Source: Promethearchaeota archaeon | GTDB taxonomy: Archaea; Asgardarchaeota; Lokiarchaeia; Sigyniarchaeales; SOKP01 | Reading direction: 5' to 3' | NCBI GenBank assembly: GCA_048938855.1 | Contig: JBHLLT010000006.1 | Coordinates: 41,986-105,985, forward strand | DNA: 64,000 nt | Shown here: positions 1-64,000 of the stretch, piece by piece | Numbering within the stretch: the first letter of the stretch is position 1 | How the letters are laid out: every line of letters begins with the position of its first letter | Notes under the pieces: generated by a model | What the model was told of the DNA's origin: nothing | The model's database searches: none | The model's input: the letters and a program-made list of their open reading frames with translations, nothing else | Translations under genes and position numbers: made by a program

Positions 1-352
1 CTATAACATTTTTTGTTTGATTAGGAAGGTTTAATTTAATATTCTCTTTAGAACACCAAATGGCACGTTTATTAATATCTATTAAATAAATGGAACTCTG
101 ATTTGATTCATATCCTAATACAATTCCTATTACACCATAACCACATCCTAAATCAAGTAAATAAGATGGCTCTTTTGGAATAATCATATGGTTAATCAAT
201 ACTTTGGTTCCAAGATCGATTTTGCTAAATGAAAACACCCCGGGGATAGTCTTGAAAATAAAAAGGTGTCTTCTTAAACTTTCAGAAATAGTATGAATTT
301 TTACATCTACATCAGGAAATTTACTATAATAATGACTTTTCTTATCTTCCAT
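1..352 (-). CDS. Class I SAM-dependent methyltransferase, RsmC/MTS-like (partial; continues beyond window start)
   Basis: Hand translation from ATG at 352: MEDKKSHYYSKFP...PGVFSFSKIDLGTKVLI...LLDLGCGYGVIGI...DINKRAI. Contains SAM-binding motif I and the RsmC-type 'PGVFS..D.GT' segment. Confidence 0.85.
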   Translation of the reverse strand, partial: MEDKKSHYYSKFPDVDVKIHTISESLRRHLFIFKTIPGVFSFSKIDLGTKVLINHMIIPKEPSYLLDLGCGYGVIGIVLGYESNQSSIYLIDINKRAIWCSKENIKLNLPNQTKNVI

Positions 353-380
353 AATACAAAATCAGATTAATTTAAGCTTT

Positions 381-1385
381 TCATTTTTTCTCTTTCCAGT
401 GTGGATATATTCCCCTCTTCATGAAAATTTTATTAGTTTTTGCAAGAATTCCTGATTTAGCTTTAAACATTTCCATAGCATCTTTTAACGCTGTTCCAAA
501 TCCTATTAGTTCTTTTTTTAAAGTCATAAAGGCAACAAGCATGTTTTTTTTAATCCTAGCATCAATATAACATATACCCGCAGAAGCTAAATCCGCTCCA
601 TGACATAATGCATCTACTGCTGTGTCTCTAACATAAATTTTCGGCAAATGAGAGACCATCCTTTCCATTGGGAATATAATTTTTCTCAAATAATATTCAT
701 TGCCTTCTATTTGATAGATTGTGTAAGCATCCTTTAAATTCTGAAGAGATATAAGATTGTCAGTTTCTTTAAAATTGCCAACTCTAGTTCTTCTAAGTTC
801 TAGCATATGAGCTCCCGAACAAAGAGCTTCCCCTAAATCAAAACAAAATTTCCTCACATAAGTCCCTGCTTCACAGCCAATTCTAAATAAAATGTGATTA
901 TTATCAACTTCAATGACTTTGCTATAATATATCTCTCTTATTCTTAATCTTCTAACAACAGATGATTTTAATGGAGGTCTTTGATAAATTTTTCCGGTGA
1001 ATAATTTAAATATCTTTTCTATCCGTTGTTTTTTCTCAGGGTTGTGTAAATACATTACACCAAAATATTCCTTACCCGCATTTAAGAGTGCTGATAAAGC
1101 ACGAGTTGCATTTCCTAAAGCACACGGTAATATGCCAGTAACTTTAGGATCAAGCGTTCCACCATGCCCCGCATTTGAAATATTTAAAATTTTACGAACC
1201 CATGAAACAACTTCATGACTCGTTGGACCGCTTGGCTTGTCTAGATTTATTACTCCATAGTCCAATAGCGATTGAATACTTCTCTTTTCAGGTTCGCATC
1301 CATAATTAGGGTGAGTATTGTCTTGAGATTTTATTAATAATTGCTCAGGTTCATCAGAGGGTAATTTAAATTCTAAATTTTCCAT
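381..1385 (-). CDS. cbf5: H/ACA RNA-guided pseudouridine synthase Cbf5
   Basis: DKPSGPTSHEV, GHGGTLDPKVTG (catalytic Asp), C-terminal PUA domain. Confidence 0.97.
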   Translation of the reverse strand: MENLEFKLPSDEPEQLLIKSQDNTHPNYGCEPEKRSIQSLLDYGVINLDKPSGPTSHEVVSWVRKILNISNAGHGGTLDPKVTGILPCALGNATRALSALLNAGKEYFGVMYLHNPEKKQRIEKIFKLFTGKIYQRPPLKSSVVRRLRIREIYYSKVIEVDNNHILFRIGCEAGTYVRKFCFDLGEALCSGAHMLELRRTRVGNFKETDNLISLQNLKDAYTIYQIEGNEYYLRKIIFPMERMVSHLPKIYVRDTAVDALCHGADLASAGICYIDARIKKNMLVAFMTLKKELIGFGTALKDAMEMFKAKSGILAKTNKIFMKRGIYPHWKEKK

Positions 1386-1500
1386 TTGAATTTGTTATGA
1401 AGGAGATTAATTAATAATTATAAATTTAAAGATCTCATAAATCTTTCTTAAACTTGAAGATTTATTTAATAATCGTAAAAATGGTATAAAAAGGAAATAA

Positions 1501-1607
1501 TGGCGGGCTATAGGGGAATTGAACCCCCGACCTTTCTTTTTAAGGGAGAGCTTCCCATAAATGTCAGGTTAAAAGCCTGCTGCGCTACCTGCCTGCGCCA
1601 ATAGCCC
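1501..1607 (-). tRNA. tRNA-Lys(UUU) with a ~30-nt non-canonical intron (about 1534-1563, near position 43/44); CCA encoded
   Basis: GGGCTAT/ATAGCCC acceptor stem, GCGC D-stem, CAGG-CTTTTAA-CCTG anticodon arm, GGGGG-TTCAATT-CCCCT T arm. Removing 30 nt gives a 77-nt tRNA. Confidence 0.9.
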
Positions 1608-1724
1608 ATTAAGATTTTTATTTATGTTAAAGCTTGAATTGTAGTAGTATAAATCCATAATAATATAAAAATTTTATTGTAATCAGTTTCTTTCCTTTAT
1701 TAATCTCTTTAAAACTATCATGGA

Positions 1725-2750
1725 TTAATCCCTTTTAGTGAAATGCTCAAACCCATAACTAATTATTTCTTTTTTTTCTCCCTCTTTAGAAATAGAAATA
1801 TGTTCCTCGGAAACTATTTTTCCTATTTTAAAAATATGTCCCCCAATAGATTGAACTGCTTTTTGGGCTTCTTTAAGATCTTTAGGATTAATTGTGAAGA
1901 TATGAATAAATTCTTCCCCTCCATTAAAAACTAATTCTTCCAAAGAAACATCAAATTCATTTGAATATTCAATGGATTCAGCATCAATTAAATTACCATT
2001 AAAATCTATTTCAAATCCTATATTTGGATTTGATATCATTAGATCCTCCAAGGACTTATATAGTCCATCAGAAGAATCTATGCTAGCAGTTGCTAAACTC
2101 TTTTCTGCCAGTATAAATGCTTCATTTTCAGAAATAACCGGTTCTAAAACACTCATTATAGATCTTTTGTACTTAGAAAACTCATTTAAATCTCCATTCT
2201 TCTTCAAAAGAATATCAAACCCTACACCTGTTAAACCAAACTTATTATTTGCTACTAATATATCACCTACATTTATACCTTGTCTATAGATTATTTTTGA
2301 GGGGTTCTTGAATCCAAAAACCGTAGGATTGATTATTATTTCCTTTGATTCATTAATATCTCCTCCTATATAGTTCAGATCATATGTTAAACTACAATCT
2401 ATAATCCCATTCAATAAATTGATAAATTCGAGTAGTTCAAATATTTTTGGTAGACCTAATGATATGATTAAACCTCTTGGTTTTACACCCTTAACTATTA
2501 AATCACTCACATTCATAATTATTGACTTTCTACCTATTTGATAAGAACTCATTTTAACTGGCACATCAGTGGTTGATACGAGCATATCAGAGTTAAAAAC
2601 TAGATTCCCATCCAAATCCATATCCTTTAAATCAAAATAAAAAGAATCATCTTTCATAAGATGTTTACCAGTTTTTTTCAAAATCAAATCTTCTATTATT
2701 TCTATTAACTTTTTTTCTCCAAGATTTTCTAACTTAGGATTATTTTTCAT
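1725..2750 (-). CDS. thiL: Thiamine-monophosphate kinase
   Basis: LGEKKLI, NVSDL...G, IGGD, IDSSDGL and GGEEF motifs of ThiL. Confidence 0.92.
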   Translation of the reverse strand: MKNNPKLENLGEKKLIEIIEDLILKKTGKHLMKDDSFYFDLKDMDLDGNLVFNSDMLVSTTDVPVKMSSYQIGRKSIIMNVSDLIVKGVKPRGLIISLGLPKIFELLEFINLLNGIIDCSLTYDLNYIGGDINESKEIIINPTVFGFKNPSKIIYRQGINVGDILVANNKFGLTGVGFDILLKKNGDLNEFSKYKRSIMSVLEPVISENEAFILAEKSLATASIDSSDGLYKSLEDLMISNPNIGFEIDFNGNLIDAESIEYSNEFDVSLEELVFNGGEEFIHIFTINPKDLKEAQKAVQSIGGHIFKIGKIVSEEHISISKEGEKKEIISYGFEHFTKRD

Positions 2751-2959
2751 GAGGCAAGAATTAACTTTTTTATGTGATTATGTTTTTTGAATAAAATTGA
2801 ATAACTTCAAATTTATAGAAGCTAATTCTATTGAAAATATATGACCATATTATTTAAATAGTAACTTCACAAAGCTTTTACAAGGAAATATATAACAAGC
2901 TAAAATTTTTTTTTAATATAGTATTATATCATTATGATTTTAAACTATATTAATAGTTT

Positions 2960-3061
2960 GCCTCTGTAGCTTAGTGGTTATAGCAACATTTTTAGTCATT
3001 TTGAAAAAAATGCTAGAGATTCGTAATCTGTAGATCGGGGGTTCAATTCCCCCCAGAGGCT
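2960..3061 (+). tRNA. tRNA-Thr(CGU) with a 29-nt intron at position 28/29 (2988-3016)
   Basis: GCCTCTG/CAGAGGC acceptor stem; spliced anticodon arm ACAGA-TTCGTAA-TCTGT; clean BHB with an AGCA/TGCT central helix and ACA and AGA bulges. Confidence 0.93.
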
Positions 3062-3065
3062 CTAT

Positions 3066-4079
3066 TTATACTTCTTCTGTAAAAACAAAACGTTTAATCA
3101 TTTGAAGGGCTAGCATTTTAAAAGCATCGTTTATATTTTCACCTGTTTTTGCTGAAGTTTCAATATATGAAAGGCTAATTTTTTTAGAAAGTTCTTCTCC
3201 TTGTTCTGTGGACACGACGCGATTATCTTCAAGGTCTATCTTATTTCCAACTAGTATCATTGATATAGTTGGTGAAATGGTTTTGATCTCTTTAAACCAA
3301 CTTTCTAGAATGTCTAAAGTCTCTTTGCGAGTAACATCATATACTAAAATACCTGCTTCAGCATTAGCAAGGTATGTCTGTCTCACTCTTTTAAATTGTG
3401 CTTGTCCTGCTAAATCCCAGATAACGAAACGAACTTTAGATTCTAGTCCTTTAAATTCACATTCTTTTTTCATTATTGATGTACCTATTGTAGATTTATA
3501 ATCTGTTTGAAAAGAGTCTTCCACAAATCGGTGAACCATACTAGTCTTTCCAACTCCACCTTCACCACCCAGGATTAATTTAAAAGCATATTCTCCAGAT
3601 TCTATTTTAATCTTTTGAAGAGTATCTACTTTTCTCTGGATATTGTGAGACTCTCTATCAATAGATAACTTAGGAATTACTGGGCTTACTGATCTTCCAT
3701 CTAAAATTCTAGCAATTTTCTCAGCAGCTAAATAAGCATATGGAAAAACAGGATCTACCATAGCAACTGCTTTCAATACAGTGACAAAAACTGCTTCAGG
3801 ACCAGCTTCACAAAATATGAATCGTTGCTCTTCTGTATCAAAAGTTCCCGTTCCAAAAGAACCAGAACTAAACTCTTCTGTGATTCTAGTCAAGACAGGT
3901 TCGACTAATGCACTAACTCCTCCAATAACATCTTCTTCTACCTCTGCATCTGAAGAACCTTTTAATGCGGTCATTACTAACCCTTCTCTATTTACAATAA
4001 GAGTCGCGATTAAGTTCTCTCCTACTTCTTGCTTATACCATTTAAGTAAGGCTTCAAGTTTTTTTCGATCGACTGACAT
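3066..4079 (-). CDS. Roadblock/LC7-domain plus Rab/Ras-like small GTPase fusion
   Basis: N-terminal roadblock pattern (LIVNREGLVM). G1 GEGGVGKT, G2 STIG, G3 WDLAGQ, G4 NKID, G5 ETSAK. Confidence 0.9.
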   Translation of the reverse strand: MSVDRKKLEALLKWYKQEVGENLIATLIVNREGLVMTALKGSSDAEVEEDVIGGVSALVEPVLTRITEEFSSGSFGTGTFDTEEQRFIFCEAGPEAVFVTVLKAVAMVDPVFPYAYLAAEKIARILDGRSVSPVIPKLSIDRESHNIQRKVDTLQKIKIESGEYAFKLILGGEGGVGKTSMVHRFVEDSFQTDYKSTIGTSIMKKECEFKGLESKVRFVIWDLAGQAQFKRVRQTYLANAEAGILVYDVTRKETLDILESWFKEIKTISPTISMILVGNKIDLEDNRVVSTEQGEELSKKISLSYIETSAKTGENINDAFKMLALQMIKRFVFTEEV

Positions 4080-4309
4080 CAGCTCACATCCTTTTTACGC
4101 GGTTTACAAATGCACTATAAATAACTGAAGTATATTATTGTATATAAGAGGTTTGTTATAAAAATTTATAGAAAAAGAAAACGTTAGGTAGAATTTGAAT
4201 TTATAGTTCTAAGTTAATGAAAAACTTCAAGGAATAAAATTTTAAAAATTAAATTCATTATCTTATTTCATCAATTCTAAAATGTTAGAACATAAATCAT
4301 TTTAAAACC

Positions 4310-4482
4310 GCAGGAGTTGCCAAAATAATACGTAGTCCTACTTTTATGGCTAAGCTTGGTCTACGGCGCTAGAATTTTACGTAATAGTACGTATATGGCG
4401 TAACTGAGGCTCTAGTGACATAGGTCTTCGAAGGATCTACTTCTTCGTCCTAAATTCGTGGGTTCGAATCCCACCTCCTGCA
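4310..4482 (+). tRNA. tRNA-Leu(GAG) with three introns (about 4324-4353, 4373-4402 and about 4431-4458)
   Basis: GCAGGAG/CTCCTGC acceptor stem; spliced CTAGA-CTGAGGC-TCTAG anticodon arm; GAC-ATAG-GTC variable arm; GTGGG-TTCGAAT-CCCAC T arm. 173 nt minus 88 nt of introns leaves 85 nt. Intron 2 has a clear BHB (CGCT/GGCG helix, AGA and TAA bulges). Confidence 0.88.
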
Positions 4483-4716
4483 CATTGTATTTTAACCCCA
4501 ATGTTTTTAAAAATAACTATTAATAATAATTTAAAATCCCTCTAATCTCACCATAATTGTTATCGTACAGCCTTATGCATATATCGTATAAAAGTTTTTC
4601 AATATAGGTTACTTAACCTAATATTTTGATTAGTTCAATTTCTATAATATGAGAATTTATATTTGTATCAATTCTCTTTAATAGTGAATTAGAATAATAT
4701 TTAATACAATTCAAGA

Positions 4717-5949
4717 GTGATTTTTATTTCAGACATACGATTATATGATGACCCAAAAACTATGGAACATATACAAGCTCTAGCATTTAATAGGACAGCT
4801 TCATCTACAGGAGAGACTGAAGCTTTAAATTATATAGAAAGTGAATTAATAAGAAATAACATCAATCCAGAAGTTGAACATTTTAATTGGAGAGGGCCTT
4901 TATCGATTCTTATGAGGACGAGTTATCTTCTTATTTTGATAAATTTAATCCTATTTCGTATGATTTTGATTGTCGTTACCTATTTTATTATAAAGTATGC
5001 TTTCTCAAGGTTGCGTGAGCTCAGTTTCATTAGTAGGGAGGAATCTAAAAGCATTTTTACGTTAATTAAATCCAAAAATAAGATTCCAAAGCGACCAATA
5101 GTAATTATAACTGCTCATTATGATTCCATCTCAGCAAATCTTCCATATAGATTGCAAGTTGTTATTTTTTTCATTTATAGATTGATCGTAGTTTTCTATG
5201 GCATAGTATTTTTTACCTTTGCCGGGATATTCTTTCTTGATCTTTTAAGAGTCATTCCAGTAGCTAGTTTTTTGACGGTATTTATTTCTTTTTCTTCAGT
5301 GGGTGGAGTTTTGATTTCAATTCCCATCTTATATTTAGTTTTTAAAGAACGACCTTCATCAGGAGCAATTGATAATGCAAGTGGAGTAGCAATATCAATT
5401 GAATTAGCCAAGATTTTCAATAAAAATCCTCTCGAAAATACCGATGTCCTGATTTTATGGCCTGGTGCTGAAGAATGGGGTTTAAAAGGTTCAAAAGCAT
5501 TTTGTAAAAATCATTTTAAAAGTCTGAAAAAGATATATGATCTTGATAATTCATATAATATTAATATTGATATGGTAGGTTCTTACATCGGACTTTTAAA
5601 TAAGACTGGATTAATTTTTAGACGTAAAATGAACAAGAATTTAAATGGTATATTTGATGCAACAGCAAAACAATTAAATATCCCTTTAAAAGTCTTCAAC
5701 AAAGTTATTAGCCCAAAAAGTGATTATAAATCATTTAAAAAATACGCTAAAAGAAATAGGACTAAATTTCAAGTAAGTTTTTTTCATTCAAGTAAGGATT
5801 CTAAATACATTCATTCTTTGAAAGATACTCCAGATAAATGCTCTTTAGAAAGCTTGAATGGATGTATAAATATATGTCATCAGGTATTAAGAAGTATTGA
5901 TATGAGGGTAGAGGGAGTCAAAAAAAGTCAACTAACTTATGCTGTTTAA
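4717..5949 (+). CDS. Membrane-anchored M28 family zinc peptidase
   Basis: TAHYDS, GAIDNASG, GAEEWGLKGS, NIDMVG, SDY and IHSLKDTPD motifs; several transmembrane segments. Confidence 0.88.
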   Translation: MIFISDIRLYDDPKTMEHIQALAFNRTASSTGETEALNYIESELIRNNINPEVEHFNWRGPLSILMRTSYLLILINLILFRMILIVVTYFIIKYAFSRLRELSFISREESKSIFTLIKSKNKIPKRPIVIITAHYDSISANLPYRLQVVIFFIYRLIVVFYGIVFFTFAGIFFLDLLRVIPVASFLTVFISFSSVGGVLISIPILYLVFKERPSSGAIDNASGVAISIELAKIFNKNPLENTDVLILWPGAEEWGLKGSKAFCKNHFKSLKKIYDLDNSYNINIDMVGSYIGLLNKTGLIFRRKMNKNLNGIFDATAKQLNIPLKVFNKVISPKSDYKSFKKYAKRNRTKFQVSFFHSSKDSKYIHSLKDTPDKCSLESLNGCINICHQVLRSIDMRVEGVKKSQLTYAV

Positions 5950-8900
5950 TCTTTGGATTGTTCGTTAGGCTCTCCACATATTCCTCAATCAATTCCATTC
6001 TTTGTTTTGTATAATCATCTAAGTTAAAATCTGTGCACAATTTTAATGCGCGAGGTATATATTTCTCAATACCTCCACGATTTACTGTTAAAATAATTCG
6101 ATTGCCGCATTTAGGACATTTTCCACTATTAGTTAATGGTGGACGCCTGAATTTTTCATTACATTTAACACATCGAAAACTTTGGACTGTAAATTTTCTT
6201 AAATTACCCAGTATATCAGGATTGAAATGGGTTGTTAAAATCTTCTCTGCTACTTTTTTTGCTTCGACAGCTTTAATAATTTTTGCTAGGTGAAGTTGAG
6301 CCTCAATTTTATCATCCATAGACTCATACAATTTATAGGCTGTTGTTGTTGGACCTTCATTAATATTTGTAGTAGGGATATTGAAACCAAGATTCTCATA
6401 TTGTTCAGGTGTTCCTAATCGACTTTTAACTAAACACATCAAAGATTCTATTTCTGATGGAGAACTGTATCGTTCTGTTGCCTCATAGAACTCAAGTGGA
6501 TATCGGTTTAATGTGTCTAAATTATGAGATTCAACATCTATCTCATTAGGATCTATTTTTGTACCGATTACTAATGTAGCGTCCATTCTACCACCAATTT
6601 TACTGGGAAGGTAATGCCTTGAAAAATTTAATAATGGATCCAAAAGTAGCATAACTCCATCTTCATCTCCATCACAGTTGCGTCTTTTTGCTGCATGCCA
6701 AAAAGGATGAGCATATATCGCTCTTGCTGGTGTAAACCCGATTATTCGGCCTATTATCCCCGCACTAGTGTGAGGAGCTAATCCTACTGCTAAATGTCCT
6801 AATAGATCATCTCTAGTTGATATATTATAAAACCGTCTCTGTTTATAAAACAATTCTAATTCATCATCTAAGAAGTTGGCAACTTTTATAAAATATTTAG
6901 CACAATCATTAGAAAGAATAATATCTTGAACCTTCAACTCCAAAATCTGATTCCCATCAATTAGCGGCTTTTTATCAATATCCTTATCATACCCCAACTC
7001 TCGTAATTTTTCAATAGGAGTACCAATTTCATTTGGTTTAAAGTGAGATAATGGTATATCCGTGGCATCATATCTTATCTCGGCTGTTTTATAAACAAGA
7101 ACATCATTTTTTGCTCTCAATAATCCTTTCTCAATAGGTTCTGGAACTTTATATTCATTAGTTAACCCTATAATACCTTTAAATTTCTGAGGGAATATTA
7201 TATCTAGTGATCTTAAAGCAGAATTTACATATTTTCTTATGTTGAATTTTGCTTCACTTGAGCTTTTCAAAGACTCTTGACATTTTGGACATATTTCTTC
7301 AAAAGTAGGATAAAGACTCTTACATCGAGTACATATTTTCTGTAATTCTGTATGACCACCACAGTTATGACAAATATTAAAAATACTTGAAGTACCGCAA
7401 TTTACACACTTTTTCCTACATACATCAATTTGAACCTTACCAGTTTCAACAACATTATTCTTATTAGCAAAATCGTACGAGGATTTCTTTTTAGGGATTG
7501 AATCATTTATACCATTTTTTCGTGTACTATATCCCATAGCTTTTTCAAATAGTCGTGAATTACCAACTACACTACTTAATGGAAATAAAGAATGAATTCC
7601 TTTCATGCTTTTTCTTTCTGACTTTTCTGGTCTACCCATTCGAGAACCCATAAAGTATGGAGCCTTATTTTTAATTTTAACTGAAGAGAGTTTAAAAAAG
7701 TAAGTGAAGACATCATCATCTTGATCAACTTCTATCAATTTCTTTTCTTCTAAAGCAAATATTTTTTTATATATAAAGCTCCTTTTTAAACTAAGAAATA
7801 TCTTGTTATCCTTTATTTTATGAGGAATAAACGCTTTTTCTAATATTTTTTTTATTGGTTTCTCATAATTAAAGATAATTCTTTGCGTTGATTCAGAAAA
7901 ATTCTTAATAAGTTCATTTCTTAGTAGTGTCAATTCTTCCAATGATAAATTGCCCCAAAAATCTAAATAAAACGGGTGTAAGGGAACCTCATATTTTCTT
8001 GAAATATCTATTGCCTCTACTTCGGTAGGTATATTTTCTAAAGGATTTTCAATAAAAGATGTTATTTTTTTATCTACTATTTCTGTATTATTAATAGCCT
8101 TTTCTAAATCTAATGCCCACCATTCTTCTACATAACCAGATGGCACTAATATATGGTTATTTTCAGTAAACTCACCATATCCAAACAATAGGTCCCCCAA
8201 AAATAATACTTTTTTAATATCTGAAAAAATTTGTTTAGCTTTTATTGAATTTGTAACTTTTATTACATCACCATTTCTTAATTTTACAATAGGAGGCTCA
8301 ATACTATCAACAGGGCATACACTTGTGCTTTTTCCAGGTCGTTCAATTCTTAATTGCGTTCCAATAGCTATAAATTCATCTAAAATAACCATTGAAGCAG
8401 GATGAATTCCTCCAGCAGCTAAACCAGTATTTCTAGATCTACCATATCTTATTCTATGACCTCCTATAACAGACGGATGGCTGAAAACTGGTCGTCCGGC
8501 AATTATATCTGCTACATATTTAGAATTTGGAGGTATTTTAATTTCCTTTTTCAACTCGTTTTGCTTTTCTTTTTCCATTTTTTCTTGGGTCTGAGCTATT
8601 TTTTTAAGTTCAACAAGCCAATTCCACCCATCTAAATTCATCACCTTGGCAATTTTTAATAATTTTGGGGCTTTTAGAAGAATCCCATCATTTAAAACCA
8701 AGCAAGCACCACCTCTTATATGGTTTGTTTCAATCCGAGGTAAATCTCTAAACGCAGAGACCTCTTCATCTTCTGTTGAATCTCCATTTATTTCTATTGG
8801 CAAATGACTCACAGCATACCTTATTTCTTTATTAGATGATGGATATTGCAGATGAACATTTCTATCGTACAATTTTACTTCTTCTACATACCTACCGATT

Positions 8901-9439
8901 TCTGCTTCAGTCGCTTCATATTTAGGAATGTTTGATTTTTTTCTAACGTAATCTGCAATTAATACACATAGGGCTGCTGTTGTTCCTCCAGCTGCTCTAA
9001 TTGGTCCCGCAAAATACAGAGATAAATACTTTCTACCAAAACTATCTGTTCGAATTAAAATCTTTGAAATACCTTCAAGGGGAGCACTCACGACACCCAT
9101 AGTTTTTATAGCTAATCCAATTCTTATTGATCTATCAACTCGGGCTTCTATAGAGTCAAAATTTCCAATTTTTTCTTCCAAAATGTCAGCAACCACCTTA
9201 AAAACAAGTTCATCTTCTGTTAACCCTTGTCTTTTTAATGTTCTAATTACATCTGCAACACCTTTTGGACCCACAAGTTTTTCAACTCTTCCAGCTAAAT
9301 CTTTTGCTTGAGGAGATTCAACTTCTAATTCAGGATCAAATCCTTTTTCACGTGCACGTTCTGCAATTGAATAACATCTATCAACTTGCATTTGAATTGA
9401 ATTAAAGTATGATTCCATTGCTTTACTTATATTTACCAT
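5918..9439 (-). CDS. polC: DNA polymerase D large subunit DP2
   Basis: AGPIRAAGGT, RYGRSRNTG, catalytic KRRNCDGDED and Cys4 zinc fingers; no intein seen. Confidence 0.98.
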   Translation of the reverse strand: MVNISKAMESYFNSIQMQVDRCYSIAERAREKGFDPELEVESPQAKDLAGRVEKLVGPKGVADVIRTLKRQGLTEDELVFKVVADILEEKIGNFDSIEARVDRSIRIGLAIKTMGVVSAPLEGISKILIRTDSFGRKYLSLYFAGPIRAAGGTTAALCVLIADYVRKKSNIPKYEATEAEIGRYVEEVKLYDRNVHLQYPSSNKEIRYAVSHLPIEINGDSTEDEEVSAFRDLPRIETNHIRGGACLVLNDGILLKAPKLLKIAKVMNLDGWNWLVELKKIAQTQEKMEKEKQNELKKEIKIPPNSKYVADIIAGRPVFSHPSVIGGHRIRYGRSRNTGLAAGGIHPASMVILDEFIAIGTQLRIERPGKSTSVCPVDSIEPPIVKLRNGDVIKVTNSIKAKQIFSDIKKVLFLGDLLFGYGEFTENNHILVPSGYVEEWWALDLEKAINNTEIVDKKITSFIENPLENIPTEVEAIDISRKYEVPLHPFYLDFWGNLSLEELTLLRNELIKNFSESTQRIIFNYEKPIKKILEKAFIPHKIKDNKIFLSLKRSFIYKKIFALEEKKLIEVDQDDDVFTYFFKLSSVKIKNKAPYFMGSRMGRPEKSERKSMKGIHSLFPLSSVVGNSRLFEKAMGYSTRKNGINDSIPKKKSSYDFANKNNVVETGKVQIDVCRKKCVNCGTSSIFNICHNCGGHTELQKICTRCKSLYPTFEEICPKCQESLKSSSEAKFNIRKYVNSALRSLDIIFPQKFKGIIGLTNEYKVPEPIEKGLLRAKNDVLVYKTAEIRYDATDIPLSHFKPNEIGTPIEKLRELGYDKDIDKKPLIDGNQILELKVQDIILSNDCAKYFIKVANFLDDELELFYKQRRFYNISTRDDLLGHLAVGLAPHTSAGIIGRIIGFTPARAIYAHPFWHAAKRRNCDGDEDGVMLLLDPLLNFSRHYLPSKIGGRMDATLVIGTKIDPNEIDVESHNLDTLNRYPLEFYEATERYSSPSEIESLMCLVKSRLGTPEQYENLGFNIPTTNINEGPTTTAYKLYESMDDKIEAQLHLAKIIKAVEAKKVAEKILTTHFNPDILGNLRKFTVQSFRCVKCNEKFRRPPLTNSGKCPKCGNRIILTVNRGGIEKYIPRALKLCTDFNLDDYTKQRMELIEEYVESLTNNPKIKQHKLVDFF

Positions 9440-9679
9440 AAAAGTACCAACCTTTAAGGTCGAGAAAAATGAATATATTAAAACTTAGATTTAATATACT
9501 AAATTTTCTGAATTAAATTAAATTCATTTATTAATCAGCTATTTCTTTAATAAATTTAGAGAGAATGCTAATTTTCTACAGTCTTAGATTATAAATAGAA
9601 ATTTGTTTTTCCTTTAATAAAAAGTAATTTAATTTCATTGTTCAATTAATATATTAACTCCATCTTAAGCAGCTTAAAA

Positions 9680-11473
9680 TTGAAAGACGATAATTTAAAC
9701 AGAAAGGAAAATATTATCAAAGAATTAATTAATTCTGGGATTAATATAACCCCCTCAACTTTAGAAATGCTTCTAAATTTAGATAATCCCTTAAAGAAAG
9801 TTAAATCAGTAATTAAGAGCGTTAGTTTTCTTCCGAATTTTAATAGTCATCTAACTGAGGAGATACTTCAGAATATATCAAAAGAGGATTCACAGAAATC
9901 ACTAAAAAAGGTATTATTAAAAAAGATGGAGTTAAAAATTACTCAAGAGAAAGAATTAAACCAAGCTATTGGAAAAGATGTATCCACATCAGTAAGTATA
10001 GAAACAAATGAGAAGATACTGCCCAAATCTCAAAGATCCACTGAGAATACTTCTATGTTAGAAAATTCTGTGGCTTTAAATAACGAAAAAATAATTACAC
10101 CTAATTCTTATGGAACTTTTTCTAAAAATATTGTAAAAAGTAAGGTAAAGATGAGTAATGTTGAAGGATCGCGATCATCTCTTACCTTTAAACCGATAGC
10201 AAAAGAATTTACATCTTCTTATAGTATTTTAAAAGATCCTACGGGAAAACTTTATACAAGTGGAGAATATGAAGATTTCTATAATTTAACGGTAGATAAA
10301 TTCAACAGACTTCGAAAATTAATAAGAAAAAGATCTGATGTTCTTTCTGCTAATAATATTAATAATATCCTAAGACTAACAAATAATGTTGAAGTATCAG
10401 CAATAGGATTAGTCAATGAAATTCGAAAAACTAAAAATGGAAATTTCTTCTTAACTATGGAAGATCTTACTAATAACGTCAATGTACTTATACGTAAAGA
10501 TTCAGAAAATCAAGAAAATGTAAAAATTGCAGAAAGAACTATTAATGATCAAATGATTTACATCGAAGGGACTTATAAACCAGGAGAAAAAGGAAAAAGT
10601 GGTATTATATATTGTAATTATATCTCCAAAATTGATGTTCCAAAGGATTTTGAACCTAATTTTTCACCAGATCCATTATCAATTGTTTTAATTTCTGACA
10701 CTCACATCGGTAGCAAAGAATTTGAGGAAAAATTATGGGAAAGGTTTCTGAAATTCTTAAATGGAAAAATAGGTAATAAAACTCAAAGAGAACGAGCTGG
10801 AAAAATTAAATACATTATAATAAATGGAGATTTAGTTGATGGTATTGGCATTTATCCTACACAAAAGAGTGATCTATTAATTACAGACATACATAATCAA
10901 TTTAAAAGGGCAGCGGAAATCCTTTCTGAAGTACCTGATTATATTAAAATTTTTTATAGCTCCGGGAATCATGAACCCGTGAGAAATGCACTTCCTAGAC
11001 CTGCTGTACCAAAAAAATATTCAGCGGAACTTATAGATCTCGGTGTTTTATGTATTGGAAATCCCTCACTTTTACAAACACATAATGTAAATACATTAAT
11101 TTATCATGGTGATAGTATCCTTGATTTAAATATGGTGATACCGGGTTTAGATAACAATAAACCTGTAGATACAATGATTGAATTATTAAAATGTAGACAT
11201 TTAGCACCCATCTATGGAAAAAAAACCCAAATTGCTCCCACCAATAAAGATTGGCTCGTAATTGACAAAATTCCAGATATATTTCATACAGGCCACATTC
11301 ACATTAATGGTATGGATTATTATAATCACATTGCATTAGTAAATTCGGGATGTTTTCAGTCTCAAACAGATTTTATGAATTCATTAGGGATACATCCAAC
11401 TCCTGGTATTCTCTCGATCATTGAACTAGATAGTCTTAAAGGAATTCAATTAGACCTAAAAAATAATATTTAA
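9680..11473 (+). CDS. polB: DNA polymerase D small subunit DP1 (proofreading exonuclease)
   Basis: OB fold plus calcineurin-like motifs SDTHIGS, GDLVDG, GNHE, YHG, HTGHIH; transcribed divergently from DP2. Confidence 0.96.
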   Translation: MKDDNLNRKENIIKELINSGINITPSTLEMLLNLDNPLKKVKSVIKSVSFLPNFNSHLTEEILQNISKEDSQKSLKKVLLKKMELKITQEKELNQAIGKDVSTSVSIETNEKILPKSQRSTENTSMLENSVALNNEKIITPNSYGTFSKNIVKSKVKMSNVEGSRSSLTFKPIAKEFTSSYSILKDPTGKLYTSGEYEDFYNLTVDKFNRLRKLIRKRSDVLSANNINNILRLTNNVEVSAIGLVNEIRKTKNGNFFLTMEDLTNNVNVLIRKDSENQENVKIAERTINDQMIYIEGTYKPGEKGKSGIIYCNYISKIDVPKDFEPNFSPDPLSIVLISDTHIGSKEFEEKLWERFLKFLNGKIGNKTQRERAGKIKYIIINGDLVDGIGIYPTQKSDLLITDIHNQFKRAAEILSEVPDYIKIFYSSGNHEPVRNALPRPAVPKKYSAELIDLGVLCIGNPSLLQTHNVNTLIYHGDSILDLNMVIPGLDNNKPVDTMIELLKCRHLAPIYGKKTQIAPTNKDWLVIDKIPDIFHTGHIHINGMDYYNHIALVNSGCFQSQTDFMNSLGIHPTPGILSIIELDSLKGIQLDLKNNI

Positions 11474-11512
11474 TTATTCTACTTATATCATAAAAAACCC
11501 AAATTTTTTCTT

Positions 11513-12193
11513 ATGAATTTTGCAATTTCTCGAAATAGTACTTCCGAAATGTTAATGTATATTTGGAAAATTCTTGATCTTCCTTCTATATTATATAAGG
11601 ATTTACTTTTTAGAATTTCATTTGATTTATATCTTGATCCACCAGAAAAAGCTAAAATTTTCATAAACAAATGTATACAAGAAAAATTTCTTATTAAAGA
11701 TGATAACAATAATCTTAAATTATCAGAGAGTTTAAATAGACAACTCCTTGATTGGCAAAAAAAAAGAAAAATTATGGTTCTTAAAAAGGTTAAGACTGCT
11801 AATAAAATTGAACACTTAAAAAATGATATTTCAAAAAAAACTACCAATTTTAGTGTTTTGATTAATGCATTTGTTGATAAGGGAACTCTAAATAGGGCTG
11901 TAACTGTGTCAGATACTGCTTTTGAGATACTGAAATTTGATCCTTCTATAGGAATTATTAAGGCAAAAGTTAAAGGGACCAAGGAAGAATCATACATAAT
12001 TGAAATTGATATAAATAATAAAATACTACGCCATACATGTCACGACTTTGAATCAAGAAGAGCTGATATGAAAAAATTTTGCAAACATTTAATAAAACTA
12101 TTTTTGCTGTTAAAGGAAAGAAATGAGAAACATGCTGAATTTTTTCTCACTAAAATTGCTGAAAATATTGAAATGTGGGATTTTACTATTTAA
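11513..12193 (+). CDS. SWIM zinc-finger domain protein
   Basis: C-terminal AKVKGT..SY.IEID...HTCHDF...FCKHL SWIM pattern. Confidence 0.7.
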   Translation: MNFAISRNSTSEMLMYIWKILDLPSILYKDLLFRISFDLYLDPPEKAKIFINKCIQEKFLIKDDNNNLKLSESLNRQLLDWQKKRKIMVLKKVKTANKIEHLKNDISKKTTNFSVLINAFVDKGTLNRAVTVSDTAFEILKFDPSIGIIKAKVKGTKEESYIIEIDINNKILRHTCHDFESRRADMKKFCKHLIKLFLLLKERNEKHAEFFLTKIAENIEMWDFTI

Positions 12194-13497
12194 ATCAATT
12201 TTTTAAAGATGTTATTTTTTAACTTAACTTTATCAGTTTGTAAAAAAATAGGTTTATGGTTCATTATTCCTTTTATCTTTTCAATAACAAATAATACTTT
12301 CTCTAATAATTCCAAATCGATATCAAGTTTAATTATCTTAGTTCTACCATAATGCCCCATTGATTTGATTTCGGCTGAGATTATACCTGCTAATGATAAT
12401 TCGTTAATATAATCACTTATTCTTCTTTTAGTCAATTGTCGTATTCCTGGTAGTAATTTCCTGATCTCGGAGTAAACATCATAAATATCCCCTGAAATGA
12501 TTACATGATCCGGACTAAATTTTGAAATTAAATATATGGAAGCTAATATAAGTTGTGCTTGTAATGGCATAACCTTGATATATTCCATAATGTGATCATT
12601 TTCTAAATCTTCTTGAGCCTTCTTTACATGTTTGGTGGAAACAATTTTATTTTGATCTCTCTCAGCTAATTCCCCTGCTTTCCTTAATAATTGGAGTGCT
12701 TTTCGGGCATCACCATGTTCCTTTGCTGCTAAAGCAGCACATAAAGGAATAACATCCTCTTTTAAAATATTCTCTTGAAATGCGATTTTAGCTCTTTCAA
12801 TCAAAATATCTTTCAATTCATTTGCGTCATATGAAGGAAAAACTATGTGTTCCTCACCTAAGCTAGAAATTATTCTAGGATCCAAATTTTCTCGGAATTT
12901 TAATTTATTTGAGATACCAATCATGCTTGTTTTACAATTATCCAAATTCTCATTTAATCTTGTTAAATCATATAGAATTTCATTTCCGCCCTTCTTATCG
13001 ACTAACATATCTATCTCATCTAAAACAAGAAAGCATATGGAATACCCAATCTTAGAATCTAATAATCCTAAGAGCTTTTTGAATATAATATCTTTTGGTA
13101 AACCTGTGGGAGGAATTTTCTCCTGTCTGGAAATTGTATTATATATGTGGGCTAAGATACGATAGGGGGTTGAAATTATATTACAGTTAATATAAATCCA
13201 CCAAGGCTTAATTTCTGAATTCTGTTGAGCTAACTTTTGGCTTACATATCTTATAGTTGCCGTTTTTCCTGTGCCCGTCATCCCGTAACATAAAAAATTT
13301 GGAGGAGTATCACCTAATAGAGCACATGCAGTCTTTTCAGCGATATCTCTTATTTGAGAATCACGATGTGGTAACTCATGGGGGATGTAAGATGCATCTA
13401 AAGCATCTCTATTATTAAAGATTTTAGATCCTTTAAGATAGTTCTTATAAAATTTATCGATATTAAATTGGTGATCATGATTATTATTTTTCAACAA
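12190..13497 (-). CDS. cdc6: Orc1/Cdc6 replication initiator
   Basis: YIPHELPHRD, Walker A GMTGTGKT, Walker B VLDEID, HGDARKAL, C-terminal winged helix with GHYGRT. Confidence 0.96.
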   Translation of the reverse strand: MLKNNNHDHQFNIDKFYKNYLKGSKIFNNRDALDASYIPHELPHRDSQIRDIAEKTACALLGDTPPNFLCYGMTGTGKTATIRYVSQKLAQQNSEIKPWWIYINCNIISTPYRILAHIYNTISRQEKIPPTGLPKDIIFKKLLGLLDSKIGYSICFLVLDEIDMLVDKKGGNEILYDLTRLNENLDNCKTSMIGISNKLKFRENLDPRIISSLGEEHIVFPSYDANELKDILIERAKIAFQENILKEDVIPLCAALAAKEHGDARKALQLLRKAGELAERDQNKIVSTKHVKKAQEDLENDHIMEYIKVMPLQAQLILASIYLISKFSPDHVIISGDIYDVYSEIRKLLPGIRQLTKRRISDYINELSLAGIISAEIKSMGHYGRTKIIKLDIDLELLEKVLFVIEKIKGIMNHKPIFLQTDKVKLKNNIFKKLI

Positions 13498-13536
13498 TTA
13501 TAACTCCGCTACTCCTTTTTTTATGTGAAGAAATTT

Positions 13537-13589
13537 TTGCACTCGAAATTTTTTATGGGTATATTGCATATTTAAATTTTCTACTGGAT
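13537..13589. promoter_or_regulatory. Pair of inverted mini-ORB-like Orc1/Cdc6 sites upstream of cdc6 (candidate origin or autoregulatory sites)
   Basis: TTGCACTCGAAA (+, 13537-13548) fits YTNCANNNGAAM; ATCCAGTAGAAA (-, 13578-13589) fits with one mismatch; AT-rich intergenic region. Confidence 0.35.
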
Positions 13590-13818
13590 ATTTAAAATTA
13601 ATTATTAATCTTTAATTTATTAGAAAAATGTTAAAGCCTTAATAGCTAATTTTGATGAATCTTTTTAATAATTTATAATATTATTGTCGGGATTTTAAAA
13701 GAATATTATTTATGAAGCAATATTTATTAAATTCTTATTAATAACTCATTCTATTAAAAAAAGTTTAATTTAATTAACTATTTATTTTACTAATGTAAAA
13801 ACACTTTTATTTTAACCT

Positions 13819-14589
13819 TTGTCCGCTAAATCTAACCTTTCCGAAACTGAAAAAAACAATAAAAAAATAGCGGTAATCTTAGCAATTACTTTTGCTTGTT
13901 TGATTTTAGGGAGTTTTATTTTAATAACAATAATGTTCAATTGGGCTGATTGGATTGCTTTATTAATATTCAGCCTTTTAATTATTGTTCCAGCATACAT
14001 TTCAAATGCATCTATGGTGATAACAGGGGGAGGTAAACCAATAGATGGTGGTAGAAATCTCCGAGACGGGAGAAGAATATTGGGAGATCATAAAACTTGG
14101 AATGGATTAAAAGGACCGTTATATATTGGAATACCCATATCATTTTGTATCTTTCTTCTTTTTAATGGATTATGGGAGCCAATCAATAGAGTTATTATTG
14201 ATGCAACCATGCAAGGGCAATATTCTTTATATGTTGATATCAATATATTTAAATATTATTTCATAGGAGGAAATTTTCCAATTAATTTCCTAGTTTTAAT
14301 TATAAGGATTGTTTTAGCTTCATATGGTGCGGTATTGGGTGATTTGATAGGATCGTTTTTGAAAAGAAGATTCAATATTAAAAGCGGAGAACCATTTTGG
14401 ATTATAGATCAATTGGATTTTGCATTAGTAGCACTATTATTCATCGCTATTCCAGGATTCATCGCTCCAAACCTCTTTTTCTTGCCAGATCCTTTCATTA
14501 TCATTTTTCTAATTATCTTGACTCCTGCAGTAAGTGTTATAGCTAACACAGTTGCTTATGTAATTGGTTTAAAAGATGTACCTTGGTGA
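13819..14589 (+). CDS. carS: CDP-archaeol synthase
   Basis: PAYISNA, GGGKPIDGGR..DGRRILGDHKTW, GDLIGSFLKRR, DQLDF, C-terminal KDVPW. Confidence 0.95.
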   Translation: MSAKSNLSETEKNNKKIAVILAITFACLILGSFILITIMFNWADWIALLIFSLLIIVPAYISNASMVITGGGKPIDGGRNLRDGRRILGDHKTWNGLKGPLYIGIPISFCIFLLFNGLWEPINRVIIDATMQGQYSLYVDINIFKYYFIGGNFPINFLVLIIRIVLASYGAVLGDLIGSFLKRRFNIKSGEPFWIIDQLDFALVALLFIAIPGFIAPNLFFLPDPFIIIFLIILTPAVSVIANTVAYVIGLKDVPW

Positions 14590-14606
14590 GGAGTAATAAA
14601 ATAACC

Positions 14607-15110
14607 CTATGAATCCTTGAATTTACACTTAACTTTCAATGGTGAATTTTGATTTTCAAAAATAACGAAATTTTCAAATATTTCATTAACAGCTCTAATA
14701 TAATCTCCATTTCGCCCTATTGCAATTCCTCTTTCTTTAAAAAATAAAAAATAGATCGAAATTTCTCTGTTATTTGAATGATTATCAAATTCTATCTTGA
14801 TATTTTCAATATTTAAATCTGGAAAAAAACTAAATAAAATGTTGATTAATATTTTTTCAATTCTTATAATAATTATCTTTCTATTTCCAATTTCCCTTCT
14901 CATAGAATCTAAATACACTTTAGAGCAAAAATAATGTTGCTTTTTTACGAAGAAAAAGATAAATTGTCTTATAACAACCACAAATTCTGGATAGATTCCC
15001 TGTGTTTTTTCAAAAAAATATTCACGTAGTTTAAGTTCAAAATTCGAATATTTTTTTCTAAATGTAACTAATTGATAAAAAATTAAGTCATCCGCAATTG
15101 TATAGAACAT
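14607..15110 (-). CDS. KH-domain protein, archaeal NusA-like (divergent)
   Basis: RGIAIGRNGDYIRAV is a KH GxxG loop as in archaeal NusA; the first KH domain is degenerate. Confidence 0.6.
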   Translation of the reverse strand: MFYTIADDLIFYQLVTFRKKYSNFELKLREYFFEKTQGIYPEFVVVIRQFIFFFVKKQHYFCSKVYLDSMRREIGNRKIIIIRIEKILINILFSFFPDLNIENIKIEFDNHSNNREISIYFLFFKERGIAIGRNGDYIRAVNEIFENFVIFENQNSPLKVKCKFKDS

Positions 15111-15220
15111 ACTTTATTATTTTTTGTTTTCAATTTAAACTACTAAGAAATTTAATTAGTTAGAAATATCTTATTAATATCAAGAATTTCAAGCAGATAG
15201 AAATTTATTTAATTAATTGA

Positions 15221-15664
15221 ATGAAGATGAAGAAAGTAGGGTACAAATTTTTAGATCACACTGCTGACGTTTCAGTCGAAGCTTTTGGTACAACATTAGA
15301 AGAAGCTTTTGAACAAACCGTTTATAGCTTAATGGAGACTATCACTCCTAGTTTAGGAGCAATATCCCCGATTATTGAAAGAAGTGTTGTAATTGAAGCT
15401 GAAGATAAAGAAGCATTATTATTTGATTTTTTATCTGAATTTCTATATATTTTTGATGTAGAAGAACTAATATTCAATAAAATTGAAATTCAACCAATTA
15501 TTAAAGAAAAAAATAAATATATTCTAAAAGCGGTAGCTAAAGGAGAAAAGTTTAATAAGCTCAAACATGAACCTGGAATTGAAGTTAAAGCTATAACTTA
15601 CTCTTTTATGAATATTGAACAAAAAAAGAATGAAGTCAAGATAAATATTATATTTGATATTTAA
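15221..15664 (+). CDS. Archease (RtcB cofactor)
   Basis: FLDHTADV, EVKAITY and C-terminal IFDI; adjacent to rtcB. Confidence 0.95.
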   Translation: MKMKKVGYKFLDHTADVSVEAFGTTLEEAFEQTVYSLMETITPSLGAISPIIERSVVIEAEDKEALLFDFLSEFLYIFDVEELIFNKIEIQPIIKEKNKYILKAVAKGEKFNKLKHEPGIEVKAITYSFMNIEQKKNEVKINIIFDI

Positions 15665-15688
15665 ATTAAAACTAATAATCAAAAGGAT

Positions 15689-17161
15689 TTATCCTTTTAC
15701 TACTCCTACAGGAACTAATCTTACTATTTTTTCAACGATTTCAAGATCGTGGCTCACCTGAACAACTTGATCTATGTCTTTATATGCACCGGGTGCCTCT
15801 TCGGCAATCACTTTCATCGAAGCTGCTCGTACCATAATTCCTTGTTTACTTAAACTATCTTTAACACGTTCTCCCCAATATTTTTTTGTAGCTTTAGCTC
15901 TTGACATTACTCTTCCCGAACCATGCGCAGTGGAACCAAATGATAAATCCATCGCATTCTCCTTCCCAACACATAGATAAGAAGCAGACCCCATAGTTCC
16001 TGGAATTAATACTGGTTGTCCAATAGATTTATATTTTTGTGGTATATCAGGATGATTTGGCGGAAATGCTCTCGTAGCACCCTTTCTATGAACGTTTAAC
16101 TTCATTTTTTTACCATCAATTTCATGTTCTTCAATTTTTAAGATATTGTGGCAAACTCCATAAATAAGGTGTAAATCTAAAGCATCTATATCTCTTTGAA
16201 AGGTTTGCTGAAATGATTCTCTTAACCAATGTGTGATTAATTGACGGTTAGTAAATCCAAAATTAGCTGCACATGCCATTTGTTTTAGATAATTTTGTGC
16301 CTCAGGAGTATTTGCAGGTACGCACGCTAATTCTCTATCTGGTACTTTTATATTATATTGTTTCATAGCCTGCTCAATATTGCGTAAAGAATCTGAACAT
16401 ACTTGATGTCCAAGGGCTCTGCTTCCTGTATGAATCATAACAGTAATTTGATTCTTATCATGAATTCCCAACTTTTCAGCGATACTTTTATTATAAATTT
16501 CATCGACTTTTTGGATTTCTAAAAAATGGTTTCCACTACCTAATGAACCAAGCTGTTTTATTGCACGCTGTTTTGCTTTCAATGAAACCAGTTTAGCATC
16601 TGCATCCATTAAACATCCATTTTCCTCTAAATGATTAATGTCTTCTTCAATAGCATAACCATTATCTAATGCCCATTTTACACCATTATTTAAAACATCA
16701 TCTAACTCTGAATAACTAATATTAAGTTTGCCCTTCGAACCCAATCCTGAGGGGATATTTGTAAATATTCTATCCAATAAATTGGGAAGAACATTCTTAA
16801 TATCATTAAGAAATAAATTAGATCTTAATAATCTTACACCACAATTAATATCATATCCTACTCCTCCAGGAGATATCATTCCTGTATCTGCATCTGTTCC
16901 AGCAACACCACCAATACAGAATCCATATCCTTGGTGGGCATCTGAAAGAGCAATCGCATGTTTTTGTATTCCGGGTAAACAAGCAACATTACAAATCTGA
17001 TCTAATGTCCGATCCAACTTTATTTTCTCCAAAATATAATCATTAGCATAAATTTTTACAGGAACTCTCATCTGAAATTTTTCGATATTTCCTTTAATCC
17101 GCGACATTAATGTTTTTGGAGGAATTTCATAGATATTGTTATCAATTTTATTGACATTCAT
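15689..17161 (-). CDS. rtcB: tRNA-splicing ligase RtcB
   Basis: DAHQGYGF, GYDINCGVR, GSGNHFLE, HRKGATRA, STAHGSGR, EEAPGAYK. Confidence 0.98.
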   Translation of the reverse strand: MNVNKIDNNIYEIPPKTLMSRIKGNIEKFQMRVPVKIYANDYILEKIKLDRTLDQICNVACLPGIQKHAIALSDAHQGYGFCIGGVAGTDADTGMISPGGVGYDINCGVRLLRSNLFLNDIKNVLPNLLDRIFTNIPSGLGSKGKLNISYSELDDVLNNGVKWALDNGYAIEEDINHLEENGCLMDADAKLVSLKAKQRAIKQLGSLGSGNHFLEIQKVDEIYNKSIAEKLGIHDKNQITVMIHTGSRALGHQVCSDSLRNIEQAMKQYNIKVPDRELACVPANTPEAQNYLKQMACAANFGFTNRQLITHWLRESFQQTFQRDIDALDLHLIYGVCHNILKIEEHEIDGKKMKLNVHRKGATRAFPPNHPDIPQKYKSIGQPVLIPGTMGSASYLCVGKENAMDLSFGSTAHGSGRVMSRAKATKKYWGERVKDSLSKQGIMVRAASMKVIAEEAPGAYKDIDQVVQVSHDLEIVEKIVRLVPVGVVKG

Positions 17162-17287
17162 ACTAACTTTATAAGTAAAACAATAATCAAAAATATTTTC
17201 CTTTAATCTAATAATAAATAAAATATTCTTGGGATTTATAGAGGCTCTTTACTAATTTGTATTACTTATTAAAAAAGAATTACAAGT

Positions 17288-18013
17288 TTATTTTATGTCA
17301 ATAAACGATAGTAAACCTAAATCATCTAAACTTTTTATTATTTTTTGGATTTCTGACTCTGGCCGACCTCCTTCTTCAGCAATTTCAGCAATAGTATGAA
17401 AACCATCAGCGAAATGAGCAATTTTATACTCCTTCTTATCTAGAAATCCTTGAGTAATAACTTGTTTTGGTAGTCTCTTCGCCGTCCATTCCGGCTTTTG
17501 ATCACGTACTTGGCGTAAATCCTCCTCTGAAAGCACTAAACCCCTTTTTGCAATTTGCTTCTGAGATTTCTGAAAGTCTTTCTTAAAAATCTTTAAAATA
17601 GGAAGTCTTAATTGGATCTCTGCAAGTCTACCATTTTGTAAAATCTCATCAATAACTTGATCAAAATCCCGGAAGATACGGACATCACCAGCCCAATTCT
17701 CAAGCTTATCACCAAACTTCTTCACAAACTTATCAATAATATCAGTTAAGGCCTTATGTGTTATTTTTGCATCATCATTTTTATCTGCTGCTGCAGTTAT
17801 CAATACTCCCTCCTTAAAGACCAAAAGCAAGTAAAAGACTTGCATATCAATTACTTTCAATTCTCCAGAACCCTTCGAAAATTCTACACTAAAATCCTTT
17901 AATGCTGTTAGAAAACCGCTAACTAAATCTTGATTAAATTCTATAGTTCCATATTTACGATGGATTAAGCAAATTCCTGTTAATTGATGTATCAAATAAA
18001 CATTGTGTAAAAT
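17288..18013 (-). CDS. Longin-like domain protein with C-terminal winged helix (possible ATT start at 18013)
   Basis: G.CLIHRKYG...QDLVSGFLTALKDFS.E longin pattern; C-terminal ADGFHTIAEIAEE...LDDLGLL HTH. The frame is open upstream to I-L-H-N-V-Y-L after AGAGGTG. Confidence 0.7.
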   Translation of the reverse strand: MLHNVYLIHQLTGICLIHRKYGTIEFNQDLVSGFLTALKDFSVEFSKGSGELKVIDMQVFYLLLVFKEGVLITAAADKNDDAKITHKALTDIIDKFVKKFGDKLENWAGDVRIFRDFDQVIDEILQNGRLAEIQLRLPILKIFKKDFQKSQKQIAKRGLVLSEEDLRQVRDQKPEWTAKRLPKQVITQGFLDKKEYKIAHFADGFHTIAEIAEEGGRPESEIQKIIKSLDDLGLLSFIDIK

Positions 18014-18668
18014 GAGTCCTTAGCACCTCTTTCCTCTATTATAATGAAAAAAATTCTTTTAAAAAGTTTATATTAACATATTTTTATTGATAATAAGAAT
18101 TTTACTATTTATAATTACTGTTGAAAGACTAATTTGTAATGTTCTTATTACAATATTTTATTCCTCCATATTTAAATTCCTAATTAATTATTTTATGGCT
18201 TTTTTCTCTCCCTCTATACTGAAGTTCTTACAAATTTTAGACATCGATTTTCAATCAGCTTTCTGTAATTTAAAAACTGTATGAGTAAACACTAAAAATT
18301 TTCTTATATAGTGTTCTACAAGAGCTTTTGTGTCTAAATTATCCCATAAATATGACAAGCTTTCGTATTTCAATATCTTGAATCCTATTTGATTGTAATT
18401 ACCATTAAGATCTTGGTTTTTTAGTTTATGTTTTAGATTTTTAAGGATAGTACTATGGCCATTTCTAAGTGTGTTAATTATTTCATTATAAAGGTTTCCT
18501 GACTATTTTTGGAAGAAGGATTAAAGGAAATTATAACAGAATACTCATTAATACTCGTATTTAAAAGCGCAAAAAACCAAAATTTAATCATTCTGTAAAA
18601 TCGAATTCAAAAAATAAAAAAAAAAAAAATTAATTAATAGATTTTTATGATATGTAAATACTAATTTT

Positions 18669-20429
18669 CTATTCGCGATAGGTTGGATAAAAGTATAGAT
18701 TTCTCATACTATTATATGGGAATCCTTTCAAGGTAGCTGCGTGTACAAAATAGAGTTTGTCATATTCTAAAGGCATATGATAAGCTTGTACGTCGATAAT
18801 ATAACCTTGAAGTTGTTCATATAAGGCATATCTCGTAGCAGTATCAGTTTCTGCAGCAGCCTTCGCTAGAAGATTCTGTAAATGATGATCATTAATTCTA
18901 GCAAAGTTAGAAGCGGAGGCATTGTTAACTAATGGATCAATCATGTTGAAGGTTTCAAAATAATCAGGACCCCATCCGACATAATAGATGTGAAGTCTTT
19001 CGGGATGAAGTTGACCCAGCCTAATAAATTGATCCCAAGTTAATATTTGGGGTATAACATCGATTCCAATTAAATCCATATCCTCCGTGAACCGTTGGAT
19101 AAGAAGTTCCATGAAGTGACTAGCTACATTGTGTCGGAAATTCCATTGATTGTTTGAGAAGTTTCCTGCACCAGCAGTTGGCACAAATTGCGCTGCTGTC
19201 CACTGAGCCTCATCACCACCTGGAGTGAATACATCTCCCACTTGAGAGCCAACCTGCCAACCAACTCCAAAACCCATAGATTGCAATATCGTTCTGGCTT
19301 TTGGGATATCATAACTGGCACCTGTGGTTGAATAATTATGCGCAGGAAAGCCAGGAGGAACTAATGAGTTAGCTTTCACAGTTCTATCTTGATCAATTTC
19401 TTGATTGAGATATGTATAATTAAACGCGTTTGAAATTGCCTTTCTCCAGGTTCGGTTTATGACTTCAGAGTTAAATGCAATATACCAATAAATAGAACCA
19501 TTAATATAATCATGAACTCCATCTCCAGTTACCGTAATATCTGGATCTGCTACAAAATCAGGTTTGAGTGAAGCAATACCTTGACCTAGGTAATCAATAT
19601 CCCCAGCCAACATTGCATTATTGGCAGTGACAGCATCTCTATAAAATACAAAAACAATCTGGTCCCAATAAGCACCAGTTCTCCAGTATCGCTCCCATCG
19701 GGCAAATCTAATCTCTGAATTAGGAATGTATCTCACTAATTTGAAAGGTCCAGTTCCAATAGCGAGATCTTGACCAAGACTTAGCATTCTATACTTTGGA
19801 GTAGATGTATGACCGACAATTGAACTTGCTGTATAAGCTAATAAACCCTCGCAAGGGGCAAAGGCTCCGGTCAAATAGAGTCTGACTGTTAATGGATCAG
19901 ATGCTTTATGTGCATTCCACCAGACTCTGCTGGCTGCAGTATCAAAGATTGCTGTTCCATTACCAAATTTGTAAATTGAATGTGGAAAAGCCTGAGTTGT
20001 GTTATCGGGTAATGTTCCTGTCGAATTGCCAAAATAATTAATTCTTTCGAATGTAAAAATAACATCTTCTCCTGTTAGTTTTTGACCATCATGGAAATAC
20101 ACATCATCTCTTAATTTAAACTCAACTATTGTTTCAGTAGGCCAACTCCATGATTCAGCAAGTCTAGGAATAATTGGGAAACTTGGGTCTGATAAATCAG
20201 TAGCAATTAGAGGTTCAACAACCTGATCAAGCATATTATTTGATACACTATCCCAAGTATCCAGAGGATCCATAGTGACAGGATTAGATGTTGTGGCAAC
20301 TTTAAGGACTTCTCCTTGTACCGGAGGTGAAACAACGGTCAACATAGCTAAGATAACGTTTCCAACACCAGAAGCAGCTAAAACTACTGCTAGGATGATT
20401 ATCGCTAAATTTTTTTTCTCCATTTCCAT
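18669..20429 (-). CDS. ABC transporter substrate-binding protein, family 5 (peptide/nickel)
   Basis: N-terminal membrane anchor; PRLAESW, FKLRDDVYFHDG, GTGPFKL, GWGPDY. Confidence 0.92.
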   Translation of the reverse strand: MEMEKKNLAIIILAVVLAASGVGNVILAMLTVVSPPVQGEVLKVATTSNPVTMDPLDTWDSVSNNMLDQVVEPLIATDLSDPSFPIIPRLAESWSWPTETIVEFKLRDDVYFHDGQKLTGEDVIFTFERINYFGNSTGTLPDNTTQAFPHSIYKFGNGTAIFDTAASRVWWNAHKASDPLTVRLYLTGAFAPCEGLLAYTASSIVGHTSTPKYRMLSLGQDLAIGTGPFKLVRYIPNSEIRFARWERYWRTGAYWDQIVFVFYRDAVTANNAMLAGDIDYLGQGIASLKPDFVADPDITVTGDGVHDYINGSIYWYIAFNSEVINRTWRKAISNAFNYTYLNQEIDQDRTVKANSLVPPGFPAHNYSTTGASYDIPKARTILQSMGFGVGWQVGSQVGDVFTPGGDEAQWTAAQFVPTAGAGNFSNNQWNFRHNVASHFMELLIQRFTEDMDLIGIDVIPQILTWDQFIRLGQLHPERLHIYYVGWGPDYFETFNMIDPLVNNASASNFARINDHHLQNLLAKAAAETDTATRYALYEQLQGYIIDVQAYHMPLEYDKLYFVHAATLKGFPYNSMRNLYFYPTYRE

Positions 20430-20740
20430 AGTTAAATCACATATTTTTCTTTGTTTTTTTCAAAATTTTTGATTTTTTAAAGAAATCTTTTTCAAGACTT
20501 ACTTCATTTTTATCGATAAATTATAGATTAATTAAAACACGCAAATCTCTTATTTAAATATTATTCTTAATATTTCCGGGTGAATACGCTTTCCCACATA
20601 TCAAGATATTCTGAAATGATTGATTTTTCCGAATTTTCAAAATATCAAAAAACAATTAAACTCTACTTTGTTATTTCTATGTTATAATTCTGTAGAACCC
20701 ATCTTGACTTTAAAATTGAGATATTTGGGAATGAGAGAAT

Positions 20741-20767
20741 TCTCCTAGAAGACATTCTTCTAGGAGA
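20741..20767. repeat. Perfect 11-bp inverted repeat in an intergenic region
   Basis: TCTCCTAGAAG-acatt-CTTCTAGGAGA. Confidence 0.8.
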
Positions 20768-21323
20768 GGATCTTATATCTCTCAATACGAAAATGGAAAA
20801 GAAAAAAGAGAGAGAATAAACATGTGGATATAAATTCAAACTTGTCAATACTGTAGTGTTTTTATTCATAATGTTAATGATCTATTTGGTTTTTTTATTC
20901 AAGATTATAATTTCTTCTGATTTCTAAGATTTTGACTTTTTAATATCCTTATTTATTAACTCTTTCTTTTTAATACACTTGATTGTTATTGTTTTTTTTA
21001 ATAGTTTAAATTAGTTTTAATTATAAATTTCTTTAAAATTAAAACATGAAGATTTTTTATTTAAACCTTATTTGCAGTGTTTTCTTAAAATCTATTTTCC
21101 AAAAATTTCAAAATATTAGAAAATGACTTATTTTTCTAAAACTTCAAGATATTAGAGAATAAGATCTATAACTTGAATTATCTGCTTATGTCTAAATATA
21201 TTGACAAATATTATATTAAAAAGCTAGAATTTAATTTGTTCAAATGTCAGCCAATAAATCTTAATAAAGTTGATATTAATTATTGAATTAATCTGATTAT
21301 TAAATATTAAAAAAAGATCTAAA

Positions 21324-21638
21324 ATGAATCATTATATTTTCCTTGTAACTGTCTCGAATATAGAAGAAGGTAAGAAAATAGCTAAAGTTTTGGTTGAATG
21401 TAAACTCGCTGCATGTGTAAATATTATTCATAATATTTTATCGATATATAGATGGAAGGGAGAAATCGAGGAAAGTGAAGAGCATTTATTACTTATCAAA
21501 ACTATTGAAAAAAATAAGGAGCATATTATAAAGAAAATTAATGAATTCCACAGTTATGAAACACCAGAATGTATTGGATTTAAGATTGATATTGGTTCTG
21601 AAAAATATTTAAATTGGATCGACGAAGTTGTAGAATAA
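21324..21638 (+). CDS. cutA: Divalent-cation tolerance protein CutA
   Basis: LAACVN, SIYRWKGEIE, HSYETPE, YLNWI. Confidence 0.95.
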   Translation: MNHYIFLVTVSNIEEGKKIAKVLVECKLAACVNIIHNILSIYRWKGEIEESEEHLLLIKTIEKNKEHIIKKINEFHSYETPECIGFKIDIGSEKYLNWIDEVVE

Positions 21639-21662
21639 AACTTAATTTGATCTTCTAATATC

Positions 21663-22493
21663 ATGACATTTTTTCAAATAGACTGGATTACTATTGATAT
21701 TATTATAATATTCCTATTACTCCTTCTACTAATTGGTGTAAGAATTATTAAAATTACTCAGAGATGGCGCTATTCTTTTTCAAATGAAGCAATAGAATAT
21801 ACAAAATTTTCACCATCACCAGAAAGGAGAAAAAATCAAATTATATTATCAAAAAAATCGAGCTTGACTAGAAATTCAATAATTAAAAATAGTCTCCATA
21901 AATCTCCTCTAATTCTAATCATTAGAACGAAAATCGTTAGCAAACTCTTAAAAATTATTACAGAGGGGTTAATTAGTTATGGTTTTGATGTTATAAATTT
22001 AAAAGTTAAACTTATCCATAAATCAGAAAACCAGATATTGGAAAATTCTTTTGTTAATGAATGCTTATCCTCAATTTCAGATATATTTGAAAACTTTAAA
22101 ATGAGCGAGGAACTGATTAAATCAAACTATATTATCATAAATTATTCAAAAAAATTAATTAATTATCAGCAAATTTCAACAAATTCAGAAAACAAAGGAA
22201 TTATTACAATTAACCCTAAGATAACTAATAAGTTATATTCAGAAATTCGCAAATTCTATAAAACTAATTCTCCAAGTTATAATGTATATACAATATTTAG
22301 TAGTAACTCGATATTATTCTTTAAAAATAAACATTTAAAGAGATTTTTAAAAAATTATACTCCTCCAAACAATTTTCTTTCAAATTGTATAACGATTGAG
22401 AACACCAATAATTCTTTCAAATATTATGAAACAATCTTATTAGGAATGATCATTGACATTATTGAAAATAAATTACTAAAATCAGAAATATAA
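21663..22493 (+). CDS. Hypothetical protein with N-terminal transmembrane helix
   Basis: 276-aa ORF in operon context with a hydrophobic N-terminus. Confidence 0.65.
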   Translation: MTFFQIDWITIDIIIIFLLLLLLIGVRIIKITQRWRYSFSNEAIEYTKFSPSPERRKNQIILSKKSSLTRNSIIKNSLHKSPLILIIRTKIVSKLLKIITEGLISYGFDVINLKVKLIHKSENQILENSFVNECLSSISDIFENFKMSEELIKSNYIIINYSKKLINYQQISTNSENKGIITINPKITNKLYSEIRKFYKTNSPSYNVYTIFSSNSILFFKNKHLKRFLKNYTPPNNFLSNCITIENTNNSFKYYETILLGMIIDIIENKLLKSEI

Positions 22494-22502
22494 TTTTGGA
22501 TA

Positions 22503-23210
22503 ATGAAAAAAGAAAAAATTTTGAGAGATCATTCCGAAAAAATAATATATTCCAAAGAAGATTGGAATCTCTTACAAAAAAAAAGAAAACACGCCATTAA
22601 ACTATTAGAAATATTTGTTAAAGAAGGTTTCAACCCATACGTTCACGGAAGCATTGCCCGTGGTGATACACATGAGAGTAGTGATATTGATCTTGTATTT
22701 TTTCATCAAGTTCCCTCTTTTCAAATAGAACTTATTTTAGATAAGAATGGGTATAACAACTATTTTCGAGAAATTATAATGGCTACTCCCTCAGATTCAA
22801 TTAAACTTTATATATATTTAAGTGAAATTGAGAGTATTACAATTCCTTTATCCAAATTTGAGAGAAAATCTACGGAATTTTATGATTTTGGGGGAAAATT
22901 GGATATAAATCAATTGAAAATGGACATAAGAGTGCCAGGAATTGATAAAAGATTAGTATTAATCAAACCAATCCCCGAAGGACATGAAGAATTTTCCATA
23001 TTTGGCAATGAGGCTAATATCGCAAAAGATATAGGAATAAGTATAGATATTATAAATGAAAGGGAAAAAGTACTTCTGAGAAGGGAAAAATTTGGAAAAA
23101 CTGGAGTTTTTTTAAAAAGATCTATTCAGATGAATGAAACCATAGAAGAAGTTTTAAAAAAAATGGCAAAAAGAAAATCTATTATCAGAGAAAAATTATT
23201 TAAAAAATGA
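22503..23210 (+). CDS. Predicted nucleotidyltransferase (Pol-beta superfamily, archaeal)
   Basis: HGSIARGD..ESSDIDL motif; RVPGIDKRL; GKTGVF. Confidence 0.88.
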   Translation: MKKEKILRDHSEKIIYSKEDWNLLQKKRKHAIKLLEIFVKEGFNPYVHGSIARGDTHESSDIDLVFFHQVPSFQIELILDKNGYNNYFREIIMATPSDSIKLYIYLSEIESITIPLSKFERKSTEFYDFGGKLDINQLKMDIRVPGIDKRLVLIKPIPEGHEEFSIFGNEANIAKDIGISIDIINEREKVLLRREKFGKTGVFLKRSIQMNETIEEVLKKMAKRKSIIREKLFKK

Positions 23211-24358
23211 AAGTAGTAAAATTGGCAAAAACTAGAGGAGAATCTTACTATATTAAAGGAAGAAATATTCCTAAAGGATGTAAGTATTGTCTAAAAGGAT
23301 CTAAAGTGGTTTTATTTTTAAATGGTATATGCCAAAGACCAGAACATTGTTTTTGGTATTGTCCAATATCAGAAGAGAGAAAAGGTAAAGAGATAACATT
23401 TGCTGATGAAATTGAAATCCAAAGTAAAGAGGAATTACTCAAAGAAATTGAAAAAATAAGTGCCCAGGGTATGAGTATCACAGGGGGAGAACCACTTTCA
23501 GAATTAAACCTCGAGAAAACGATTGAGTATATTGAATATGTTAAAAAAGAGAAAGGAAAAAAGTTTCACGTCCACTTGTATACAAACGGTATCAATTTTA
23601 ATGAAAATATTGCCAATAGACTTTCTGTTGCGGGATTGGATGAAATAAGATTTCATCCTGCGGAAAAACATTGGAAAAACATTAATTGGGCCTTAAAAAA
23701 AAATATTAGCGTAGGCGCTGAAGTTCCAGTAATTCCAGGAAATGAATATAGGAGAAATCTTGAGGAATTTGTTTATTATTTGGACAACATTGGTGTTGAC
23801 TTTATCAATTTAAATGAGTTTGAATATTGCTTTCCTAACAGTCAATTTCTTAAAGAACGAGGTTTCAAATTAAAAAAAAATTCAATAGCTGCTGTTATCA
23901 ATAGTCAAGAATCAGCTCTTAGTATAATCCGTAAAATAGGAATCAAGGTCAATATACAAATGCATTTCTGTCCAATAAGAGCCAAAGATTATCATCAATT
24001 AAAGAATAGATATATTCGGAGAGCTAAGAATATTAGATTACCTTTTGAAGTAATCACTGACGAAGGACTCTTATTATATGCTCAAATTGAAGGAGAAAAA
24101 AAAGATCTGGATAAGTTTTATGAAAGTGTGGTATTCAACCTAAAAATTAATGAAAATCAACTCAGCAGAGAAGAAGATCATATTAAAATGCCCTTCTATA
24201 TCTCAATTGAAGATCGAATCGTGGCGTTAATAAAGCAGTATAAATTAAAAGGTTTTATAATTGAAGCTACTCCTTTTAGACGTTTAAAATATAGGCAAAT
24301 TACAGAAAAAACTCCCTTAGAAGTATTTAAGAATGAATATGGATTTAATAGAAATTAA
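23207..24358 (+). CDS. Radical SAM protein (conserved archaeal, uncharacterised)
   Basis: GIC...HCFWYCP cluster motif, ITGGEP, HLYTNG, LDEIRFHP. Confidence 0.88.
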   Translation: MKVVKLAKTRGESYYIKGRNIPKGCKYCLKGSKVVLFLNGICQRPEHCFWYCPISEERKGKEITFADEIEIQSKEELLKEIEKISAQGMSITGGEPLSELNLEKTIEYIEYVKKEKGKKFHVHLYTNGINFNENIANRLSVAGLDEIRFHPAEKHWKNINWALKKNISVGAEVPVIPGNEYRRNLEEFVYYLDNIGVDFINLNEFEYCFPNSQFLKERGFKLKKNSIAAVINSQESALSIIRKIGIKVNIQMHFCPIRAKDYHQLKNRYIRRAKNIRLPFEVITDEGLLLYAQIEGEKKDLDKFYESVVFNLKINENQLSREEDHIKMPFYISIEDRIVALIKQYKLKGFIIEATPFRRLKYRQITEKTPLEVFKNEYGFNRN

Positions 24359-24800
24359 AAACGTAAAATCAAAAGATTTAAAGCAAATCGTAAATCTAGA
24401 AAAAGAAATTTTTAAAAAGAATGCATTTTCTAAAGATTTATTAAAAAAGTTGATAAAAGATAATACACTCTTTTTAAAATTAGAAACTGGAAGAGTAATA
24501 AAAAAAATAATTGGTTTTTTAATAGCTATAAGAGATGAAAGAGAAAGAATAAATATAATTAATTTTCTTATTAAAATTAAATTTCAAAATAGAGGGTATG
24601 GTTCATATCTTCTTCAAAAAGCTATTAGTGAAATAAGAAAAATGAAGGGAATTAAAAAAATCGTACTTAATGTTCAAATAAGTAATTTAGTGGCAATTAA
24701 TTTATATGAAAAATTTAAATTCAAAAAAAACCCAGATATTCTTGAGCATTACTATCAATCAGGTGAAAATGCCTACTTAATGGAATTAGAAATTGACTAA
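24333..24800 (+). CDS. RimI/Ard1-like GNAT N-acetyltransferase
   Basis: FQNRGYGSYLL, LNVQISNLVAINLYEK, YYQSGENAYLM. Confidence 0.88.
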   Translation: MNMDLIEIKNVKSKDLKQIVNLEKEIFKKNAFSKDLLKKLIKDNTLFLKLETGRVIKKIIGFLIAIRDERERINIINFLIKIKFQNRGYGSYLLQKAISEIRKMKGIKKIVLNVQISNLVAINLYEKFKFKKNPDILEHYYQSGENAYLMELEID

Positions 24801-24891
24801 AACTAAAACTTATAAATAAATTCTATTATATTTTTTGTAAAAATCAATTTAATTATTATCTAGATTTTAAATGAAAAGGTGTTAAATAAAA

Positions 24892-25044
24892 ATGGCTCCA
24901 GTAGATAAAGAACTACAAGAAGAAATTAAAAAAGGGGTTACACTTCAAAAAGTCGATGAAGCAGAGTTAAAAAGAAGAGAAGAAGAAAAAAAGAAACGCA
25001 TGGAAGAGTTAGAAAAAGTTAAACAAGCTTTAGGCGAAAAATAA
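24892..25044 (+). CDS. 50-aa WH2-like (actin-monomer-binding motif) micro-protein, absent from the ORF track
   Basis: MAPVDKELQEEIKKGVTLQKVDEAELKRREEEKKKRMEELEKVKQALGEK*; AAGGTG ribosome-binding-like site at 24876; T-rich terminator-like tract downstream. Confidence 0.75.
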   Translation: MAPVDKELQEEIKKGVTLQKVDEAELKRREEEKKKRMEELEKVKQALGEK

Positions 25045-25195
25045 TAGTTCTTCTAAGTTAATTGAGTGAGTTTTTATCTTTTTTATTTATTTTATTTTTC
25101 TTTGAAACATTATTCAAACTAATTTGAATTAAGCTTTTCTTAAATTTTGAATTATTTATTAATAAATATCATTTTTCAATGAGTAAGTTTTAGAA

Positions 25196-26269
25196 TTGAA
25201 AATTCTCAATATAGATCGAAAACGTGGAGAAATAACAGTTAAGACCGAAAGCCTCAATGATTTGTGGTCTTTGTATAATATCATCAATAAAGATGATGAA
25301 GTATCTTCCTTAACTCAAAGAAGAGTTGTTCTTAAAGAAGGAACTTCAGGAGAGCGAAAATTGATGAAACTAAGACTTAAAGTTGAATCTGTATCTTTCC
25401 ATGAATTTTCAAACAGATTAAGAATAAAAGGTAAAATTTTAGAAGGTCCAGAGGATTACGTTAGCTTTGGGGCGTATCATACATTTAATATTGAAGTTTC
25501 TCAAAAATTAACTATAATAAAAGAAAAATGGTTGAATAATGAATTTAATAGGCTTAAAGAAAGCTCAAAATTCGACTCAAACTTTATTACTTTAATAATC
25601 GCAATTGAAACGGGGTTAGCAACAATGGCTATTATCACAAATTTCAGTCATAATCGGATCTCTACCATTAGAAAAAATATACCTGGTAAAAGGTATAAGC
25701 AAACTTATAGAAATGTTGCATTACAAGAATTTTATACTGATATTCAGAAGATTGTAATAGAAAATATAAAAAATACAGAGATTAATCTTATTGTTGTATG
25801 TGGACCTGGAAACATTAAAGACAATTTTATAAAATTCCTTAAAAATAACCCTGCTTTTGATTTTAAAGGCAACATTGAGACATGTCATGCAAGTTCAGGA
25901 ACAGAAAGTGCAATTAAAGAAACTTTAAAATCAAATAAATTAGCAAAATTTAGGGATAGAATTAAAATTTTAGAGGAAGCTGAAAAAATAGAAAACGTTA
26001 TGACACAATTTGCCACTGATCCTGATCTTATCGTTATAGGTTTTGATGAGGTAACTTCTGCTTCTGAAAAAGGAGCCATTAAAGAGTTATTAATAGCAGA
26101 TATATTAATCAGAGGATCCTCTAAAGAAAAAAAGTTAATTATCGAGGAAATTATCACAAACGTGGAAAAAGCGGGTGGAAAAATTCTTATCATGAGTACA
26201 GAAAACTTGACTGGAGAACAACTAGTTGATCTTGGTTCAATATTAGGAATTTTAAGATATAAAATTTAA
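25196..26269 (+). CDS. pelA: Pelota/Dom34 ribosome rescue factor
   Basis: DLWSLYNII, FHEFSNRLRIKGKI, GAYHT and eRF1-like domains. Confidence 0.95.
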   Translation: MKILNIDRKRGEITVKTESLNDLWSLYNIINKDDEVSSLTQRRVVLKEGTSGERKLMKLRLKVESVSFHEFSNRLRIKGKILEGPEDYVSFGAYHTFNIEVSQKLTIIKEKWLNNEFNRLKESSKFDSNFITLIIAIETGLATMAIITNFSHNRISTIRKNIPGKRYKQTYRNVALQEFYTDIQKIVIENIKNTEINLIVVCGPGNIKDNFIKFLKNNPAFDFKGNIETCHASSGTESAIKETLKSNKLAKFRDRIKILEEAEKIENVMTQFATDPDLIVIGFDEVTSASEKGAIKELLIADILIRGSSKEKKLIIEEIITNVEKAGGKILIMSTENLTGEQLVDLGSILGILRYKI

Positions 26270-26277
26270 AAACTAAA

Positions 26278-27312
26278 ATGACTAATAAAATAATTTATGT
26301 AGACGAAAAATCAGAAATTCCCCTATATGGCATAGATTTTCTTGGTATTATTGATAGAGGGACTAATGTCATTGAAATTAAACCTCTAACCTTATGCAAC
26401 TTGAAATGTAAGTATTGTTTTGTAAGTGCTGGAGATTATAATACAAATTTCATAGTTGATTCAAACTATTTAATTAAAAAAATAGAAGAAATTGTTAATA
26501 GTAAAGGGAACTATAAAATTGAAATACATTTTGCTCCATATGGAGAAATACTACTTTACCCAAATCTATTCAAATTAATTAAAGAAATTTGGAAAATAAA
26601 CGGAATTGATACAATATCATTACAATCAAATGGCTTATTACTTAATGAAGACGTTATTAAAAAGTTAGAAGATTCTAACGTAACAAGAATAAATATCAGT
26701 TTAAATTCACTAAACTCAGAAAAAGTTAACTATTTGTGCAATACTGCTAACTATGATTTAAATAGCTTGCTGAAGAACATCTCCCGCTTATTGGATGGCA
26801 AAATTAATGTACTTCTAGCCCCAGTTTGGTTTCCTGGGGAAAATGACAAAGATATTGAAGATATAATTAAATATGTTAAAGCACTAAGGGAAGAAGGTTA
26901 TTCTGAGAAGAATATTCAAATAGGCATCCAAAAATATTTGATTTATAAAACTGGGAGAAAATTGAAGAAAATTAGGCCAAAGACATGGGGTTATTTTTAT
27001 AAGCAATTAGCATTTCTGGAAAATAAATATAACCTCAAATTGAAATTAGGTCCTATTGATTTCGGAATCCACAAAAGGAAAACTGTTGCGTCCTTGAATG
27101 TTCAAAAGAATGATTTAATAAGATTAAGAGTTATTTCTAAAGGACGATGGGAACGTGAATATATAGGGAAAATTGATAATGATTTTGGAATAAAGCTACT
27201 TTTAAACAAATCTATTATCCCATCAGAAAAAATAATTGGAAAGGAAATTCAAGCAAAAATCATAAAAGCTAATTACAAGGATAATATTTTAACAGCATCC
27301 TTTTCAATATAA
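26278..27312 (+). CDS. Radical SAM protein (conserved archaeal)
   Basis: GIIDRGTNVIEIKP, CNLKCKYC. Confidence 0.9.
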   Translation: MTNKIIYVDEKSEIPLYGIDFLGIIDRGTNVIEIKPLTLCNLKCKYCFVSAGDYNTNFIVDSNYLIKKIEEIVNSKGNYKIEIHFAPYGEILLYPNLFKLIKEIWKINGIDTISLQSNGLLLNEDVIKKLEDSNVTRINISLNSLNSEKVNYLCNTANYDLNSLLKNISRLLDGKINVLLAPVWFPGENDKDIEDIIKYVKALREEGYSEKNIQIGIQKYLIYKTGRKLKKIRPKTWGYFYKQLAFLENKYNLKLKLGPIDFGIHKRKTVASLNVQKNDLIRLRVISKGRWEREYIGKIDNDFGIKLLLNKSIIPSEKIIGKEIQAKIIKANYKDNILTASFSI

Positions 27313-27400
27313 ACTTAAATATTAATAATATTATATTATTCAAAATAACTAAAACATATACTAAAATTTATTAAATACTTAAATTATAAATATAAAGGGA

Positions 27401-28030
27401 ATGAAAATGAGTCCTATAATAACGCATCAAGACGAGCTAGAGCTCGCCAAGAGTGAAAAGGAGCTTGTGTCCCAATTTAAGAAACTTGCAAAAGCTCAGC
27501 AAAATCTTATAAATTCTCAGATAAAATATGCAGAAAATATTGCTAATGCGAATAATATCCGAGAAATGCTAAACCGTACCTTTAGGGATGTACTAAAACA
27601 AATGCAAACTCTTGCCCGAGAACATAGGTCAAATATTAAAGATGAAGAAGTAAACTTATATAAAGATATAATTTCAAAAAATGACGGATATATTAAAGCA
27701 AATAACATTTACTTGAATGCAATAAAAGATCTTGCTGTACAAAAAGAGTATCTAGTAAAAAAAAAAGAAGAATTTGTAGATTCTTTAGCAGAACTCGCGA
27801 ATAAAAGATCAATAGTAATAAAGAAAGCATTAGATGCTGAAAAAGCGAAAAACAAATTAATAGATGGTGATAAATTAAATATCCTCGACCAACAACTAAA
27901 TGATGTCCAAAGAGATTTTGATAGAGCTCGAGATATATTCATAAAAAAAATATATCAGTTTACTGAGGTAAGAGATGAAATTAATAAGCTCTGGATTAAA
28001 TTAAAAGACACGATTACTGAATTGAGTTAG
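27401..28030 (+). CDS. All-helical coiled-coil protein, BAR-domain-like
   Basis: About 205 aa of long amphipathic helices; ALDAEKAKNKLIDGDKLNILDQQLNDVQRDFDRARDIF resembles the helix2-helix3 tip of SNX/Vps5-type BAR domains. Confidence 0.55.
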   Translation: MKMSPIITHQDELELAKSEKELVSQFKKLAKAQQNLINSQIKYAENIANANNIREMLNRTFRDVLKQMQTLAREHRSNIKDEEVNLYKDIISKNDGYIKANNIYLNAIKDLAVQKEYLVKKKEEFVDSLAELANKRSIVIKKALDAEKAKNKLIDGDKLNILDQQLNDVQRDFDRARDIFIKKIYQFTEVRDEINKLWIKLKDTITELS

Positions 28031-28157
28031 ATCTAAATTTAATTTTCTTTTAAATATTTTTTTTAAAAAATTAATTGAGCTTTAACTTAAATTTATTAAA
28101 TTAAAATCTATTAAATTACTAGATAATATTAAAAATTACCAGACTTAAAGAGTTAAT

Positions 28158-28598
28158 ATGTGTGCAGAAGAATTTGCAAGCTTCTTAGATAGTACTCGAA
28201 AAGCGCCATTGGAAGAAAAGTTAAATGCTTTTGGTGATATTATTGAAAAAATAATGTCTATCGTTCTACGTATCCCTGATTTAGTAGATCAATCTTTAGG
28301 CTCAGTAAATGAGAAAGTATCAAATTTACAAAACCAAATTAATGCTCTTAACAATCAATTATCATCAACGAGACCAGGAGGTGCTCCAGCAGCAGCAACA
28401 GCTCCGGTAGCAGCACGCACACCTGGAGGTCCATCTGGAGGTCCACCTGGAGGTCCGCCCCCACCCCCACCAGCTGGTCCACCTGGAGGTCCTGGTTCTG
28501 GTCCTGGTCCTAGTCGACCTGCAAGTCCCGTTTCACTTAGAGGAGCAATTATGGGAGAATTAAAACAGCTCTTCGCCAAGCGCCAACAAGGTTCATAA
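28158..28598 (+). CDS. Coiled-coil plus polyproline protein with C-terminal amphipathic basic helix
   Basis: GGPPGGPPPPPPAGPPGGP repeats; C-terminal SLRGAIMGELKQLFAKRQQ. Confidence 0.8.
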   Translation: MCAEEFASFLDSTRKAPLEEKLNAFGDIIEKIMSIVLRIPDLVDQSLGSVNEKVSNLQNQINALNNQLSSTRPGGAPAAATAPVAARTPGGPSGGPPGGPPPPPPAGPPGGPGSGPGPSRPASPVSLRGAIMGELKQLFAKRQQGS

Positions 28599-28753
28599 AC
28601 TGTTAGATAGCAAAATAGTTTATAAACTGAAATTTTCTTTTTTCTGTCAATGTTGCTAAATTTAAAAGAGATTTTTTTTAATCTATTAACTAAAATTACA
28701 AGAAGAATTTCAAAATTAAATTTTTAAGAAGAATTAGTACTATGCTTAGTATC

Positions 28754-29341
28754 TTAGAATTCTAAAAACCCAGGATCATCAAATATATCTTCAATTTTCC
28801 TTTCTTTCTTAATCTTCGTATCACTCTCAGCAAATAAAGATTCTTCATCAGTTCGAACTCCTCGTTCTAATTCTTCAGTATCTAATTTTAAAAGCGCATC
28901 TTTTTCAAGCTGTTTATATTTTTCCGCTCGTATTTTCCAGTTATCGATTTCTTCTAAATTGACGTCATCTTCTTCTAACAAGATTGCTGCTTTAGATCTA
29001 CATAAATCTGATAAAATAGAATATGATAAAGCAAGTTCCCCCCATTCATTATCCTCTTTTAATCTAACAATTCGGCGTTCTAATCTTTGTAGCTCTTGAT
29101 CAGCATAGTATATATCAATGAAATCTCCAAAAGCATCGACTGGCTCAGAGATTGAATTTACTAAAACTTCCTTCGTAAGACCACAATTTCCACATTTTAC
29201 CGTTGCGAAGGCACCTTTCTTTTTGAGATCAGTGACTTTAACACTTTTTTCACCACACTCCGGGCATGTAAAAATTTTTGGGACTCTCTTTACTCGTTTT
29301 GGGCTTACTTGTTTACGTTTTCTTCTTCCCATTGATATCAC
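28754..29341 (-). CDS. Transcription elongation factor Elf1-like protein with helical/acidic C-terminal extension
   Basis: MGRRKRK...PKIFTCPECG...VKCGNCGL...EPVDAFGDFID. Confidence 0.88.
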   Translation of the reverse strand: MISMGRRKRKQVSPKRVKRVPKIFTCPECGEKSVKVTDLKKKGAFATVKCGNCGLTKEVLVNSISEPVDAFGDFIDIYYADQELQRLERRIVRLKEDNEWGELALSYSILSDLCRSKAAILLEEDDVNLEEIDNWKIRAEKYKQLEKDALLKLDTEELERGVRTDEESLFAESDTKIKKERKIEDIFDDPGFLEF

Positions 29342-29530
29342 ACCATATTAAGATGAAAATAGATCCTTTTTCAATTAGAATAAAGAAAGCGGAAACTAAA
29401 ATATTTTTGCTTTTATGTGAAAAACTATAAGGGATTTTAGTAAAATTTTTTAGGAATGATTAATTTACTTAATTACTCTTTTTCACTGAATTACTTGTAC
29501 TATTTAAAAAAAAATTAGTGGATTTTAGGT

Positions 29531-30631
29531 ATGGAACATAATAATTTGACTTTAGAGTATGATAAAAACTTAATAAATAGCGTTCTAGATAACTTGGATA
29601 TGAGATACGTAATTCTTTTCCTATATGTCATAAGGAATGATTTATTTAAAGACTTAAACGACAAAAACATAATTGAGTCTTATGAAAGAGTGCTTATATT
29701 GGATGATATATACAAAAGTAATATTACAAAATTTTGGAATGAAGAATTTATAGAAATATATATAGATCTAGGATTGATAAAAAATATTCGAAGTTTGAGA
29801 GAATTTGAACAAAAAGAGGATGATTTTATAGTAAAAGTAGGAGAAGAAACAATCACTATTGAAAATGATACAATTTCAGTTCCAGATGATACTTTGTTTT
29901 TAATAATAAACAAGAAATTTAAATTTTTAAATAGAAGGAATTTTAATTTAGCCCTCACCAAGCTGAAAGGAGTAAGATGCGAAAAAAGCAATGTAATTCA
30001 TTCATTGATTCTTGAAATCGGTGAACATGATTATACTTTACCTGATGATTTTTATTATATCTTAGACCAGTATGGAAATATTTATCAATCAATTAAAATT
30101 GAAATTACTATTGAGGGGTTTTTTCAAAGATTCAAAGAAACTCAAGAAAAAATCAATGGATTTGTAAAAATTTTTGATCCAGTATTAAATAATAAATTAA
30201 TAATAAAAAAAATCAATAAAGCAATTGAAGAAAATAAAGATATTATACAATACCTTAAAGATGAGAAGGTAGATCTTTCTGATAAATTTAATACTGACAA
30301 GATTGATACAACTGCTGATGTGTTTAAGGAATGGAATTCAAAATTACTATCATTATTATCATTTAGAAATCAACTTGAAAATATTGAAGAAAAATTGATG
30401 GATTTAAAAAATATTTATTCTGGCAAAGAAAAAAAATACGGTTATTTAGAATTTATTGAGAGGATTTCTTTCAATGAAGAAGGAATTATAGATGATATTC
30501 AAAACTCATTGATTGAATTAAGAAAGCAATTGATTATGATTAATGAAAATGTCAATAGCTACACAGAAAAAGAGCTAAAATTATTAAATTTGGATTATGA
30601 AAGATTAATAATAATGAGTAGTGATGAATAA
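29531..30631 (+). CDS. Uncharacterised protein (operon gene 1; helical C-terminus)
   Basis: 366-aa ORF, first of eight co-oriented, tightly packed genes. Confidence 0.75.
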   Translation: MEHNNLTLEYDKNLINSVLDNLDMRYVILFLYVIRNDLFKDLNDKNIIESYERVLILDDIYKSNITKFWNEEFIEIYIDLGLIKNIRSLREFEQKEDDFIVKVGEETITIENDTISVPDDTLFLIINKKFKFLNRRNFNLALTKLKGVRCEKSNVIHSLILEIGEHDYTLPDDFYYILDQYGNIYQSIKIEITIEGFFQRFKETQEKINGFVKIFDPVLNNKLIIKKINKAIEENKDIIQYLKDEKVDLSDKFNTDKIDTTADVFKEWNSKLLSLLSFRNQLENIEEKLMDLKNIYSGKEKKYGYLEFIERISFNEEGIIDDIQNSLIELRKQLIMINENVNSYTEKELKLLNLDYERLIIMSSDE

Positions 30632-30633
30632 AT

Positions 30634-31602
30634 TTGAAATGTCCCGCCTGTGACATTGAAATGGAACCTTTGGTCGTTGGGATATTTCAATGTCCAAAAT
30701 GTAAGAAAATTGTTAAAGAAAAAGATTTAGATTTAAAAACAGAAGAAAGAAAGGAAACTCAATTTGGAGATTTTCAAGAAGGTGATTACTTTCATAAAAA
30801 TGCAAGTCTAAATAAGAATTATGAGATCTGCGAAAAGGGCATTACAATAAACAAAACAGAAAATCGATTATTTGCAGCTTTGATTTGTCATAGTGCATAT
30901 TTGAAAGATGAAAAATATGTGAGATTATCATGGTGGAAGAATTTTCAGCATGCTGGTATGTTTAAAGTTTATGATAAATATGTTTTAAATAATCTTATCA
31001 TTGCGTTGGGGAAGATTGATGATTCTTTTGATGATATCTGGAACTGGAGTGGAAAGTTTGGGAAACAAAAAAGCAAAACAGAAGAAGAGTTGGAAAAAGA
31101 AAAACAATTAGAGATAATAAAATATAGAATTCTTGAAAATAAAACATGTCCAAAATGCCAGAATAAGATGGATAAAATGAAATCCCATTATGAGTGTCAA
31201 CATTGTGGAGAAATTGTTATATTAGAAGGGTATAATCAACCAATCTTTAATATACTTCCAGAAAATATTGATCTGAGATTTCATGCTAATTTTCCAATAA
31301 ATTTTTACTTACCTGTGAGTGGTATAACTCTTAAATGGTTGATGGGGGAATGGAAAGCACTAGCAGTTATATATTCTAAGGATAATCCAAATAAAAAGTG
31401 GTTGAGATTTTATTGGTGGGTTCGCGATTTGAGTAACATTTTAAAGTACGGCCAAAGAGAGATGGGAAATGGTACTCAAATGGGTTGGAAAGCCCAGAAA
31501 GGGATGGCATCTCCAAATCTATATGATAAAAAGCTTGTAAAACCATTAATTAACGCGCTAAAAAATATCGCAAATGAATTAAATTGGACTATAAGTAATT
31601 AA
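30634..31602 (+). CDS. Tandem [Zn-ribbon + PC4/YdbC-like] repeat protein
   Basis: CPAC..CPKC followed by EKYVRLSWW; CPKC..CQHC followed by KKWLRFYWW...WKAQKG; internal duplication. Confidence 0.6.
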   Translation: MKCPACDIEMEPLVVGIFQCPKCKKIVKEKDLDLKTEERKETQFGDFQEGDYFHKNASLNKNYEICEKGITINKTENRLFAALICHSAYLKDEKYVRLSWWKNFQHAGMFKVYDKYVLNNLIIALGKIDDSFDDIWNWSGKFGKQKSKTEEELEKEKQLEIIKYRILENKTCPKCQNKMDKMKSHYECQHCGEIVILEGYNQPIFNILPENIDLRFHANFPINFYLPVSGITLKWLMGEWKALAVIYSKDNPNKKWLRFYWWVRDLSNILKYGQREMGNGTQMGWKAQKGMASPNLYDKKLVKPLINALKNIANELNWTISN

Positions 31603-31621
31603 AAGGATTAAAATTCAAAAA

Positions 31622-32761
31622 ATGACAGAAATCGAAGATTCAAGCTGGAACGGCCTTTTAAATAACTTTCAAGTGAATCTTGAAAAGGCAATAGAAGAAT
31701 TACAAAAACGAGATGTAGAAAATATTCCCGGTGCAAAAGAAGCTTTAGTCCAAAGATTAAACAATATGAAGCTTCATTTTCCTAAAAACAATGGCGATAT
31801 ATTGATAAAATCAATCAATGATAAGATACAAAATGCCTTTTTCCCTAATACAAAAAGTTTCTCTGTAGCCTTAAAAAAAATTTTAAAATCTAGAACCCAC
31901 GAGCAAGATTTTATTATCAATGAATTGTTAAATGGTTTCGTAACCTCTAAAGCAAATGCTATAGCAACTGGAACTCAAGGGCCGATAATAGATCGAATAG
32001 TTGAAGCATTCTCTAAAAGAAATGATTTTCATATCATTGATCACCAGTTTTATGCAATGTTTGGAGACCCTAATAAACCTCGTCATTATGTTAAAAAACA
32101 GCTTGAAGAGCTTTCAAATATGTTTGGATTGGTATCTAAAGAGCTTGTAGTTGAGAAGGATGTAAGAAGAAGCGAAGAAAAAGTATATGTTTTTTACACA
32201 TTTCCAGATGAAATCATAACTATTCTTGAAGAAAAATATTTAACTATTGATGAAGAATTGGGATATGCTTATGTTTCAGAAGAGTTTGATAGGAATGTTT
32301 TTATAAGTATGTTCTTGGCAAATTTAGCAATAAATCGGGATGATATTGATAAAATTGGTGGGGCATATACAATTAATGGGATTTCCGCAATATTTGCATT
32401 AATTTTACTTCTGAGTTTCATGCCAAAACTAAGTCTAGATGAGACTAATCCTATATTGAACGACCCTAATTTTAATGAGAAAAATATGAGTGTTATTCCA
32501 AAATCTTGGATGATGAAACAAGTATTAGAGCCATTATTTGAACCATTGATCAAAATTGTGGCTTATAGAATAGGAGGAGGATTATGGTTATCTAAAATAA
32601 TTGATTCAGAAATTAATAAAAAAATTCACAATCAAATAAGATTTCTCCTCAAGGATGTTAATAAATGGATATTAGGTAATCTTTGCAGAGTTGAAATACC
32701 AATTTTCATTGAAATCTCTAATATTTTTACTGAAATTTTAGTGGGGTATGATGAAAAATAA
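31622..32761 (+). CDS. Uncharacterised protein (operon gene 3)
   Basis: 379-aa ORF. Confidence 0.75.
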   Translation: MTEIEDSSWNGLLNNFQVNLEKAIEELQKRDVENIPGAKEALVQRLNNMKLHFPKNNGDILIKSINDKIQNAFFPNTKSFSVALKKILKSRTHEQDFIINELLNGFVTSKANAIATGTQGPIIDRIVEAFSKRNDFHIIDHQFYAMFGDPNKPRHYVKKQLEELSNMFGLVSKELVVEKDVRRSEEKVYVFYTFPDEIITILEEKYLTIDEELGYAYVSEEFDRNVFISMFLANLAINRDDIDKIGGAYTINGISAIFALILLLSFMPKLSLDETNPILNDPNFNEKNMSVIPKSWMMKQVLEPLFEPLIKIVAYRIGGGLWLSKIIDSEINKKIHNQIRFLLKDVNKWILGNLCRVEIPIFIEISNIFTEILVGYDEK

Positions 32762-32785
32762 AATTTTTTAAATTAGAGTGAAAAA

Positions 32786-34084
32786 ATGAGTTATAAAAAA
32801 AAAGCTACCAGAACAGTAAAACCGGGAAGGAAGAGAGAGAAATGGACTGACATTCTTCCCAGATACTTAACATTTTTAAGTCACATGCGTCCAATCCTAA
32901 GAGAAACAAGAAGAATAATTCTCGATTTAGATGCTGATTTATTACTTGATACAGAAATTTTAGATAAGATTCGTCAAGAAGAAGAAAAAAGGAATGTCCG
33001 AAAAGTAAGAGCACTTTCAGAATTTTCTGCTATGTATAGATCCAATATTTACGAGATTATTAAGGATTTTATAGTTAAATATCGTGAAAAGATCCCTACA
33101 ATAGATATAAAAGACTATATAGTAGAATTTCTTCATGAATCTATCGACGCTTTGAATGTTTTGCGTCATATAACTAATCCTGATGAGCTTAATTTAGAAA
33201 AAACTTACTTATATCAATTAGTTAAATTTATTGAAAATAAGCTATTTCCAAGAGGCGCAAACTTAAAAATAATATACAATAATTTATTACAGAATTCTTC
33301 TGAATTTTATGAATGCCAGCGCCATCTTTTACAACCTCACACATATTATCGAGAGAATTTAGAAAGTCCTGATTATTTTGAAATTCCTGGAATATCACCC
33401 AAAATATATCAAATCATCAATAATATCACATCCCTCTTTAACTTAGATCCCAATTTTGGAGAATTTCCAGAAAAAAAAAATCATGAGATTCCAATGATTT
33501 TAAAAAATGAAGTATTTTTACCATATATTGATTCAATTGCTAATGCTGAAGAAGATGCTTTAGAAAAAATTTCTGAACGAATTGGGTTACGGCTATTAGA
33601 TGAAATATTTATAGCACCACAAGAGGACTTTGCAGAAATGCTATTAGAAAATAACTTTTTACGTGAAAATAAACAATCAGATGGAACAATAAGACTATAT
33701 CCACAATTTAGTAACGAAACCTTAGTGCTATATTATCTAGCTTTTGCTTCTCAAAGAAGAGGTTTCTTGTCAAAGGAATTAGTTAATTGGATTTCAATGA
33801 ATTGTGCCTTCTTGATATATATGGGTATTTTAAAATGGAAATTATCGGATGAAAATATTTTTTACACTATCTTTAAAGATCTTCAAACTAATGAAAAAGT
33901 ACTTCCATATTTAATGAAGTTAATATGTTTTCCAAATTATTTAGGATTAGATAAAATGAAAATTAGAGATTCAATTCAATATCGAAAAGAAATTTTTAAT
34001 TTTATCGGATCCCAAATAGATAATCTTAAAATATTAATAAATGAAATTGCACTCTTTTGCGAAAGTTTTGAAAATAAACAATAA
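32786..34084 (+). CDS. Uncharacterised protein (operon gene 4)
   Basis: 432-aa ORF with a basic N-terminus. Confidence 0.75.
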   Translation: MSYKKKATRTVKPGRKREKWTDILPRYLTFLSHMRPILRETRRIILDLDADLLLDTEILDKIRQEEEKRNVRKVRALSEFSAMYRSNIYEIIKDFIVKYREKIPTIDIKDYIVEFLHESIDALNVLRHITNPDELNLEKTYLYQLVKFIENKLFPRGANLKIIYNNLLQNSSEFYECQRHLLQPHTYYRENLESPDYFEIPGISPKIYQIINNITSLFNLDPNFGEFPEKKNHEIPMILKNEVFLPYIDSIANAEEDALEKISERIGLRLLDEIFIAPQEDFAEMLLENNFLRENKQSDGTIRLYPQFSNETLVLYYLAFASQRRGFLSKELVNWISMNCAFLIYMGILKWKLSDENIFYTIFKDLQTNEKVLPYLMKLICFPNYLGLDKMKIRDSIQYRKEIFNFIGSQIDNLKILINEIALFCESFENKQ

Positions 34085-34109
34085 AAAAAAAATTATGAGT
34101 TGAAAAATT

Positions 34110-35219
34110 TTGCCAAAATCTATTAATGAAAAAGAAGATATGCTAGTATTCTCTGATGATGTTATTAAAGAACGACTTGGAAAGTATGGGGCAGTTTATT
34201 TTCCTTCAGATATAAAAGAAACAGTAGATGATATAATAGGAAATGAAAATATAAAAGAAATATTAAATGATTTTTTTAAAGCTCTAAAAAAATATAATGA
34301 ATTTATTGAAAATTTAAAGAATACAAAATTAGCTCCCAATCTTACTGTTCTTCTTTATGGGCCTCCTGGTACAGGAAAAACTTCATTAACAAGAGGATTT
34401 GCGAAGAAATTTGATATTCCAATTTGCGTTGTAGAGTCTGATAGGCTTGTTTCACCTTTGTTAGGAGATACTATTAAAAATATTCGCGGAGTCGTAGAAT
34501 TAGCAGCCGAAATTTCTAAGGAACGAAAGGCTTTTATATTATTTTTTGATGAGATTGATGCAATCGGTTCTGAAAGATCAAATATTCATGAGGTAGGAGA
34601 AATTAAACGAGCTGTAATCTCATTCCTCCAAGTTATTGATAGAACCAATTATGAAGGAGTACCTCTTGCTATTTTTGGAGCCACAAATCATCAGCATCAA
34701 CTAGACTCAGCGATTTGGCGTCGTTTTACTTTCCATTTTAAATTTGATTTTCCTGATTTTCATTTACGCAAAAAAATTATAGAATCCTTTATAAATAAAA
34801 TAAAAAATGCGAAAATCGGAGTTGACGATTTAATTTTTTCGAATTTAGATAGTGAGTATAAAAATATTCAATTAGTTTCAAAAGAATTAGAAACTAAATT
34901 AGGTAGGGTCATTTCTGAATTTGAAAATGGGCTTCTTTGGGAAGAATTTAACAAAAAAAGTAAATCAGTTGGTCTCCTAGAACTATCATTTGGGTATTCT
35001 GGGTCAGATATTGAAAGAGGGACAAGAGTCGCCTTATTAAAATCAATTAATACGGGAATATTAAATTATGATGATTTTTATAACTCTCTAAAGTTGGTTG
35101 GTGGTACTGCCATTCATGTTGAAAGACAGGATGTTTTAAGTGATGCAAAAAAACCTAGACTCTATACAAATTCATATAGCAATAGAAGAAATAAAACTCT
35201 TGGGCCTCCTGAAATATAG
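34110..35219 (+). CDS. Classic-clade AAA+ ATPase (single AAA domain)
   Basis: Walker A GPPGTGKT, Walker B ILFFDEID, second region of homology GATNHQHQLDSAIWRRF, GYSGSDIE. Confidence 0.93.
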   Translation: MPKSINEKEDMLVFSDDVIKERLGKYGAVYFPSDIKETVDDIIGNENIKEILNDFFKALKKYNEFIENLKNTKLAPNLTVLLYGPPGTGKTSLTRGFAKKFDIPICVVESDRLVSPLLGDTIKNIRGVVELAAEISKERKAFILFFDEIDAIGSERSNIHEVGEIKRAVISFLQVIDRTNYEGVPLAIFGATNHQHQLDSAIWRRFTFHFKFDFPDFHLRKKIIESFINKIKNAKIGVDDLIFSNLDSEYKNIQLVSKELETKLGRVISEFENGLLWEEFNKKSKSVGLLELSFGYSGSDIERGTRVALLKSINTGILNYDDFYNSLKLVGGTAIHVERQDVLSDAKKPRLYTNSYSNRRNKTLGPPEI

Positions 35220-35239
35220 AAATAATAAATCACATTGTA

Positions 35240-36289
35240 TTGAAGCTTATGAGTAATAACCAAATATTTAATCTTGAAAAAATAAAGGAACTGACAAGCC
35301 CAATTGAAGATCTACAGACAGAATTAAATAAAATAAATGATGTATCATCTAAGATAACAAAAAATATGGAACTCATTGAACATGAACCTTATGTTAAAGA
35401 ATTTTCAACCCAAATAATAATTATACAAGAGCTCCTACAAAATATAAAAATTAAAATTGAAGAAATTTCCAATACTAATCTCAATAGATTTTTAGATTTT
35501 CAAAATATCTTAATTATAAAATATAAAGAGCTTTTTAAGGATAGATTAAAAAGCCTGAGCTTAAATAGAGAATTAACAAAATTTATTGGATTAAATTTAG
35601 TTCAAAACAAACAAATCAGTAAAATCATCGAATATGTTTCATTTATTCCCTCAATTGAAATTTCGAATTGGCTAGAAATTATAGATTCATTAAAATATAA
35701 CACGATTTTCTTAAAATCTATCAAAAAGGCTAAGAATTATTATAGCACATTAATTCAATTAAAGCTTAAGGAAGAATTAAGTAGAATTCCAGAAGAAGTT
35801 CCTCCAGAATTAATAGTTGATTATGAGAATTTTTTCATAGAGAATCCTACTATAACATTTAATGAATTTTTTCAAACTATTGAAAAACAATTAACCAAAC
35901 AGGAATTAAAAGAAAAAAGAGCAATTATTGAAGAAGCTAAAGAGAAAGAAAAACTAGAGAAACTAAAAAAAAGGCAAGAAGAACAAAAAACAGCATATGA
36001 AAATTATTTAAAGCTTTCTGATAGTGAATTTAAAAGGCTTACAAGGAAAAAAAGTAGAGAAAAATTAAGCAATATTTCCAAAAAAACTAATGAGAATAGT
36101 TCCATTGAAATTAGTGAAGAAATTTCTGAAAAAATTAAGAAATTTAAGTCGCAATTTGAAAAAAGCTTTAATGAAAAGTATATGATACAAAAAGATGAAG
36201 ATAAAGATCCAATTGATTTAATTCGAGAAAGAAAGAAAAAAAAAGAGAAGGAATATAAACAATTTGAAGATCATTTTGAAAACAAATAA
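35240..36289 (+). CDS. Coiled-coil/helical uncharacterised protein
   Basis: 349-aa ORF with K/E-rich heptads. Confidence 0.75.
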   Translation: MKLMSNNQIFNLEKIKELTSPIEDLQTELNKINDVSSKITKNMELIEHEPYVKEFSTQIIIIQELLQNIKIKIEEISNTNLNRFLDFQNILIIKYKELFKDRLKSLSLNRELTKFIGLNLVQNKQISKIIEYVSFIPSIEISNWLEIIDSLKYNTIFLKSIKKAKNYYSTLIQLKLKEELSRIPEEVPPELIVDYENFFIENPTITFNEFFQTIEKQLTKQELKEKRAIIEEAKEKEKLEKLKKRQEEQKTAYENYLKLSDSEFKRLTRKKSREKLSNISKKTNENSSIEISEEISEKIKKFKSQFEKSFNEKYMIQKDEDKDPIDLIRERKKKKEKEYKQFEDHFENK

Positions 36290-36310
36290 TTAAAACAAAA
36301 GGTAGGTAAT

Positions 36311-37924
36311 ATTTCTAATAGTAACTTTAAGATTTCTATTGGTTCAAAAGAAATTTTAATTAAGGATAGATTTACATTAATTAACGGAAAAATTAAAAAA
36401 AACTTACTTAGCGAATATAAAGATGATATCTTTCTTGAGATATCTCAAGACTTAAACAATATTCCTCTCTTAAAATTTATAGAATTCCTACAGGAAGAAA
36501 CTCAAGAATTTCAATTTCTGTCAAAAGCTAATGATCTCTTATATTTTTTAAAAGAATATATTAACACCATACAAAACAATATAGCTATTTCATCTCAATA
36601 TAGAGATATTATTCATAACTTATTGCTCATAATTCAACACATTGAATTCTTAAAAAAGGAAGAATCTTTGTCAAAAGAGTTAGAATTATCAACTCAATAT
36701 AAAAAATCAAGCGATATTGTAGCTATTAAGGATTTAATGAATAAATTAAATGAATCTTTAATCATAAACACGAAAAAATTAAATCTTTTTGAAGAAGACT
36801 TTTTTCAACGTAAAAACAAAATTAATAAAATCAAAAACACAATTAAAGAGTACAATTTAAGAATAGAACAATTAAATAACCAAAAGAAGCAATGCTTTAG
36901 CCAAATTAACCGTATTACTAGAGAAATGGCAGGTGATAAACCTGCATCTAAAGATGATATTAAAGTTGATTTAATAGAATTTGAGGGAAATTTAACAAAT
37001 GCAGAAAAAATACGAGCGTTTCAAAAGAAAGCAAAAGAAATTCAATCCGAAATTAAAGATCTAGAATCAAAAAGAAACCAAACTCAATTAAAACTAGAAG
37101 ATCTTCTCCCTCTTTTTGAAATATTTGAAAAAGATCATCAATCATTATTAAATATAATCAGTTCTGATAAAAAGAGGATTGATGAGTTAGAAGTAGAACT
37201 CAGAAATAAATTAAAAGAAGATATAAATACAGAAATAGAAAATATTGATCAAATAATTTTAAATTCTCTAAGGTCCTCAAAAGAGATTAAAAGTGATCTT
37301 GAAAAAATAGAGAATGAATTAAATAAGCAAACCCTTTCTGATAATTATTTCAACCCGCAAAATCCGTATGATCTATCTACTGTTATTAATAATCTTACTA
37401 AACTCTATGAATACATAACCAAAAATGAATCAAAGATCATTATTTCTAACAGTGAAAAAGGAGTTACCGATTGTCTCAAACAATTTAAGGAATTAGAAAC
37501 TTCTCTTTCAAATATAGAATCTATAATAAATAACTTTTTAAAAGAGATTAATGTAGATTCCCAATTTAGAATAGTATTAAGTGAAGATCAAAGGAATCTT
37601 TTCATAAATATATTATTTAATAGAAGAGAAAAACCAAAGGCCAGATTTGAGGAATTAACTACTCCAGAAAAAATTTTTTTCATTATAGTTTTCTATCTCT
37701 CAATGAAACTCCATACTAATAAAACTAATATAATTTTTTCAAATATGTCACTCTTAAATCAATATAATAAAGCAGGTTCTATTTTTCGAACTATCAAAAA
37801 AATATTACCTCTTTTTGAAGGGAATAATAATCTTTTCAGATTTAAATTAATATTTATTTTACCTAACTTAGAATTGAAAAAAACTATTAAAAATTTAAAA
37901 ATTATAACAATGCAAGAGAGTTGA
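36311..37924 (+). CDS. SMC/Rad50-like coiled-coil protein with degenerate ATPase head (probable ATT start upstream of the track's 36623)
   Basis: The frame is open from 36290 with no ATG/GTG/TTG until 36623; AGGTAGGT precedes ATT at 36311. N-terminal RFTLING, long coiled coil, C-terminal FEELTTPEK.FFII.F.LS resembling the LSGGEK signature helix. Confidence 0.6.
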   Translation: MSNSNFKISIGSKEILIKDRFTLINGKIKKNLLSEYKDDIFLEISQDLNNIPLLKFIEFLQEETQEFQFLSKANDLLYFLKEYINTIQNNIAISSQYRDIIHNLLLIIQHIEFLKKEESLSKELELSTQYKKSSDIVAIKDLMNKLNESLIINTKKLNLFEEDFFQRKNKINKIKNTIKEYNLRIEQLNNQKKQCFSQINRITREMAGDKPASKDDIKVDLIEFEGNLTNAEKIRAFQKKAKEIQSEIKDLESKRNQTQLKLEDLLPLFEIFEKDHQSLLNIISSDKKRIDELEVELRNKLKEDINTEIENIDQIILNSLRSSKEIKSDLEKIENELNKQTLSDNYFNPQNPYDLSTVINNLTKLYEYITKNESKIIISNSEKGVTDCLKQFKELETSLSNIESIINNFLKEINVDSQFRIVLSEDQRNLFINILFNRREKPKARFEELTTPEKIFFIIVFYLSMKLHTNKTNIIFSNMSLLNQYNKAGSIFRTIKKILPLFEGNNNLFRFKLIFILPNLELKKTIKNLKIITMQES

Positions 37925-38430
37925 AGCAATTGACAATTAATAGTAATGAAATTAGTGAAACGATAAGAAACATCACAAAATTAATTTTAACAAATCCTCA
38001 AAAAATTATTCGAGAAGAAGATCTTAAAAATTTAAGTAAAGATTTCAATTTTGAAGAAATTATGAGTGATGTTTACTTAAATTTAAGAAATGTGGGTTTG
38101 GATCTTATTAAAACTACATTTTTAGAACAAAAATATTATATCCTTACATCTGAGGGAAAAGATGATAATATTACACCATCTCAGTATGGTACGTTAGCTT
38201 TAATAATCGCATTAAGTAAAGAAGTCGATGAGAACATTAAAATTGAGGATTTAAAAGAAATTTTTGAGGAAGCATGGGACACAGATGTTCAATTTTTAAT
38301 TGATAATGACTATATAAGAAAGTTTGATGAATTAGGAATAATCAAAATATCTCCATTAGGAAAGGCAATTATGAAGAACATTATTATGGATATTGATTTA
38401 AAAAATTTATTAAATTTCTTTTTAGAATAA
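37921..38430 (+). CDS. Tandem winged-helix KITE-like protein (MAGE/Nse3/ScpB-like)
   Basis: IIREEDL..., FEEIMSDVYLNLRNVGLDLIK...YYILTS, YGTLALIIAL, FLIDNDYI..ISPLGK; overlaps the stop codon of the SMC-like gene. Confidence 0.6.
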   Translation: MKQLTINSNEISETIRNITKLILTNPQKIIREEDLKNLSKDFNFEEIMSDVYLNLRNVGLDLIKTTFLEQKYYILTSEGKDDNITPSQYGTLALIIALSKEVDENIKIEDLKEIFEEAWDTDVQFLIDNDYIRKFDELGIIKISPLGKAIMKNIIMDIDLKNLLNFFLE

Positions 38431-38458
38431 AAGGAATAAAAAAATTTAATTTATGTAA

Positions 38459-38878
38459 TTAATCTGCTTCCAAATCCATTTTAAACTGATCATATATTTT
38501 TCTAACTCTGTCAGCTGAAGGTCCCTCCCCTCGTACTCCGTTTTCATCAACAATGATTTTTCCGCTTAAGATTGAAATTATATTCTGATCTTCTATATAA
38601 TCTACATGCCCTTTTGTAAAAATAGTAGCAATTCTATCAGCTAAAGCCTGCATAGGAAATGGTTCTTCTTCAAGACTTACAAAATCATAAAAAGTATTTC
38701 TTATAAACAATTTGGGAAAGGATTTGTTTTTTTCATTTTTAGCATTTATAAGAATTAAATTGGAGTCTTCTGAAATTCCCTTTAATTGTCCTACAAAAAA
38801 TTTATCCTTTTCAATGTATACCTTAACAATTTTATCAATTAAAGTTCCTAACTCAGTATTATATTGCCTAATCGACAT
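38459..38878 (-). CDS. Sm-like (Lsm) protein with C-terminal extension, SmAP3-type
   Basis: Sm1 motif V.V......F.GQLKG....NLIL.NA, Sm2 LFIR, extra C-terminal domain. Confidence 0.8.
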   Translation of the reverse strand: MSIRQYNTELGTLIDKIVKVYIEKDKFFVGQLKGISEDSNLILINAKNEKNKSFPKLFIRNTFYDFVSLEEEPFPMQALADRIATIFTKGHVDYIEDQNIISILSGKIIVDENGVRGEGPSADRVRKIYDQFKMDLEAD

Positions 38879-38941
38879 GATTCTTCAGAACTTTTTTTTT
38901 ATTATTAATATTATGTTCTTTTGTTTTTATTCTTAATTTTA

Positions 38942-39598
38942 CTAATCTAAGATATAATTTATAAGTTTGGAGATATTTTCTCCAGTTGTAGCGCTTGTAG
39001 CAAAAATTTTGAGGTTTGGGTTAATTTCTTTTGCATCATGTATCATATCCTCAACTTTTATATCCATCACATCGTTTAAATCAATCTTATTAATTATAGC
39101 GAGATCAGAAAATTTAAACAACATAGGATGTTTGCGTATTACCCATGGACCTTCTGTTATTGATACAATTACAATACGTTTCTCAACACCTAAAATAAAA
39201 TCAGAAGGACAAATCAAATTCCCAACGTTTTCTATAAAAATTATATTAACATCATTTAGATTATAATTTTTTAAAACTTGGGAGATATGATATGAATTTA
39301 ATGCACACTCACGCCCTGTATTAATCTGAACTGATTTTACACCATGTTTTTCAATTCTATCTGCATCAATTCTTGTAGCCACGTCTCCATTGATTACTAG
39401 AATTCTATAATCTTGTGAGATTTTTTCGACAATCTTTTCAATAATTGCAGTTTTTCCTGCCCCTATTGCTCCAACAAAATCAAACGCCCTTATATGATTG
39501 TCTTTAAATATTTGTTTATTCTCTTCTGCTAATTTATCATTATTCTCAATTAAATCCTCATTCAGTTCTATTATTCTTGATACTTTATTTTCCGGCAT
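38942..39598 (-). CDS. hypB: Hydrogenase nickel-incorporation GTPase HypB
   Basis: GAIGAGKT, QINTGREC, ENVGNLICP, KHP, NKID. Confidence 0.92.
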   Translation of the reverse strand: MPENKVSRIIELNEDLIENNDKLAEENKQIFKDNHIRAFDFVGAIGAGKTAIIEKIVEKISQDYRILVINGDVATRIDADRIEKHGVKSVQINTGRECALNSYHISQVLKNYNLNDVNIIFIENVGNLICPSDFILGVEKRIVIVSITEGPWVIRKHPMLFKFSDLAIINKIDLNDVMDIKVEDMIHDAKEINPNLKIFATSATTGENISKLINYILD

Positions 39599-39699
39599 TA
39601 TAGTTATTATGATAATCTTAAAAATTTAATAGGATATAGAAATAAAGACTTATTCCTTGATAATTTTTATGAATTGAGATTCTAGAAATAAGTTTGATA

Positions 39700-40641
39700 T
39701 TATCTTAAGTTAAACTTATATCTATATATAATATACGCCCCTAAAATACCCCCTAAATCTGGTAAGTAAATTATTACATAAAATGGATAATACCAAACAA
39801 AAAATATTACTGGTAATAATCTAAGAATGACAATAAAGATCAAAAACGATCTTCCACTCATTCTAATCGGAAGAAAATACATAAATGCAGTGATTTTTTG
39901 ATTCATCATTGGGAATAGGGAATATGCTAATAAACCTAATATTCCACCCCATGCTAAACCAATAGGAGGAAGGAGGATATCTATAGGATATATTGAGATA
40001 AGGGAAAATCTTAATAAAAAATAGAAAAGAGCTGTAACAAGGCATGAAATTGTATATAAAATAATTAAAAATTTTGTACCTTCACTCGCTTCAATATTTC
40101 TAACCATGAAATATAAAATCAATAAAATAAACATTAATAAAAGTAGACTTAAAGGATCACCTGTACTAATAAATATACTAGTAATGAAAGTATAGTAGGT
40201 GTACTTATATACTAATCCATTTAAACTTAAAGATAAATATTCAGGGATTCCATAATAACTAAAGAACAACGCTGTTATGGAGAATCCTATGATAACAAAA
40301 AATAGAGTCTTTGTACCTTTGTATTGGGAAGTTCTTTTATAAGGTTTTTGATATAATCTAAATGTTTTTTCATTCTGTTTATCTTGCCTTTTTAAATATC
40401 TTTTGAATGCTTTGGGCTCTTTATCTAAATAAACCTTTGATACAGGGTGTCTTATTGAGGCATCTTGGTATTTCTGTGCAGGTTCTCTTGAAGAAGTAGG
40501 GACAACAGGTACATGTTTTAATTCAAATGTGCATTCATGATTTTCAGGTAATCGATGTTTTTTACAAAATGTACCTCCGCAATACTTGCATGTAAAAGGT
40601 AAGTAAGAAATTTGATCTCCGCAAAATTCACAATAAGTCAG
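39700..40641 (-). CDS. AN1 zinc-finger plus rhomboid-like membrane domain protein (probable CTG start at 40641)
   Basis: The frame is open from CTG at 40641: (M)[36 protein letters not shown], then a 6-TM rhomboid-like fold ([10 protein letters not shown]...[19 protein letters not shown]). Confidence 0.8.
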
Positions 40642-40820
40642 TTATATCACATCAAATTTGATTATTTTGTTTATATCCTTTACAAAGATTAATAATAAAA
40701 CTCAAACTTCAAATAATTTAAAATTATCATCCTTCATAATTTTTACTTTTTTCTCATTATGGTTTTATTCTTAAAGATTTCGATATAAAAAAATTAAAGA
40801 AAAATGTAGATTCCTTAAAA

Positions 40821-41816
40821 TTATGGAATAATGTATAATGGTGAATAGATAAGTATATACGTTATTACTAAAAGCGTCAATAATGAACCAGCTAGTGCAA
40901 TATATACTTTTTTATTCCATTTCCAAATGTTTTGACCATCTAAGATACCAATAGGAATCATATTAAAAGTTCCTAACATAAAATTTAGATTTGCAGCCAA
41001 CCCTATTAACATATTAAGTGGGTATATTGGAATTATAAAAGAGATAACAAAAAGGATGATACCATATATTAGATTAACTATGGGGCCTGCAGCTTTACAT
41101 AGTCCAGTAGTTCTATCTATTTTGCTTAACCCTAAAACAACAACAGCCCCAGGGAGAGCTAAAGAAGGGAAACTACTTCCACCGGACATTAAAGAATAAA
41201 TGTTAATTACAACACCAATTACTGTTAAAATCATCCCAAATGTTAATAATCTAAATTTTGTTTGAAGGTTAAAATGCAATGCAACTTGTCTATGCCCTAA
41301 TTCATGAAATAGAAAGGCAGTGGCATAAAAACCGGCTAGCATGAATATTGCCCATTGATACCCAGAAACATATATCAATTGTGGAGTGAAAGTTATAATT
41401 CCTATAATATAAATTAATGAGACTCCGATAATAAAATGAAATAATTCTGATTTATGAGGTAAAAGGATTCCTTTAAACTTAATTCCTGAATCAGGATCAA
41501 ATGCATCAACTGGTACTTGACTTTCTTGGCGATACCAAGAATATGTTCCATCTGTAGTTCCTCGGATTACTCCTCCGGGACTTTGTTGTTGGTATGTTTG
41601 TTCATAAGGGATTGATGATGATTGTGTTACTTGATTGTAAGATTGAACTACTGATGGTGCTTGTTGCATTCTTAAACTCTCTTTTATAATGTTGCAGTCG
41701 TGATTTATTGGATCCTTATGTATTGTACAATAATTATATCCACATTCACTACAATGAAAAGGCTCTCCAATTATTTCTTGCCCACAATGCGCACAATTTA
41801 CCATAGTTATTACCAA
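40821..41816 (-). CDS. AN1 zinc-finger plus M50 (site-2) intramembrane metalloprotease
   Basis: CAHC...FHCSECGYNYCTIHKDPINHDC; HELGH; AAGP; FNMIPIGILDG. Confidence 0.9.
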   Translation of the reverse strand: MVITMVNCAHCGQEIIGEPFHCSECGYNYCTIHKDPINHDCNIIKESLRMQQAPSVVQSYNQVTQSSSIPYEQTYQQQSPGGVIRGTTDGTYSWYRQESQVPVDAFDPDSGIKFKGILLPHKSELFHFIIGVSLIYIIGIITFTPQLIYVSGYQWAIFMLAGFYATAFLFHELGHRQVALHFNLQTKFRLLTFGMILTVIGVVINIYSLMSGGSSFPSLALPGAVVVLGLSKIDRTTGLCKAAGPIVNLIYGIILFVISFIIPIYPLNMLIGLAANLNFMLGTFNMIPIGILDGQNIWKWNKKVYIALAGSLLTLLVITYILIYSPLYIIP

Positions 41817-42021
41817 AATTGGAATTTTTTTTTTAATAATAGAATGATTTTTTAATAAAATATAAAATTAAATGCTTAAAATTTTATTGAGTGGAATATC
41901 ATTAAAAATCCTAATTTTTTCTAATGGTACTCATCTAATGCAGATTAATGCTAATTAAGAAAAATATATTAAGCCGAACTATACTATTTTATTAAAGTTA
42001 AAGACTTTATTAGTATTTCTT

Positions 42022-42186
42022 ATGAGTGAAGATGAATTTGAAGATGAGAATGAAGATGATATATCATTGGAAGAGGAGCGAAAGAAACTAAAGGAGATGG
42101 GAGTCAATAGTACATGGGATATCTTAACTACTGGTGAAAAAAAGAGAAAAGAGCCAGAAAAAAAGGAATTTAGAGGATTCAATTAA
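42022..42186 (+). CDS. Small acidic/basic hypothetical protein (54 aa), absent from the ORF track
   Basis: MSEDEFEDENEDDISLEEERKKLKEMGVNSTWDILTTGEKKRKEPEKKEFRGFN*; more protein-like than the antisense ORF listed in the track. Confidence 0.65.
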   Translation: MSEDEFEDENEDDISLEEERKKLKEMGVNSTWDILTTGEKKRKEPEKKEFRGFN

Positions 42187-42338
42187 TATCTAAAATTTTT
42201 AAGTTCTCTGTTTATACTAAAGGTATTGATAAACTCTTCTAATGAAAAAAAATTTGAAGTATCATATTAACCATAAAATAATTATAAATCAAAATACTAA
42301 ATTTAAATATTAATAACAAAATTGAGCGAAGTAGAATA

Positions 42339-42605
42339 ATGGGTCACAAGGTGTATTGTCCAACATGCGAACAAATCGTTGAATTACGCCGAAAGAATTT
42401 TGATCATCAATATCATGAAATACTGTGTTTTACCGTTATCTTAACCTTAGGTTTAGGCTTTTTTATCTACCTAATTTTAAAATACAGCAAAAAACCTAAC
42501 ACATGTCCGAATTGTGAGTCTGTTTTTGACTTAAATAATATTCCATCTAATCCATTAGATAGTGCGAAATTTTTAGGCTCTGCTAATAAGTTCAGCCTTC
42601 CATAA
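42339..42605 (+). CDS. LITAF-like zinc-ribbon membrane protein
   Basis: CPTC, hydrophobic stretch, CPNC arrangement. Confidence 0.7.
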   Translation: MGHKVYCPTCEQIVELRRKNFDHQYHEILCFTVILTLGLGFFIYLILKYSKKPNTCPNCESVFDLNNIPSNPLDSAKFLGSANKFSLP

Positions 42606-42858
42606 TTTTCATTTCTTTCCCGCACCTAGGACAAATTTTATCTTCTTCAGCAAGTCGCTTTTTTACAATAGTTTTTTGGTACTTACATTTACTATTTTTA
42701 CAAATAAGATTGTATTTTGCTAATTTAAGGGCCTTTTTATCGATAATATCTTCTTTTTTTTTATCAATACTGCTTTTTTTAATTTGTTTTGATGGAGTCT
42801 TCTTTTTTTCAGAAATTTTATCAGTTTCTTCTGTTTTAATCCACTTATCTAAACCCAT
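42592..42858 (-). CDS. Small zinc-ribbon protein
   Basis: CKNSKC...CPRCG. Confidence 0.7.
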   Translation of the reverse strand: MGLDKWIKTEETDKISEKKKTPSKQIKKSSIDKKKEDIIDKKALKLAKYNLICKNSKCKYQKTIVKKRLAEEDKICPRCGKEMKIMEG

Positions 42859-42993
42859 ATCATTTCACTCTGGAAATGCTCTATAATAATTATAAAAGGA
42901 GCTAATCCTAATATATGGAACATTTACTCCAAAAAATTAAAATCTAATATTTAAAAAAAGAGAAAAAAATAAAAACTTGTTTATCAACATTTA

Positions 42994-44238
42994 CTAATAT
43001 ACTTGAACTTCCCCAGCGATAAGTCTTTTTCTTAGATCAAAAAAGCTTTCCTTACTAAGTTTTTCGTTTGATACTTCTTCTGCGATTTTTTTAACTAAAT
43101 CAAAGCTCACATTATCTGCAGGTATCAATTCGATTGAATTTACCCATGGATTAGTTATTTTCCTTCCTATCTGAGACAACAATTTAACATGTGCTTCTAG
43201 TATATCTCCTTGACCTCTCTTAATTATCTCTCTTGCCATCTCTGTACTTAAAACATTATAAAGTTTTCCTACGTGATTTATTGGATTTTTTCCACATACA
43301 GCCTCTAAACTCATTGTTCTACAAGGAGTTATTAACCCATTTGATCTGTTACCACGTCCTACTTCTCCATCATCTCCCGCTTCAGCGGATGTACCAGTAA
43401 TTGTCAAATACATGATTCCTTTTTCAATATTATCAGCTACATTGACTTGACATGACACATCGCGTTCAGGGATAATATCTGCGGCTAAATCCAGGATTGC
43501 TTCTTTAATTTGATTAGTGTAGCTAACATATTCGCTAGCATCATTAATATATTTACTAATCATTGCTGCCGCAACGGTAATTCCAACTTCATTACCAATT
43601 CTTTCAACCATTACCTTTACATCTTCACCCGAAGCCTTACATCTATCTTTAAATTTATCTGAATTTATCAATTTTTCTGCTTCTAATGCAATCTTCTCAA
43701 CATCTGAGTATGGTGCATAACCAACGCCAAAACTAGTATCATTAGCGAGTGGAATTTCCTCAGTATGATGAGACTCATCAAATACTCCTGTTAAATCTAT
43801 TGAACCTGGTCGCACAGCATAGTCAAATTGAATATCTTTATTTAAATCAAGATTTCTAAAGATTTGAGAAAGCACTTTACGTTGAGTTTCTATACAGATA
43901 GTTGGAATAGGTATATATTCTAACTTATTCTTGCCATCAGCGCATTCTCTAAGAATCTGATTTATCGCCCTTCCAACAATCAAAAAATACTGAGGTTGAA
44001 TTATCTGACCTCCCCCATATTCTGGTCGAGCAGTACCTCCAACAAGAGCTGCTTTATCAACATTATGGTGATAAACACGGTCAAAATTCTCAAGATAATA
44101 AACACATAGAGCTCTTGAGCAAGCATCAGCGACAGCATCGCACACTGTATCAGGGTGTCCTATTCCTTTCCTTTCACAAAGTTCTGGGAAATCGCTTTTT
44201 TCAATTGGTAAAAAGTTAGCGCGAGTAATTTTCAACAT
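42994..44238 (-). CDS. mat: Archaeal S-adenosylmethionine synthetase
   Basis: [44 protein letters not shown]. Confidence 0.96.
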
Positions 44239-44395
44239 TTTATTTAACCAACTTCTTAATCATATAAATAGTTCTTTTAAATATATTTTAAAATTAATTA
44301 TCAGTTAAATTCCTTTTTAAATTGAAAAATGTAGTTATTACTTCATTTTCATGTGTTATAATTAATAACGTTTATAAATATTTTATAATTATAAT

Positions 44396-45001
44396 ATGCA
44401 TAAGAAGCATAAATTAAGAAAATCAATTATGAAAATTTTTTTACCTTCTTTGAATGAAATAAAGCGTTTACGTAAAAAACTTAATATTAGTCAAAAAGAA
44501 CTAGGAAAAAAACTGAATATTCCACAATCAACAATTTCTAGGATAGAAAATGGCGCTACTGATCCTCCATATTCTAAATTAAAAAGAATTTTTGAATATC
44601 TAGATTTTCAGCGTAGTGAGCGAGAAAAATCTAAAAAGCATGCTGAAGACATAATGGTTAAGAAAATAATATCTATTAAATCCGATTCGACTATAAGAAA
44701 TGCTGTAACTTTAATGAATGAATTTGGAATCTCACAATTACCCATCATCGAAAGTAATCAAAATTTGGGGAGTATAACATCAAAAAAAATACAGAGATAT
44801 ATAACGGATAATCCGGAAGTTATCAATATGGATGTTTCACTTATATTAGAATTGCCTTTTCCTGAAATTGATAAATATTGGAATATAAAAGATATTTCTG
44901 CTTTACTTTTAAAATATCCCGCTGTTTTAGTTAAAGACAAAAAATCATATGTTGGTATTATCACTGATTCTGATCTTCTTAGATTGCCAAACAAAAAATA
45001 A
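44396..45001 (+). CDS. XRE-HTH plus CBS-pair transcriptional regulator
   Basis: ISQKELG..LNIPQSTISRIENG; ISQLPII, GIITDSDLL. Confidence 0.9.
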   Translation: MHKKHKLRKSIMKIFLPSLNEIKRLRKKLNISQKELGKKLNIPQSTISRIENGATDPPYSKLKRIFEYLDFQRSEREKSKKHAEDIMVKKIISIKSDSTIRNAVTLMNEFGISQLPIIESNQNLGSITSKKIQRYITDNPEVINMDVSLILELPFPEIDKYWNIKDISALLLKYPAVLVKDKKSYVGIITDSDLLRLPNKK

Positions 45002-45106
45002 GAAAATTTTTAATTTCCAATAAAAAATCACTAAATTACGATTTACCGCGACTTAATTTGAAAAAGAATAATTTTTTATTACAATATTGTTTTTTAAAGA
45101 TTAGAT

Positions 45107-46108
45107 TTGACGATTGAAAAGATAATTCAAAAGATTGATGGTTTATTAAAAAAAGCTAATTACGAGACATTAGCACTGGGTAGTTTTGCTACTACAAAAA
45201 GTAAATTCTGTTTTGATCTTTTAGCTAGAAAGGACGATTTAATATTTAGTGTTAAAATTTTTCCTAATATCGATAACTTGAATCAAGATATAATTCGAGA
45301 TATTAAATCTCTATCCTTAATCCTCAAATCAAAACCTTTATTGATTGGAGTCAGAAATCGATATCAAAAATTAGAAGATAACACGATTTATGTAAGAGAA
45401 GATTTACCCTTCATAACACTCAATACATTTGAGAATATACTCAATGATAATTACCCCCATATCTTAGCAAGAAGAGGAGGTGGAATTGTATTTTTAGATG
45501 GTACATTAATGAAAATTCTGAGAGAAAAGCATTCAATAACAAGAAAGGAATTATCAGAAGTCTTAGGAGTGACTAAAAGAACTATTTGTTCATATGAAAA
45601 CGAATCTATGAGACCTTCTGAGAAAATCGCTAAAAAAATATTAGAAATCTTAGATAATAATGCATTATGTAAAAAAATCAACGTTTTTAGCTGGAGTATA
45701 CATAATGAGATAGAAGAAAATGAAATATTTGAAGAACAAGAATTAAGCCATTTTGAATCCCATGTTCAGGATATAATCAAGGATATTGGACTTTCTTCAT
45801 ATTGGTATAAAAAAGGTTCAGTACCTTTCAAATTATCATTATACTCTCACTCTGATGAAAAAAGATTAAATGGATTTTATCCTCTATTTTCCGGTATAAC
45901 AGAAGAACAAGGTAAAATTAAAGAAATGAGCTTTCAATGTTTAAGAATGTTTACAGATTTATTTCATAAAACATCTCTCTTTATTATAGATAATGATATT
46001 AAAATTCCTGAACCATTTAAGAAAATTAAAATTCCAATAATCAAAATTAAAAACCTTGAAGAAGTAGATAATGAGCAAGAATTCATCGAACTCATTCAAG
46101 ATTCATGA
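45107..46108 (+). CDS. Conserved archaeal HTH transcriptional regulator
   Basis: CFDLLAR, NIDNL, ARRGG, central HTH ELSEVLGVTKRTICSYE. Confidence 0.85.
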   Translation: MTIEKIIQKIDGLLKKANYETLALGSFATTKSKFCFDLLARKDDLIFSVKIFPNIDNLNQDIIRDIKSLSLILKSKPLLIGVRNRYQKLEDNTIYVREDLPFITLNTFENILNDNYPHILARRGGGIVFLDGTLMKILREKHSITRKELSEVLGVTKRTICSYENESMRPSEKIAKKILEILDNNALCKKINVFSWSIHNEIEENEIFEEQELSHFESHVQDIIKDIGLSSYWYKKGSVPFKLSLYSHSDEKRLNGFYPLFSGITEEQGKIKEMSFQCLRMFTDLFHKTSLFIIDNDIKIPEPFKKIKIPIIKIKNLEEVDNEQEFIELIQDS

Positions 46109-46814
46109 AGATGAATCCGACCTAATATGTGGGATAGACGAGGCGGGTAGAATCTAATTCTTTTCGAATTATATGTTAAAAGGCTCTGTCTTAGGCCCAA
46201 TGGTTTTATGCGGAATTTGCTTCAAAAAATCTAAAATTGAGTTATTATCAGAAATAGGAGTAAAGGATTCTAAGAAACTGTCACCTAAAAGAAGAAGTGA
46301 ATTAGCAGAAATCTTACAAAATTATTGCTTCTCTATTAAAATCATTATTATTAATCCTCAGGAAATTGATGAGAGAGAGAGTAAAAAAATTACAATGAAT
46401 AGACTTGAAGAATTGAAAATGGCAGAGATCATTAATGAATTGAAACCAGATGTAATATATATTGATGCTGCTGATGTAAATGAAACGAGATTTGGAGATT
46501 CCATAAAAAAATTACTAATATATTCTCCCAGAAAAATAATATCTAAACATAAAGCTGATGACCTCTATCCAATAGTTTCAGCAGGATCTATAATGGCTAA
46601 ATGTAAAAGAGATGCTATGATTGAAGAACTACACAAAAAATACGGAAATTTTGGCTCAGGATACCCTTCAGATGTTAAAACAACTCAATTCCTAAGAGAT
46701 TTTGTGAAAAAACACAAAAAAGCTCCAATAATCGCAAGAAAATCGTGGGATACCACCAAAAAAATAATAAATGAAGAGGTCTCTTCAAAAAAAATAACTG
46801 ATTACCTTAATTAA
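46071..46814 (+). CDS. rnhB: Ribonuclease HII interrupted by a 30-nt candidate intron: join(46071..46150,46181..46814)
   Basis: Exon 1 MSKNSSNSFKIHEDESDLICGIDEAG(R) is in frame with exon 2 GSVLGPMV...GVKDSKKL...IDAAD...HKADD.YPIVSAGSIMAK...GSGYPSD; the insertion contains TAA at 46155. Confidence 0.92.
46151..46180 (+). other. Candidate BHB-type mRNA intron in rnhB
   Basis: GGT AG|AATCTAATTCTTTTCGAATTATATGTTAAA|A GGC; internal hairpin TAATTC/GAATTA; AGA and AAA 3-nt bulges offset by 4 bp. Confidence 0.8.
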
Positions 46815-47506
46815 TTACTTTTTTTAACTATTAAAATAATATGGTTAGCAGCATATTTTTGAATATTTAAACTCTCCAAAATCTCATAGCCTGCTTTTTC
46901 AAGAGTTTTCTTCTCTTGGGAATACGTAATATCAGATTTTTGAATACTATCAATTGACTGGGATTTGATTGCTATAATTAAAATCCCTTCATCTTTTAGG
47001 TAATAATTGCAATTTTCAATTGCAATTTCAGCTTGACGTGGTTGAGCAACATCTTGATATATTAAATCTACGGGAGTAAAAATATTTTTAGCATAATTCT
47101 CTGGAAAGCGCGCATCCCCTAAAATTGGTATAATATTTGCTCGATCTGATATATTTTGGATTAACTGTCTTATACTTCTTTCAGCAAACTCTACACCATA
47201 TATTATGCCAAAATTAATAATATCCGAAAGGTGAGAGATAGTTGTACCCGAAGATGCTCCTAAATATAAGCATTTCAAATTTTCTGACAAAAAGTTTGTA
47301 ATAGGATTTTCTAGAATTAATGCTGCTAATTTACTTCTATACGGATCCCATTCTCGAAATTCTAAATTCTTGTAGGTGATTAATTTCTCACCATATATCC
47401 TTTTACCTATATCAAGATTCTTTGTATAGAGCTTTAATCTTTCTTGAGGACCAGAAATATAAACATTGTAAAATTTGGGATGATTTCTAATTTCAATTTT
47501 AGACAT
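46811..47506 (-). CDS. flpA: Fibrillarin-like rRNA/tRNA 2'-O-methyltransferase
   Basis: REWDPYRSKLAA, LYLGASSGTTISHLSD, DVAQP. Confidence 0.97.
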   Translation of the reverse strand: MSKIEIRNHPKFYNVYISGPQERLKLYTKNLDIGKRIYGEKLITYKNLEFREWDPYRSKLAALILENPITNFLSENLKCLYLGASSGTTISHLSDIINFGIIYGVEFAERSIRQLIQNISDRANIIPILGDARFPENYAKNIFTPVDLIYQDVAQPRQAEIAIENCNYYLKDEGILIIAIKSQSIDSIQKSDITYSQEKKTLEKAGYEILESLNIQKYAANHIILIVKKSN

Positions 47507-47526
47507 TTTATAACCAATTTATTATA

Positions 47527-48732
47527 CTATCTTTTTTTCTTTGTTTTTCTTTTTTTACTCTTCAATACTGGTGCCTTTTTAGGAGGATTAGGATATTTAG
47601 TTTCAATTTCTTTGATTTTTTCTTCAATCCCCATTAATAATTTATCCCCTAAAAATTCCCCATTAAAAAAGTCTAACTTAGCAGCTACACCAATCTTACC
47701 CGCGATAACCCTAGATATCTTACCTCTAATCCATGGTTTTGCCGATCTAATTTGATTCCATTGAAATATTAAACCATGCTTCGGTCGTTTTTCACCTGTT
47801 TTAAGAAATCGATATAAAGCCTTTTCTGCACCTAATAATTGTATTCTCGATGCAGGCATATATGCTAGTTTCTGTAAACTACCCGCTTTCGCTATCAATT
47901 TTGCTCCAATCAAGGCACCTATTAAAAAGTTAATGTTAGGAGCAAAAACCTCCATTATTTCTCCTAAATAATTCTCTAATTCTAAACGATAATTATCTAA
48001 TGAAATGATTTGATCTGCATAATTTTGTATCATTGAGAGATCAAAATTTGCACCCATTGATTCCAAAGCATATTTCTCTAAAGCTTTAATTTTCCTTTCT
48101 TTTAAATCTACCTTATTTTTAATATTTTCAAAAGTAAAATTTTCTCTGGATCCCAAATTTGCAATTAAATTTGCTAAGATAATATTATCTTCAATAATCT
48201 TATCAGTTAATTCAGGAAAATGTAATCCATACCATTCTCTAAGATGACTTGAAAAAAGGCTAATAGATTTTTTAATTACATCCAAGACGGTTATTATTTG
48301 GATAGCAATATTATCTGAATGTCCACTTGCATCACTGATCTTCTTTCTTGTCAATTGTTCGCTTATCTCTTTATATTGTGAAAGAATTTCTTTACTTGTT
48401 TTATTAATCCCCACCGTTTTTAATTGATTTTCTAGATTCAAACGAAAATTCTTGAGCTCTAATGAATTACTCTCGAAAATAGTTTTGTACCCTAATTTTT
48501 CTGAGATAAGAGATTCTAATTTTATATTATCAAATATTAATTCATCAAAACCAACAGTTTTCAAATCTAATAAAAAGTCTTCAAATATTTTTTGAACAGT
48601 GTTATTATCTAATGCGTTATAAAATTCAATAATTTTCTCGTGATTATCATCAAAATCAATGAAATTTAAAATATTGCCAGACTCATCAAGCGCAAAAATA
48701 CCAATTAGAGTATCTGCTATGTAAGATTTCAT
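47527..48732 (-). CDS. nop5: C/D box sRNP protein Nop5 (Nop56/58)
   Basis: LREWYGLHFPEL, PASRIQLLGAEKAL, PKHGLIF. Confidence 0.96.
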   Translation of the reverse strand: MKSYIADTLIGIFALDESGNILNFIDFDDNHEKIIEFYNALDNNTVQKIFEDFLLDLKTVGFDELIFDNIKLESLISEKLGYKTIFESNSLELKNFRLNLENQLKTVGINKTSKEILSQYKEISEQLTRKKISDASGHSDNIAIQIITVLDVIKKSISLFSSHLREWYGLHFPELTDKIIEDNIILANLIANLGSRENFTFENIKNKVDLKERKIKALEKYALESMGANFDLSMIQNYADQIISLDNYRLELENYLGEIMEVFAPNINFLIGALIGAKLIAKAGSLQKLAYMPASRIQLLGAEKALYRFLKTGEKRPKHGLIFQWNQIRSAKPWIRGKISRVIAGKIGVAAKLDFFNGEFLGDKLLMGIEEKIKEIETKYPNPPKKAPVLKSKKRKTKKKR

Positions 48733-48810
48733 TTTAATTAGGCAATTTATACTTATTTTTCCTTCATTAATAATTATTATAAAACTATAATCATTATTGG
48801 AATTTAAAAA

Positions 48811-49737
48811 ATGCTAGAAGTAAATCTTTCTGGGTTAAAACTAAAGTCTCCAATAATTTTAGCCTCAGGGATTTTAGGGGTCTCATTTTCTTCTATGAAA
48901 AGAGTAATTGATGCTGGAGCGGGTGCTGTCACTACAAAATCTATCGGACCAAAACCAAGAAAAGGTTATAAAAACCCATCTATAATTGAAATATACCCAG
49001 GAACTTTTATGAATAGTGTTGGTTTAGGTAATCCTGGAATCAACGAATTTGTTTCAGAAATAAAAGAAATAAAAAAACATAACATTCCCTTAATAGTAAG
49101 CGTTTTTGGAAGTACAAATGAGGAATATCTTGATGTAGCAATTAAAGCTGAAAATGCTGGGGCTGATGCTATTGAAATTAATATCTCCTGTCCCCATGCT
49201 GAAGTTTCTTCAATAGGAATTGATGCTAAGTTAACCTATGAACTTGTGAGATTTCTAAAAGAACATCTAAAAGCCCCCCTTTTTGTAAAATTAAATCCTA
49301 ATGTAACAGATATTGTTGATATAGCTTTAGCAGCTCAGAAAGGAGGCACAGATGGATTAGTAGCTATAAATACTCTATCCGCATTGAAAATAGATATAAA
49401 AACTCAAAGATCAATTTTATCCCATGGTAGTGGTGGTCTTTCTGGAAAAGCAATTCATCCTATAGCAGTAAAAAAAGTATATGACTTATACAAAGTATTA
49501 AAAATTCCAATAGTTGGATGTGGTGGAGTTGATTCTTGGCAAGACATAATAGAATTCTTTTTAGCAGGAGCTTCAGCAGTACAAATTGGAACAGGGCTAT
49601 ATCAAGGAATTGATATTATCACAAATATTAATTCAAAAATTACTCATTATCTAAAAAAAAATGGTTATACCTCTATAAATGATATCAAAGGAGTAGCACA
49701 TCATTTTAAAAGCCAGGAGGTGCCTGATTTTGACTGA
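48811..49737 (+). CDS. pyrD: Dihydroorotate dehydrogenase, family 1B catalytic subunit
   Basis: ASG, NSVGLGNPG, NISCPH, KLNPN, GGLSG, VQIGT. Confidence 0.95.
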   Translation: MLEVNLSGLKLKSPIILASGILGVSFSSMKRVIDAGAGAVTTKSIGPKPRKGYKNPSIIEIYPGTFMNSVGLGNPGINEFVSEIKEIKKHNIPLIVSVFGSTNEEYLDVAIKAENAGADAIEINISCPHAEVSSIGIDAKLTYELVRFLKEHLKAPLFVKLNPNVTDIVDIALAAQKGGTDGLVAINTLSALKIDIKTQRSILSHGSGGLSGKAIHPIAVKKVYDLYKVLKIPIVGCGGVDSWQDIIEFFLAGASAVQIGTGLYQGIDIITNINSKITHYLKKNGYTSINDIKGVAHHFKSQEVPDFD

Positions 49738-50575
49738 AAATACAATAATAACTGTAAGAATCCAGAAAGTCATAGATGAATGTAAGGATATTAGGACCTT
49801 GTTTTTTAACATGAAAGAGGATGATAATCAAAATAATATTACTCCTAAACCAGGGCAATTTGTTATGATATGGGTTCCAGGTGTGGATGAAATTCCAATG
49901 TCTATTTCTGAGTATGATAATAAAGGTAATTGGGCAATTACAGTAAAAAATGTTGGAGAATGCACAAATGCTCTTTATAATTTAAATGTTGGAGATTATA
50001 TTGGAGTTAGAGGTCCTTTAGGTAATCATTTTAAAATTCCAACGAATAACTCAAAAACTGTGTTTTTGATTGGTGGAGGAATAGGTATGATTCCTCTAAA
50101 ATTTTTGTCAACAGAACTCAGGAATAAAAATATAAAACACACTGTAATTGAAGGAGTAAAAGTTAAGGAAGAATTGATTTTTAAGGAACTTTTTAATGAA
50201 TCAGCATCTGAAACATTTTATTGTACTGATGATGGAAGTTATGGAATAAAAGGAGTATCTTCCGATATATTTAAAGGAATATTAAAAGAATATAATGAAA
50301 AAGATCAATCAAGTATTATTGTTTATTCATGCGGTCCAGAAGTAATGCTCTACAAGTTATCTAAAATTTGCGAAGAAAATGATATTGAGTTTTATGCGAG
50401 TCTTGAGAGAATAATGAGGTGTGGATGTGGACTCTGTGGACTGTGTGCATTAGATCCATTAGGTTTACTTGTTTGCAAAGATGGACCAGTTTTTGATTTG
50501 AAAACTCTTAAAGAAATTCAAGATTTTGGAAAATTTCAAAGAGATTTCACTGGAAAAAAGATATCATTAGAGTGA
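49730..50575 (+). CDS. pyrK: Dihydroorotate dehydrogenase electron-transfer subunit
   Basis: PGQFVM, GPLG, GGGIG, TDDGSYG, CGP, CGCGLCGLC..CKDGPVF. Confidence 0.95.
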   Translation: MTENTIITVRIQKVIDECKDIRTLFFNMKEDDNQNNITPKPGQFVMIWVPGVDEIPMSISEYDNKGNWAITVKNVGECTNALYNLNVGDYIGVRGPLGNHFKIPTNNSKTVFLIGGGIGMIPLKFLSTELRNKNIKHTVIEGVKVKEELIFKELFNESASETFYCTDDGSYGIKGVSSDIFKGILKEYNEKDQSSIIVYSCGPEVMLYKLSKICEENDIEFYASLERIMRCGCGLCGLCALDPLGLLVCKDGPVFDLKTLKEIQDFGKFQRDFTGKKISLE

Positions 50576-51865
50576 TTTTTGAGTTTCTTTTGCATACTGT
50601 CGGAGTCCTAATATAGATTCACGTGTTTTATTACCAATCATAACAATTCCTAGCATATTAAGCAAGATATCAATGTATAAATATGGCTTTGCAGGACTAT
50701 CATCATTCTTCAGAATTTCATCTAATTTCGAATGGAACTCAATGCTTAATGCCTTAACCTTCTTGTATTGGTTCTCAGATATAAACTGATAATGTATCAA
50801 ATTGTTCTCTAGTGCCTCCATAAGTACATTAATTGTCTCAATCATGGGTAAATCTTCCATTGCTACAGAAGTTAAGAGGTGACTTTCTGTTGCTTCTAAA
50901 TAACTATTTATATGGTCTGAGATCATCTTGAGTTTTCTATATTCATAAGAGAATTTAGGTATATTTGCCAGAAGAGGTTCCCAATTATTCTCTTTTATTG
51001 CTTTTTTTAAATCAAATTCCTTTTTCTCCAAAAGTAAATCAAAATCTTTACTTAATTTATAATATTTTCTCTTGATATTACCGGGTTGTATCTCATCCTC
51101 TTTTATGTATGATTGAATTAGTCCCAATCGAACTAAATCTCTTGTGAGACGAGAAAGTTGTGCTTTACTTTTACCTGTATAATAGGACATTTCTTTAAGG
51201 CTTAATTCCTTATAGATTTTCAGTAATATGAATATTCTGATGTCTAGTTCATTCCGAAAAACATCTACAAAATGCCTTTTAGGATATACTCTCTTAATAA
51301 TTTTCGCAAAACCTCTAAAGAGATCTCCTATTTCTTTTTCATTTTTTGAAGATAATTCTATCGATCCGATTAAATTTCTTGTGGAGGCTAACTTATTAGC
51401 ATGTTGGATAGAGATCTCTCTCTCATCTTGAAGATCTGCTTTAGTTCCAACCATTAAAATTGGAATATTTACATTTCTTTTGGTTTTTTTAAATAATTTC
51501 AACCACCATTCTAAATCGACTAGACTAGATTTATCGGTTATATCATAAACAAATATAGCCCCTGCAGCACCTATAGTAAAAGGTTCAAAATAAGGTCTTG
51601 GTTTTTTTAATTTACCTTCCCTTTTTGTCTTAGTTATCTTAAGATCTTTAAATTTTTCTACACCTGTAAGTTCCCAAACATGTAATATTAAGTCTTCATC
51701 ATCTATTTTTAACTTGTTCTGATAGAAACTTACTCCTAAAGTTAATTTAGGGTGGACCCCTAAACTTTCGTTATCAGCTTCCCTAAAATATTTGCCTAAT
51801 AAAGTAGATTTTCCTACTCCACTTTCTCCAAAAACACATATTTTATAGATTTGTGGTTTTTTCAT
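50567..51865 (-). CDS. Rab-like small GTPase fused to a winged-HTH (MarR/ArsR-like) domain
   Basis: GESGVGKS, WELTG, GTKAD, ELSSK; then LSLKEMSYYTGKSKAQLSRLTRDLVRLGLI...KRKYY. Confidence 0.85.
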   Translation of the reverse strand: MKKPQIYKICVFGESGVGKSTLLGKYFREADNESLGVHPKLTLGVSFYQNKLKIDDEDLILHVWELTGVEKFKDLKITKTKREGKLKKPRPYFEPFTIGAAGAIFVYDITDKSSLVDLEWWLKLFKKTKRNVNIPILMVGTKADLQDEREISIQHANKLASTRNLIGSIELSSKNEKEIGDLFRGFAKIIKRVYPKRHFVDVFRNELDIRIFILLKIYKELSLKEMSYYTGKSKAQLSRLTRDLVRLGLIQSYIKEDEIQPGNIKRKYYKLSKDFDLLLEKKEFDLKKAIKENNWEPLLANIPKFSYEYRKLKMISDHINSYLEATESHLLTSVAMEDLPMIETINVLMEALENNLIHYQFISENQYKKVKALSIEFHSKLDEILKNDDSPAKPYLYIDILLNMLGIVMIGNKTRESILGLRQYAKETQKSL

Positions 51866-52124
51866 TTTTTGATTACCACATATTTTTATTCAATATCACA
51901 AAAAATGTAACGTTTCATATATATAAATATTATGCAACGCTGAAGATTATCCCAACTCCTTGCAAAATCCATTTTTAAAATTTATATAAAAAAATTCGAT
52001 CCCAAATTGCCTAAAATTGGTTTAGAGCATTTAAATCACAAAATATTAACTTGATGTAAAAATATATTATTTGTTAATATTACCTATTTAGAGAAAATCA
52101 TATAATTTTCTAACTTATTTCATA

Positions 52125-53753
52125 ATGGATTCTTTAGATATTGACAATCGAGAGAAAAGTAAACTAATTTCTAGAGAGATAATAGATTACTTAATCAAAA
52201 ATCCTAAAACAAATCGTAAAAAAATAACAAATATTAAAGGTAAAATTGGGAAAAAATACAAATTTAATAAAGTTATAAAAAATGCAACTATCCTAAACTA
52301 CGCAACAGAAGAAGAAAAAGTAGTTATTACTCAGATCCTTAAAAGGAGAAAAACTAGAACTTTATCTGGAGTCTCGGTTATAGCCATTATGACTAAACCG
52401 CTCCCATGTCCTGGAACGTGTATATATTGTCCTGGACAAGATTCTCAACCAGGGCAAAAAGTTGCGCAAAGTTATACTGGTCGCGAACCAGCTGCTATGA
52501 GATCTATTCATAATAATTACGATCCATACTTTCAAGTTCGAAGCAGAATTAATGATTTAGAAGCTATTGGCCATATAGTAGATAAAATCGAATTAATTGT
52601 TATGGGAGGTACCTTTCTGTCAACTGATCCAAATTATCAAAAAGATTTTATCAAGGGAGCCCTAGAAGGAATTATCAGTCAAAGAGTAAATACATTAGAA
52701 GAAGCCAAAAAGCTTGCTGAAACTTCAAAAAGGCGTTTAATAGGGCTTACTATTGAGACAAGACCTGATTATTGTAAAGAAAAAGATGTAGATCAAATGT
52801 TGAAGTTTGGAACTACTCGTGTCGAAATTGGAATACAAACAGTTTATGATGATATTTTTGAACTTGTAAAGAGAGGTCATACTACATTAGATAGTATAGA
52901 AGCTATAAGAATTGCTAAGGACGCTGGATTAAAAATTAATGCCCATATTATGCCCAATCTCCCTGGTTCTAGTTATTCGAAAGATATCGAATTATTTGAT
53001 AAATTGTTTTCCAATTCAGATTACCGGCCAGATATGTTAAAAATTTATCCAACTCTTGTAATTAATGGTACTGAATTATATAACTGGTGGAAAAAAGGCA
53101 AATATACTCCATATACAGATAAGGAATTAATAGATTTAATTGCAAAGGTTAAAATAAAACTTCCCCCTTTTGTCAGAATTCAGAGAGTTATGAGAGATAT
53201 CCCAGCTACTTTAATTGAAGCTGGATGCAAAAATAGCAATTTAAGACAGTTAGTCCAAGAAAAATTAAGAGAGATGGATGAAACTTGTAAATGTATAAGA
53301 TGTAGGGAATACGGATTCAGTAAAAGAAAAAATTTTGGTAAAGAGGTTAATCTAGAGGATATAAAGCTATATCGATTTGATTATGATGCCTCTCAAGGAA
53401 AAGAAATATTTTTATCTTATGAGAATAAGGAAGAAGATTATTTAATTGGATACCTACGTTTGAGAAAACCTTCTGAACTTGCTCATAGACCCGAATTGAA
53501 TGATGGAAAAACAATGATAGTGAGAGAAATAAAAGTTGTTGGCGAACTTGTACCAAAGGACTTGAAACCAAATCTATTGACTCAAATTCAACATAGAGGT
53601 TATGGCAAATTACTAATGAGCCATGCAGAAAAAATCTCAACTGATGAATTTGAAGCAAAAAAACTTGCTGTTATAAGTGGTATTGGAGCAAAATCATATT
53701 TCTATGAAATGGGATATAAATCAGATGGTGTGTATGTTTCTAAAATGCTCTAA
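52125..53753 (+). CDS. elp3: Elongator Elp3 tRNA uridine(34) acetyltransferase (radical SAM + GNAT)
   Basis: RTLSGVSVIAIM, CPGTCIYCPG, SYTGREPA, IETRPD, QHRGYGKLL. Confidence 0.97.
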   Translation: MDSLDIDNREKSKLISREIIDYLIKNPKTNRKKITNIKGKIGKKYKFNKVIKNATILNYATEEEKVVITQILKRRKTRTLSGVSVIAIMTKPLPCPGTCIYCPGQDSQPGQKVAQSYTGREPAAMRSIHNNYDPYFQVRSRINDLEAIGHIVDKIELIVMGGTFLSTDPNYQKDFIKGALEGIISQRVNTLEEAKKLAETSKRRLIGLTIETRPDYCKEKDVDQMLKFGTTRVEIGIQTVYDDIFELVKRGHTTLDSIEAIRIAKDAGLKINAHIMPNLPGSSYSKDIELFDKLFSNSDYRPDMLKIYPTLVINGTELYNWWKKGKYTPYTDKELIDLIAKVKIKLPPFVRIQRVMRDIPATLIEAGCKNSNLRQLVQEKLREMDETCKCIRCREYGFSKRKNFGKEVNLEDIKLYRFDYDASQGKEIFLSYENKEEDYLIGYLRLRKPSELAHRPELNDGKTMIVREIKVVGELVPKDLKPNLLTQIQHRGYGKLLMSHAEKISTDEFEAKKLAVISGIGAKSYFYEMGYKSDGVYVSKML

Positions 53754-53857
53754 TCATAAAAAGGGCTTCATGATTAATTTGTACGCTTAAATTGTGCAAA
53801 AATCTTTCTTATAAATAAAAAACTTTTTCTTTTTTATACATCTCTTTATATATTATA

Positions 53858-54982
53858 TTGGATTATATAATGGACAAAAATGGTTCATGTTGTATAAGAA
53901 TGCCCGCACAAAAACCTTTATCAAAAAAAAAAATTACCCAACAAACAATTTCCACTACTCCCGATCTAAAACAAAGAATTGATAACTTTGTTATAGAAAA
54001 CCAAGAAAAAAATCCAGATGATAAGAGGTTCAAAAGCGTTTCTGCCTTTTATAATTACGTATTACAAAAAACCTTAGAATGTTTTGAGAAAGGAAAAAGT
54101 CTGGATGATTTTGCTGATTATGTAGACAGTGAATTTAAAAACTTCTTTGACAAAATCTCCTTTAAGGCCACAATTCCTTATTATGAGGAAGCTATCAAAC
54201 CAAATAAATACACAAATCCTTCACTTGAGAAATTGCCAGCTTTCTTCTTAACAGTTAGACGATTTTATATGAAACTAATGAAATCTCGAGAGATTGTTGA
54301 TATACAAAATACAATTGGTCGTATAAAGAATTATTTAGTCTCAAATAATATAACTAAGGAATTTAAGATAGATCTATTTACGGGAAAGAGTCCTACAGAT
54401 TTATCGGGAATTTTTGAGTTCGCAGGTATTTACAAAAACTTAACTTATGATACTTGTAAATATACTTCTGCATTTTTTGGGATATTGGGAATAAGAGTAA
54501 ATAATATTGTATATTCAGAAAAAGATGGATACTATAGGTTTGATTTAAAAGCAACAGATTTGTTTTTTCGAGATGATCTAGCCAAATTTGAGAGAGTTAA
54601 GCTAATGAGTGAAAATGTATCTTATTTTATAAATTACTATAAAATCATCGATGATAAAGATTTCTATTTATGGATGAAATTAGCCGAAGATAAAAATGCA
54701 ATTATTTGTTTCAACAATGAAGAAACTCAAAACAAATGGTTTGATTTAATTGAACGTGAAATTAGAAAATTCTCAGACAAAGATGACAATAGACTCCAAA
54801 TTCTAAAATTCTTTGAAAAGCTGCATTGGATTGATATTGAAAAGGAGAATGAACTATACTTTTACATAAGGTTATCAGATTCGAAATTCAAGGCTGAAAG
54901 AGAGTTTTTAATGAAGACTCTTTCAAAAAGCTCACAATTATCTCAAGAAAATGGAAGATATTATCTAAAAGACTTAGCGTAG
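53858..54982 (+). CDS. Uncharacterised protein, paralogue A (RHH-like N-terminus)
   Basis: QQTIS..P.LK..I...DKRFKSVS; shares FFDK..FKATIP, LWM.LAED, F.KLHWI.IE with the 55369 ORF. Confidence 0.75.
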   Translation: MDYIMDKNGSCCIRMPAQKPLSKKKITQQTISTTPDLKQRIDNFVIENQEKNPDDKRFKSVSAFYNYVLQKTLECFEKGKSLDDFADYVDSEFKNFFDKISFKATIPYYEEAIKPNKYTNPSLEKLPAFFLTVRRFYMKLMKSREIVDIQNTIGRIKNYLVSNNITKEFKIDLFTGKSPTDLSGIFEFAGIYKNLTYDTCKYTSAFFGILGIRVNNIVYSEKDGYYRFDLKATDLFFRDDLAKFERVKLMSENVSYFINYYKIIDDKDFYLWMKLAEDKNAIICFNNEETQNKWFDLIEREIRKFSDKDDNRLQILKFFEKLHWIDIEKENELYFYIRLSDSKFKAEREFLMKTLSKSSQLSQENGRYYLKDLA

Positions 54983-55368
54983 ATAATTTTATAGATAGTA
55001 ATTTAAAATTTTTAAAAAAAAAAAGGTGGATCTCGACCCCCTTAACCCTACCGTTTTCTCCCTACTTTGCCTTTATGGTTAGGTTCTCCTGTCATCCCCT
55101 TGATTTTTATCCCTAACAATTGCCCATAAATTACTTTTTTTCTTTATTTATAAACTATCATAATGGAAAATCATTTCTGAAATCATTTGCTTAGATACTG
55201 TAAATACCAAGAATCGTAGAATAAGTAAACCTAAATCACTATTCAATAAAATTGTATTTTTAAAAATCTCATTTAAATTTAAATATTTACTAAAAGTCAA
55301 CAAAAGTTTATTAAATCGAAGTTTACATCTAACATAAATTTAAAAATTATATACAATTTTAACTCTTT

Positions 55369-56445
55369 ATGAGTGATAAAAAATACCTCTCCCATAAGAA
55401 AACAGCCCAACAGACAATTTCAATATCACCAGCTCTTAAAGAGTGGATAAAGAGATATGTAAATGTGCATCATAGGAAGGATTCTAATGATGAACGTTTT
55501 AAAAGTATAAGTTCGTTTATTACTTATATTCTGGATAATATAATGATACTTTTTAAAGAGGGAAAAACAATTGAAGATTTTAAGAGAGTAGAAGATCAAG
55601 TTTATAAGGATTTTTTTGATAAATTTACCTTCAAAGCCACTATTCCACTTTATGATATGGTAGCAGAAAGTAATAGATTTACTCCAATATCTTTTGATTT
55701 TATTACTAGATTCCTTATGTCTGTTTACCATTTTTATAAAAAAATTTATTTAAAGGAAAAAAGTCCTGAAGGTTGGATACAAGTATTTGAACGTTTTAGA
55801 AATCGAACATACCCTTCTAATATAACAAAAGAACTTAAACTTGAGGTTTTTCCCGAAAGAGATAAAGGGTTTGGCAAAGGTTATTTGGAATTTATAGGCA
55901 AGCAGAGAAATTTACATTTTGAAAATTGTAAATTTTTTGCGGGTATTTGCGGTCTTTTAGGACTAAAGGTCACTGATTTTCATTATTCATCTAAGGATTT
56001 TTACGGGAGACTTGATTTAATCGAGACGGCCCTAGCATTTAGAGAGGAACTAGTTAAAAAAGAAAGAATAAAACTCCTACAAGAAAATGTTAATTTTGTT
56101 ATAAACTATAATAGAATGCTTAATGATAAAGATAAGTTCTTATGGATGAATTTAGCAGAGGATAACGATATATTAGTATGTTTTAAGAATAAAAAAGCTT
56201 TTAATAAATGGATTATAGCTATCGAGAAGGATTTACGTGAATTTGGTCCGCAACAAGCATTTCTTGGTAAAATTTTACAGTATTTTAATAAACTCCATTG
56301 GATTAAAATTGAAAATATAGAAGATTATTCTTTTCGAATTGATCAATCACTTGAAAATAATATTGAACAAAAACAATTTTTAATTGGTTATCTTTCAAAA
56401 TATTCAGAAGTTATCCAAATTGATGAAATTTATCAATTAAAATAA
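55369..56445 (+). CDS. Uncharacterised protein, paralogue B (RHH-like N-terminus)
   Basis: Full-length similarity to the 53858 ORF. Confidence 0.75.
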   Translation: MSDKKYLSHKKTAQQTISISPALKEWIKRYVNVHHRKDSNDERFKSISSFITYILDNIMILFKEGKTIEDFKRVEDQVYKDFFDKFTFKATIPLYDMVAESNRFTPISFDFITRFLMSVYHFYKKIYLKEKSPEGWIQVFERFRNRTYPSNITKELKLEVFPERDKGFGKGYLEFIGKQRNLHFENCKFFAGICGLLGLKVTDFHYSSKDFYGRLDLIETALAFREELVKKERIKLLQENVNFVINYNRMLNDKDKFLWMNLAEDNDILVCFKNKKAFNKWIIAIEKDLREFGPQQAFLGKILQYFNKLHWIKIENIEDYSFRIDQSLENNIEQKQFLIGYLSKYSEVIQIDEIYQLK

Positions 56446-56568
56446 TCGGATTTCCACCTTTAATTAATTTTATTTAGTTAAGATTGAAAATCATTAAAGA
56501 TTTAAAGGAAAATGCCTAAAATTATTTATTGTTAAGGATTAAAACTTTTATATAATTTAGGGATAAAA

Positions 56569-58896
56569 TTGGTAATTACGCCGTTAAATGAGAAAGTTCG
56601 AGGTACTCCTCACCTTTCACTTAAAGTTCCTATCTATTATACACAAGCGCTTAAAGATACTTCGGAAAGTTCTATTATTATTAAACAAGCTAATGGTCTT
56701 AAGAACACTCTTGAGAATTTACCTATCATTATAAGGCCTGATGAAATTATAGTAGGAACTTTTGATGTGGATATTCCTGTTGCTGTTCCAAGACTTGAGG
56801 CAAGTGGTTTTAGGATCATGAAAGAACTAGAATTTCTTCCAAAAAGAGTTGTAAACCCTATCAAAGTCAAGGATTCAGATATAACAATATTGAGAAAAGA
56901 AATTGCTCCTTTTTATGATAGTTTTAAGATTGATAATTATGCTAGAAAATATGCTCCTGATTATGTATTTGAAACATCCTTTAGTGGTTGTGCCTATGTT
57001 GCAACAGAGATAGGGGGAATTGCCCATGCTGTTATTGATTATCCACGACTTCTCTCATTCGGATTAAGAAAGTATATTGAATTCTCTCGGGAAAAAATAA
57101 CGGAACTTAAAAGTCGATCAGCTTCAAATTTAGATATTGACAAGAAAGTTGCATTTTATAACTCAATCATAATTATATCAGAAGCACTTATTGCGTATGC
57201 TAATAAATTTAGTAAAGTTGCTAGAAAGTTAGCATTAAAAGAGTCAAATCCTATTAGAAAAAAAGAATTAGAGATGATTACTAAGATATGTAATAAAGTT
57301 CCTGAGTATCCTCCTAACAATTTTCATGAAGCTATTCAATTTTTATGGTTTATTCATATGTCTCTTCATATTGAAAATTTTGAACATGGAATATCTTTTG
57401 GCCGGATAGACCAATATTTAAATCAATATTATGATAAAAATTCAGGTAATGCATTGCGTTTAATTAAGAACCTTCTTTTGAAGACAAATGAAATTATAGC
57501 TTTATATGATTCAGTAGCAACTCAATATTTTGGAGGCATGGCAACAACACAGAATATTTTAATAGGAGGTATTGATAAACAAGGAAAAGATGCCACTAAT
57601 AATTTAACTTATTTATTCTTAAAAGCTATAGGGGAACTTGCTGTTCCAAGTCCTAATTTAGTGATAAGGATTCATAAAAATACACCCCAGAGACTATATA
57701 AAGAAATTGCCAAAGTTTTAGCCCAAGGAAAAAATGTAATCGGACTTTATAACGATGAGTTAGTAGTTAAGAGTTTATTAAACTATGGAATCACGTTACA
57801 AGAAGCTAGAGATTATGGAATAGTTGGGTGTGTGGGATTATCTACTTCTGGCACGTCTTTTGATAATACCGGTGCTATATTTCTTAATTTGGCAAAAGCC
57901 TTAGAACTAGCATTAGGAACTGACAAGACCTTTATTAGTAATTATATTCTATCAGATTTAGAGCCAAGAGGTTTTAAATCTATAGATGAAATACTAGAAA
58001 CCTTTGGCAAAAAATTAAAAGCTATGATGAAAATGGCTACTGTTGCTGCCAACGCATACCAAAAGGCACATAAAAAGATAAAACCAACTCCCTTGATGTC
58101 ACTTTGTATAAAAGGTTGTTTTGAAAAAGGAATTGATGTAAATGAAGGTTCTGCAAAATATAATTTCTCTGGCATACATACAACAGGTTTTTCTGATGTT
58201 GTAGATTCTCTCGCTGCTATAGAATGGGCAGTTTACAAAGAAAAGAAAGTAAGTATAGAATCTCTAATAGAGGCACTAAGAAGGAATTTTAGAGGCTACA
58301 AAGATCTCAGAAATTATCTATTATATAAATGTCCTAAATACGGTAATGATAATGATCAGGTAGATAAATATGCTAAAAAAGTGGCAGAAATTCTTTTTAA
58401 ATCTGTAGAAGGCCTCCGATGTGCTAGAGGAGGAAAGTATCGAGTTGGAATTCATGCTATGACTACTCATGTAGGATTTGGGATTTTTACAGGAGCGCTT
58501 CCTTCTGGGAGAAAAAAGGGGAAACCATTAACTAGAGATGTTGCCCCTGGTTTTACAGCTAAAAACGGACTTACTTCAACAATAAATAGTATTACTAAGT
58601 TGGACCATTCACTTCTATCAAATGGAGTAGCTTGTACAATAAATATTGATCCTGAAATTATTAAGGTTGAGGATGGGAAAATTTTTGAATCTCTGTTAAG
58701 ATCATATGTTAATTTAAATGGTTCTCATATTCAATTTAATTCAATTTCTGTACCTGACCTTGAAGCTGCTCAGAAACAGCCTGAAAATTATCAAAACTTT
58801 ATGGTTAGAGTTTCAGGTTATAGTGCTAGATTTGTAGATCTCCCTAGAGCAGTTCAGGATGATATTATTGCGAGACATTGTTATAAAAATATTTAA
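56569..58896 (+). CDS. Glycyl radical enzyme (PFL2/dehydratase-like family)
   Basis: SFGRIDQYL, Cys loop IVGCVG, PKYGND, Gly loop MVRVSGYSARF. Confidence 0.93.
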   Translation: MVITPLNEKVRGTPHLSLKVPIYYTQALKDTSESSIIIKQANGLKNTLENLPIIIRPDEIIVGTFDVDIPVAVPRLEASGFRIMKELEFLPKRVVNPIKVKDSDITILRKEIAPFYDSFKIDNYARKYAPDYVFETSFSGCAYVATEIGGIAHAVIDYPRLLSFGLRKYIEFSREKITELKSRSASNLDIDKKVAFYNSIIIISEALIAYANKFSKVARKLALKESNPIRKKELEMITKICNKVPEYPPNNFHEAIQFLWFIHMSLHIENFEHGISFGRIDQYLNQYYDKNSGNALRLIKNLLLKTNEIIALYDSVATQYFGGMATTQNILIGGIDKQGKDATNNLTYLFLKAIGELAVPSPNLVIRIHKNTPQRLYKEIAKVLAQGKNVIGLYNDELVVKSLLNYGITLQEARDYGIVGCVGLSTSGTSFDNTGAIFLNLAKALELALGTDKTFISNYILSDLEPRGFKSIDEILETFGKKLKAMMKMATVAANAYQKAHKKIKPTPLMSLCIKGCFEKGIDVNEGSAKYNFSGIHTTGFSDVVDSLAAIEWAVYKEKKVSIESLIEALRRNFRGYKDLRNYLLYKCPKYGNDNDQVDKYAKKVAEILFKSVEGLRCARGGKYRVGIHAMTTHVGFGIFTGALPSGRKKGKPLTRDVAPGFTAKNGLTSTINSITKLDHSLLSNGVACTINIDPEIIKVEDGKIFESLLRSYVNLNGSHIQFNSISVPDLEAAQKQPENYQNFMVRVSGYSARFVDLPRAVQDDIIARHCYKNI

Positions 58897-59007
58897 AATG
58901 AATTTGCTTCCATAATTGTTGTTAAATATTTAAAATAGCCGATATTAAAATATCCTAAACCTTTTTTGAAAATAATAATATGTTTTATTACTTCACAATT
59001 TTAATAT

Positions 59008-60936
59008 TTGAATATCATGGAAGAATTTGACTATGAAAAACTTGGTTTAATTTGTGGATTAGAGATCCATCAACAGCTTGATACACAGAAAAAACTATTC
59101 TGTAAATGTCCTGCTGAATTACAAGGAACACGTGAACCAGATTTTACAATTAAACGTACAATGCGTCCAGTTCTAGGAGAATTAGGCGTGTATGATAAAG
59201 CAATGTTAACAGAATACCAAAAAGGAATGGGGATATTATATGAAGGTTACAATGATGTAGTATGTACATATGAACTGGATGATACTCCTCCTTTTTCCTG
59301 TAATCCTGAAGCAAGAATGGTTGCACTACAAATAGCTATGCTTCTAAATGCAAATATTATTGAAGAAATGCATGTTTGCAGAAAGAACTATTTGGATGGT
59401 AGTGTTCCATGTGGTTTTCAAAGAACCATGATTTTAGGTACAGATGGATATGTTACATTAGAAAGTGGTAAAAAAATTCGTATAGAAATTTTAAGCTTAG
59501 AAGAAGAAGCTGCAAGAAAGATTAAAACTGAAAACAAAATGAATTATTTTCGGTTAGATCGATTAGGAATACCTTTAGTAGAAGTCACAACTAAGCCTGA
59601 TATCAATACACCTGAAGAATGTCGTGAGTGTGCTGAAAGGATTGGATTACTTTTATGGTCAACCAACGTCAAGAAAGTTCTCGGTTCAATAAGACAGGAT
59701 GTTAATGTGAGTATCAAAGCAGGTACAAGGATAGAAATTAAGGGAGTTCAAAAATTAGGTTGGATTCCATTATTAATCAACCATGAAATTTCGCGTCAAT
59801 TACAACTAATAAGTATTAAAGAAGAGCTTGAAAAAAGAAAGTTGAATTTAAAAGATATTTCAGATAAATCTGTTGATTTAACTGACTCATTAGCAAAAAT
59901 CAAATCAAATTTTATTACAAAGGGTATTAAATCTGGAAAAAAACTTTATGGGATCAACTTCAAAGGATTTAAAGATATTTTTGGAAAAGAACTAATGGAA
60001 GATTATAGATTTGGTACTGAAGTAAGTAGTAAAGTAAAAATAATTTCAGGATTAAAGGGGATAATACATTCTGATGAAGATCTAAGTAAATATAATCTTT
60101 CTAATGACGATATCAAGAAAATATCAGAGAAATTAAATTCAAGTGAACAGGATTGTTTTGTGTTAGTATTAGGGACTATTAAAGAAATTAATAAAGCTAT
60201 GGATGTCATCATTAATCGAATTAAATTTGCTTTTAAAGGAGTTCCTCCTGAAACAAGAAAAGCACTTGAAAATGGTAACACAGAATTTTTAAGAGAACTT
60301 CATGGAGGAGCAAGATTATATCCCGATACTGATTCAGAAGCTATTTTTAATTTAGAAGAAGAGATCAAAGATATCAAAAAATCACTTCCAGAATATCCAT
60401 GGGAGACTATCAAAAAATATTCAAAAAAATACAAAACTGAAGAAAGAATAATAAAAGATCTAATTTTTACGGGAAAACTGAATTTATTTGATAAATTGAT
60501 AGAATTATATCCTGATAATCCTTCATTAATTTTCACAACCCTTTTAGAGACTACAACAGCTTTAAGAAGAGAAGGAAAAAATATTGAGAATATTGCTGAT
60601 GTTGATTTTTATGAGATTTTTACTTTACTCAAGAAAGGAAAAATTAGCAAGGAAGCGATCGAAGATATATTACAACTTAAAGCCGATTCTCCGGATCTTT
60701 CTATTGAGCAAATTTTGAAGAATCTAAAAATCGAAAGTATCTCGGTTGAAGATCTCAAAAAAATTATTCAAGAAATTATTAGGAAAAATGTAAATTTAAT
60801 AAAAGAAAAGGAAATGAGAGCTAAAGGGCCACTTATGGGAGAAGTTATGAAAAAAGTCAGAGGAAAAATTGATGGAGCGGTTGTATCAAAAGAATTAACA
60901 AATTCAATAAATGAAACCTTAAAGGAGATGAAATAA
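59008..60936 (+). CDS. gatE: Glu-tRNA(Gln) amidotransferase subunit E
   Basis: GLEIHQQL, DGSVPCGFQRT, LDRLGIPLVE, IRQDVNVSI, GGARLYPDTD. Confidence 0.97.
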   Translation: MNIMEEFDYEKLGLICGLEIHQQLDTQKKLFCKCPAELQGTREPDFTIKRTMRPVLGELGVYDKAMLTEYQKGMGILYEGYNDVVCTYELDDTPPFSCNPEARMVALQIAMLLNANIIEEMHVCRKNYLDGSVPCGFQRTMILGTDGYVTLESGKKIRIEILSLEEEAARKIKTENKMNYFRLDRLGIPLVEVTTKPDINTPEECRECAERIGLLLWSTNVKKVLGSIRQDVNVSIKAGTRIEIKGVQKLGWIPLLINHEISRQLQLISIKEELEKRKLNLKDISDKSVDLTDSLAKIKSNFITKGIKSGKKLYGINFKGFKDIFGKELMEDYRFGTEVSSKVKIISGLKGIIHSDEDLSKYNLSNDDIKKISEKLNSSEQDCFVLVLGTIKEINKAMDVIINRIKFAFKGVPPETRKALENGNTEFLRELHGGARLYPDTDSEAIFNLEEEIKDIKKSLPEYPWETIKKYSKKYKTEERIIKDLIFTGKLNLFDKLIELYPDNPSLIFTTLLETTTALRREGKNIENIADVDFYEIFTLLKKGKISKEAIEDILQLKADSPDLSIEQILKNLKIESISVEDLKKIIQEIIRKNVNLIKEKEMRAKGPLMGEVMKKVRGKIDGAVVSKELTNSINETLKEMK

Positions 60937-62295
60937 ATGAGTGAAAAACTTAAAGGATACAGAGGAGAAGGTAAAAAACTTCTTGAAAAAAACAAATTAG
61001 AAATATGGGATATTGTTCAAATTATTACTGAAAAAACGCAATATGAAGGAATCATTTTACCAAGGATTGAACATTCTGACTCAAACTTCATTAATATCAA
61101 ATTGGAGAACAATTATAATATCGGTGTTAAGGTCTCTGAAATTCAGGAAATTAAAAAGATTGGAAAACGAGAGGCGTCTTATAAAATTCCTGAAAAAGAA
61201 TTTCCATATAAGAAAGAACTCCCAAATGTAAAATTACTGGGAACTGGTGGTACTATCGCCTCAAGATTAGATTATACTACTGGAGCAGTGATTCCTTCCT
61301 TCACTCCAGGAGAATTATACAGTGCAGTTCCTGAATTGGCAGAAATATGTAATCTTGAATGTGAAATAGTATTTGAAATCCTTTCTGAAAATATGAAACC
61401 GGAATATTGGCAAAAATTAGCAGAAAAAATTAAAGAAGCAGCAAACTCAGGAATAGATGGAGTAATGATCAGTCATGGTACTGATACAATGTCATTTACC
61501 AGTGCAGCTCTCTCATTCATGCTAAAGGATCTTTCAATACCCGTTGTTATTGTGGGTAGTCAAAGAAGTTCCGATAGACCATCTTCGGATGCCGCTTTAA
61601 ACTTAATGAATGCCGCTGTAGTAGCAAAATCAGATGTGGCGGAAGTTGTTATCTGTATGCTTGGATCTGCTTCTCATGATTATGGATTAATTCATAGAGG
61701 CACATTAGTAAGAAAAATGCATTCTTCTGTTAGAAATACTTTTAGAACAATTAATAGTATCCCACTTGGAATGGTTCAAAATAGAAAAATCAAAATGTTC
61801 ACAAATGAATACAACAAAAAATCAGCAATCGAAACAAAAACTCTTCCAAAATTTGAAGAAAAAATAGCACTTGTCTATTCATATCCTGGAACTAGCAGCG
61901 ATCAAATCAATTTTTTTATCGATAAAGGCTATAAAGGGATTGTAATTGCAGGAACGGGATTAGGACATGTCTCCACAGCTCTTTATAGTTCAATAGAAAG
62001 AGCCATTCAAGAAGGTTTAACCGTTCTTATGACAACCCAAACATTACACGGTTTTGTAGGGATGCATGTGTACTCCACTGGAAGAGAATTATTAAACTTG
62101 GGGGTTATTCCAGGAAAGAATCTATTACCAGAAGTTGCCTATGTAAAACTTGGATGGGTGTTAGGTCAAACATCTAATCCTAAAGAAATCAAAACCTTAC
62201 TCTTAGAAAATATTGCAGGTGAGTTTTTGGAACGTGAACTCCCTATAGCATTTAATTATAACATTGATGATCTATTAAAAACCGGTAAACTTTAA
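60937..62295 (+). CDS. gatD: Glu-tRNA(Gln) amidotransferase subunit D
   Basis: GTGGTIASRLDY.TG, HGTDTM, GSQRSSDRPSSD. Confidence 0.97.
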   Translation: MSEKLKGYRGEGKKLLEKNKLEIWDIVQIITEKTQYEGIILPRIEHSDSNFINIKLENNYNIGVKVSEIQEIKKIGKREASYKIPEKEFPYKKELPNVKLLGTGGTIASRLDYTTGAVIPSFTPGELYSAVPELAEICNLECEIVFEILSENMKPEYWQKLAEKIKEAANSGIDGVMISHGTDTMSFTSAALSFMLKDLSIPVVIVGSQRSSDRPSSDAALNLMNAAVVAKSDVAEVVICMLGSASHDYGLIHRGTLVRKMHSSVRNTFRTINSIPLGMVQNRKIKMFTNEYNKKSAIETKTLPKFEEKIALVYSYPGTSSDQINFFIDKGYKGIVIAGTGLGHVSTALYSSIERAIQEGLTVLMTTQTLHGFVGMHVYSTGRELLNLGVIPGKNLLPEVAYVKLGWVLGQTSNPKEIKTLLLENIAGEFLERELPIAFNYNIDDLLKTGKL

Positions 62296-62425
62296 GCTTC
62301 TAAAACTGTATCATAGATAAATTAGACCCTTGTATTTTCAATATTTTATTAATTAACCACGAAAATGAAAAAAAATTTATAGTTTGTATAATTTAAGTTT
62401 ATATCCATAGAATATCGTGAAGTAA

Positions 62426-63157
62426 ATGGGAAAACGAATTTTAGCTCAAAGAAAAGGTAGAGGCGTCCTTGGGTTTAGATCCCCAAGTCACAGACATATA
62501 GGTGCTGTCAAATATCGCCCTTTCAAAAAAAATGAGAAATTATTCAAATTTAAAGTCTTAGATCTTAATCATTCTCCTGGAAGAGGCGCCCCAGTTGCCA
62601 CTATACAATATGAAGATACAAAAGAAAAGGGTCTATGGCTACCTCCAGAAGGAGTGTACGTTGGACAAGAATTTATACAATCTAAAACTGGCTATGGTCA
62701 AGTCATCGAGGTTGGGAATGTTTTACCTCTAAGAAAAATGCCATTAGGTACCTTAGTTTATAATATCGAGTCAACTCCGCAAGATGGGGGAAAATTTGCA
62801 AGAGCATCTGGAGTTGCAGCTATTGTAAGAAACAGATCTGGCAATAAAGTAGAAGTTCTCTTTCGATCAAAAAAAACCAAATGGATTCATGGAAATTGCC
62901 TAGCAACTGTTGGTGTAGTTGCTGGAGGAGGTCGTACAGATAAACCATTTCTTAAAGCTGGAAATAAATTTCATTATATAAAATCAAAAGCAAAGAAATG
63001 GCCCGTAGTTCGAGGAGTGGCTATGGTTGCTGCTTCACATCCGTATGGAGGTGGTGCAAAGCAGTCTCCTCACAAATCTACCACAACGAGTAGAAATCGC
63101 CCTCCAGGTAGAAAAGTTGGGCAAATAGCAGCAAGAAGGACTGGCCATCAGAATTAA
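62426..63157 (+). CDS. rpl2: 50S ribosomal protein uL2
   Basis: MGKRILAQRKG, HSPGRGAP, WPVVRGVAM...HPYGGG, GRKVGQIAARRTG. Confidence 0.98.
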   Translation: MGKRILAQRKGRGVLGFRSPSHRHIGAVKYRPFKKNEKLFKFKVLDLNHSPGRGAPVATIQYEDTKEKGLWLPPEGVYVGQEFIQSKTGYGQVIEVGNVLPLRKMPLGTLVYNIESTPQDGGKFARASGVAAIVRNRSGNKVEVLFRSKKTKWIHGNCLATVGVVAGGGRTDKPFLKAGNKFHYIKSKAKKWPVVRGVAMVAASHPYGGGAKQSPHKSTTTSRNRPPGRKVGQIAARRTGHQN

Positions 63158-63300
63158 TTTATCACTTCTTTTAAAAATTAATGGTTAAAACTATAGAGTT
63201 TTAATGTTCAAAAGATTTATATAATTCATTTTTTCTATATATTTAGATATATTTAAATATCAAAATTAGAAAAAATATATTTCTCAATATAAAAATACCA

Positions 63301-63834
63301 TTGAAGATTAAAATCTCTGGCGGATCTCTATGGATGGGGGCGAGCTCCCTTTTTGAATTAGAATTTGAGTTAAAAGGATCAGGTACAAATCAAGATCCCT
63401 TTATAATTACTAATAAAAAACAGGAATATGATAACGATCTTGAGTATGACATCTCTGATTCTAATTCTTATATTAAATTTGAGAACATAATTTTTAAATC
63501 TATAATTTTAACTCGTTGTGAAAATATAATAATTTTAGATTCTGAATTAACAAATTTGAATTTAAATCGTTGTTCTAAAGTGCTAGTCCAAAATGTAGAA
63601 GTCAAGAAAAGATTAAATATATTTAAATCTCATATAATTAAATTTGCAGATTGTAATATCCATAAATTGGTAGGATTTTCAGGTGATCAAATCCTATTCT
63701 CTAATTGCAGCATCCGCAGAATTTCAAAAAAAACAGAAGCTTCTGTTCTCGTCGAGCATTCAATACCTAATAAAATTAAAAGAAAATACCCAAAAAATAT
63801 TCATGGCAAAGATTTTTCAATCGAAAAATTGTGA
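63301..63834 (+). CDS. Hypothetical protein with beta-solenoid-like repeats
   Basis: GSGTNQDPFII motif followed by about 21-aa repeats (CENIII.DS, CSKVLV.N, IKFADC). Confidence 0.6.
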   Translation: MKIKISGGSLWMGASSLFELEFELKGSGTNQDPFIITNKKQEYDNDLEYDISDSNSYIKFENIIFKSIILTRCENIIILDSELTNLNLNRCSKVLVQNVEVKKRLNIFKSHIIKFADCNIHKLVGFSGDQILFSNCSIRRISKKTEASVLVEHSIPNKIKRKYPKNIHGKDFSIEKL

Positions 63835-63875
63835 TACAAATTTAAATAAAATTATAAAATAAAGGGTAAAATTAA

Positions 63876-64000
63876 GTGGTTTCAACCTCAAGACCAACAT
63901 GTAGAAAATGTGGAGCGAAAATTTTTAGATCTCGTGGAAACTTTAGATGGTCGGTGGGGAATTTACCTTTACATTGCTGGAGATGTGGGGAGAGTATAAG
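63876..64000 (+). CDS. Zinc-ribbon protein (partial; runs off window end)
   Basis: GTG start: VSTSRPTCRKCGAKIF...LHCWRCGESI. Confidence 0.6.
   Translation, partial: MVSTSRPTCRKCGAKIFRSRGNFRWSVGNLPLHCWRCGESI

Follow-up and report, generated by a model that had tools for sequence, protein, structure and literature searches.

A BHB intron is known from the cbf5 pre-mRNA of Crenarchaeota (Watanabe 2002; Yokobori 2009, as cited in PMC7714728 and PMC5829648), and this is the only coding-region case that we found in the literature on archaeal BHB introns. Asgard archaea carry an (alpha-beta)2 splicing endonuclease with a loop linked to broad specificity (PMC5829648). Their tRNA introns have a median length of 22-23 nt, and a census of these introns, in which families were tested across isotypes, found no general copying route, with 1.5% of introns in families of at least 80% identity versus 0.6% for shuffles (10.64898/2026.10.13.758758). 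Here we describe a predicted 30-nt BHB intron in the ribonuclease HII gene (rnhB) of an Asgard genus, and compare it with the second of three introns in a tRNA-Leu(GAG) gene, with which an earlier sequence-only reading had grouped it.

The DNA examined, referred to here as the window, is a stretch of 64,000 nt from a 3.95-Mb archaeal assembly, roughly 30% G+C. ARAGORN made no tRNA call in the raw window, and Rfam found two intron-bearing tRNAs (Thr and Lys) and missed tRNA-Leu. With the inserts cut out of the genes, ARAGORN calls tRNA-Lys, tRNA-Thr and tRNA-Leu. Including rnhB, there are six interruptions in the window, measuring 30 nt (tRNA-Lys), 29 nt (tRNA-Thr), 30, 30 and 28 nt (tRNA-Leu introns 1, 2 and 3) and 30 nt (rnhB), in agreement with the range of 28-30 nt given by the sequence-only reading. 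The boundaries of the tRNA-Lys intron are uncertain by a few bases, and two of its four central-helix pairs form at the boundary chosen. The features under discussion are the following.

1533 to 1562, minus strand: intron of tRNA-Lys(TTT), 30 nt; gene at 1504-1607; Rfam tRNA match; tRNA-Lys when spliced
2988 to 3016, plus strand: intron of tRNA-Thr(CGT), 29 nt; gene at 2960-3061; Rfam tRNA match; central helix AGCA/UGCU with 4/4 pairs; tRNA-Thr when spliced
4310 to 4482, plus strand: tRNA-Leu(GAG) gene, 173 nt, with three introns; called as tRNA-Leu(gag) by ARAGORN only with the three inserts removed, and not when unspliced
4324 to 4353, plus strand: tRNA-Leu intron 1, 30 nt, in the D-loop after mature nucleotide 14; apparently a copy of intron 2
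4373 to 4402, plus strand: tRNA-Leu intron 2, 30 nt, in the anticodon stem (Sprinzl 30/31); follows TAG; central helix CGCU/GGCG
4427 to 4454, plus strand: tRNA-Leu intron 3, 28 nt, in the variable arm; boundaries taken from relatives without intron 3; perfect central helix UAGG/CCUA
15692 to 16999, minus strand: RtcB RNA ligase gene, the likely exon-joining enzyme (Pfam PF01139, E 3.1e-170, 566.9 bits)
46071 to 46150, plus strand: rnhB exon 1, from the in-frame ATG at 46071 to GIDEAGR, its last bases being the AG of the Arg codon
46151 to 46180, plus strand: predicted rnhB BHB intron, 30 nt, with an in-frame TAA; same site in relatives; paired structure
46181 to 46814, plus strand: rnhB exon 2, from GSVLGP through the stop codon; Pfam RNase_HII

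The rnhB insert lies between the Arg and Gly codons of the RNase HII motif, and its removal restores the reading GIDEAGR-GSVLGP. Exon 2 matches Pfam RNase_HII (PF01351; E 4.4e-41) over profile positions 9-199 of 199, and the missing positions 1-8 correspond to the motif encoded by exon 1. The gene thus combines the ribonuclease HII profile match with the N-terminal D-E-A-G-R-G motif, which is split across the exons and rejoined by removal of 30 nt. The start codon of exon 1 is kept in relatives, where the protein begins M[M/T]KKNSLNS. This ATG lies 38 nt within the 3' end of an upstream gene for an HTH-domain protein (45107-46108), read in a different frame (overlap 46071-46108); the overlap and the N-terminal peptide are kept in most relatives, while in two relatives the start codon is instead a TTG or GTG just ahead of the motif. 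Two other readings of rnhB, a frameshift and a fusion to the gene upstream, were considered and dropped, since exon 1 has a conserved in-frame ATG at 46071.

Comparison across the genus shows the insert at one site in 24 of 24 loci, and it is absent from all six loci of two other (sister) families. Its length is 30 nt in 23 of the 24 genomes and 29 nt in one, and that one copy would shift the frame if translated. Contigs from four independent metagenome studies contain the insert at the DNA level, and none of them has a joint that skips it. Metagenome contigs carry variants at 46145 (G>T), 46154 (C>T) and 46172 (T>C). In a tree of RNase HII the genus forms one clade (support 95/90), every member of which has the rnhB intron. 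The genomes lacking tRNA-Leu intron 2 fall in the two basal lineages of this tree, yet one genome there carries it, and both introns reach back to the base of the genus or near it.

As a BHB intron we took a structure with a central helix of 4 bp, 3-nt bulges on both sides and on opposite strands, and cleavage after the second bulge base. In the geometry used, the exon contributes four helix bases and then two bulge bases up to the 5' cut; the partners of the four helix bases are intron positions L-5 to L-2, and the second bulge consists of the last two intron bases and the first exon base. Across 23 rnhB sequences, 92.6% of cells in this structure are paired, versus 24-44% in slid registers. 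The central helix has 93.5% of its cells paired, and the flanking helices h (exon-exon) and h' (intron-intron) have 95% and 90%. Four pairs change on both sides across relatives. At columns 20/47, the pair of the helix closest to the 5' bulge, the combinations UG, UA, CG and GC are all seen, and within these variants a synonymous exon change is matched by a change in the intron. For rnhB in this genome, the central helix is a weak one (three of four pairs, with one G.A mismatch and three G-U pairs), and the minimum-energy fold favours another register. The G>T variant at 46145 converts the G.A mismatch into a U-A pair that is common to most relatives. The central helix of tRNA-Leu intron 2 has 4/4 pairs here and 100% of cells paired over 21 distinct sequences of the genus, flanked by a helix h of 3 bp and an outer h' with 90% of cells paired. 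Both inserts form a hairpin when folded alone.

The genome also encodes the enzymes expected to act on such structures. Besides RtcB, there are two genes with an EndA catalytic domain (PF01974; 100.9 and 71.5 bits), which is consistent with an (alpha-beta)2 endonuclease of broad specificity made of two paralogues. In both precursors the central helix would be formed between four exon bases and intron positions 25-28, the cleavage sites would lie in two 3-nt bulges that each begin with A, and the intron would be closed by an AU-rich hairpin whose stem has about 9 bp and whose loop has 4-5 nt. The splicing endonuclease would cut each intron from its RNA, and RtcB would rejoin the exons. The predicted products appear functional in both cases, i.e. 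a sequence called as tRNA-Leu(gag) and a continuous GIDEAGR-GSVLGP. The rnhB insert and tRNA-Leu intron 2 are therefore most likely genuine BHB introns, and we infer from their structure and conservation that cleavage and ligation take place in the cell.

The tRNA-Leu(GAG) gene was compared in 29 genomes of the genus. Its length varies from 115 to 207 nt, and its introns occupy six or more positions (two D-loop types, a double D-loop insert, the 30/31 site, the variable arm and the T-loop), with presence and absence differing between close genomes. Intron 2 occurs in 24 of the 29 genomes, with 22 copies of 30 nt, one of 31 and one of 32; its apical hairpin has been replaced and its pairing register has changed while 30 nt was kept in 22/24. 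Intron 1 occurs in 7 of the 29 genomes and is therefore taken to be the copy. It is identical to intron 2 at 21 of 30 positions here and at 21-28 of 30 in the six other carrier genomes, three of which reach 25, 27 and 28. The site of intron 1, GCC-AA, resembles the donor site of intron 2, GCU-AG, as read from the sequence, and the GGC in the copied 3' segment pairs with both. From these comparisons intron 1 clearly appears to have been copied from intron 2 within the same gene, which makes it a clear exception to the published census without a copying route. Loop variants common to introns 1 and 2 within single genomes hint at occasional gene conversion, which 30 nt cannot prove. A 30-nt intron of tRNA-Asp GTC (C49:257373-257477) and the 30-nt second intron of tRNA-Gln TTG (C28:8218-8350) share a T-arm position and are identical at 18 of 30 bases, the second-highest pair in our census of introns; they may be relatives across isotypes.

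The likeness that the sequence-only reading saw between the rnhB insert and tRNA-Leu intron 2 exists as described. The two 30-mers are as quoted, at 46151-46180 and, following TAG, at 4373-4402; both start AAT after TAG, have TATATG at intron positions 20-25 and contain a hairpin. Ungapped, they agree at 14 of 30 positions (47%), where dinucleotide shuffles give a mean of 10.9 +/- 2.2 and P(>=14) = 0.13. Within a set of 26 introns collected from this genome (the rnhB intron and 25 in tRNA genes; ten of the 26 are 30 nt), four other tRNA introns match the rnhB insert as well as or better than intron 2 does: among the 30-nt introns, those of Thr-TGT, Ala-TGC and Gln each give 14 matches and tRNA-Leu intron 1 gives 15. 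Across the genus the two intron families have a mean identity of 13.0/30, and their consensus sequences agree at 13/30. Local alignment of both introns including exon flanks gives P of about 0.1, and a shared run of at least 6 bases at the same offset is found in 8 of the 325 intron pairs. The rnhB 30-mer is unique within the window, 11,104 30-mers of the genome match it at 18/30 or more, and the genome holds no paralogues of it or of tRNA-Leu intron 2 beyond a reversed-query control. When 22 rnhB introns and their structure were turned into a covariance model and this was run with filters off at E <= 10, it found its own locus with 62.7 bits and no tRNA intron in the window. There is a faint excess in end-anchored similarity, where tRNA-Leu introns 1 and 2 rank first for rnhB (12/20 positions, in the top 3% of the 325 pairs). 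Copied introns would be expected to show about 70-80% identity or more between sites, above shuffles; the pair of tRNA-Leu introns 1 and 2, our positive control, behaves in this way, and the pair of rnhB and intron 2 does not. The observation itself is thus confirmed in part, and the sequence comparisons do not point to copying between the rnhB intron and tRNA-Leu intron 2.

Most of what the two introns have in common is also common in this genome. In the set of 26, each bulge begins with A in 21, and the intron itself ends with A in 18, begins with A in 14 and has T as its third base in 17. Going by these frequencies, about three of the 26 introns should start with AAT, and three do, two of which are paralogues. 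TATATG is found in 2 of 22 copies of intron 2, the family majority being TTTATG, and it is therefore a recent, derived state in that intron and was not inherited. Moreover, the 3' likeness is for the most part a consequence of the 5' likeness: the AU at intron positions 2-3 is paired with the AU that precedes the central helix, and the G at intron position 25 has as its partner the exon U located three bases ahead of the cut. The common features (30 nt, the AAU start, UAUG before the central helix and A at the 3' end) would accordingly be expected from the geometry, the consensus of the genome and its 70% A+T.

A motif of this kind arises easily by chance in such DNA. A motif-only scan of the whole genome returned equal counts for the BHB geometry and for a mirror-geometry control at every length, so that in this AT-rich genome the motif by itself cannot serve for a census. 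Filtering the candidates for merged open reading frames left 128,761 on one strand, far too many by chance; in the window this filter recovered rnhB among about 190 candidates. Two further BHB-like motifs are not introns: the best-looking candidate besides rnhB, at 23628-23668 (plus strand), lies within an intact ORF of 384 aa, and a covariance-model match at 9260-9295 (minus strand) lies within an intact ORF of 1188 aa. They illustrate how readily chance makes the motif in AT-rich sequence.

The lengths in the set of 26 are 22 (two introns, both of Ser tRNAs), 27, 28 (four), 29, 30 (ten), 31 (three), 32 (three), 33 and 47 nt. This tRNA census is partial: a tRNA with an intron in the T-arm or acceptor stem escapes it, and BHB pairing helped in the choice of intron boundaries. 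Two further genes carry extra sequence, of about 38 nt in Glu-CTC and of 38 nt in Gly-TCC, the latter probably two introns of about 19 nt. Candidate mRNA introns elsewhere in the genome include one of 30 nt in uppS and some of 36-37 nt, such as the first intron of rpl11 (37 nt). The uppS insert (C16, near 18885-18915) splits a D-G-N-R-R motif and has a perfect 8-bp hairpin; at the boundaries that restore the frame the 4-bp central helix does not form, so that it would be a relaxed motif.

Three other explanations have to be weighed against the reading of two separate BHB introns. That the rnhB insert stays in the message, the gene being a pseudogene or its expression relying on stop read-through, ribosome bypass or an internal start codon, we regard as hardly credible. 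It would gain from the ATG at 46173-46175 within the insert, which opens an ORF of 213 aa, the one that an ORF finder gives as rnhB. That ATG is not conserved in relatives, however, and its product lacks the catalytic Asp and Glu of the motif. Apart from the insert, the ORF is unbroken in 23 of 24 genomes, at protein identities as low as 62%, and the remaining locus has a TGA that adjoins masked bases. Also against an unspliced insert are its in-frame stop, which is TAA, TGA or TAG depending on the genome, the 29-nt copy and the covariation of exon and intron. Bypass was rejected, as the take-off and landing codons do not match. The size ruler imposed by a shared endonuclease, also proposed in the sequence-only reading, is supported in a weak form. 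A 30-nt length mode is real and there is some sign that length is held: 10 of the 26 introns are exactly 30 nt and 23 are within 27-33 nt, the rnhB intron and tRNA-Leu intron 2 keep 30 nt in 23/24 and 22/24 genomes despite turnover of the stem and a change of register, the two present the same substrate geometry, and the median is shorter Asgard-wide (10.64898/2026.10.13.758758). A strict ruler, by which the endonuclease or ligase of the genus would measure introns and process only those of about 30 nt, is very unlikely, since this genome also has introns of 22 and 47 nt, the suggested ones of about 19 and about 38 nt and the candidate mRNA introns of 36-37 nt, and since the Leu gene carries others of about 32-36 nt within the genus. 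Archaeal EndA, moreover, reads the two bulges and the central helix, not the length of the intron hairpin. The 30-nt mode, kept through sequence turnover, is nevertheless a testable hint of a constraint on that hairpin.

The main claim of the sequence-only reading was that one family of mini-introns had spread between tRNA and mRNA. In its most defensible form, the rnhB and tRNA-Leu introns would be old, diverged members of one proliferating family, copied wherever the 3' segment finds a partner, with length, A-first bulges and AU-rich stem bases as the surviving signature and the rest overwritten by compensatory change. Copying does occur in this lineage, as tRNA-Leu introns 1 and 2 testify with their 21-28/30 identity and their similar target and donor sites. 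Intron lengths peak at 30 nt, the highest end-similarity of rnhB is to those same two introns, and intron 2 has swapped its apical hairpin at a constant 30 nt, so that similarity can decay quickly; its sequence turnover is fast enough to have erased an old relationship to the rnhB intron. A statistical excess of similarity was found in none of the tests, however, TATATG is derived in intron 2, and the Asgard census lacks a general copying route (1.5% vs 0.6% in shuffles; 10.64898/2026.10.13.758758). The sequence-only reading had itself set the bar for the claim, a likeness beyond what AT-rich sequence under BHB constraints would give, and the likeness found does not exceed it; with agreement at 14/30 (P 0.13), no covariance-model match and no paralogues, a family spread between tRNA and mRNA is unsupported, and we consider its diverged form improbable. 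We would give similarly little weight to its widest version, in which all the roughly 30-nt BHB introns of the genus, in tRNA and mRNA, descend from one self-copying founder that inserts where 3-4 exon bases pair with its 3' segment, the copying of intron 2 into intron 1 being recent and the rnhB intron old and overwritten save for length and bulge consensus. The rnhB intron and tRNA-Leu intron 2 are most likely two separate BHB introns served by the same machinery, which resemble each other through shared geometry, the consensus of the genome and 70% A+T, and not through copying. Had the link between tRNA and mRNA introns held, it would have been a first trace of how endonuclease-spliced introns enter protein genes, and it does not hold. 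The copying of intron 2 into intron 1 is a clear and datable case, which shows what real relatedness looks like and gives a concrete rule for the target site.

Set beside known systems, the tRNA-Leu(GAG) gene agrees with the non-canonical tRNA introns of Asgard archaea (10.64898/2026.10.13.758758) in having three introns at BHB sites of the D-loop, anticodon stem and variable arm, and in their frequent gain and loss between close genomes. It differs in that the census reports a median of 22-23 nt and no general copying, whereas here the mode is 30 nt and there is one clear copy within a gene. The transposing tRNA introns of Thermoproteales (Sugahara 2008; Fujishima 2010, to the extent that they are described in 10.64898/2026.10.13.758758, where they are cited) are paralleled by tRNA-Leu introns 1 and 2, with 70-93% identity at two sites. 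In contrast to that system, the tRNA-Leu copy was made within one gene and not across isotypes, and rnhB and intron 2, at 47%, fall short of such identity.

The rnhB intron has its counterparts among mRNAs. The BHB intron in the 5' UTR of HVO_1309 of Haloferax volcanii (PMC7714728) likewise makes an mRNA a substrate of the tRNA splicing endonuclease, but it lies in an untranslated leader and has been confirmed in vivo and in vitro, whereas the predicted rnhB intron lies in the reading frame. The cbf5 intron, as far as the papers that cite it describe it, is closer, being a short BHB intron inside the coding region of a housekeeping gene in organisms with a hetero-oligomeric endonuclease, presumably cut by EndA and joined by a tRNA ligase. 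Here the gene is rnhB, the phylum is Asgard, and the intron, whose splicing is predicted, sits within the DEAGRG catalytic motif and is fixed across a genus with covariation. The comparative evidence, from 24 genomes and from covariation, points to an RNase HII of an Asgard genus with a BHB intron inside its catalytic motif, and the rnhB intron as predicted adds a member to the small class of archaeal BHB introns in coding regions.

Follow-up and report, generated by a model that had tools for sequence, protein, structure and literature searches.

A conserved 50-residue micro-protein of one Lokiarchaeia order with a WH2-like module and probable binding to Lokiactin

The stretch of archaeal DNA analysed here (the window, 64,000 nucleotides in full) carries, between the genes of a RimI-type N-acetyltransferase and Pelota, a gene for a 50-aa micro-protein which is probably a Lokiactin-binding, WH2-like peptide with WH2-type binding of actin monomers. 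The gene is real, protein-coding and under strong purifying selection. Its product appears to be the free form of a WH2-like module, probably confined to one archaeal order, in which a conserved helix is an obligatory part. A relative with ten such modules is here identified, by mass and gene order, as protein GNAMCCOK_04085 of Ca. Lokiarchaeum ossiferum, which in a published co-immunoprecipitation was enriched as much as actin itself.

Gene and locus

The open reading frame listing of the window gives a frame of 50 codons plus a TAA stop, starting with ATG, at positions 24892-25044 of the forward strand. The features of the locus are:

24333..24800, forward strand: GNAT/RimI-type N-acetyltransferase, the upstream neighbour (Pfam Acetyltransf_1, E 3.8e-13; conserved synteny)
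24810..24819, forward strand: AT-rich TATA-like element TTATAAATAA in the 91-nt spacer, a promoter candidate (read from the sequence)
24876..24881, forward strand: Shine-Dalgarno-like AAGGTG, 10 nt 5' of the start codon (read from the sequence)
24892..25044, forward strand: micro-protein gene (open frame, homologues, substitution pattern)
about 25071..25100, forward strand: T-rich tract 3' of the TAA stop, a candidate archaeal terminator (read from the sequence)
25196..26269, forward strand: Pelota, the downstream neighbour (Pfam eRF1_1/2/3; conserved synteny)

The spacers around the gene measure 91 nt on the rimI side and 151 nt on the pelota side, which together with the Shine-Dalgarno-like site and the T-tract suggest a transcription unit of its own. 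The open frame, the AAGGTG, the T-tract and the position between rimI and pelota are all as described in the initial annotation, made from the sequence alone. The gene had also been called unannotated there; this does not hold everywhere, as several MAG records list it as 'hypothetical protein'.

A conserved block at window positions 22503-27312 consists of genes for a nucleotidyltransferase, a radical SAM protein, RimI, the micro-protein, Pelota and a further radical SAM protein. The peptide starts with M-A-P or M-S, and an N-acetyltransferase gene adjoins; such starts are typical substrates of N-terminal acetylation. Lokiactin is encoded by the host genome (381 aa, Pfam Actin E 3.6e-132), as are two more actin-family proteins.

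Conservation and range

A word-index protein search returned 252 homologues of 49-51 aa, nearly all of them labelled hypothetical, and the gene is present in 39 of 41 related genomes. All 21 same-genus loci keep the order rimI, micro-protein, pelota, and in each of them the gene lies in the intergenic region which had been proposed for inspection in relatives; in the sister family, rimI lies upstream of the micro-protein in some genomes. Across the same-genus loci the micro-protein is 80-98% identical, compared with 67-85% for Pelota and 58-75% for RimI, and it is thus conserved more strongly than both of its housekeeping neighbours. Variable sites in the 21 orthologues are distributed over the three codon positions as 23/13/41, with a pN/pS of 0.154, and the start codon alternates between ATG, GTG and TTG at one fixed position.

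The range of the family was determined using a profile of 45 diverse members (alignment A4) against 301 genomes of the phylum, each at least 70% complete. Matches were obtained in 63 of 68 genomes of the window's family, in 7 of 7 of the sister family, and in 1 of the 226 genomes elsewhere, there with a marginal E-value. In the search of related genomes, the two remaining families of the same Lokiarchaeia order also gave matches. Among the genomes searched, the family was therefore detected in one Lokiarchaeia order only, which includes Ca. Lokiarchaeum ossiferum (G055) and Promethearchaeum syntrophicum MK-D1 (G038). Near-identical homologues carry the NCBI labels 'Thor-', 'Hermod-' and 'Hodarchaeota'; a correspondingly wide range was rejected, and the labels were treated as noise because the 301-genome search confines the family to one order. 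The earlier description of the peptide as a regulator for Asgard actin goes, for the same reason, beyond the range observed. Lokiactin itself is 88-100% identical across the order, which fits a highly conserved partner peptide.

Module anatomy

Two alignments were used for describing the module, one of 18 micro-proteins (A1) and the alignment A4 of 45 diverse members. An AlphaFold2 (AF2) model computed from A4, with a mean pLDDT of 86.7, places a helix at residues 6-14, a non-helical stretch at 15-22 and a second helix at 23-49. On the DNA, the parts of the module are:

24907..24933, forward strand: predicted short amphipathic N-terminal helix, residues 6-14, in which L8 and I12 are conserved and which is ended by G15 (AF2, alignments)
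24913..24954, forward strand: WH2-like motif L-x3-I-x2-G-x2-L-x-K-V, residues 8-21 (ungapped HMMER alignment to the N-WASP WH2, hhalign)
24958..25038, forward strand: long charged helix, residues 23-49, the most conserved part of the family (AF2, invariant columns)

The near-invariant residues of the charged helix in both alignments are E32, K35, R36, E39 and L40. In the motif, L or M at position 8 and I or L at position 12 are conserved in A1 and A4. A1 has G15 and K20 without exception, and most of A4 has G15 too; L18 is near-invariant, and V occupies position 21 in the majority of members. Many members read exactly LKKV, while several members and the profilin fusions described below have P in place of the V of LxKV. 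The i+1 position of the helix, where canonical motifs have 'LL', is polar in the micro-protein and hydrophobic in the repeat proteins. Conservation of the L..EI..G..L.KV residues in relatives had been set as a check on the initial annotation, and positions 8, 12, 15, 18, 20 and 21 are largely kept; the single charged helix that it placed after the motif is likewise predicted by AF2. The arrangement of a helix followed by an extended segment is that of WH2 and beta-thymosin peptides on actin. A Foldseek search of the PDB with the 50-aa AF2 model gave no match.

A subfamily of singletons from Promethearchaeum, Lokiarchaeum and relatives (alignment A5; L064:1498-1662, forward strand; L070:1483-1647, reverse strand; L073:1255-1419, forward strand) has two more residues in the linker from helix to Leu and has lost the Gly. 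The same proteins have a conserved C-terminal tail ending in G-K-W-E-E, which the window protein does not have. An acidic tail with Trp recalls the acidic, Trp-containing end of WCA regions.

Comparison with WH2 profiles

A strict regular expression for helix-Gly-LxK[VIT] gave 8 open-frame matches in the 3.95-Mb genome, against 7-14 in residue shuffles. A bare match to the motif is no rarer than chance in the host genome, and any significance therefore comes only from conservation and context.

Profile searches were more informative. The A1 profile was run against 177,635 PDB sequences, and the best match was the tandem WH2 chain of N-WASP, 3m3n_W (E 3.2e-5), with the WH2 chains 2vcp_D and 2d1k_C also within the top ten. 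The A4 profile again gave 3m3n_W first (E 0.0083), whereas the Lokiarchaeum/Promethearchaeum subfamily reached N-WASP only at E 0.31. In the HMMER alignment, residues 8-24 match the WH2 repeats of 3m3n_W without gaps, which bears out the claim that the spacing is that of WH2. When 1.84 billion representatives were searched exhaustively, the profile retrieved 70 proteins at E<=1e-3, among them, at E 8.4e-4, a four-fold WH2 protein (P0189, PF02205 E 3.4e-23). The hhalign comparison of A4 with five Pfam-significant WH2 motifs of P0189 covered 19 columns at 53% identity (P 3.4e-4, probability only 38%). At the profile level, the resemblance to WH2 is in our judgement real but short.

The Pfam models are less favourable. 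The gathering threshold is 23.1 bits for WH2 (PF02205) and 32.3 bits for DUF3006 (PF11213). The window protein matches neither Pfam WH2 nor Thymosin even at E<=10. Its relatives score 11-13 bits with WH2, and 4 of the 45 diverse members match it, all below threshold (best E 0.007). Matches below threshold were also found to DUF3006 in 14 of the 45 members (best E 4.1e-4; the window protein scores 12.9 bits) and to the H-NS N-terminal family in 9 of the 45. Thymosin (PF01290) is matched by neither the window protein, its relatives nor the 45 diverse members, and no thymosin chain appeared in the three PDB profile searches (A1, A4 and the Lokiarchaeum/Promethearchaeum subfamily). Features of a protein language model (ESM) put the window protein near clusters in which 26-52% of the members belong to PF01290 (score 0.86), which was taken as a lead only. 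NCBIfam has no family for the micro-protein. The WH2 HMM search suggested along with the initial annotation thus fails at the Pfam threshold, and neither the WH2 nor the thymosin threshold supports the name it had given; what stands is a WH2-like reading at the family level, from the profile matches, the AF2 layout, the predicted profilin fusion and the tandem arrays.

One metagenomic protein of 762 aa (P0187) contains FHA, PP1-binding and two SAP domains together with about 16 WH2-like repeats, and is eukaryotic-looking. It matches Pfam WH2 at E 0.002, below threshold, and the family profile at E 3.7e-4.

Proteins containing the module

Proteins of ten modules (about 480-500 aa) were found in four lineages, namely P. 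syntrophicum, L. ossiferum, one further genus and a lineage of MAGs. Their individual repeats correspond collinearly from protein to protein, nine of them clear and one degenerate, and the repeat unit is about 46 aa. Several of the repeats are textbook WH2 motifs, and two of the proteins have Pfam WH2 matches below threshold.

A second family of about 250 aa (36 found, alignment A3) consists of an N-terminal domain followed by the module. The AF2 model of this domain superimposes on OdinProfilin (5zza_P) with a TM-score of 0.87 on the target, an rmsd of 1.8 A and 27% identity, and also matches LokiProfilin 1 and 2 and a Thor profilin. The structures of OdinProfilin 5zza_P and of LokiProfilin 1 and 2 were each solved with actin. 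Pfam Profilin falls just under threshold for two fusion members (E 2.5e-4) and is on record for two others. On its predicted fold, the N-terminal domain is a true Asgard profilin to which the module is fused. The module is of low confidence in the fusion model and packs on neither flanking domain, as expected of a segment that binds a partner. The module of the micro-protein, the repeats in the ten-module proteins and the segment joined to profilin are homologous. At the C-terminal end of the fusions is a further conserved domain, of about 50 aa (about residues 200-251 in P0224), with the motif Y-I-Y-D-D-F and then a helix; this domain also occurs without profilin (P0164, P0188).

Longer proteins containing the window protein in fused form were absent from the word-index results and were recovered by the exhaustive profile search. 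The module, or its charged-helix half, is in addition fused to leucine-rich repeat (LRR), ribbon-helix-helix (RHH), zinc-ribbon and Ras-like GTPase domains. Four metagenomic proteins (P0180, P0184, P0170, P0182) combine the module with leucine-rich repeats and RHH or a zinc finger, or with RHH alone. If the module binds G-actin, these four could be actin-sensing signalling or transcription proteins, which is speculation.

The only other match of the family profile in the host genome lies outside the window (L024:1006-1956, reverse strand; G000 contig C62, about 12505-13455). It is a 317-aa protein consisting of a Ras/Roc/Arf-type GTPase (Pfam Ras 3.4e-27), the charged-helix half and an RHH tail (DUF6290/NikA-like), and has the charged helix alone in common with the micro-protein. 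A possible correspondence of this GTPase to the 38-kDa 'Arf' in the co-immunoprecipitation treated below was dropped, L. ossiferum having 35 small-GTPase matches and no clear orthologue.

Lokiactin co-immunoprecipitation

Proteins of L. ossiferum were co-immunoprecipitated with a Lokiactin antibody after formaldehyde cross-linking in a recent study (bioRxiv 10.1101/2025.11.30.690169, published as PMC13716822). The discussion of the co-immunoprecipitation there is confined to profilins, gelsolins, an ARF GTPase and BAR proteins, and neither WH2 nor thymosin occurs in the published text (PMC13716822). Among the rows listed on sheet 'CoIP Lokiactin' of Supplementary Table 2, GNAMCCOK_04085 is given with 56.41 kDa, 44 peptides, 70.5% coverage and 366 spectra (10.1101/2025.11.30.690169). 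Its log2(Lokiactin-IP/IgG) is 4.53 with an adjusted p of 0.0021, compared with 4.44 for actin and 3.97 for 2DGel1, the best gelsolin among those rows, and in the listed part of the proteome sheet it is among the roughly 300 most abundant of 3,061 expressed proteins (10.1101/2025.11.30.690169).

The ten-module open frame of L. ossiferum encodes 488 aa (G055 4,726,360-4,727,826) with a monoisotopic mass of 56.414 kDa. The masses in the table were taken as monoisotopic because the 42.75 kDa listed for actin is obtained when the protein is read from codon five. Gene order was used as a second criterion. In Supplementary Table 3, 2DGel1 has tag 04136 and actin tag 03343 (10.1101/2025.11.30.690169), the genes of which lie at 4.784 Mb and 3.925 Mb, respectively. 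Interpolation gives tag 4083 for the ten-module gene; the tags of GNAMCCOK_04085 and 2DGel1 differ by 51, and 47-56 called open frames separate the ten-module gene from that of 2DGel1. On the strength of mass and gene order, and not of the authors' annotation, we infer that GNAMCCOK_04085 is the ten-module protein; the fit is tight. On the same tight grounds the ten-module relative associates with Lokiactin in cells, either directly or via cross-linked partners.

The 55-aa singleton of L. ossiferum (WP_371806818.1, 6.57 kDa) is not among the listed rows; since a micro-protein so rich in K and R would yield few tryptic peptides, this carries no weight. Other strongly enriched proteins in these rows which the paper does not discuss are GNAMCCOK_00333 (37.5 kDa, log2 9.2), 02751 (67 kDa, 7.7) and 04250 (20.6 kDa, 5.1). 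The rows also contain a further micro-protein, 03085, of 4.41 kDa (log2 2.66, 87% coverage), which is very abundant in the proteome.

Discussion

The most economical interpretation is an actin-binding module of which the window gene is the free form, most plausibly holding monomers. The window gene would then be the single-module version of an order-specific module whose mode of binding to Lokiactin is that of WH2 and beta-thymosin peptides on eukaryotic actin. Its LxKV stretch would lie along the actin surface; the charged helix would either extend upwards on the monomer face or strengthen binding electrostatically. With its single module, the 50-aa protein might buffer or sequester the pool of actin monomers, or hand monomers to growing ends. 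Direct binding by the peptide, its site on actin and an effect on polymerisation are inferences. Counting for the actin-monomer reading are the likeness to WH2 profiles, the AF2 layout, the predicted profilin fusion, the tandem arrays and the co-immunoprecipitation of the ten-module relative. Counting against it are the missed Pfam WH2 and Thymosin thresholds, the chance frequency of the bare motif, the near-invariant residues that lie mostly in a charged helix absent from WH2, the polar second hydrophobic position and the occasional P for the V of LxKV. To these must be added the fusions to LRR, RHH, zinc-ribbon and Ras-like GTPase domains, which have no known link to actin, and the fact that the co-immunoprecipitation concerns a ten-module paralogue of another genus and may reflect indirect association.

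The module shares with WH2 (PF02205; N-WASP, WAVE, WIP, MIM) a short amphipathic helix that ends in Gly, an L-x-K-V segment two residues further on at equal spacing, the helix-then-extended layout in the AF2 model, the existence of single and tandem forms and an occurrence beside profilin function. It differs in scoring below the Pfam threshold, in the polar i+1 position of the helix, in a V that is sometimes P, in its restriction to one archaeal order and above all in the obligatory, conserved 27-residue charged helix, for which WH2 has no equivalent. With the beta-thymosins (thymosin beta-4, ciboulot, tetrathymosin; PF01290) it has in common a free peptide of 40-55 aa with N-helix, LKKT-type segment and C-helix, the latter layout being predicted by AF2 for the 50-aa protein, as well as the existence of repeated forms. 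The linker from helix to Leu is two residues longer in the Lokiarchaeum/Promethearchaeum subfamily, and thymosins share a linker longer by two residues. Unlike thymosins, the module gives no Pfam Thymosin match and no thymosin chain among its PDB profile matches, and its C-terminal helix starts directly after LxKV and is much longer and more conserved. A thymosin reading of the module is accordingly a lead.

The ten-module relative of about 490 aa resembles tandem-WH2 nucleators (Spire, Cordon-bleu, VopL/VopF) and nebulin-type repeats in being arranged head to tail, conserved across genera and co-purified with actin. Several WH2-like motifs in tandem and an association with actin, the latter from the co-immunoprecipitation and the assigned tag, occur in the same protein. 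In contrast to tandem-WH2 nucleators, which have motifs of 17-25 aa with short linkers, the archaeal repeat is about 46 aa long and has a helix of its own, and the protein is without dimerisation or KIND-type domains. The profilin fusions have two counterparts, Leishmania profilin, in which an internal WH2-like motif binds the same actin monomer (PMC10907219), and the 'ProGel' fusions of Asgard profilin and gelsolin, a name given in Supplementary Table 3 (10.1101/2025.11.30.690169). In each case one polypeptide combines profilin with a second element for the barbed face of actin, which in the fusion family is putative. The fusion family differs in that its module lies C-terminal of the profilin, after a linker of low confidence, and is followed by the conserved domain of about 50 aa.

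Three other explanations were weighed. That the frame is a chance one, or an RNA element in the rimI-pelota spacer that is not expressed as protein, can be practically dismissed: its small size speaks in favour, while the codon-position pattern (23/13/41) and the pN/pS of 0.154 effectively refute it, more than 250 orthologues have a fixed length, start codons interchange at one position, and paralogous modules occur inside long open frames, one of which was seen by mass spectrometry at 70% coverage. Greater weight, as a minority possibility to be kept in mind, is given to a role apart from actin, in which the charged helix would serve as an interaction or spacer element (an ER/K-type single helix or a coiled coil) for another partner, for instance in translation quality control, at which the position beside rimI and pelota may hint, or nucleic acid binding, and the likeness to WH2 would be convergent or accidental. 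Such a role would account for the best-conserved residues lying in the E/K/R helix, for the fusions with RHH, Zn-ribbon, LRR and GTPase domains and for the rimI/pelota synteny kept across two families, and it is in line with a bare motif at chance frequency and with Pfam, where thresholds are missed and DUF3006 (14/45) and the H-NS N-terminal family (9/45) are matched by more members than WH2 (4/45). It does not account for the ten-module relative being among the most enriched proteins in the listed rows of the Lokiactin co-immunoprecipitation, nor for the predicted fusion to a true Asgard profilin. L18, G15 and the i/i+4 hydrophobic pair are moreover conserved outside the charged helix, profile searches rank WH2 proteins best and not arbitrary coiled coils, and the 91-nt and 151-nt spacers, the Shine-Dalgarno-like site and the T-tract suggest that the gene is transcribed apart from its neighbours.

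The remaining explanation keeps actin as the partner and concerns filaments: each module, some 46 residues in length, would run along a single F-actin subunit, the ten-module protein would be a nebulin- or tropomyosin-like stabiliser or ruler, and the free micro-protein a side-binding or capping factor. At about 46 aa the repeats are indeed long, they are for the most part helical and follow one another at regular intervals in the collinear ten-module proteins, the conserved part is a 27-residue helix, and a cross-linked co-immunoprecipitation cannot tell G-actin from F-actin. We nevertheless consider filament binding unlikely, as the N-terminal part resembles the monomer-binding WH2 motif, profilin, to which the module is fused, binds monomers and so points to G-actin, and no similarity to nebulin or tropomyosin was found in the Pfam or PDB profile searches.

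Current accounts, including a 2026 Nature paper on the motility of L. ossiferum, have Asgard actin regulated mainly by profilins and gelsolins, and in published work WH2-like motifs of the LKKT type are described only between the domains of Asgard gelsolins. Full-text literature searches gave no paper naming a stand-alone WH2/thymosin-like protein in Asgard archaea, nor any naming the identifiers involved. If the monomer-binding reading is right, the peptide, the profilin fusions and the ten-module protein would add a new class of regulators in cultivated model organisms. It is a good deal more doubtful, and in our view improbable, that the free peptides, profilin fusions, ten-module protein and RHH/LRR/GTPase fusions together form, next to profilins and gelsolins, a third class of actin regulators that has gone unrecognised and that shares ancestry with eukaryotic WH2 and beta-thymosin. 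Shared ancestry with eukaryotic WH2 is possible and convergence at least as likely, since a short motif is involved and searches of other Asgard lineages did not recover it; the restriction to one order makes convergence or a lineage-specific invention a serious possibility. Were the wider proposal true, a WH2-like class of regulators would predate eukaryotes, and the RHH, LRR and GTPase fusions could tie transcription and signalling to the pool of actin monomers. The family thus bears on whether short linear actin-binding motifs have a pre-eukaryotic origin or arose by convergence.

Follow-up and report, generated by a model that had tools for sequence, protein, structure and literature searches.

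The defining features of an SMC complex are an ATPase of its own, a hinge and a kleisin. What could be the role of an operon whose lineage keeps an SMC protein and a KITE protein under strong selection, without the ATPase and the hinge, beside an AAA motor? In the window (the whole 64,000-nt stretch of DNA analyzed here, from a Promethearchaeota archaeon of the Lokiarchaeia), eight plus-strand ORFs fill positions 29531–38430, each at the coordinates listed below. The intergenic gaps from g1 to g8 are, in order, 2, 19, 24, 25, 20, 21 and −4 nt, in agreement with the preliminary description of eight co-oriented genes no more than 25 nt apart (−4 to 25 nt as measured).

g1, 29531..30631, + strand, 366 aa: outside known families
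g2, 30634..31602, + strand, 322 aa: a Zn ribbon and a Trp/Arg-rich beta domain, each present twice
g3, 31622..32761, + strand, 379 aa: outside known families; paralogue of g4
g4, 32786..34084, + strand, 432 aa: outside known families; paralogue of g3
g5, 34110..35219, + strand, 369 aa: intact classic-clade AAA ATPase
g6, 35240..36289, + strand, 349 aa: helical N-terminal part; charged, basic C-terminal part
g7, 36311..37924, + strand, 537 aa, probable ATT start: pseudo-ATPase SMC
g8, 37921..38430, + strand, 169 aa: KITE tandem winged helix of the Nse1/Nse3 (MAGE) type

The 21-nt gap between g6 and g7 holds only with a start at ATT 36311, because the first ATG, GTG or TTG of g7 lies at 36623. 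Judged from the sequence, this ATT is probably the start codon: the homology of g7 extends from its N-terminus, and in four related loci (L003, L005, L064 and L072) the equivalent codon closely follows an in-frame stop. We ruled out that a frameshift or an assembly error separates g6 from g7, as the frame is open and relatives share the layout. A promoter and terminator scan, with models of bacterial type for an archaeal host, gave a chance-level result.

Folds of g7 and g8

The predicted structure of g7 (model pLDDT 86.7) is a split SMC head containing both head lobes, with a short antiparallel coiled-coil arm. Its top structural matches are Smc6 and Smc5 heads (Z 14.1, rmsd 8.8, 293 aligned); Rad50 was matched with Z 11.7 (rmsd 3.6, 194 aligned). 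The Walker A, signature and Walker B motifs were each found in 0 of 67 g7 homologues, being replaced by GK[IF]KK, LTTPE and IIFSN, respectively, and LTTPE is kept in 65 of the 67. The hinge is absent from the model, in which the apex consists of long helices and a low-confidence linker of ~25 residues, and there is no zinc hook (no CxxC at the apex). We therefore assign g7 with high confidence as an SMC protein with dead ATP motifs, as had been proposed from the sequence. The fold of g8 is assigned with the same confidence. It is predicted to be a tandem winged helix, as expected for the KITE-like protein of the preliminary description, and its best structural matches are Nse1 and Nse3/MAGE (Z 10.2; 7dg2_A, rmsd 3.6, 149 aligned), with ScpB (Z 7.6–7.9) and the ESCRT-II subunits ranking below them.

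The Smc6/Smc5-type head of g7 and the Nse1/Nse3-type KITE g8 resemble archaeal SMC5/6-related operons and the eukaryotic Smc5/6-Nse1-Nse3-Nse4 complex; the Smc6 affinity is suggested by profile and fold scores. The operon differs from SMC5/6 systems in that g7 has neither ATP motifs nor hinge, no kleisin was identified, and there are six extra genes, including the AAA ATPase. Wadjet operons (JetABCD/MksBEFG) likewise combine SMC, KITE and winged-helix proteins, and the intact-SMC form of the present operon, described below, is patchy. However, the Wadjet SMC is an active, hinged motor. By comparison, g7 is not an active, full-length JetC, its JetC similarity is only at the coiled-coil level (E 0.008, PADLOC), JetA, JetB and JetD were not matched, and neither Pfam nor PADLOC found the JetD Toprim nuclease in the operon. 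The SMC-like protein of Lamassu (LmuABC) is short, has no hinge and shows an altered Walker B (PMC10586767), and LmuB is among the Foldseek matches of g7, which is likewise short and hingeless. Lamassu, in contrast, comes with an effector and with neither KITE nor AAA, whereas the present operon has a KITE, and g7 has lost all ATP motifs, has no zinc hook and matched no Lmu profile. The ASRP family (ClsN, Sph) is archaeal, SMC-related and without a canonical hinge (PMC9389158), but Walker A/B is retained in ASRPs, most of which also have a zinc hook, and g7 has neither. As for published archaeal systems, the main text of van Hooff et al. describes two complexes and a possible third in Hodarchaeales, and never mentions an AAA (10.1101/2024.01.07.573240).

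The AAA ATPase and the remaining genes

The g5 protein matched Pfam AAA at 7.7e-26 with invariant catalytic motifs, and is thus the intact classic AAA ATPase that had been recognized by sequence reading. Only ~35 residues precede the AAA domain, leaving no N-terminal adaptor domain, and pore loop 1 is non-aromatic (SPLLGDT). The nearest model is the anti-phage ATPase IetA (1e-58 in PADLOC, 5e-51 in NCBIfam), matched at 174 bits against a cut-off of 510, and the TRIP13 model was matched at 5e-18. Like these adaptor-dependent remodellers, g5 is a short classic AAA without a substrate domain of its own; unlike them, it has no S8 protease or HORMA partner detected among the eight genes. It is not an MIT-bearing AAA of the Vps4/CdvC clade (ESCRT), and it branches away from the Vps4 of the same genome.

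The g2 protein consists of a Zn ribbon and beta-rich unit duplicated in tandem (hhalign 96.9%), which substantiates the Zn-ribbon repeat noted previously, and these features suggest a probable single-stranded nucleic-acid binder. We are highly confident that g3 and g4 are paralogous; relatives of g4 number 46 among 1.84 billion representative proteins. By eye, g1 shows a winged-helix-like segment and near-invariant Cys150 and His157, followed by a helical bundle. Searches of Pfam, PADLOC, NCBIfam, PDB sequences and the ESM Atlas returned nothing usable for g1, g3, g4 and g6, so that g1, g3/g4 and g6 are conserved protein families without known relatives. No effector domain was found in the operon by Pfam or PADLOC.

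One of these genes had been suspected of encoding a kleisin. No profile of g1, g3, g4 or g6 retrieved the kleisin candidate of the intact-SMC form (best, 1.7%). Since g1 also occurs in intact-SMC operons, together with that candidate, it is not the kleisin's substitute and was ruled out; the suspicion may still apply to g6, which is found only in the dead-SMC form. A complex prediction of g6 (residues 1–260) with g7 and g8 scored 0.64, and a control with g7 replaced scored 0.55; the prediction is given no weight either way. We rejected the alternative that g6 is the missing half of a split SMC, since the head of g7 has both its lobes and g6 did not match the intact SMC by profile.

Distribution and intact-SMC relatives

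The operon is single-copy at a fixed locus in 112 of 126 and 12 of 13 genomes of two Lokiarchaeia families, or ~90% of sampled genomes across both, in constant order, and the genomes without it that were examined mostly have assembly gaps at the locus. A closed genome of 4,324,194 bp carries it. Gene order is kept up to the contig ends in 80 related loci, and also, between different flanks, in the second family; the operon is thus syntenic in relatives. Among the genomes sampled, the eight-gene dead-SMC form was not found outside these two families. Our confidence in this distribution is high. The preliminary description had taken universal synteny as a sign of a core role and patchy synteny as a sign of defence, and the near-universal, single-copy, fixed locus favours the former. 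Across related loci, g3 and g4 are each ~84% identical (g3 median 84%) and more conserved than pelota or elf1, and g6 (51% identity) and g7 (45%) evolve much faster than g3–g5. In three genomes (G008, G195 and G245) an island splits the operon between g5 and g6, and therefore one transcript need not span both halves. No description of the operon was found in the literature searched, whose coverage left out most subscription journals.

In rare Asgard loci (L127, L129, L137, L138, L141, L142 and L144), the g1-g3-g4-AAA block precedes genes for a Smc6-like protein that is intact and hinged, a winged-helix protein, a Nse4-like kleisin candidate and a g8 homologue; g2 is present in some intact operons (L144, L145 and L129). 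The SMC of the intact form matches the Smc6 profile at 4e-43 versus 2e-18 for prokaryotic Smc, with ATP motifs in all seven proteins and the hinge motif matched in six. Its kleisin, with a weak Nse4_C match (19.3 bits, Pfam cut-off 26), is probably Nse4-like. Smc6-like sequence, hinge, kleisin candidate and SMC-kleisin-kite order are all shared with archaeal SMC5/6-related operons. A g8 profile built without the intact-form KITEs scores those KITEs highest (1.3e-14, 1.2e-7 and 2.1e-5), and a tree groups them with g8, weakly supported (81/76). We are highly confident that g1–g5 and g8 are homologous to this intact module. By contrast, g7 has no specific sequence tie to the intact-operon SMC: other non-canonical Asgard SMCs match its C-head at least as well, and in a tree of C-terminal heads it is a long branch whose placement failed. 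Its descent from that SMC therefore rests on gene position. In the single-contig genome G212, the intact form occupies the resident locus and g7 was not found. The AAAs of the dead- and intact-SMC forms make up one clade apart from Cdc48, PAN and Vps4 (95/89). Since this clade also stands beside live SMCs, the AAA did not join the operon as a substitute for the dead SMC motor; in the sense of such a stand-in, the separate energy source suggested earlier is not supported. At L143, the SMC motifs were lost a second time, independently, beside an intact AAA. Natural intermediates exist (intact, full-length dead and short dead SMC).

Proposed role and alternative explanations

The reading that explains these data best, with about an even chance of being correct, is that the operon encodes a domesticated, reduced, non-extruding SMC5/6-type module, in which a DNA-bound scaffold is remodelled by the AAA. 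We infer a single physical complex, its DNA substrate, the target of the AAA and the cellular role. The fuller form (g1, optional g2, g3, g4, AAA, hinged Smc6-like ATPase, multi-winged-helix protein, Nse4-like kleisin candidate and KITE) would have survived patchily in Asgard archaea, and the Loki lineage would have lost the ATP motifs and the hinge of the SMC as well as the kleisin and the multi-winged-helix protein, while g6 would have appeared. In such a reduced form, no SMC-type loop extrusion is expected, and ATP-driven DNA entrapment by the g7 complex is likewise predicted to be absent. Most likely, g7 would be a passive structural rod on DNA with g8, perhaps bridged by g6. The g2 protein and the g1, g3 and g4 proteins would recognize the nucleic-acid substrate and act as adaptors, and the AAA hexamer, as the sole motor, would pull on a subunit to load, open or strip the assembly. 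The role of the operon would be housekeeping chromosome maintenance; two other SMC-kleisin-kite operons in the same genome are able to do ordinary SMC work. More tentatively, and with the chances somewhat against it, this could be a new class of chromosome machine, an SMC5/6-derived scaffold without ABC-type ATP cycling that is driven by an AAA unfoldase via g3/g4. If so, the chromosome biology of Loki-type Asgards would have this machine at its core, and the intact form, with its nine to ten genes, would represent a hitherto unrecognised SMC5/6 lineage coupled to an AAA. The operon series offers a direct comparative test of SMC5/6-type functions beyond loop extrusion, and the Asgard inventory for the origin of eukaryotic Smc5/6 gains a Smc6-like lineage, a probable Nse4 and a Nse1/3-type kite.

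Defence against plasmids or viruses with Wadjet- or Lamassu-like logic, in which g7-g8 would sense foreign DNA and the AAA would activate or release an effector among g1, g3 and g4, is rather unlikely. Smc5/6, Wadjet and Lamassu restrict extrachromosomal DNA (PMC10586767), which counts for this reading together with the similarity of g5 to IetA, a g3/g4 pair that adjoins ThiF/E2 and JAB genes, and the patchy, divergent intact form, which seems to have taken the position of the resident copy (G212 and G297). The fixed single-copy locus of the dead-SMC form and the missing effector domain argue against defence, as does the conservation of g3/g4, unlike that of sporadic, divergent defence SMCs.

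It is quite improbable that the operon consists of two separable modules, namely a g1–g5 AAA-driven nucleic-acid or protein remodeller and a linked, independent chromatin or structural unit, g6–g8. The island falls exactly at the g5/g6 junction, g3/g4 homologues at L139 form a tandem array that lacks both AAA and SMC, and the rates of g6 and g7 differ from those of g3–g5; yet g1/g3/g4/AAA stay linked to SMC and KITE in both forms, through an inversion and at ~20–25% protein identity. Least probable is a g7 that serves as an accessory or decoy subunit of the live SMC of the C49 operon, giving an asymmetric, half-active heterodimer in which g5 complements the probable dead AAA of C49: this operon, reciprocal in that a probable dead AAA goes with a live SMC, a kleisin and a kite, is in the same genome and also in family f7, the g7 C-head profile is best against the C49 SMC group by hhalign (81.8%) and LTTPE is strictly conserved, but the hinge through which SMCs usually dimerise is missing from g7, the 1,156-aa SMC has a far longer arm, C49-type operons occur in lineages where g1–g8 were not found, and the g5 clade does not include the sole C49-type AAA that is intact.

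Organization and conservation of the operon

As stated in the preliminary description, all eight ORFs (g1-g8; window 29531-38430, + strand) are real and tightly packed, and the operon is flanked by a divergent gene upstream and a convergent gene downstream, which we read from sequence features as elf1 and an Sm-like gene, respectively. Its GC content equals that of the remaining window. Among the related loci, drawn from Promethearchaeota (Lokiarchaeia) assemblies, the gene order is conserved, to contig ends, across 80 loci. Within the home family, synteny extends to the flanking genes, so the order there carries little weight by itself; synteny was borne out by the second family, which keeps the g1-g8 order despite changed flanks (L111, L125, L134). 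The g3 gene was detected in 112/126 genomes of one of the two families and 12/13 of the other, against 0/11 for the class's other families; the phylum sample gave matching distributions for g4 and g8. Among the g3-negative genomes, which include G089, elf1 is broken at a contig end in G071 and G229 and missing too in G250 and G231. Each of the eight genes is single-copy in the window's genome. Median identities were 84% for g3, 84% for g4 (inflated, as the identity loci were chosen with g4), 76% for g2 and g5, 72% for g8, 68% for g1, 51% for g6 and 45% for g7, compared with 66% for pelota and 75% for elf1. The operon is conserved, and a description of it was not found in the literature searched. 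In a divergent variant of the operon (G292, L128:4866-15583), g2 precedes g1, an extra 468-aa gene lies 5′ of g3, and g7 has 686 aa.

The first ATG/GTG/TTG of g7 occurs only at 36623, and its frame is open from 36290, where homology begins. Four relatives have an in-frame stop directly 5′ of the codon matching ATT 36311, which is preceded by an AGGT motif; from these features, ATT (window 36311-36313) is the probable start codon. A canonical start near the g6 stop is absent in 37/69 loci, more than half of the relatives, and gene callers will truncate g7.

Predicted proteins

In the predicted structure of g7 (pLDDT 86.7), the alpha/beta head is split, the coiled-coil arm makes its turn at a linker that is short and disordered, and a hinge is absent. 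Foldseek matched Rad50, Smc5/6, MukB, JetC and LmuB, and the top VIA-align match was Smc6/Smc5 (Z 14.1, rmsd 8.8, 293 aligned; scores inflated by coiled coils). Walker A, signature and Walker B are kept in 0/67 homologues, which, with the SMC head fold, confirms the proposed dead-head SMC-like protein. The replacement sequence LTTPE is present in 65/67 homologues; therefore, this surface probably retains a function. The KITE-like assignment of g8 also held, the model (pLDDT 88.1) matching Nse1 and Nse3/MAGE best, with archaeal clusters and eukaryotic Nse1 as Atlas neighbours. In the closed genome G262 (L125:15895-16647), the g8 KITE extends at its C-terminus into a long tail with KKKTT repeats, which recalls that of a linker histone.

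The g5 Walker A/B and arginine fingers are invariant, in agreement with the intact classic AAA ATPase described earlier; pore loop 1 is non-aromatic, the N-terminal adaptor domain is absent, and the nearest model, IetA, is far under the cut-off. The paralogy of g3 and g4 (95.6%, E 1.2e-8) makes a g3/g4 heterodimer plausible. g2 is an internal duplication. No library matches were obtained for g1, g3, g4 and g6, and we read winged-helix-like segments from the alignments of g1, g3 and g4. No kleisin was identified within the window. Elsewhere, g3/g4 homologues form a tandem array (L139:50-6626; 359, 711, 347 and 706 aa) with no AAA or SMC adjacent, or come directly after genes of ThiF/E2-like and JAB type, which make up a ubiquitin-like conjugation pair (L140:365-5391).

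Intact and reciprocal forms

An intact form, in which g3-g4-AAA is usually preceded by g1 and sometimes by g2, occurs in G212, G297, a Helarchaeota assembly (L137) and several metagenomic contigs. It is rare: a broad g4 profile gave one clear case (G366) in ~245 genomes outside the two families.

Genes of the intact form, in order, and the AAA-like gene of a second SMC operon
After the AAA: SMC, 1,050-1,200 aa
After the SMC: multi-winged-helix protein, ~300 aa
After the multi-winged-helix protein: protein with weak Nse4_C match (E 0.0014), ~290 aa
Last of the run: g8 homologue, ~170 aa
L146:7553-8824 (G000:C49:280552-281823), - strand: probable dead AAA, Walker A ASPGTDIL

The intact-form SMCs have full ATP motifs and a hinge motif and form one clade (100/100); their profile matches Smc6 best (4e-43), by a slim margin with single sequences. 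Intact-form AAAs group with the g5 family in a single clade, inside which the g5 family is monophyletic, and a home-family g8 profile scores three intact-form KITEs above all other kites. The operon is a variant of the SMC5/6-related kind that falls outside it on ATPase and hinge. The proposed descent of g7 from the intact-form SMC is based on gene position, since by sequence g7 resembles non-canonical Asgard SMCs in general. In G212 the intact module is inverted, with a resident-type g2 on one side and a remnant of g8 on the other, and g7 was not found, suggesting that the module replaced the resident operon in place. L143, grouping with L127/L129, encodes a hinged 1,034-aa SMC whose motifs are dead, alongside a kleisin that is truncated and an AAA that is live; this is a second, independent SMC motor loss.

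Two further SMC operons are present in the window's genome: C45, a canonical Smc-ScpA-ScpB, and C49, a second SMC-kleisin-kite operon. The probable dead AAA, which had no NCBIfam match, lies ahead of the C49 operon; with its dead-looking AAA and live SMC, C49 is the reciprocal of the window's operon. Similar degenerate genes lie 5′ of SMC in family f7 (L164, L166), and in L163 this position is taken by a near-intact AAA. With ordinary SMC work covered by these two operons, the third system may have been freed to diverge. The main text of van Hooff et al. (10.1101/2024.01.07.573240) describes both of these operon types, together with a possible third one from Hodarchaeales, and contains no AAA-linked or ATPase-dead form.

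Proposed function and neighbouring genes

By SMC biochemistry, g7 could not drive loop extrusion, as ATP sites and hinge are missing. The AAA is older than the SMC motor loss and so has a task of its own; retention of the AAA through two losses of the motor points to this task as the indispensable one. Most simply, the AAA would load, open or remove a DNA-bound assembly via an adaptor, in the manner of TRIP13 and other adaptor-dependent AAAs. We give an even chance to a housekeeping scaffold with an AAA remodeller. A defence system is unlikely, two separate modules are more doubtful, and a partnership with the C49 complex is the least probable.

In G008, G195 and G245 (L116:7855-15287, L117:3445-17020, L135:12578-19883), an island with a 656-672 aa SMC-like ATPase follows g5. 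In the first two, a PAPS-reductase-like gene lies 5′ of g6 together with a second elf1-like copy, and there is a C5 methylase in G008 and TGT/DUF5591 genes in G195. The island is possibly an integrative one for DNA modification. Ahead of the operon, a conserved all-helical 209-aa protein (window 27401-28030) precedes a conserved 146-aa protein (window 28158-28598) that includes a stretch rich in proline and glycine and whose short C-terminal helix resembles a WH2 motif; both are possibly cytoskeletal regulators. The Elf1-like zinc-ribbon protein (window 28754-29341, - strand) has a C-terminal extension of ~110 residues that is kept in relatives.

What the first reader, a model, noticed from the sequence alone, without database searches (positions are those of the whole stretch)
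46071..46200. Candidate BHB-spliced mRNA intron inside the catalytic motif of RNase HII
Seen in sequence: upstream of the track's truncated ORF (46173), the same frame reads ATG(46071)...ICGIDEAGR, then I*FFSNYMLK, then GSVLGPMV. Removing exactly 30 nt (46151-46180) restores the canonical RNase HII motif GIDEAGRGSVLGP; the downstream ORF alone lacks the catalytic D and E. The insert forms a hairpin (TAATTC/GAATTA). Its ends fall after the second nucleotide of two 3-nt bulges (AG|A and AA|A) separated by a 4-bp helix, which is weak (GGGU/GUUA, G-U rich), with exon-exon pairing GAC.GAG/CTC.GTC outside it. Established: this geometry is the substrate of the archaeal tRNA-splicing endonuclease, and such mRNA introns are best known from crenarchaeal cbf5. 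Inference: an Asgard archaeon splices a protein-coding mRNA with its tRNA-splicing machinery, which could gate RNase HII expression. Automated annotation would miss this.
Basis: partly seen in the sequence, partly recalled or inferred. Interest (0 to 1): 0.95.

Follow-up and report, generated by a model that had tools for sequence, protein, structure and literature searches.

The report
tRNA-type mini-intron in Asgard rnhB
The only RNase HII gene of this Asgard (Lokiarchaeia-type) archaeon is broken inside its active-site motif by a 30-base hairpin that 66 related genomes keep at the same spot with compensating mutations, so its messenger RNA very probably has to be cut and rejoined by the tRNA-splicing enzymes, which the papers I could search report inside an archaeal coding sequence only for cbf5.

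Summary
Observation confirmed. A 30-nt insert (46151-46180, with a TAA) splits the Arg codon of DEAGRG in the genome's only rnhB. An independent assembly has the same insert.

I read it at the same site in 67 genomes of the family (28, 29, 30, 31 nt; TAA, TAG or TGA stops). It is exactly absent from 28 family members and 15 outgroup genomes. Spliced genes are intact (dN/dS 0.086). The bulge-helix-bulge central helix covaries (93% paired, 24-50% when slid), flanking synonymous sites are frozen, and codon conservation fixes the junction at the predicted cuts. The genome encodes a two-subunit EndA with a broad-specificity loop, RtcB and archease. Splicing is very likely (about 0.9), but I could reach no RNA data.

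Corrections: here the helix is three G-U pairs plus a G-A mismatch and is not the predicted fold. Regulatory gating is unsupported, with at least 11 gains or losses.

Added: all 59 distinct 30-nt copies carry an in-frame stop, and 11 candidate introns in 9 genes of this genome mostly share a hairpin apex. The scan found this intron before in other genomes.

The parts
46071..46150 (+). rnhB exon 1 (probable start ATG 46071, overlapping the upstream HTH gene). Encodes the first catalytic Asp and Glu, and ends with the first two bases (AG) of the Arg codon of GRG
46151..46180 (+). 30-nt intron, phase 2, between the two predicted cuts AG|A and AA|A
   Evidence: junction register fixed by Arg conservation
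46181..46814 (+). rnhB exon 2; public annotations start it at the intronic ATG 46173 as a 213-aa protein without D and E
46155..46157 (+). in-frame TAA in the intron; an in-frame stop is present in 59 of 59 distinct 30-nt homologues
46145..46148 (+). exon strand of the central helix (GGGU here, UGGU in most relatives)
46149..46151 (+). 5' bulge AG|A
   Evidence: AGA 62, AGT 3, AGG 1, AAA 1
46152..46174 (+). intron hairpin, 8 of 9 pairs, closed by C46160-G46166 around the 5-nt loop UUUUC (46161-46165)
46175..46178 (+). intron strand of the central helix (GUUA)
46179..46181 (+). 3' bulge AA|A; the third base (exon) is always A or G
46137..46144 (+). exon 1 strand of the outer exon-exon helix, pairing with 46182/46183-46190; its synonymous positions are frozen
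15689..17161 (-). RtcB RNA ligase gene (acts in trans; candidate exon-joining enzyme)
15221..15664 (+). archease gene, RtcB cofactor, next to rtcB

Best explanation
It is a short tRNA-type intron in the rnhB mRNA. The transcript folds so that exon 1, the intron and exon 2 form a relaxed bulge-helix-bulge. The two-subunit splicing endonuclease, whose catalytic subunit has a crenarchaeal-type broad-specificity loop, cuts after the second base of each bulge (46150|46151 and 46180|46181). RtcB with archease joins the exons, rebuilding the Arg codon of DEAGRG, and a full RNase HII is translated. Unspliced mRNA ends at the intronic stop and gives only a 28-aa peptide; selection seems to keep such a stop. 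SHOWN: the insert, its conservation, the covariation, the junction register, selection on both exons, and the presence of the enzymes. INFERRED: that cleavage and ligation occur, that EndA and RtcB do them, one ancient gain in the family followed by repeated exact losses, and that the intron is a tolerated passenger and not a switch.
For: Same site in 67 genomes of 8 genera of the family; exact absence in 28 family members and 15 outgroup genomes. Lengths of 28, 29, 29 and 31 nt shift the frame unless removed. 33 of 33 full congeneric genes are open for 219-220 codons after excision, dN/dS 0.086. Central helix 93% paired against 24-50% when slid; pairs swap between U-A, A-U and C-G and between U-G, C-G, G-C and U-A; 50 of 58 variable-end cells paired against 31.8 in shuffles, 0 of 20000 as high (kin not independent). 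Glu codon GAG in 67 of 67 intron-bearing genes against 17 of 28 intron-less; Gly GGA in 0 of 67 against 12 of 28. Ala codon: 1 change on the tree against 5-12 at other four-fold sites. The BHB cut gives Arg in 66 of 67 and Lys once (Lys also occurs in intron-less genes); a cut one base later gives Ser in 3, one base earlier gives Lys, Thr or Ile. Only rnhB in a 97% complete genome, and no RNase HI match. Two EndA subunits; the catalytic one is closest to Aeropyrum pernix EndA (E 4.5e-34) and aligns across its loop including K-P-R; that loop confers broad specificity (PMC3241643).
Against: No spliced RNA was seen. In this genome and its clade the BHB form is not the predicted fold (central helix probability about 0), whereas six other congeners have 3-4 Watson-Crick pairs and the helix is predicted at 0.7-1.0 for its inner pairs. 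The outer helix fits a 4-nt bulge as well as a 3-nt one. Relaxed BHB motifs arise easily by chance (10.64898/2026.10.13.758758), so this genome's structure alone would be weak evidence.
Confidence: 0.9

Rival explanations
1. The insert is removed from the RNA, but in this clade inefficiently or by another nuclease or helper factor that recognises the hairpin apex, not by EndA alone.
For: Central helix of three G-U pairs and a G-A mismatch here; conserved apex NNNU(C/A) shared with introns in unrelated genes.
Against: Both ends sit exactly after the second base of 3-nt bulges around a covarying 4-bp helix, the EndA rule. A broad-specificity EndA is encoded.
Confidence: 0.05
2. The ribosome handles it: stop-codon read-through, or hopping over the hairpin as in T4 gene 60.
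For: The 30-nt form is in frame and has a stop followed by a hairpin.
Against: All three stop types, double stops and 28, 29 and 31-nt forms occur. Read-through would put 10 residues into the GRG motif, which binds the substrate (PMC13492167). The triplet before the Gly codon matches an Arg take-off codon in 1 of 67, and the stop lies at different codons of the insert.
Confidence: 0.02
3. Split protein: a 28-aa peptide and the 213-aa downstream ORF (ATG 46173) are made separately and assemble.
For: An in-frame ATG lies in the insert in 33 of 67 genomes and GTG or TTG in 10; databases annotate this ORF.
Against: 24 of 67 have no start codon there. It explains neither the exon-intron covariation nor the junction register.
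Confidence: 0.02
4. Pseudogene or assembly artefact.
For: rnhB can be deleted in Haloferax and Thermococcus (PMC12639248).
Against: dN/dS 0.086, catalytic motif invariant, no second copy, same insert in an independent assembly and in 66 other genomes.
Confidence: 0.01

Closest known systems
cbf5 pre-mRNA intron of Desulfurococcales and Sulfolobales (Watanabe 2002; Yokobori 2009, PMC2738675)
   Same: Short intron in an archaeal coding sequence; splits a codon of the active-site motif; mostly unconventional BHB; cuts after the second bulge base; hetero-oligomeric EndA; patchy distribution with secondary losses.
   Different: Other gene (RNase HII) and other lineage (Asgard, Promethearchaeia). 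Splicing of cbf5 is shown by cDNA, here it is not. Here it is one of at least 11 candidate introns in 9 genes of one genome, with a shared hairpin apex and an apparently selected in-frame stop.
Archaeal tRNA introns at non-canonical positions, abundant in several Asgard classes (10.64898/2026.10.13.758758)
   Same: Size, BHB boundary, predicted enzymes, repeated gains or losses.
   Different: This one lies in an mRNA. That preprint deals with tRNA genes only ('mRNA' does not occur in its text). No tRNA intron or other genomic stretch comes within 5 mismatches of this intron.
BHB intron in the 5' UTR of Haloferax volcanii HVO_1309 (PMC7714728)
   Same: mRNA substrate of the splicing endonuclease.
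   Different: Untranslated region, so removal is not needed to restore a reading frame.
HAC1/XBP1 non-spliceosomal mRNA introns of eukaryotes (own knowledge)
   Same: An mRNA cut by an endonuclease and joined by the tRNA ligase (RtcB in animals).
   Different: Cut by Ire1 at stem-loops, not by the tRNA endonuclease at a BHB, and stress-regulated; no regulation is evident here.

Membership tests
EndA-spliced (BHB) mRNA intron, cbf5 type | Insert interrupts an otherwise intact, selected coding sequence, and exact removal restores the homologous protein | tested here: met
EndA-spliced (BHB) mRNA intron, cbf5 type | Boundaries after the second base of two 3-nt bulges on opposite strands | tested here: met
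   only this register gives Arg (or Lys once) in all 67; the 3' bulge can also be drawn with 4 nt
EndA-spliced (BHB) mRNA intron, cbf5 type | Central helix kept by selection, canonical or relaxed | tested here: met
   4 pairs in 49 and 3 pairs in 18 of 67; compensatory swaps; slide control
Canonical (strict) BHB motif | All four central pairs formed and stable in this genome | tested here: not met
   three G-U plus G-A, probability about 0; it is a relaxed motif here
EndA-spliced (BHB) mRNA intron, cbf5 type | Hetero-oligomeric, broad-specificity EndA and an RNA ligase in the genome | tested here: met
   (by sequence only; specificity not assayed)
EndA-spliced (BHB) mRNA intron, cbf5 type | Spliced mRNA or excised intron detected, or cleavage by EndA in vitro | not testable with these tools
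   no RNA run was listed
Group I, group II or other curated RNA family | Ribozyme core of hundreds of bases, or an Rfam match | tested here: not met
   30 nt; no Rfam match at E up to 1
Translational bypass (T4 gene 60 type) | Matched take-off and landing codons with a stop directly after take-off | tested here: not met
Pseudogene | Relaxed selection, further lesions, or a second intact copy | tested here: not met

The most novel reading that the evidence does not exclude
This family of Lokiarchaeia uses its tRNA-splicing machinery routinely on mRNAs. It carries a class of about 30-nt introns in many unrelated genes, including core ones (rnhB, rpl11, AMP phosphorylase, cdhC). They share a hairpin apex that marks common descent or binds a helper factor, and they keep in-frame stops as a safeguard against unspliced messages. 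That would be a second, non-spliceosomal intron system in the archaeal group closest to eukaryotes.
Probability: 0.6. Interest if true: 0.9.

Novelty: new variant of a known kind. Interest (0 to 1): 0.78.

Why it matters
The literature I could search gives one archaeal coding-sequence intron (cbf5) and one in a 5' UTR. A conserved intron in Asgard rnhB, alongside others in the same genome, would show that protein genes in pieces and routine mRNA splicing exist in the archaeal relatives of eukaryotes without a spliceosome. It makes questions of intron gain, exact loss and safeguards against unspliced mRNA testable in a prokaryote. It also means that many database entries are wrong: 89 of the 120 closest RNase HII entries lack the DEAGRG motif.

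Tried and rejected
RNA evidence: no RNA holder was listed for this stretch, so no reads could be laid; this is no evidence either way. Two scans of metagenome contigs for a spliced junction gave nothing, or 12 contigs that were distant archaea or close to intron-less family members. None of the 120 closest proteins has the spliced form of this clade.

De novo genome scans for BHB introns were uninformative: 102 hits against 79-95 in controls, and 3037 against 2904. I give no genome-wide count from them.

A homology census with 800 kb of two reference genomes tested 356 loci and gave two clear cases: rnhB itself, which the sample was centred on, and an FGGY kinase. This is too small for a reliable total.

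No source of the intron sequence was found in the genome, and no Rfam match. The rps8, MoxR-type AAA and thiolase leads from other genomes showed no interrupted match here.

The phylum-wide list was cut at 150 matches; those outside the family and nine further genomes showed no stop, and one short match was a contig end. This means 'not found in those searched'.

L126 (scaffold gap), L025 (withheld bases) and L036 (contig end) were left out of the trees. Five literature searches found no paper on Asgard mRNA introns, and a sixth returned nothing; subscription journals are mostly not covered.

Full report
Observation. The frame that begins at ATG 46071 runs to ICGIDEAGR, hits TAA at 46155-46157, and resumes as GSVLGPMV. 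Excision of 46151-46180 gives a 237-aa open frame. With the stop read through, Pfam RNase_HII matches from model position 1; the called ORF starts at position 8 and lacks the first Asp and Glu. The insert splits the Arg codon of the GRG motif, which positions the substrate 2'-OH and stabilises the catalytic Glu (PMC13492167). It is the only rnhB match in a 97% complete genome, and no RNase HI was matched. A Logan contig from another run carries the identical insert. Close relatives are labelled mostly Promethearchaeota in their records, which supports the Asgard assignment. The gene follows an HTH gene and converges on fibrillarin and Nop5.

Distribution. All 35 congeners first read carry the insert at the same site, one of them 29 nt long; 15 genomes of other families do not. 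A search of the whole family matched 127 of 135 genomes. I read 95 of them: 67 have an insert (28, 29, 29, 31 and otherwise 30 nt) and 28 have none, with no scar. Sixteen more congeners show the longer span with a stop and were not read. On the protein tree the trait needs 14 changes, at least 11 of them forced by well-supported branches. Intron sequences of several genera resemble each other, so one old gain followed by repeated exact losses is the simplest reading (inference; gene transfer and repeated gains are not excluded, and the tree is a single-gene tree). This lability argues against an indispensable regulatory role.

Not a pseudogene. After excision, 33 of 33 complete congeneric genes are open for 219-220 codons counted from three codons before the motif, with 79 invariant residues and dN/dS 0.086.

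Selection on RNA structure. In the 35-sequence alignment the named BHB structure is 93% paired against 29-47% when slid. Across all 67, the central helix has four pairs in 49 and three in 18, and is 93% paired against 24-50% when slid. The two variable ends swap between U-A, A-U and C-G and between U-G, C-G, G-C and U-A: 50 of 58 cells are paired among 29 distinct helices, against 31.8 in shuffles (relatedness inflates such tests). The exons show the constraint too. The Glu codon is GAG in 67 of 67 intron-bearing genes but in 17 of 28 intron-less ones, and GAG makes up 18% of Glu codons elsewhere in the gene. GGA for the Gly, which could not pair with the bases found opposite, occurs in 0 of 67 against 12 of 28. 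Inside the intron, the core stem columns change 0-2 times on the tree and two loop columns 7 and 11 times.

Junction. In this genome two registers give the same product. Homologues decide it: three begin the insert with U, which gives Ser if the cut is one base later, and a cut one base earlier gives Lys, Thr or Ile. Only the cut after the second base of each bulge gives Arg in 66 of 67 and Lys once. This is the EndA rule (PMC2738675), reached here without assuming the motif.

Caveat. This genome is among the weakest members. A synonymous GCT to GCG change, shared with one sister genome, leaves three G-U pairs and a G-A mismatch. The nearest-neighbour model puts the BHB form about 10 kcal/mol above the minimum fold, whereas six other congeners with UGGU/ACCA-like helices are predicted to form it. 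It fails the strict BHB test and is a relaxed motif. Most cbf5 introns are also unconventional (PMC2738675).

Machinery. The genome has two EndA-family genes. The one with the catalytic-type motifs is closest among solved structures to Aeropyrum pernix EndA and aligns over the crenarchaeal loop with K-P-R kept; that loop and its Lys44 give broad specificity for non-canonical motifs (PMC3241643). RtcB and archease lie side by side in this window.

Rivals. Read-through fails on three stop types, double stops and frameshifting lengths. Ribosome hopping fails on the lack of a matched landing codon (1 of 67). A split protein fails because 24 of 67 inserts offer no start codon.

Two further patterns. 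First, all 59 distinct 30-nt inserts hold an in-frame stop. So do 15 of 15 diverged representatives, at different codons and of all three types, against 6 and 4 in the other frames; the product of shuffle probabilities is 7e-5, with the representatives not fully independent. A stop-free insert would have been visible. Selection therefore appears to favour early termination on unspliced mRNA (inference). Second, following scan notes and my own small census I located 10 further candidate introns in 8 other genes of this genome: rpl11 twice, CaiB twice, AMP phosphorylase, FGGY kinase, cdhC, an RHH gene, a zinc-ribbon gene and an MBL-fold gene. The rpl11-1, AMP phosphorylase and RHH helices have four Watson-Crick pairs. 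I did not test these comparatively, except the kinase against one reference. By minimum-energy folding, 7 of the 11 have a 5-nt apical loop ending in U-C or U-A, three more have the same letters with an extra G-C pair predicted, and the kinase is ambiguous. Among random genomic hairpins 2.2% have such a loop, and 50 of 60 distinct rnhB introns do. The ARAGORN-called tRNA introns do not show it, though those calls are unreliable. Its meaning is open.

Comparison with what is known. It works like, and by every testable feature belongs with, the cbf5 pre-mRNA intron. Splicing itself is untested, and the strict BHB is not met in this genome. The papers found name cbf5 as the only coding-sequence case and HVO_1309 as a UTR case (PMC7714728). 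A 2026 preprint on Asgard tRNA introns does not mention mRNA. The scan's own notes hold this rnhB intron from other genomes; one reports a metatranscriptome contig lacking the 30 bases and two report the same site in DPANN and Bathyarchaeia genomes. I could not check those claims and do not count them as evidence.

Verdict. A real feature and very probably a spliced mRNA intron (0.9): a new variant of a kind with one published coding-sequence example. Interest 0.78.

Noticed in passing
window 15221-17161: Archease and rtcB lie side by side, converging, in this window.
   Followed up: partly
G000 C49 57456-57420 and about 57398-57363 (- strand): rpl11 carries two candidate introns (37 and 36 nt) around a 7-codon micro-exon; the first has a perfect UGGG/CCCA helix.
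   Followed up: partly
G000 C74 52205-52176 (- strand): 30-nt stop-containing intron in the HSTGG motif of AMP phosphorylase, with a perfect UAGC/GCUA helix and the same build as the rnhB intron.
   Followed up: partly
G000 C25 37252-37281 (+); C55 35034-35000 and 34930-34900 (-); C64 19500-19470 (-); C49 457983-457954 and 64133-64105 (-); C70 about 92321-92353 (+): Further candidate introns in an FGGY kinase, CaiB (two), an RHH gene, cdhC, a zinc-ribbon gene and an MBL-fold gene. Registers are approximate for several.
   Followed up: partly
window 46160-46166 and the introns above: Shared hairpin apex NNNU(C/A), mostly closed by C-G, in introns of unrelated genes; 2.2% in random genomic hairpins. 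Unexplained.
   Followed up: partly
window 46071-46121: The probable rnhB start lies 38 nt inside the upstream HTH gene and adds about 17 residues. Four congeners instead have a stop there and a start codon three codons before the Gly, and other genera start nearer the motif.
   Followed up: partly
L112 (G106): One congener has lost the intron exactly, and its flanking codons have relaxed to GAA GCA GGA CGT.
   Followed up: partly
G000 C81 - strand, near base 123354 of the reversed contig: Possible 29-nt insert just after the start of a small methyltransferase-like gene; weak support.
   Followed up: no
G000 contigs C11, C19, C29, C30, C37: Small contigs with GC-rich sequence unlike the rest of the assembly, probably contamination (seen; contamination is given as 7%).
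   Followed up: no
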